Assembly: GCF_001194135.2 (NCBI RefSeq)
Contig: NC_069004.1
Span: 30,858,679 to 30,912,638 of the forward strand
Length of the DNA: 53,960 nt
Reading direction: 5' to 3'
Source of the DNA: Octopus bimaculoides
Lineage: Eukaryota
Below are positions 1 to 53,960 of the stretch, one piece after another. The notes below the pieces were generated by a model. That model saw only the letters and a list, made by a program, of their open reading frames with translations. It searched no databases and was not told where the DNA came from. Position 1 is the stretch's first letter; every line of letters starts with the position of its first letter. A program made the position numbers and the translations under genes.

Positions 1-37169: not shown

Positions 37170-37539
37170 GGGTACAGTTTTGATTTGAAAACACCTACAT
37201 TCACTTTGTGTAGGTCCCTCAGGCTCTTTGGGAAAATATTAAAAAGTTGTGGGCCCTTGAAACCCAGGTTGTTGCAGTAACTGGTCCTGAAGCACAATAG
37301 CACTTCTGCGTTCTTTGGCAGTGTGCAGTGTCGACCCATCCTGGCATTTGTGTAGCTTTCAATGCCAAAATTTGGCACAAACCCTTCCTGTATCTTCCAG
37401 ATGTAAATTACCACATATTTCTCCTGGCTTCGCTCCAGGGGGTAGAGTCTTAGCTGCTTCAGCCTCTCCCAGTAGCTGAGGTGTTGCAATGAGACGATCT
37501 TCTTTGTGAAGCTTCGTTGGATTGCTTCAAAGTCCGCTC

Positions 37540-37540
<1 letters not shown>
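37170..37540 (-). pseudogene. CR1/L2-type LINE ORF2 C-terminal fragment
   Basis: ADFEAIQRSFTKKI..LSYWERLKQLRLYPLERSQEKYVVIYIWKIQEGFVPN...GPQLFNIFPKSLR...FKSKL matches the LE.VQR.FTK...LSY.ERL..L.L.SLE.RR...FN.LP...FK.KLD motif series of CR1-like elements. Confidence 0.85.
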
Positions 37541-37583
<43 letters not shown>

Positions 37584-37906
37584 ATATACATATCAAATAT
37601 GGTATGCGTGATATTTTAAAATCAAAATGACAACTAGACCCTGCACCTTCACACACATGCATGTGTGTCAGAAGAGTTACTGGGAGTTGAAGTGGGTACA
37701 CTCAGGGGCGCCTGCTGCTTGAAAATTTAATAGTGAAGTGGATGATTAACATTTTATCAAAGTATACACTTGTACCCACTTCACTATGCATTTTATGTAT
37801 ATATGTATGCATATGTATATGTGTGTGTGTATATATATTTATGTATGCATGTATATATGTACGTGTGTATGGTATGTAGATGTGTATATGTATGTGTGTA
37901 TATGTT

Positions 37907-37940
<34 letters not shown>

Positions 37941-38559
37941 CATACACACGCACACACACATGTAGGCTATGTACACATGTATATGTAATGTATGATGTGT
38001 GTGTGTGTGTGCATTNNNNNNNNNNNNNNNNNNNNNNNNNNNNNNNNNNNNNNNNNNNNNNNNNNNNNNNNNNNNNNNNNNNNNNNNNNNNNNNNNNNNN
38101 NNNNNNNNNNNNNNNNNNNNNNNNNNNNNNNNNNNNNNNNNNNNNNNNNNNNNNNNNNNNNNNNNNNNNNNNNNNNNNNNNNNNNNNNNNNNNNNNNNNN
38201 NNNNNNNNNNNNNNNNNNNNNNNNNNNNNNNNNNNNNNNNNNNNNNNNNNNNNNNNNNNNNNNNNNNNNNNNNNNNNNNNNNNNNNNNNNNNNNNNNNNN
38301 NNNNNNNNNNNNNNNNNNNNNNNNNNNNNNNNNNNNNNNNNNNNNNNNNNNNNNNNNNNNNNNNNNNNNNNNNNNNNNNNNNNNNNNNNNNNNNNNNNNN
38401 NNNNNNNNNNNNNNNNNNNNNNNNNNNNNNNNNNNNNNNNNNNNNNNNNNNNNNNNNNNNNNNNNNNNNNNNNNNNNNNNNNNNNNNNNNNNNNNNNNNN
38501 NNGCTCATGCATGCACGCACGCACTCACATTCTCTTTTCGTCTTTGCTGTCAATATGTC

Positions 38560-39130
38560 TACCTCCCCCCTCCACCACCGCCACTTCTTTTATTCCTTGC
38601 CTCCTCCCATCTCTACGATCGTATTTCCCCCCCCCCCATCGACAATGGACCAAAACGTTTGCAGTGGGTGGTGACAACTGCTCCCCTCACCCTTGTTCCC
38701 CTCGTTTACACCTGGCTCCACCCTTCACACCGACTTAATCACGCTTCATCAACATTTTTCACATCTCTTTTTTTTCTTGTCTGCATCACCATCACCACCA
38801 TCATCATCATCATATTCACCGCCACCACCACCACCATCATCATCACCATCTTCAGTCATCATCATCATCACCAAGACAAACGTCATTGTCACCAACATCA
38901 TCATCAGCATCATCATTGCCACCATCATCCTCACAAACATTACCACCATCAGCATTACCACCATCATCATCATCATCATCATCACCAACATCATCAGCAG
39001 TGACACCATCACACCACCCCGGACACTGCTACTGCTGTCTCCACTAATACTACTATTTCTGTGCCACTACCACTGATATTACTACCATTGTTACCACTCC
39101 CATTTACTCTCCCCCACCATCACCACCACC
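38560..39130. repeat. (CAT/CAC)n low-complexity tract
   Basis: Read directly. Confidence 0.9.
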
Positions 39131-39340
39131 AGTAAAATAAAATAAAATAAAATAAATTAGTCACTGTTAAGCTAGTCTTGGGATCATAAATTAACAACAA
39201 TTTAAAACAAGATCTCGAGGAACCCACGAGGGGGAGCTTCTATGCCCAGAGGTGGCATTCACATTTGAAACTGTCCCAGTGCATGCTGTTAAAAGATGTA
39301 CGATGGGGTGGTTCTGTTTACATAAAAAAACTGGCATCAA

Positions 39341-39595
39341 CCCTTTCGTTACCGTATTTCTGTTGAAATATGCTGCCTTCGTTTCAACCAGTTTCGAAAA
39401 TAATGAAGAAATTAGTATAAAATAACTTTTACTATTTAAGCTGGAGTTTGGAACATAAATTAACACGAAATTTTGGTGGAAGGTTTTAACTTCAATCATT
39501 TTTTAATCTTTTTGTTGGCATATTTCAGTTGAAATAAACTACCTTTGTTTTTGTAAATTTTGAAAATTAATTAAGAATTTAGTAAAATAAATTAG
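39341..39595 (+). mobile_element. Family B MITE 5' half followed by a second partial copy
   Basis: CCCTTTCGTTACCGTATTTCTGTTGAAATA start; the block repeats at about 39520. Confidence 0.7.
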
Positions 39596-39601
39596 TGACT
39601 G

Positions 39602-39766
39602 CACTAGCGTAGCTAGAGTGTGTGCCGCCCAGGACAGCTCTTCCATTTGCCGTCCCCAGACCCCCACAAAAAACACATATTGCCTGCAGCAGACCCAAAA
39701 GTGGTGCCCTTTTAAAAGTGCCACCCCGGGACGAACTGCCCCTACCGCCCCCACCTAGCTACGCCA
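39602..39766. mobile_element. GC-rich hAT-type MITE
   Basis: Inverted ends TAGCGTAGCTAG / CTAGCTACGCCA; TSD not resolved. Confidence 0.6.
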
Positions 39767-41369
39767 TAACTTAGCAGTTCAGCGAAAGGCGATCAATAGA
39801 ATAAGTACCTGACTTACAAGTAATAAACTACGGGGGGNNNNNNNNNNNNNNNNNNNNNNNNNNNNNNNNNNNNNNNNNNNNNNNNNNNNNNNNNNNNNNN
39901 NNNNNNNNNNNNNNNNNNNNNNNNNNNNNNNNNNNNNNNNNNNNNNNNNNNNNNNNNNNNNNNNNNNNNNNNNNNNNNNNNNNNNNNNNNNNNNNNNNNN
40001 NNNNNNNNNNNNNNNNNNNNNNNNNNNNNNNNNNNNNNNNNNNNNNNNNNNNNNNNNNNNNNNNNNNNNNNNNNNNNNNNNNNNNNNNNNNNNNNNNNNN
40101 NNNNNNNNNNNNNNNNNNNNNNNNNNNNNNNNNNNNNNNNNNNNNNNNNNNNNNNNNNNNNNNNNNNNNNNNNNNNNNNNNNNNNNNNNNNNNNNNNNNN
40201 NNNNNNNNNNNNNNNNNNNNNNNNNNNNNNNNNNNNNNNNNNNNNNNNNNNNNNNNNNNNNNNNNNNNNNNNNNNNNNNNNNNNNNNNNNNNNNNNNNNN
40301 NNNNNNNNNNNNNNNNNNNNTTGAATAAAAGAATTTTTGTTTTTGTTTTTAATATTTATGTTTCTGTTACTGCTTTTTTTTTGCTTTTTTTTTTGGTATA
40401 TCTTGTTTTCTAACAAATCTGATCCGTTTTATCCATGTGTAGGGAAGAAGTTTATTTTTTTTTATTATTAATATTCTATGGATGTATTTTTTTGTTTTTT
40501 GTTTATTTCAGAATAAAGTGTTGAGTTTGATGTAAAAACACAAAATTTCTTTTATATTTGTATATATATGTATGTCTATATTTATGCATGTATATATGCA
40601 TGTGTATGTTTGTGCGTATGTATGTACGTATGTATATTTATGTGTGTGAATGTATGTTTGTGTATGTATATGTTTATGTGTGTGTGGGGGTAGATGTTTC
40701 TCTGTGTATGTATGTATATGTTTGTCTATATGTGTATGTGTGTGTGTGTATATATATATATTTATTTATTCTACTTCCATTAATCATTGAACTGCAACAG
40801 TGCTGGGACAACTTAACTCTCCCTATTCCTTCCTCTCTCTCTCTCTCTCTCTACATATGTATGACTGTGTGTGTGAGTGTCTGTGCATATGTGATTACCA
40901 TAAATTTAATTTCGCAGTTAAAAGCCTAATATACATTATTTCAATATATTTTACTCTACAACCACCTACGCAGTCAGGATTTCAATATAATCTACACTAA
41001 CTTTTACATCTAACTATGCAACCAATATTTCAATATAGTTTTTAGTACTGACCATTATATCAATGTGGTCACTATTTTAGCCCTTTTACTGCAGAAATCA
41101 GATATATCCACCCAAGATTTCATTTATACTTAACTGCAGAAAGCAGCTTTATACACCAAATCTATCTTTTGTTGGGGAATGTCATGTTTGGAGCTGTTTT
41201 TGTTTCTGAGATATGTCCAGTTTATTGATGCAACATGACATGCAGAAAATACCAATTCTCTTTTTTTTTTTGGTAGATATTTAACATCGTTAATGGAATA
41301 ACCAGGAAATTTAATTTTGCAGGGAAGGGTCCAGGGATAAGTTTAATGAAGTGACTTTGTTTTTTTCAT

Positions 41370-41570
41370 CGTTATTATTTAACGTCTCCCTTCCATGCTG
41401 ACCTACGTTGGATGATTTGACCGACGCCGGTGAACCAGAGAACTGCACCAAGCAATATTGTTTCCTTTGGTATGGTTCTTATGGCTGGAAGCCCTTACTA
41501 GCGCCGACCAATTTACGGAGTGTATTGGGTGCTTTTTACATGGCACCAGGACCAGCAAGGTCACCAAGTA
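41370..41570 (-). mobile_element. S4 SINE
   Basis: Reverse S4 blocks (TTTAACGTCTCCCTTCCATGCTG..GGGTGCTTTTTACATGGCACC). Confidence 0.7.
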
Positions 41571-41635
41571 ATATGGAAGGCAAAGACCCCTCAATTGAGG
41601 GAGGTGAATTTGTGCAAGATAATGAGAGATTAGGG

Positions 41636-42208
41636 GAGTGGTTCTCAGCTGGGGTCCATATGGCCCCTGGGGGTCTATATAAGATTTTTTAAGGGGTCCA
41701 CACAATGAAATAGTAAATTGGGGGTCCACAATTGTATTTTAGGGGCCCCGGAAAAAAATTTGCTTTCGATGTATGAATTGGTGTGTATTACAAGAAACCG
41801 TTTGAATTCTTTCTCTAACATTTTACATAATTCAACCTTCACGAGGGAATGTGTGGGAAAGAAAATAGGGACTTTGAAAGAAGTTACTATAAAACTAGTT
41901 TCTAAACATCAAATGGCTCGGGGGGTCGACCAGAATAAAATAGTAACCAAAAGTGTCCATAGATAGATAATAGTTGAGAACCCCTGCTTTAGTTGTATGG
42001 ATTAGTACATATTGCAAGAAACAGCTAGGTTTTTTTTCTCTAACATTTTACATAGCTCAGCCTACACAAGTGGACATGTGAAAAGTGAAATAGGAATTTT
42101 GAAAGAAGTTTTTATAAAACTAATTTTGCAACATTGAATGGCTAAGGGGGTCCACCAGATTAAAATAGTAATCAAAGGGGTCCAAAAAAAAAATGGTTGA
42201 GAACCCCC
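41636..42208 (+). mobile_element. hAT/Charlie-type MITE (41636-41986) plus a tandem copy of its 3' half (to 42208)
   Basis: Ends GAGTGGTTCTCAGC / GTTGAGAACCCCTG; internal blocks and the right TIR repeat at about 41990-42208. Confidence 0.7.
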
Positions 42209-42707
42209 AAGTTAGAAGAGAAACAGGCGTCTTGCAGTTGAGGAAATTCATGGTTATCCAAATTGGAAAAGAAGGAAGAGAGATAGAGGGTGGGTTGCAT
42301 GTGAGTGAGAAAGATAGAGAGAGTGAGGTGTAGTTCATGCGGTTTATTTCCAGATTCAAAAACAGGAAAAACGTAAAAGATGGTAAAACGGTTCCCCAGC
42401 TGAAGATGTGACTAAGCAACGCTGACAAAGGGAAAAGAAGTCTTTCTGTGTGTACGCACTTATTTGCCAATGACTCCTTGTCACTTACTCGTCTAGTCTA
42501 TCAAATAAGAACTGGACGGAGAACTGATAAGGGCTTGCCAGGCATGCATACATCTGATACTAGAAGCACATCGTAAGACGTACATCACAATAACTTAATC
42601 AACACCACGAGCAGATTGACACCTGACTCTCACCCACAAAATGAATCCTGTTAATTGTAAGTATTACTGTAGTTTCTTCTTTCCTTTTAAATGACTGGTT
42701 TTAACAA

Positions 42708-42929
42708 CCCTTTAGCATTTAAACCAGACAGATCCGGCCCAAATATTCTACTTTTTTTTTTATGTTTAAAACTCAGCCAGATCTGACCTCTCACACCTAC
42801 ACTACAATGTCATTCTAAAAACAACCAATCACATCATCGAAATATCAAAGCTACATGAATGATTGATGGTTAACTTAAATTCAAACTATTGCGAATAAAA
42901 TTTGAGAGAGTCATCTGAATGCTAAAAGA
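42708..42929 (+). mobile_element. TTAA-type MITE family A
   Basis: CCCTTTAGCATTT ... AATGCTAAAAGA-TTAA; collinear with 28001-28220. Confidence 0.8.
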
Positions 42930-43180
42930 TTAACTGGTTTATTTTGTGTGTGTTTTTCTGGTCTGTGTGTGTTTTTCTGGTCCAGTAACCTGCTGAAACT
43001 CAGAGTTGTAATAGACTTGTAATAAATATCATTTTTGCATCACATGTTGTGACCTTTTATTTGTACAAGGACACGAAATTCAGTACCATATGACCTCTAT
43101 AAGAAAAGCCTGTGAACTTCCAGAATTGATATTATGAAAGATTGATTTAATTTAATTCAGTTTTATTTCCCCTTTTGTTT

Positions 43181-43223
43181 CAGCATGACTAGACTGTCTT
43201 AAAGTAATTGAAACCGGTAGCTG
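43181..43223 (+). ncRNA. Minimal type-I hammerhead variant (A3-U8), stem II decayed
   Basis: CAGC-ATGACTA-GACTG..TAATT-GAAA-CCGG-TA-GCTG; palindromic stem III ACCGGT; GUA cleavage site. Confidence 0.55.
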
Positions 43224-43295
43224 CTTAGTTAAAAATGCAAATAATACAATCTTTCTGTGTTCCATGATAAAGTTCTCTTTATTTTTCCAATATAA

Positions 43296-43626
43296 ATAGA
43301 AAGGCATAGGAAAAATTTCTTTAGACTTTGCAAAAATTTAGGACTAATCTCCACAATGAGTAAAGATTATCATAGAGTGAATTTTCTTGAGGCTACCTTC
43401 TGTCTTGATACTGGATCATTTGAACCATTTCATAAACCAAATGATCATATTAAGTACATTAACGTAGCATCCAACCATCCACCCTTGATTATACAGCAAC
43501 TGGTTAAAAATATTTCTACAAGAATCTCTAGATTATCTGCTAATAATAAATTTTTTTAAATCACATGCAGTTTGTTATAATGCTTCTCTAGCTAGGACTG
43601 GGTACTATGAAAAAATTCAATATATA
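43296..43626 (+). pseudogene. Penelope-like element reverse transcriptase C-terminal fragment
   Basis: IERHRKNFFRLCKNLGL...VNFLEATFCLDTGSFEPFHKPNDHIKYINVASNHPPLII...ISTRISRLS, then frameshifted YNASLARTGYYEKIQY; matches the PLE pattern VNFLD.T.DL..G.Y.PY.KPN....Y....SNHPP...R.S.LS...YN.AL..SGY. Confidence 0.85.
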
Positions 43627-44577
43627 CAAGAAGCAGGTATGCACAACACTGGTAATTCCTCCAACTGTGATGCACATTGTAGCCACCACAAGGTCACACT
43701 TTGAGAACTCACTCAGATAAAGAATATAGGCCAGAAGAATTGGTCATATCAATGAACTACCAACAAAAACTCATAGACACACGCGACATAATAATCTGAT
43801 AAAATAAGCACCAGACTACCAAATAACTAATAAGTACCAGAATCAATTCATTCAACTAAAACACTTCAAGATGGTGCCCCAGCATGGTCGCAGTTCAATG
43901 ACTGAAACAAGTAACAGGTAAAAGGCAATACCTTAAAATAAAATCTTAAATAAAACAAGTTGCTCGTTTGTATTATTTTCAAATAAATATGCTACTTTTT
44001 TTTTTTTCTAAATTCTATCAACATAATCACAATCTACTCCATCAAAAACCTATTTCTGCACAATCTGGAATCTTCCCCATAACTGCTGTCTGTCATTTAC
44101 TCCCCATCTTCTATTTTCTTATTCATTGCCTGACACCAAGCCTAGTATATGCACTCATCTTGCACATTTTATGTCAAATCTCTATGTATCTCTCTCTCCC
44201 GCTCCCCCAACCGCCTCACTATATGATGTAAAATATAACCAAAGAAATCAACCAACCGAACAGCTTACATTTATATGGGTTATTATTCTTCTTCATTATT
44301 TCATCTCCATTTTCTATGATGGTTTCACAGGATCCAGCAAGCTGCAGGGTTACGTTGAGCTCCAACATCTGTTTTGGCATGGTTTCTAATGACTGGACGC
44401 CCTTCTTGACACCAACTACCTTACGGCCTCTACTGGGTGTTTTATTGCACCACACTGTGAAGGGGTTGGTGGCGGGGTGGGCAACAAGCTGTGCAAACCA
44501 TGTCAAATAAACCATAGAGTATGACCCACTCCTTGGACCATCACACTTGGTCAAACCATCTGCAGTGAGGACAATTT

Positions 44578-44965
44578 CTATTATAGCATATTCATTTCTA
44601 CTCTAGATACAAGGCCTGAAATTTTGGGGGAGGGGATCAGTCGATTAGATCAACCCCAGGTGATATGATGCTAAGCATTTCACCCAGCGTGCTAACGTTT
44701 CTGCCAGCTCACTCACTGCCTTTCTATTATGGCATAATGTTTTCTACTCCAAAAAGAATAAGCCCAAAATTTGGTGGGGACATGGCCAGTCACTTAGATC
44801 AACCCCAGTACACAACTGGTATTTAATATATTGACCCCAAAAAGATGAAAGACAAAGTTGACCTCAGCAGAATTTGAACTCAGAACATAAAAAGGTACAA
44901 TGTACCATCAGGAATTGAACTCCTGACCTTACAATTGCAAGTCAAATATCCTAACCACTAAGCCA
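44578..44965 (-). mobile_element. Cluster of S2 fragments and an S3 head
   Basis: Reverse S2 tail, head and body blocks, plus CCTAACCACTAAGCCAC. Confidence 0.7.
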
Positions 44966-44999
44966 CACACACACACACACACTATTCTGTATAACTTAG

Positions 45000-45809
45000 C
45001 CACATCATACATACACCCTTGTCCTTGTTATGCATAATCCTATAATCTCACCCAAAAACACACCTCTCTTCTTTATAACACACACACATACACTCACACA
45101 TATCTGTCCCCATAACACACACACACACATGTCCCCCATAACACACACACACACACACACACACACGTCCCCATAACATACACACGCACAAACATATCTG
45201 TTCGCTATAAAACACACATACATATCTGTCCCCCATAACACACACACACACACATCTGTTCTTCATAACACACATACACACTAACTTATAACACATTATA
45301 AACATACACACACACCTCTCTTCCTATTACACACACATACATACACACACATATGCATACACACACACATACACATACCTCTTCTCTATTACGGATGCAC
45401 ACACATACACACATCTGGTCCCCATAACACACACATACACACTAACTTTTCTTCTTATAACACATTATAAACACACACACACACCTCTCTTCCATGTTAC
45501 AAACACACACACAACACATACACACCTTTTCCCAATTACACACACACATCTTTTCCCCATAACACACACGTTTAAACTTTCTCTCTTATAACACATCATA
45601 GTCACACACACACACAACATACACACACACACACACGCACACAGACACACATACACATACACACCTTTTCTCTATTACATACACATACATACACACACGT
45701 TTCCCATAACACATTTACACTAACTTTCTCTCTAACACATCATAAACTCACACACACACATCTCTGACCCCTACAGCAGACACATACACTCCACTTTCCT
45801 ATAGAACTC
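45000..45809. repeat. Degenerate CA-rich satellite with recurring CCCCATAACAC / CTTATAACAC motifs
   Basis: Read directly. Confidence 0.8.
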
Positions 45810-46859
45810 NNNNNNNNNNNNNNNNNNNNNNNNNNNNNNNNNNNNNNNNNNNNNNNNNNNNNNNNNNNNNNNNNNNNNNNNNNNNNNNNNNNNNNNNNNN
45901 NNNNNNNNNNNNNNNNNNNNNNNNNNNNNNNNNNNNNNNNNNNNNNNNNNNNNNNNNNNNNNNNNNNNNNNNNNNNNNNNNNNNNNNNNNNNNNNNNNNN
46001 NNNNNNNNNNNNNNNNNNNNNNNNNNNNNNNNNNNNNNNNNNNNNNNNNNNNNNNNNNNNNNNNNNNNNNNNNNNNNNNNNNNNNNNNNNNNNNNNNNNN
46101 NNNNNNNNNNNNNNNNNNNNNNNNNNNNNNNNNNATAGACTTTGTTTTAGCAGAAATCATGTGATCACACGCTTGAGTTGTTTTGTGGAGGGGTGGCGAT
46201 GGGGTGGCCGAGCTGATGATTATTTATTTATTTTTTTTATTTAGCTCATTCTCCCTCCCCCTCTTTTTCTCTCTGCCTCCCTCTCTCCTCCCTGTCTTAC
46301 TCTTTTTCTCTCTCTTTTTCCTTTCTGTTTCTCATTCCATCTCTCTCTCTCATCATCTCTGCTTCTGAGTCTTTCTCCCTCTCTTTCTCTCCTCTGATTC
46401 ATATCTTTCTCTCTCCCTCTCTCTCCTTTTTCTCTCTCTTCCTCTCTGCTTCTCAGTCTTTCTCTCTTTCTCCCCATCTCCCTCTCTGCTTCAGTCTTTC
46501 TCCCTCTCTTGCTTCCCCCCTCTCTCTCCTTGCAACTGATAATGTTAATGATGATTTTGTTTTTGCTATTGTTTTTTATAGATTTTGACAGAAAAACATT
46601 TTTTACTGTTTTTATTAGATTTTTTTTCTCTTGATTATTTTGTTTTTGGTTTTTGTTGTTTCTTTTGTAGTTTATGTCATCATGTCTCTTTTTCATCTTT
46701 TAGTCAGTAAGAGAAAGCAATGCCCATGACCCTTTTTAGGGTGCCCCAAAACTCTTGGCTTAAAGCTATCCTAAAAACCAGAAACCAGGTCCCAAAAACT
46801 CACAACTGTTAACAAGCCCCTTAATTTCTTAGGAGTTGTTAGGGTGCTGCAGCCATGCA

Positions 46860-47150
46860 GCATATCTGAGTGGACTGGAGCAACGTAAAGTGAAGTGTTT
46901 TGCTCAAGGACACAACAGATCGCCCAGACCAGTGATTGAAACCACAACCTTACAGTCATGAGCCCAACACCCTAACCACTGAGCAACACACCTGCACTAG
47001 TGGTACTCATTTCTACAGCTGAATGGACTGGAGCAACGTGAAGTGAAGAGACTTGCTCAAGGACATAATAGATCACCCAGTCAAGGGATCGAAACCACAA
47101 CCTTACGATCGTGAGCCTAACACCCTAACCACTAAGCTACGCACCTCCAG
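46860..47150 (-). mobile_element. Tandem pair of S3 SINE 5' halves
   Basis: GGACTGGAGCAACGT..GCTCAAGGACA..AAACCACAACCTTAC..CCCTAACCACT occurs twice. Confidence 0.8.
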
Positions 47151-47204
47151 TGTAGACTCTGCTAAAGACACCTAAGCTCACATCATGTAATACATGATAC
47201 TGGT

Positions 47205-47405
47205 TTCAAATTTTGGCACAAGGGCAGCTTTTTTGGGGAGGGGACGAGTCAATTACATCGACCCCAGTATTTAACTGGTACTTATTTTATTGACCCTGAA
47301 AGAATGAAAGGTAAGCCGACCCTGGCAGAATTTGAACTCAGAACATGAAGATGGTTGAAATGCTGCTAAACATTTTGCCCAGCATAGAAACAATTTTGCC
47401 TGCTC
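47205..47405 (-). mobile_element. S2 SINE
   Basis: Reverse S2 blocks. Confidence 0.8.
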
Positions 47406-47694
47406 CCCATGTTTGTATAATATACAATATTATTCTATGTGTAGTACCACAAAACCTCGGTTTCTCTGTATATTTCACACAAATAATCAAAAAGGTCTCG
47501 GTCACTAGTCATTGCTTCTGTGAGGCCCAAAGTTCAAAGATCATGCTTCATCACTTTGTCCTATGTCTTCCTGGGTCTACCTCTACCACAGGTTCCATCC
47601 ACAGTTAGAGATCAGCACTTCTTTACACAAAGATCAGTATTTCACTATATTTTACACTAACCTAAACATCTAACTCTGGCCAGTATTTCAATAT

Positions 47695-49149
47695 ATTCTC
47701 GAGATGAGAATGCAAGAAGTGCATTTTAAGGGACATTCAGCATCCCATTCTTTCATATGCTGTTAGCATGTTGTTCATCAAACCAGCAGAGTTTTCAGCT
47801 CTATGATTTCCAAGAAAGTTCTGTACAATCAACTCAAACGAATCCCATGCCGTCAGCTCAACTGGATTCTGTTTACCTCTGAATTTCCTATCAGATATCA
47901 ATTCTCTGATCTCGTTTCAGTTTTGTGTCACTTTTCTCCGCACCAAATTTTACTTTTAGGAACTGGAAGCCACAACAATCGTATGTCATTGCTTTTACCA
48001 AGTTTTTCATGAAGCTGAGTTTGATGTGAAAAGATGGAAGGAAGATCTTTTGCAGGTCTACCAGTGGCATATGCTGCACATTGTACCGACCAACTATGCA
48101 CTCATCTCATTTAGGCTAGTCTTTTACATTGTAATGGTTGCTGTCGTCGCTGTTGTTCCAAATACACAAGAAGCACAAAATGTTTGGTATACTCCAGCTG
48201 TAGTCCTAGGAGGAAGGAAAACACCTTTAAATCACCACAAATATTGCACATATGAACTGAGTAATTAACTCCTTTCAGAATGAGTTCCATCAATTCATAA
48301 GTTTCTTCCATATCGACAACATGACTGACAGGAATGTAAAGTTTTCCATAATCATTATGTGACAACACAGCTTTGAGGCTAACCTCAAGTCTATAAACAA
48401 TCTCCATTCGTTGGCCACATGCATTTGTCCTAGTTTTTGCATGAGTGCAATCATGTCAGTACAGAAACCAGCATTATTTTCTTGCTTGCAAAACACAGAT
48501 AAACTTTTATGACGAGAACAGAAAATGGAAATTTTTGAACCTTGCTGTAGGAGATTCCGTTGTTGTAGTCTGGATCCGAAAACTTTCGCCCTCTCCTTTG
48601 ACAATGCTAAGTTTCTTACTAAATCATTCAAATATTCTTCATTAAACTAGCCTGGCTCATTTTCTTAAAATCACCTAGGTACTCTTCATTGATAGGAGAG
48701 TCAGGGGGTTCATTGGGCGACGTGTCAAGATTTTCAGGTGAAGCATGTGAGAGGGGAACTGGGACAGGGTTCTCGAAGTCATGTAGGACCGGTTTTAGAG
48801 CTGACTTACAATCTGCATACACAATTCTGCTTCAGTCTTCTTTGAGAAACCCCTAATATTAGTCACGCAAAAGTAACAATCAGAGACATGATTGACTGGC
48901 TCACACCATACCATTGGTACAGCAAAAGGCATTCCCTTCTGTTTTCCATTCAGCCACTGTGTAAGCCATTCAGCCACAGCATATATGAGGTGCCCACCTC
49001 TTGTCTTGGTCCCCAACTTTACACTCGAAATAATATTTATAGGCAGTTTTTAATTTGGTGGCAATGTTCTTCCGCTGGTCACATGGAGCAAATTTTCCAC
49101 AGACATAACAAAAATTGTCTGGGAGATTCACACAGTCTCTCCTCGTCAT
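47695..49149 (-). pseudogene. Chapaev3-type transposase with frameshifts and stops
   Basis: CVNLPDNFCYVCG...VGDQDKRWAPHIC; PFAVPMVWCEPVNHVSDCYFC; MNDLVRNLALSKERA; EWRLFID; ICGDLKV..LLGLQLEYTK; LPSFHIKLSFMKNLVKA; FLGNHR; MSLKMHFLHSHL. Ends before the last catalytic Glu motif. Confidence 0.9.
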
Positions 49150-49539
49150 GATCTAACACAATGAATACAGTTAAAACAGTAATCACGCAGAGTGAGAGAT
49201 ACACATACCACATGTGACGGCAGTGCAAACGACACTGAGAGCTACCAAGAACAAACTGACGTATTTGACATTGCACACAATACATAAGCACCATCTAATG
49301 AACTTTCTCAACATTTGTTTTACTGCTGTTATTTATTTTATTTCGAATTAAGACCACGTTCATTTTAGCAAATTTTATAATACAGCCTATATCTAGCTGA
49401 AAGTATAATTATAATCTTGTGCATGCGCATAACTCAAAATCCTGACATGTTAGAACAATTCTGAGTCCGGAATCAGCATCCTCGATTTAGCCTAAAACAC
49501 ATGCTTTTACCCCAGCAGCGAAATCTTTGTTGTCCAGTG
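47695..49539 (-). mobile_element. Chapaev3-type (CMC superfamily) DNA transposon, 3'-truncated
   Basis: Left end CACTGGACAAC at 49539 on the minus strand and transposase homology downstream; no matching right end seen. Confidence 0.85.
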
Positions 49540-49551
49540 TTATTATTAAAA

Positions 49552-49916
49552 CCCTTTTGGTACCAACCCACCTGACATCACTCCTAGTTCTGAGATGTAA
49601 ATTTCTGGTTTTAAAATAATCTAAGTTAAAACATTCCATCAAAATTTCATAATTCTTCGTTATTTTCAAAATTAATTGAAACAAACTCTGTGTATTTCAA
49701 CAGGAATATGGTAACAAAAGGGTTAAAGTCATCTAAATGAAAAACTTCCTTCAAAATTTCATATTAATTTTTGTTCCAGACGCCAGCTTAATAAGACCAA
49801 AGTTATTTTACTAAATCTTTCGTTATTTTCAAAATGAAAGTTTAGTAAATTCTTCATTGTTTTCAAACTTAACCAAAAACAAAGTGAGTTTCAAGAGAAA
49901 TATGGTAAAGAAAGGG
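49552..49916 (-). mobile_element. Family B MITE (49552-49722) joined at the internal TTAA of another B 5' half (49727-49916)
   Basis: TIRs CCCTTTTGGTACC / GGTAACAAAAGGG-TTAA; second GGG-TTAA at 49914-49920. Confidence 0.8.
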
Positions 49917-50194
49917 TTAATAATCTAAAACTTTAGAAAACCTTGACATTTTAAAGGATAAAACCAAGGAAACATTGACATTTTAGCGTGAACTATAAAG
50001 AACAAGTCATCTGAGAAGAAAATTCCAACAGAGACAGCCATCTTAATTCATGGTAGCGACAGGCGAGTGTTTTAAGATCTAAACCTTCACAAGGACATAA
50101 ATGGTCGAAAATAAAAAAACAATTCAGTCATTTTCGTTTCGTAATCTTAATCCTTTTGATATCAAAGTCACTGGAAATGACTTCCCCTTCGTCA

Positions 50195-50610
50195 TCATCA
50201 AATTCTTTTACTTGTATCAGTCATTTGACTGTGACCATACTGGAGCACCACCTTTTAGTCGGAGAAATCGACCCCAGGACTTATTCTTTGTAAGCCTGGT
50301 ACTTATTCTGTTGGTCTCTTTTGCCGATCCACTAAGTTACAGAGATGTAAACACACCAACATCGGTTGTCAAGCGACGGTGGCGGCAACAAACACGGTCA
50401 TAAAAGCACACACATAAATATACATACATACATATATTTATATATATATACACAACAAGCTTCTTTTCAGTTTCCATCTACCAAATCCACTCACAAGGCT
50501 CTGATTGGCCTGAGGCTATAGTAGAAGACACTTGCCCAAGGTGCCTCGCAGTGGGACTGAACCCGGAACCATGTGGTTGGGAAACAAACTCCTTACACAC
50601 AAAGCCACAT
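50195..50610 (-). mobile_element. S1 SINE, full length
   Basis: All S1 blocks in reverse. Confidence 0.9.
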
Positions 50611-50889
50611 CCACTTTTCCATGGTTGCATAGGTTGGACAGAATTTGCAGCAGATTTCCTATGGCTGGATGCCTTTCCTGTCATCAACTCTCATCTGTTT
50701 TCCAAACAAGGTAAAGATTCCTGCATGTCCAGCCGTGTTTTCCCAGGATATTGTTTTTCAAATTCTGACACAAAGCCAATAAGTTCAGGAGATGGGGTTA
50801 CTTTGAATACATCATCCCCAGTGCTTAGCTGGTTCTTATTTTATTCCCACCCTCCCACAGCAGCCCAAAAAAGTTTGGGAGCCACTAGC

Positions 50890-51200
50890 TTAGACGGTTT
50901 AACTGGAACTGGTAAGCCAGATAGCTGCACCTGGTTCCAGTTTGATTTGGCATGGTTTCTACAGCTGGATGCCCTTCCTAATGCCAACCACTCCAAGAGT
51001 GTAATGGGTGCTTTTTACATGTCATTTACATAACACTGGCAATGGCCACTACTACAATTTCACTTGGCTTGACGAGTCTTCTCAAGCACCAAAGGTCTCA
51101 GTCACTTATCATCAACTCCAAGAGGCCCGACATTTGAAGATCATGCTTCACCATCTCATCTCATGTGTTCCTGGGTCTACCTCTCCCACTGGTTCCCTCC
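50890..51200 (-). mobile_element. S4 SINE
   Basis: Reverse S4 blocks (GGCTGGATGCCCTTCCTAATGCCAACC..GGGTCTACCTCT). Confidence 0.75.
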
Positions 51201-51295
51201 TATAATAGCATAATATATTGAAGGTACAGTTCTATATTTAAGAGATGTACTTTATTTACATTTGACGGATATTTGTCCTCATCTTGTTTGTTATT

Positions 51296-51341
51296 AACAC
51301 AACGTTTTGGCTGATATACCCTCCAGCCTTCTTCAGGTGTC
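51296..51341 (-). ncRNA. Minimal hammerhead motif, probably inactivated (G12A)
   Basis: GACAC-CTGAAGA-A-GGCTG..CAGCC-AAAA-CGTT-GTGTT; GAAA reads AAAA. Confidence 0.6.
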
Positions 51342-51659
51342 TTGGGGAAATTTCGAACCTGGGTTCTCATTCCTAAGGTATTTTTTTTATGTTGTTGTTA
51401 TTATTATTATTATTATTATCATTATTATTATTATTATTAGTAGTATTTAGGTCACTGCCTGGAATCGAACTTGGAATCTTGGGGTTAGTAGCCCACGCTC
51501 TTAACCACTACGCCCCACGGGCTTATGGCGTAGTGGTTAAGAGCACGGGCTACTATCCCCAAGATTCCGAGTTCGATTCCAGACAGTGACCTTAATAATA
51601 ATAATAATAACATTGAAAAATATCTTAGGAATGAGAACCCAGGCTCGAAATTTCCCCAA

Positions 51660-51705
51660 GACACCTGATGAAGGCTGGGGGGTATATCAGCTGAAACGTT
51701 GTGTT
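51660..51705 (+). ncRNA. Minimal type-I hammerhead motif
   Basis: GACAC-CTGATGA-A-GGCTG..CAGCT-GAAA-CGTT-GTGTT; stem I GACAC/GTGTT; palindromic AACGTT stem III; predicted cleavage after GUU at 51700. Confidence 0.7.
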
Positions 51706-52289
51706 AACAACAAACAAGATGAGGAGAAATATCCGTCAAATGTAAATAATGCAAATAATATATTGAAGTCCTGAGTCAATCTGCATAACCTGCAAGAGAT
51801 TATGGTAGGAAAGAATAGGGAGACTTGAAGATCTTGTTTTCCAACTGCCAGGAGCATGAACGCCCAAGACAGCAGCAGAATAATAGCTGTCACCAGATAG
51901 ATATCACCCAAGAAGACATGGCACACAAAACCTGGAGGGTTGGATAGGTTTTGCTGCTCAGTATATGGGCCAACTCTACAGGAGGCACTAAGATCATTTT
52001 CCAGGTTTTTTTTTTTTGTTTTGTGGTTTGCACTGTGAAGGATAAAGTAGAAAAAAGACCCAAGGTGCTATGAAAAGGAATTGAACCTGAAACCATATGG
52101 TTGGGAAGGAAACTTCTTAACTTCACAGCCATGCTTGGACCTATAGATAGATAGATAGATTGATTGATTGATAAATAGACAGATAGATAGATAAATAGAT
52201 AGATAGACACAGATAGATGGATAGACAGACAGGTAGACAGAATGAGTGGATGGATGGACACAAAGTTGGATAGATATATTCATGAATAT

Positions 52290-53121
52290 TTTAATACATA
52301 AATATTTAGAGAGAGAGAGGAGTTTACAGAGGAAGAAGAAGAAGAAATAGCAAATAGTGATAATGGAGAATCTGACCTTATGTGTTGAAGAGGAGGAGTG
52401 AACAGAAAATCTAATTTTGAGGATGTGTGTGTGTGTGTGTGTCAGAGAGAGAGAGAAGGAGGAGATATAGTGAAGTGTGAAAGAGAGTTACTGAGGCAGA
52501 GGGAGAAAAGAAACATCGTAAAGTAAGAGAGAGAAATTGAAAGGCAGGGGGGGGGGCATAGTTAAGTGAGATATATATATATATATATAGAGAAAGAGAA
52601 AGAACAAGGGAGTAGTAGGTAAAGAGATAGTAAGGCAAATGTGAGAGAGAGACAGACAGACAGGAATATAATATAGTGCAAAAGAGAGAAACAGAGATAT
52701 TGAGAGAGAAACAGAGATATTGAGAGAGAAACAGAGATAGGATGAAGGAGAGAGAAAGAGGGAGAGAGATGTAGAGAAAAGAGACAAAGACAAGAGTGAG
52801 AGAGAGAGAGAAGCTGGTGAATTGTTTAAGTATGGAGCAATTAAAGAGAAAGAGAGAGAGAGAAAACGAGAAAGAGAGAGAAAGAGAGAGAAGAATGGTT
52901 TACCAAAACCACACAAAAGAACCGACAATTCAAAAGTGACACAAAAGAGAATAAGGAAAATATACAGATTGCATTCTGGATTCCGATAACAGAATATTAT
53001 CTCAACTTCTCTCTTTCCCTTTCCCTCCACCCCCTCTCTCTCTCTTTCTATCTATCAACTCTCTCTATCTCTACCTCTCACTCTATCAGTTTGTCCATTT
53101 ATCTATCTATCTATCTATCTA

Positions 53122-53166
<45 letters not shown>

Positions 53167-53960
53167 CTATCTATATCTATATATATATATATATTTATCT
53201 ATTTATCTATCTATCTGTTTCTTCTCTCTTTGTCTTTTCCTCACTCTCTCCTCTCTTTCCTTCTCTCATTTCCTCTCTCTCTCTCTCTCTTGATCTCTCT
53301 CTTCTTTTCTCTTGCTTTCTTTTTCTTCCTGTCTCTCACCTTTCTCTATCTTTTACTCTCATTCTTCCTCTTTTCTCTTTCTCCCTCTCCTTCTTCTCTG
53401 TCTATTTCCCAGTCTCTCTCTCTCACTCTCCTACTTTCCTCCACTCTCACTCATTCCCCCCCCTCTCTCTCTCTCATCCTCAACATTCTATTCACTATTG
53501 TCTATATCTCAATGCATTCATCTTCACATTTTTATTTTCCAGGACATACATTTACATGTATATATAAGTATGTATATATATGTAAACATTCATGTGTGAG
53601 TGCACACACCTCTATACACACACATACGTACACACATGCATACATAAATAAATAAATACATACATATATACACACACACATACATACACATACATACACA
53701 CATGCATACATGAATACATAAATACATACATATATACACACACACACTTGTACACACACATGTACACACACATACATGTATACATAAATGCATAAATACA
53801 TACATTTACACGCACACATACACACACACACATGGACATACATAACATATATGCATACATACATACTTGCATAGACACACACAAATACATAAACATACAC
53901 ACACACACACACACACAAACAAACACTTTTCTCATGTTTTAATTCTCTTCTTTTTGATCA
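52290..53960. repeat. Purine-rich (GA) tract switching near 53000 to pyrimidine-rich (CT), then a CA/TA microsatellite tract
   Basis: Read directly; includes 3 x GAGAGAAACAGAGATA(TT) at about 52685-52740. Confidence 0.85.

What the first reader, a model, noticed from the sequence alone, without database searches (positions are those of the whole stretch)
51210..51768. Palindromic tRNA-SINE dimer carrying hammerhead ribozymes, inserted as one unit with a 14-bp TSD
Seen: two copies of one unit lie back to back, 12 nt apart, with about 13 substitutions between arms by eye, several at CpG. Each unit has a tRNA-like head with A-box (T)GGCGTAGTGG and B-box GTTCGATTCC, then (TAA)n, a spacer, a minimal hammerhead and a short tail. 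The whole 531 bp is bracketed by an exact 14-bp direct repeat, so it was one insertion event. Neither sense strand has a run of 4 or more T before the ribozyme, so Pol III could read through it. Known: minimal type-I HHRs with a palindromic, loop-less stem III are typical of Penelope-like elements (PLEs) and cleave as dimers; PLE insertions often form inverted structures; Schistosoma SMalpha is a precedent for a tRNA-SINE with an HHR. Inference: this is a non-autonomous Pol III SINE with a PLE-derived ribozyme tail, mobilised by a Penelope RT/endonuclease rather than a LINE. The two HHRs are on opposite strands, so dimeric cleavage would have to occur in trans between transcripts. I cannot tell whether the family is already catalogued.
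Basis: partly seen in the sequence, partly recalled or inferred. Interest (0 to 1): 0.9.

Follow-up and report, generated by a model that had tools for sequence, protein, structure and literature searches.

The report
Hammerhead-carrying SINE inserted as inverted pair
A short octopus "jumping gene" with a tRNA-like front and a small self-cutting-RNA (hammerhead) motif at its back landed here as two copies facing each other in one event, and relatives elsewhere insert the same way, which points to an unusual retrotransposon class (Penelope-like elements) as the engine, though that engine was not found.

Summary
Window 51224-51754 is a 531-bp head-to-head pair of one ~300-nt element, flanked by an exact 14-bp direct repeat. 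The host is Octopus bimaculoides. Each arm has Pol III A/B boxes, (TAA)n, a body, a minimal type-I hammerhead (HHR) and a tail.

Corrections:
- The arms differ at 22 sites, not 13.
- The 12-nt "spacer" is the 5' end of the minus-strand copy, which is complete.
- The plus-strand copy is truncated at both ends (12 nt at 5', ~24 nt at 3').
- Only the plus-strand HHR core is intact. The other has G12>A at a decayed CpG.

An exhaustive profile search found 143 translated relatives, and DNA was fetched for 14 loci. A second lineage has an unrelated tRNA-like head but shares the ~100-nt HHR+tail module. Across 19 copies the catalytic core is 95% conserved, N7 is free, and two stem pairs show compensatory changes. 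A covariance model built without octopus sequences finds both window arms (E~1e-14).

Ten of 11 assessable insertions are head-to-head pairs, some with added tandem HHR units. One arm is always 21-40 nt shorter at its 3' end, and TSDs are 12-15 bp. This matches the published Penelope-like integration signature. No Penelope element carrying the module was found, and RTE LINE tails do not match.

Verdict: new variant of a known kind; interest moderate-high.

The parts
51210..51223 (.). Left target-site duplication ATAATATATTGAAG
   Evidence: Exact 14-bp direct repeat with 51755-51768, abutting both outer ends of the pair.
51224..51526 (-). Complete SINE copy (L), 303 nt: head, (TAA)n, body, hammerhead, tail and the true family 3' end
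   Evidence: Arm alignment. Its 5' end includes the 12-nt 'spacer'. Its 3' terminal 21-24 nt is shared with L014, P0001 and P0015.
51450..51522 (-). tRNA-like head of L, with A-box-like 51505-51515 and B-box-like 51462-51471
   Evidence: Rfam tRNA scores 14.2 bits, below gathering. A/B box patterns found. ARAGORN negative.
51395..51446 (-). (TAA)n microsatellite of L, expanded relative to R
51296..51341 (-). Hammerhead of L, inactivated: CUGAAGA...AAAA, with G12>A at 51308 through CpG decay
   Evidence: Still scores 62.3 bits with the non-octopus covariance model.
51224..51244 (-). Terminal 21 nt of the family 3' end, present only in the L arm (the one-sided extension)
   Evidence: Homologous to the L014 minus arm and, at codon level, to P0001 and P0015.
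51527..51754 (+). Inverted SINE copy (R), 228 nt, truncated by 12 nt at the 5' end and ~24 nt at the 3' end
   Evidence: There is AT/ATAAT microhomology at its junction with the TSD (direct reading).
51527..51591 (+). tRNA-like head of R, with A-box-like 51526-51536 and B-box-like 51570-51579
51593..51612 (+). (TAA)n of R
51660..51705 (+). Intact minimal type-I hammerhead of R: GACAC-CUGAUGA-A-GGCUGG(GGGGUAUA)UCAGCU-GAAA-CG-UU|GUGUU. Predicted cleavage falls between 51700 and 51701.
   Evidence: Only descriptor hit in the window. Scores 58.3 bits, E 1.5e-13, with a model built from other lineages.
51706..51754 (+). Proximal tail of R. The block AACAACAAACAAGATGAGGA.AAATATCCGTCAAATGTAAATAA is conserved across lineages.
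51755..51768 (.). Right target-site duplication ATAATATATTGAAG

Best explanation
Window 51224-51754 is one composite retrotransposition event of a tRNA-headed, Pol III-type SINE family of Octopus bimaculoides. The 3' ~130 nt of this family is a module carrying a Penelope-type minimal type-I hammerhead ribozyme plus a conserved tail.

The event left a complete copy on the minus strand. Head-to-head with it lies an inverted copy truncated at both ends, and the pair sits between 14-bp target-site duplications.

**Shown**
- The anatomy of the pair.
- The single-event TSD.
- Membership of a multi-copy family.
- Family-level conservation of the ribozyme core and stems.
- Sharing of the HHR+tail module by a second SINE lineage with an unrelated head.
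- Near-constant recurrence of head-to-head (and sometimes also tandem) composite insertions, with a one-sided 21-40-nt 3' extension and 12-15-bp TSDs.

**Inferred mechanism**
1. Pol III transcribes the unit from its internal A/B boxes. There is no internal terminator.
2. The 3' module is the handle recognised by the reverse transcriptase of a Penelope-like element.
3. The GIY-YIG endonuclease makes nicks staggered by 12-15 bp.
4. One DNA end primes at the very 3' end of the RNA. The other arm arises either from the second DNA end priming 21-40 nt further in on a second RNA, or from snap-back copying of the first cDNA.
5. The two cDNAs meet at their 5' (head) ends.

The ribozyme is conserved in the active lineages. 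It probably acts as a dimer on multimeric or paired transcripts, as published for PLE min-HHRs. It does not set the ends of the inserted DNA.

After insertion the copies decay neutrally, fastest at the two CpGs inside the core (11.1/G12 and 15.2/16.2). That decay killed the minus-strand ribozyme here.
For: **Anatomy and TSD:**

**Host and family**
- Two O. bimaculoides proteins translate other copies.
- 143 representative translated relatives were found.
- DNA copies were fetched in Logan and ENA contigs.

**Ribozyme**
- The descriptor gives 1 hit in the window against 0 in 14.5 Mb of simulations.
- The published min-HHR hallmarks are matched (PMC4209133).
- Codon and nucleotide states TG/CA/TG/CA at 11.1-12 and CG/CG/AG/TG at 15.2-16.2 imply an intact CG-containing consensus.
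- In 19 DNA copies the core has mean identity 0.947 and N7 0.58. Stems are 0.72-0.81 and the upstream flank 0.62. Twelve of 19 cores are intact.
- 80.5% of cells are paired, against 18-49% in slid registers. Compensatory changes occur at 10.4-11.4 (CG x7 / UA x7) and 2.3-1.3 (CG x12 / UA x2).
- A covariance model built only from non-octopus copies scores the window arms at 62.3 and 58.3 bits, and nothing else above 13 bits.

**Shared module, different heads:**

**Architecture**
- Ten of 11 complexes are head-to-head, three of them with added 114-129-nt tandem units.
- Whole-complex TSDs: 14 bp exact (window), 15 bp 13/15 (L008), 15 bp 13/15 (L013a), ~13 bp (L013b), 12 bp exact (L018).
- The one-sided 3' extension is documented.
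- The PLE signature of an inverted 5'-truncated copy, partial tandems and a 30-40-bp tail at one end is described in PMC8557442.
- Penelope elements are abundant and recently active in octopus genomes (PMC13282606 and PMC8967140).

**LINE rival test:** six RTE 3' ends, all ending in (TGA)n, do not match the SINE tail.
Against: - No autonomous Penelope-like element, and no autonomous element of any kind, carrying the HHR+tail module was found. The search covered the window and ~110 kb of flanks of related copies. Octopus PLE sequences could not be retrieved.
- Rfam hammerhead models give no hit at E<=10 in the window or E<=1 in L008.
- Thermodynamic folding is unremarkable (z -0.4). The designed double-hammerhead dimer is not the predicted optimum: -26.7 against -34.6 kcal/mol.
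- Covariation is statistically borderline: 32 of 500 shuffles reach the observed score. It rests on few independent events, one of which is reachable by two CpG transitions through a G-U intermediate.
- The cleavage site lies inside the element and coincides with no junction, so cleavage is not needed to explain the insertions.
- TSDs of 12-15 bp are also typical of LINE-driven SINEs.
- Most loci were reached through ORFs, which may favour composite structures. Even so, the window, L013a and the loci reached through four short ORFs (and earlier) are inverted in 5 of 5 assessable cases.
- The tRNA origin of the head is weakly supported.
Confidence: 0.64

Rival explanations
1. An ordinary LINE-dependent tRNA-SINE. 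Its 3' module comes from, or is recognised by, a LINE (for example CR1/L2-like or RTE). The head-to-head pairs arise by twin priming during LINE TPRT. The hammerhead is a passenger, or has a role unrelated to the partner.
For: - TSDs of 12-15 bp fit LINE TPRT.
- The octopus 3' region contains a short duplicated motif, GTAAATAAT x2, reminiscent of some LINE/SINE termini.
- RTE LINEs are frequent near the ENA copies.
- LINE fragments are present in the window.
- No PLE with the module was found.
Against: - Six RTE 3' ends, terminating in (TGA)n, show no similarity to the module or its extension. The best E is 0.016 over 16 nt.
- Classical twin priming inverts a different part of the same RNA rather than duplicating the whole unit.
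- Near-obligatory inverted or tandem composites with a one-sided 3' extension are described for PLEs, not for LINE-driven SINEs (PMC8557442).
- This type of hammerhead is the one reported in PLE pLTRs (PMC4209133).
- LINE clades other than RTE were not tested.
Confidence: 0.2
2. A non-LTR retrozyme. The hammerhead module propagates as a small circular RNA copied by rolling-circle reverse transcription, and the tRNA-like head is a secondary fusion.
For: - Arrays of 114-129-nt direct units, each with an intact HHR, exist in L008, L012 and L018.
- The literature regards animal retrozymes as PLE-dependent non-autonomous elements (PMC7229834, PMC7761336, preprint 10.64898/2026.07.22.740005).
Against: - In the window and in all octopus-type copies there is one HHR per unit, no tandem array, and a Pol III head at a fixed distance.
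- The units have defined 5' and 3' ends rather than circular permutations.
- This reading overlaps with the best explanation instead of excluding it.
Confidence: 0.1
3. A foldback DNA transposon or MITE, in which the palindrome itself is the mobile unit and is cut and pasted by a transposase.
For: Palindromic structure recurs at many loci. DNA-transposon remnants exist nearby (window 47.7-49.2 kb; Transposase_1 in L017).
Against: - The two arms are never equivalent. Junction points, 5' truncations and 3' ends differ from locus to locus, and some complexes add direct tandem units.
- TSDs vary from 12 to 15 bp and are longer than those of known cut-and-paste superfamilies (my own knowledge).
- The Pol III-type heads sit at the centre, not at the termini.
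- At least one array (L012) has no inverted arm.
Confidence: 0.04
4. An assembly artefact, or a post-insertion local inverted duplication.
For: The window is a gapped short-read draft with 14 N runs. PLE-type inverted structures are known to trouble such assemblies (PMC8557442). No ORF from this exact locus exists in other assemblies, so no independent copy of the locus could be checked.
Against: - The arms differ at 22 sites, in microsatellite length and at both ends.
- An exact TSD brackets the pair.
- The same architecture occurs in long-read-style ENA contigs and in Logan contigs.
Confidence: 0.02

Closest known systems
Minimal type-I hammerheads of Penelope-like elements (Cervera & de la Pena 2014, PMC4209133; Lunse et al. 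2017, cited but not readable here)
   Same: The CUGANGA/GAAA core with no helix III. Palindromic 15.2/16.2 (ACGU). An unpaired nucleotide between A9 and 10.1. G10.1-C11.1 in the consensus. A 3-5-bp helix I and a 6-bp helix II. Dispersed in large numbers, and expected to cleave only as dimers.
   Different: Here the motif sits in the 3' module of a Pol III tRNA-headed SINE rather than in a pLTR next to an RT/GIY-YIG ORF. No PLE with this particular sequence was found.
Sm-alpha / Sj-alpha SINE-like elements of Schistosoma (Ferbeyre 1998 and Laha 2000, as summarised in PMC6765202 and PMC8490949)
   Same: A short non-coding retroposon with Pol III promoter boxes and a type-I hammerhead.
   Different: Sm-alpha carries a canonical HHR with a helix III and loop-loop contacts. 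It occurs largely in tandem, and the ribozyme lies downstream of the promoter in multimeric transcripts. The octopus element has a min-HHR, one per unit, and inserts as inverted pairs. Sequence homology was not tested.
Animal non-LTR retrozymes (Cervera & de la Pena 2020, PMC7229834; Li et al. 2026 preprint 10.64898/2026.07.22.740005)
   Same: Non-autonomous, HHR-bearing, and proposed to depend on PLEs. The ENA-lineage arrays of 114-129-nt units resemble short retrozyme arrays.
   Different: Retrozymes are defined as tandem repeats of ~170-400 nt expressed as circRNAs, and no tRNA-like Pol III head is described for them. The window element is a head-body-tail SINE with no tandem array.
PLE insertion architecture (Evgen'ev & Arkhipova 2005; Craig et al. 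2021, PMC8557442)
   Same: An inverted 5'-truncated copy abutting the 5' end, partial tandems, and an extra 30-40 bp at only one end of the insertion.
   Different: This architecture was described for autonomous PLEs of several kb. Here it is seen on 0.1-0.3-kb non-coding units, and the extension is 21-40 nt.
Octopus tRNA-derived SINEs OR1, OR2 and OK (Ohshima & Okada 1994, as cited in PMC4824008 and PMC4758252)
   Same: tRNA-derived SINEs of octopus.
   Different: OR1 and OR2 are CORE-SINEs, and the present element has no CORE domain.

Membership tests
SINE2/tRNA | Internal Pol III promoter (A and B boxes) in a 5' head | tested here: met
   GGGCGTAGTGG/TGGCGTAGTGG and AGTTCGATTC, 44 nt start-to-start, in both arms. 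This is sequence-level only; transcription was not tested.
SINE2/tRNA | Head recognisably derived from a tRNA | tested here: inconclusive
   Rfam tRNA scores 14.2 bits against a gathering score of 29. ARAGORN is negative, even on a CpG-restored head. No cloverleaf appears in the MFE.
SINE2/tRNA | Short, non-coding, multi-copy, dispersed, flanked by TSDs | tested here: met
   Units are 228-303 nt. Other copies exist in O. bimaculoides proteins and in Logan contigs. TSDs are 12-15 bp.
SINE2/tRNA | 3' tail shared with an autonomous partner | tested here: inconclusive
   The module is shared between two SINE lineages with different heads. No autonomous element with it was found, and RTE tails do not match.
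Hammerhead ribozyme, minimal type I (PLE type) | Catalytic core C3 U4 G5 A6 N7 G8 A9 ... G12 A13 A14 A15.1 ... U16.1 H17 | tested here: met
   Met in the R arm and in the family consensus, and in 12 of 19 copies overall. Not met in the L arm (G12>A).
Hammerhead ribozyme, minimal type I (PLE type) | Helices I and II in register, open helix I, no helix III but palindromic 15.2/16.2 | tested here: met
   Helix I has 5 bp, helix II has 6 bp, and ACGU is present. 80.5% of cells are paired against 18-49% in slid registers.
Hammerhead ribozyme, minimal type I (PLE type) | Extra nucleotide between A9 and 10.1, and a G10.1-C11.1 pair | tested here: met
   The extra A column is invariant. 10.1-11.1 is GC x9, GU x4. 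R has G-U through CpG decay.
Hammerhead ribozyme, minimal type I (PLE type) | Covariation supporting the stems | tested here: inconclusive
   Three pairs have double-sided changes, but only 32 of 500 shuffles fall below the observed score and there are few independent events.
Hammerhead ribozyme, minimal type I (PLE type) | Match to curated Rfam hammerhead models | tested here: not met
   No hit at gathering score or at E<=10, nor in L008 at E<=1. Loop-less min-HHRs are probably outside those models (inference).
Hammerhead ribozyme, minimal type I (PLE type) | Self-cleavage | not testable with these tools
   Needs in vitro transcription of a monomer, a tandem dimer and a G12A control.
Penelope-like-element-dependent insertion | Inverted 5'-truncated copy adjoining the 5' end of the main copy | tested here: met
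   Met in the window (R lacks 12 nt at its 5' end) and in 9 further complexes.
Penelope-like-element-dependent insertion | Extra ~30-40 bp present at only one end of the insertion | tested here: met
   21-24 nt in the window, ~40 in L008, ~26 in L013a, ~40 in L013b.
Penelope-like-element-dependent insertion | Partial direct tandems (pLTR-like) | tested here: not met
   Absent in the window. Present in L008, L012 and L018.
Penelope-like-element-dependent insertion | An RT + GIY-YIG element sharing the 3' module | tested here: inconclusive
   None was found in the window or in ~110 kb of related flanks. The octopus genome could not be searched.
Non-LTR retrozyme | Tandem repeats, each with a type-I HHR, expressed as circRNA | tested here: not met
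   There is no tandem array in the window. circRNA is not testable here.

The most novel reading that the evidence does not exclude
Pol III tRNA-headed SINEs in at least two animal lineages (octopus and an unidentified host of the ENA contigs) have independently captured the same hammerhead-bearing 3' module, and they parasitise Penelope-like elements rather than LINEs. This would be a SINE-PLE partnership. It would account for many of the thousands of 'dispersed' minimal hammerheads reported in metazoan genomes. It would also link SINEs, animal retrozymes and PLE pLTRs as one continuum, and give a compact natural substrate for dissecting the unexplained inverted/tandem integration chemistry of PLEs.
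Probability: 0.5. Interest if true: 0.72.

Novelty: new variant of a known kind. Interest (0 to 1): 0.62.

Why it matters
SINEs are textbook parasites of LINEs. In the literature I could search I found no description of a tRNA-headed SINE that depends on a Penelope-like element (the sequence strings appear in no paper).

Minimal hammerheads occur by the thousand in animal genomes. Most are reported as dispersed motifs of unknown carrier and unknown role (PMC7761336). A SINE carrier would explain their dispersal.

The 0.1-0.3-kb units reproduce the peculiar PLE insertion products: a head-to-head pair, partial tandems and a one-sided 3' extension. That makes them a far simpler system than 3-4-kb PLEs for working out that mechanism, which Craig et al. 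2021 call an open task.

Practically, these palindromes form hairpins, mimic miRNA precursors in Rfam scans, can be exonised (dystrobrevin beta isoform X1), and are likely to be mis-annotated or mis-assembled in cephalopod genomes.

Tried and rejected
1. Rfam at gathering and at E<=10 gave no hammerhead. It returned only sub-threshold miRNA-like hits on the central hairpin and a weak tRNA hit.
2. BLAST of both arms against the window found only TAA microsatellite hits and no other copy.
3. The word-indexed protein search with the sense peptide gave just 2 hits, and their DNA was not retrievable because the gene spans 132 kb or is not on record.
4. I spent a protein search on an RT-like fragment at 43.3-43.7 kb, hoping it was a PLE. 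It returned two short Logan contigs and was a poor use of a capped search.
5. The antisense-frame peptide search found nothing.
6. An exact-pattern scan of JGI metagenomes gave two chance matches inside a bacterial CDS. The IMG/VR scan gave none.
7. I looked for an empty-site control using a paralog of the left-flank repeat at 47.5 kb, but its homology ends 10 nt before the TSD.
8. Pfam on window TE-like ORFs gave no significant family.
9. MFE folding and cofolding were not discriminating.
10. My first reading of the L arm's extra 21 nt as non-templated 'tail' was wrong. It is the family's 3' end.
11. Within the ENA lineage, the W/R x Q/R codon table fits independent CpG decay and gives no sign of selection on inserted copies.
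12. The RTE LINE tail hypothesis was rejected for that lineage.
13. An exact look-up of eight ORFs from this locus in other assemblies found none.
14. Searching papers for the SRA/ERZ accessions to identify host organisms found nothing.
15. Lunse et al. 2017 is not held.
16. Three Pfam calls failed on coordinates that contained stop codons.
Full report
**1. What is in the sequence**

Window 51210-51768 contains two copies of one unit placed head-to-head. The repeat finder reports arms at 51245-51385/51616-51756 (141 nt, 92% complementary) and 51404-51514/51527-51637, separated by 12 nt. An exact 14-bp direct repeat, ATAATATATTGAAG, lies at 51210-51223 and 51755-51768. The bracketed segment is 531 bp.

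A global alignment of the arms gives 206 matches and 22 substitutions (13 transitions, 9 transversions), or 90.4% identity. On top of that there is a large length difference in the (TAA)n tract and a different 3' end.

The window as a whole is a gapped draft eukaryotic scaffold: 14 N-runs, 34% G+C, CpG observed/expected 0.50. No other copy of the element is present in it.

**2. Anatomy of one unit**

Reading the minus-strand copy (L, 51526 down to 51224) in sense, the unit consists of:
- an acceptor-like GCCCGUG;
- an A-box-like GGGCGTAGTGG and a B-box-like AGTTCGATTC, 44 nt apart;
- (TAA)n;
- a 50-nt body, TTAGGAATGAGAACCCAGGTTCGAAATTTCCCC;
- a 46-nt hammerhead-like segment;
- a ~75-nt tail.

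The tRNA ancestry of the head is only weakly supported. Rfam tRNA scores 14.2 bits against a gathering score of 29. ARAGORN is negative, even on a CpG-restored head, and no cloverleaf appears in the MFE.

Neither sense strand contains a T run of 4 or more.

The 12-nt "spacer" is the 5' end of L, which means R starts 12 nt further in.

**3. The hammerhead**

In R the segment reads GACAC-CUGAUGA-A-GGCUGG-GGGGUAUA-UCAGCU-GAAA-CG-UU|GUGUU (51660-51705), with predicted cleavage between 51700 and 51701.

I coded the minimal-HHR descriptor of Cervera & de la Pena 2014:
- helix I of at least 4 bp;
- CUGANGA;
- 0-1 extra nucleotide;
- helix II of at least 4 bp;
- GAAA;
- a palindromic insert of 0, 2 or 4 nt;
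- UH.

This is its only match on either strand of the window. None occurred in 300 second-order Markov simulations, 14.5 Mb in total.

The segment also shows features that the paper lists as emerging hallmarks outside the descriptor: an unpaired nucleotide between A9 and 10.1, G10.1-C11.1, and palindromic 15.2/16.2.

In L the core reads CUGAAGA (allowed, since N7 is free) but AAAA instead of GAAA. G12 is lost at window 51308, so that copy is dead.

The two arms and two translated copies from O. bimaculoides (P0001, P0002) show TG, CA, TG, CA at 11.1-G12 and CG, CG, AG, TG at 15.2-16.2. This is the pattern expected from decay of two CpGs in an ancestral ...CAGCC-GAAA-CG-UU....

Several tests were negative or neutral:
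- Rfam's hammerhead families give no hit at E<=10.
- Folding energies are unremarkable.
- The designed double-hammerhead dimer is feasible (-26.7 kcal/mol) but is not the predicted optimum.

On the window alone, then, the motif is statistically unlikely to be chance, but it is not demonstrably functional.

**4. Finding relatives**

The word-indexed protein search with the sense-frame peptide that spans the hammerhead identified the host. Both hits are Octopus bimaculoides proteins, one of them an annotated dystrobrevin beta isoform whose first 33 residues are translated from a copy of this module. Two further capped searches were unproductive. Exact-pattern scans of metagenomes and viral contigs gave only chance matches in a bacterial gene.

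The exhaustive HMMER search of 1.84 billion representatives, using a profile of four peptides, returned 143 proteins at E<=1e-3. After removing two spurious hits they fall into two groups:
- **Octopus-type peptides** (MRTQVRN..KTPDEGWRVYQPK[R/H/C]CVNNKQDEDKYPSNVNNV) from 1-3-kb Logan contigs.
- **A second type** (QTPEEGWRTYQPK[R/H/C]CGNNNKDEDNSPKTLNDKNHQASSQKFRQ), often repeated every ~43 residues, from long ENA contigs.

The R/H/C alternation is CGU/CAU/UGU, again CpG decay at 15.2-16.2. The contig look-up accepted these ids, and I fetched DNA for 14 loci.

**5. Two SINE lineages share one 3' module**

The Logan copies align with the window unit over head, body, hammerhead and tail at about 80% identity.

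The ENA lineage has a 311-nt full-length unit with an unrelated tRNA-like head (A-box-like TGGCGTAACGG, B-box-like GGTTCAATTC) and an unrelated body. From helix I onward, however, it is homologous to the octopus element. Identity is 85% over the 68 nt of hammerhead plus proximal tail, and the conserved downstream block is AACAA.AAAGATGA.GACAA.

Different heads joined to a common 3' module is the classical mark of SINEs that borrow the recognition tail of one kind of autonomous partner. That is established knowledge of LINE-SINE pairs, for example as summarised in PMC7245038.

**6. Is the hammerhead conserved as a hammerhead?**

An alignment of 19 non-redundant DNA copies gives these mean column identities:

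| Region | Mean identity |
|---|---|
| 11 catalytic-core positions | 0.947 |
| N7 (the one unconstrained core position) | 0.58 |
| Helix I | 0.72 |
| Helix II | 0.81 |
| Six upstream columns | 0.62 |

A9, A13, A14, A15.1 and U16.1 are invariant. G12, which sits in a CpG, is the weakest core position at 0.79. Twelve of 19 copies keep the full core motif, including all young tandem units.

Counting the proposed pairs gives 80.5% standard pairs, against 18-49% when partners are slid by 1-3 columns. Double-sided changes occur at 10.4-11.4 (C-G x7, U-A x7), at 2.3-1.3 (C-G x12, U-A x2) and once at 2.1-1.1.

The shuffle control is only borderline: 32 of 500 shuffles reach the covariation score. Within the ENA lineage the four codon combinations at 10.4/11.4 fit independent CpG decay. 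This means inserted copies drift neutrally, and the covariation reflects a few differences between active lineages.

As an independent test I built a covariance model from nine ENA-lineage copies only. Run with filters off, it scores the two window arms at 62.3 and 58.3 bits (E 1e-14 and 1e-13) with all nine modelled pairs intact. Nothing else in the window scores above 13 bits.

I conclude that the hammerhead is a real, conserved feature of the module. The statistical support for stem covariation is suggestive rather than decisive, and catalysis remains untested.

**7. The insertion architecture recurs**

nhmmer and the covariance model locate 27+ module copies in the fetched loci. Among complexes whose context can be seen, ten contain a minus/plus head-to-head pair: the window, L003, L008, L010, L013a, L013b, L014, L016, L017 and L018. 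Only L012 (4 x 114-nt direct units) does not. L008 and L018 add 2-3 direct 129-nt units after the inverted copy.

Whole-complex direct repeats are:

| Locus | TSD |
|---|---|
| Window | 14 bp, exact |
| L008 | 15 bp, 13/15 |
| L013a | 15 bp, 13/15 |
| L013b | ~13 bp |
| L018 | 12 bp, exact |

In each complex where both outer ends are readable, one arm reaches the family's 3' end and the other stops short. The shortfall is 21-24 nt in the window, ~40 in L008, ~26 in L013a and ~40 in L013b.

I first took the window's extra 21 nt for a non-templated tail. The L014 minus arm and the peptides P0001 and P0015 show that it is the element's genuine terminus. So L is complete and R is truncated at both ends.

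Loci reached through long multi-repeat ORFs are biased towards composites. The less biased set is the window, the incidental L013a, and the short-ORF loci P0013, P0009 and P0092. All five assessable cases in that set are head-to-head.

**8. What this architecture means**

Craig et al. 2021 describe PLE insertions as highly 5'-truncated and often in partial tandem. [quoted passage not shown]

The complexes seen here reproduce all of these features on a 0.1-0.3-kb non-coding unit. Their ribozyme is of the type reported in PLE pLTRs (PMC4209133). Penelope elements are abundant and recently active in octopus genomes (PMC8967140, PMC13282606).

The best-supported mechanism is therefore target-primed reverse transcription by a PLE enzyme. 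Nicks are staggered by 12-15 bp. One arm is primed at the RNA's 3' end. The opposite arm is generated either by the second DNA end priming 21-40 nt further in on a second RNA, or by snap-back copying of the first cDNA. At the R/TSD junction the element's ...AAAT meets the target's ATAAT, which is microhomology.

These steps are inference, and the two variants cannot be separated with the present data.

**9. What remains unshown**

No RT/GIY-YIG element with the module was found in the window or in ~110 kb of flanks. The RT genes there are RTE-clade LINEs (APE 'SDH' motif, RT, RTE-type C-terminus). All six end in (TGA)n immediately after the ORF, and none resembles the SINE tail or extension. 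That removes RTE as the tail donor in that lineage, but it does not test other LINE clades.

The hammerhead's cleavage site lies 55-80 nt inside the element and coincides with none of the junctions. The ribozyme therefore does not define insertion ends. Its conserved core argues for a catalytic or precisely folded role in the active RNA, for example dimeric processing of tandem or paired transcripts, or RT recognition. What that role is remains open.

**10. Comparison with the known, and novelty**

- **Sm-alpha/Sj-alpha** of schistosomes are the precedent for SINE-like elements with Pol III boxes and a hammerhead. They carry canonical HHRs and a tandem organisation (PMC6765202, PMC8490949).
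- **Animal non-LTR retrozymes** are tandem HHR repeats proposed, and in a 2026 preprint argued, to be PLE-dependent. They have no tRNA-like head (PMC7229834, PMC7761336, 10.64898/2026.07.22.740005).
- **The octopus SINEs OR1 and OR2** are CORE-SINEs, and this element lacks a CORE domain (PMC4824008, PMC4758252).

I found no paper describing a tRNA-headed SINE with a PLE-type min-HHR tail or PLE-style composite insertion, and none prints these sequences. I could not consult Repbase or Dfam.

I therefore rate the finding a new variant of a known kind. Its value lies in suggesting a SINE-PLE partnership, a carrier for the many dispersed min-HHRs, and a compact model for PLE integration.

Noticed in passing
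window 51481-51559: Rfam's permissive run reports miRNA-precursor-like matches (MIR9677 at 40.6 bits, mir-885 at 31 and 29 bits, all below gathering) on the centre of the palindrome. This is simply the hairpin formed by the two tRNA-like heads. Such SINE pairs could be mistaken for, or evolve into, hairpin small-RNA sources.
   Followed up: partly
P0002 (O. bimaculoides 'dystrobrevin beta isoform X1', gene range 132 kb on a 97.8-Mb record): The first ~33 residues of this annotated isoform are translated from a copy of the SINE's hammerhead module (GEGWRVYQPKCCVNNKQDEDKYPSK). This is an exonised SINE serving as an alternative first exon, or an annotation artefact.
   Followed up: partly
window 17302-17955: A 161/173-nt tandem repeat of about 4 copies. 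Each unit is (ATT)n followed by CAAATTCCTCTGAAGTTGACTTTGGCTTTCATCCTTTCAAGGGTCAATAAATTAAGTA..., which looks like a SINE-derived mini-satellite.
   Followed up: no
window 19462-19761: A 34-nt tandem repeat, 8.8 copies, 92% matches.
   Followed up: no
window 47740-49152 (-): A chain of frameshifted ORFs with Cys-rich motifs (CYVCGKF..., PFAVPMVWCEPVNHVSDCYFC...). They look like the remnant of a transposon protein, with no Pfam match at E<=1 above noise.
   Followed up: partly
window 43296-43701 (+): An RT-thumb-like ORF fragment (FLEATFCLDTGSFEPFHKPNDHIKYINVASNHPP...). Its only relatives are two short Logan contigs, and there is no Pfam family. I could not decide whether it is PLE-related.
   Followed up: partly
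window 37166-37615 (-): An ORF resembling the C-terminal region of a LINE reverse transcriptase (...YWERLKQLRLYPLERS...). No Pfam hit.
   Followed up: no
window 51091-51200 and 47491-47600: The DNA immediately left of the insertion is itself a repeat, with a 76%-identical paralog 3.6 kb upstream. The homology ends 10 nt before the TSD, so the pair inserted just beyond the edge of an older repeat.
   Followed up: yes
L012 10082-10535 (ENA ERZ21867824 ctg117157l): Four direct 114-nt units, each with an intact hammerhead whose helix I carries the compensatory U-A at 2.3-1.3. There is no inverted copy and no tRNA-like head, so this is a short retrozyme-like array.
   Followed up: partly
L008, L012, L017, L018 (ENA ERZ21867824): RTE-clade LINEs are frequent in this unidentified genome: six copies in ~80 kb, all terminating in (TGA)n right after the ORF.
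   Followed up: yes
all module copies, ~10-45 nt downstream of the cleavage site (window 51706-51745): The block AACAA.AAAGATGA.GACAA.A..CC is conserved across lineages almost as well as the ribozyme stems. Its function is unknown, and it may be the actual RT recognition element.
   Followed up: no
L001, L002 (JGI soil metagenome contigs): The 23-nt pattern over helix I, core and helix II matches exactly inside a bacterial protein-coding gene. This shows that even a 21-specified-base pattern yields chance hits in a collection of that size.
   Followed up: yes
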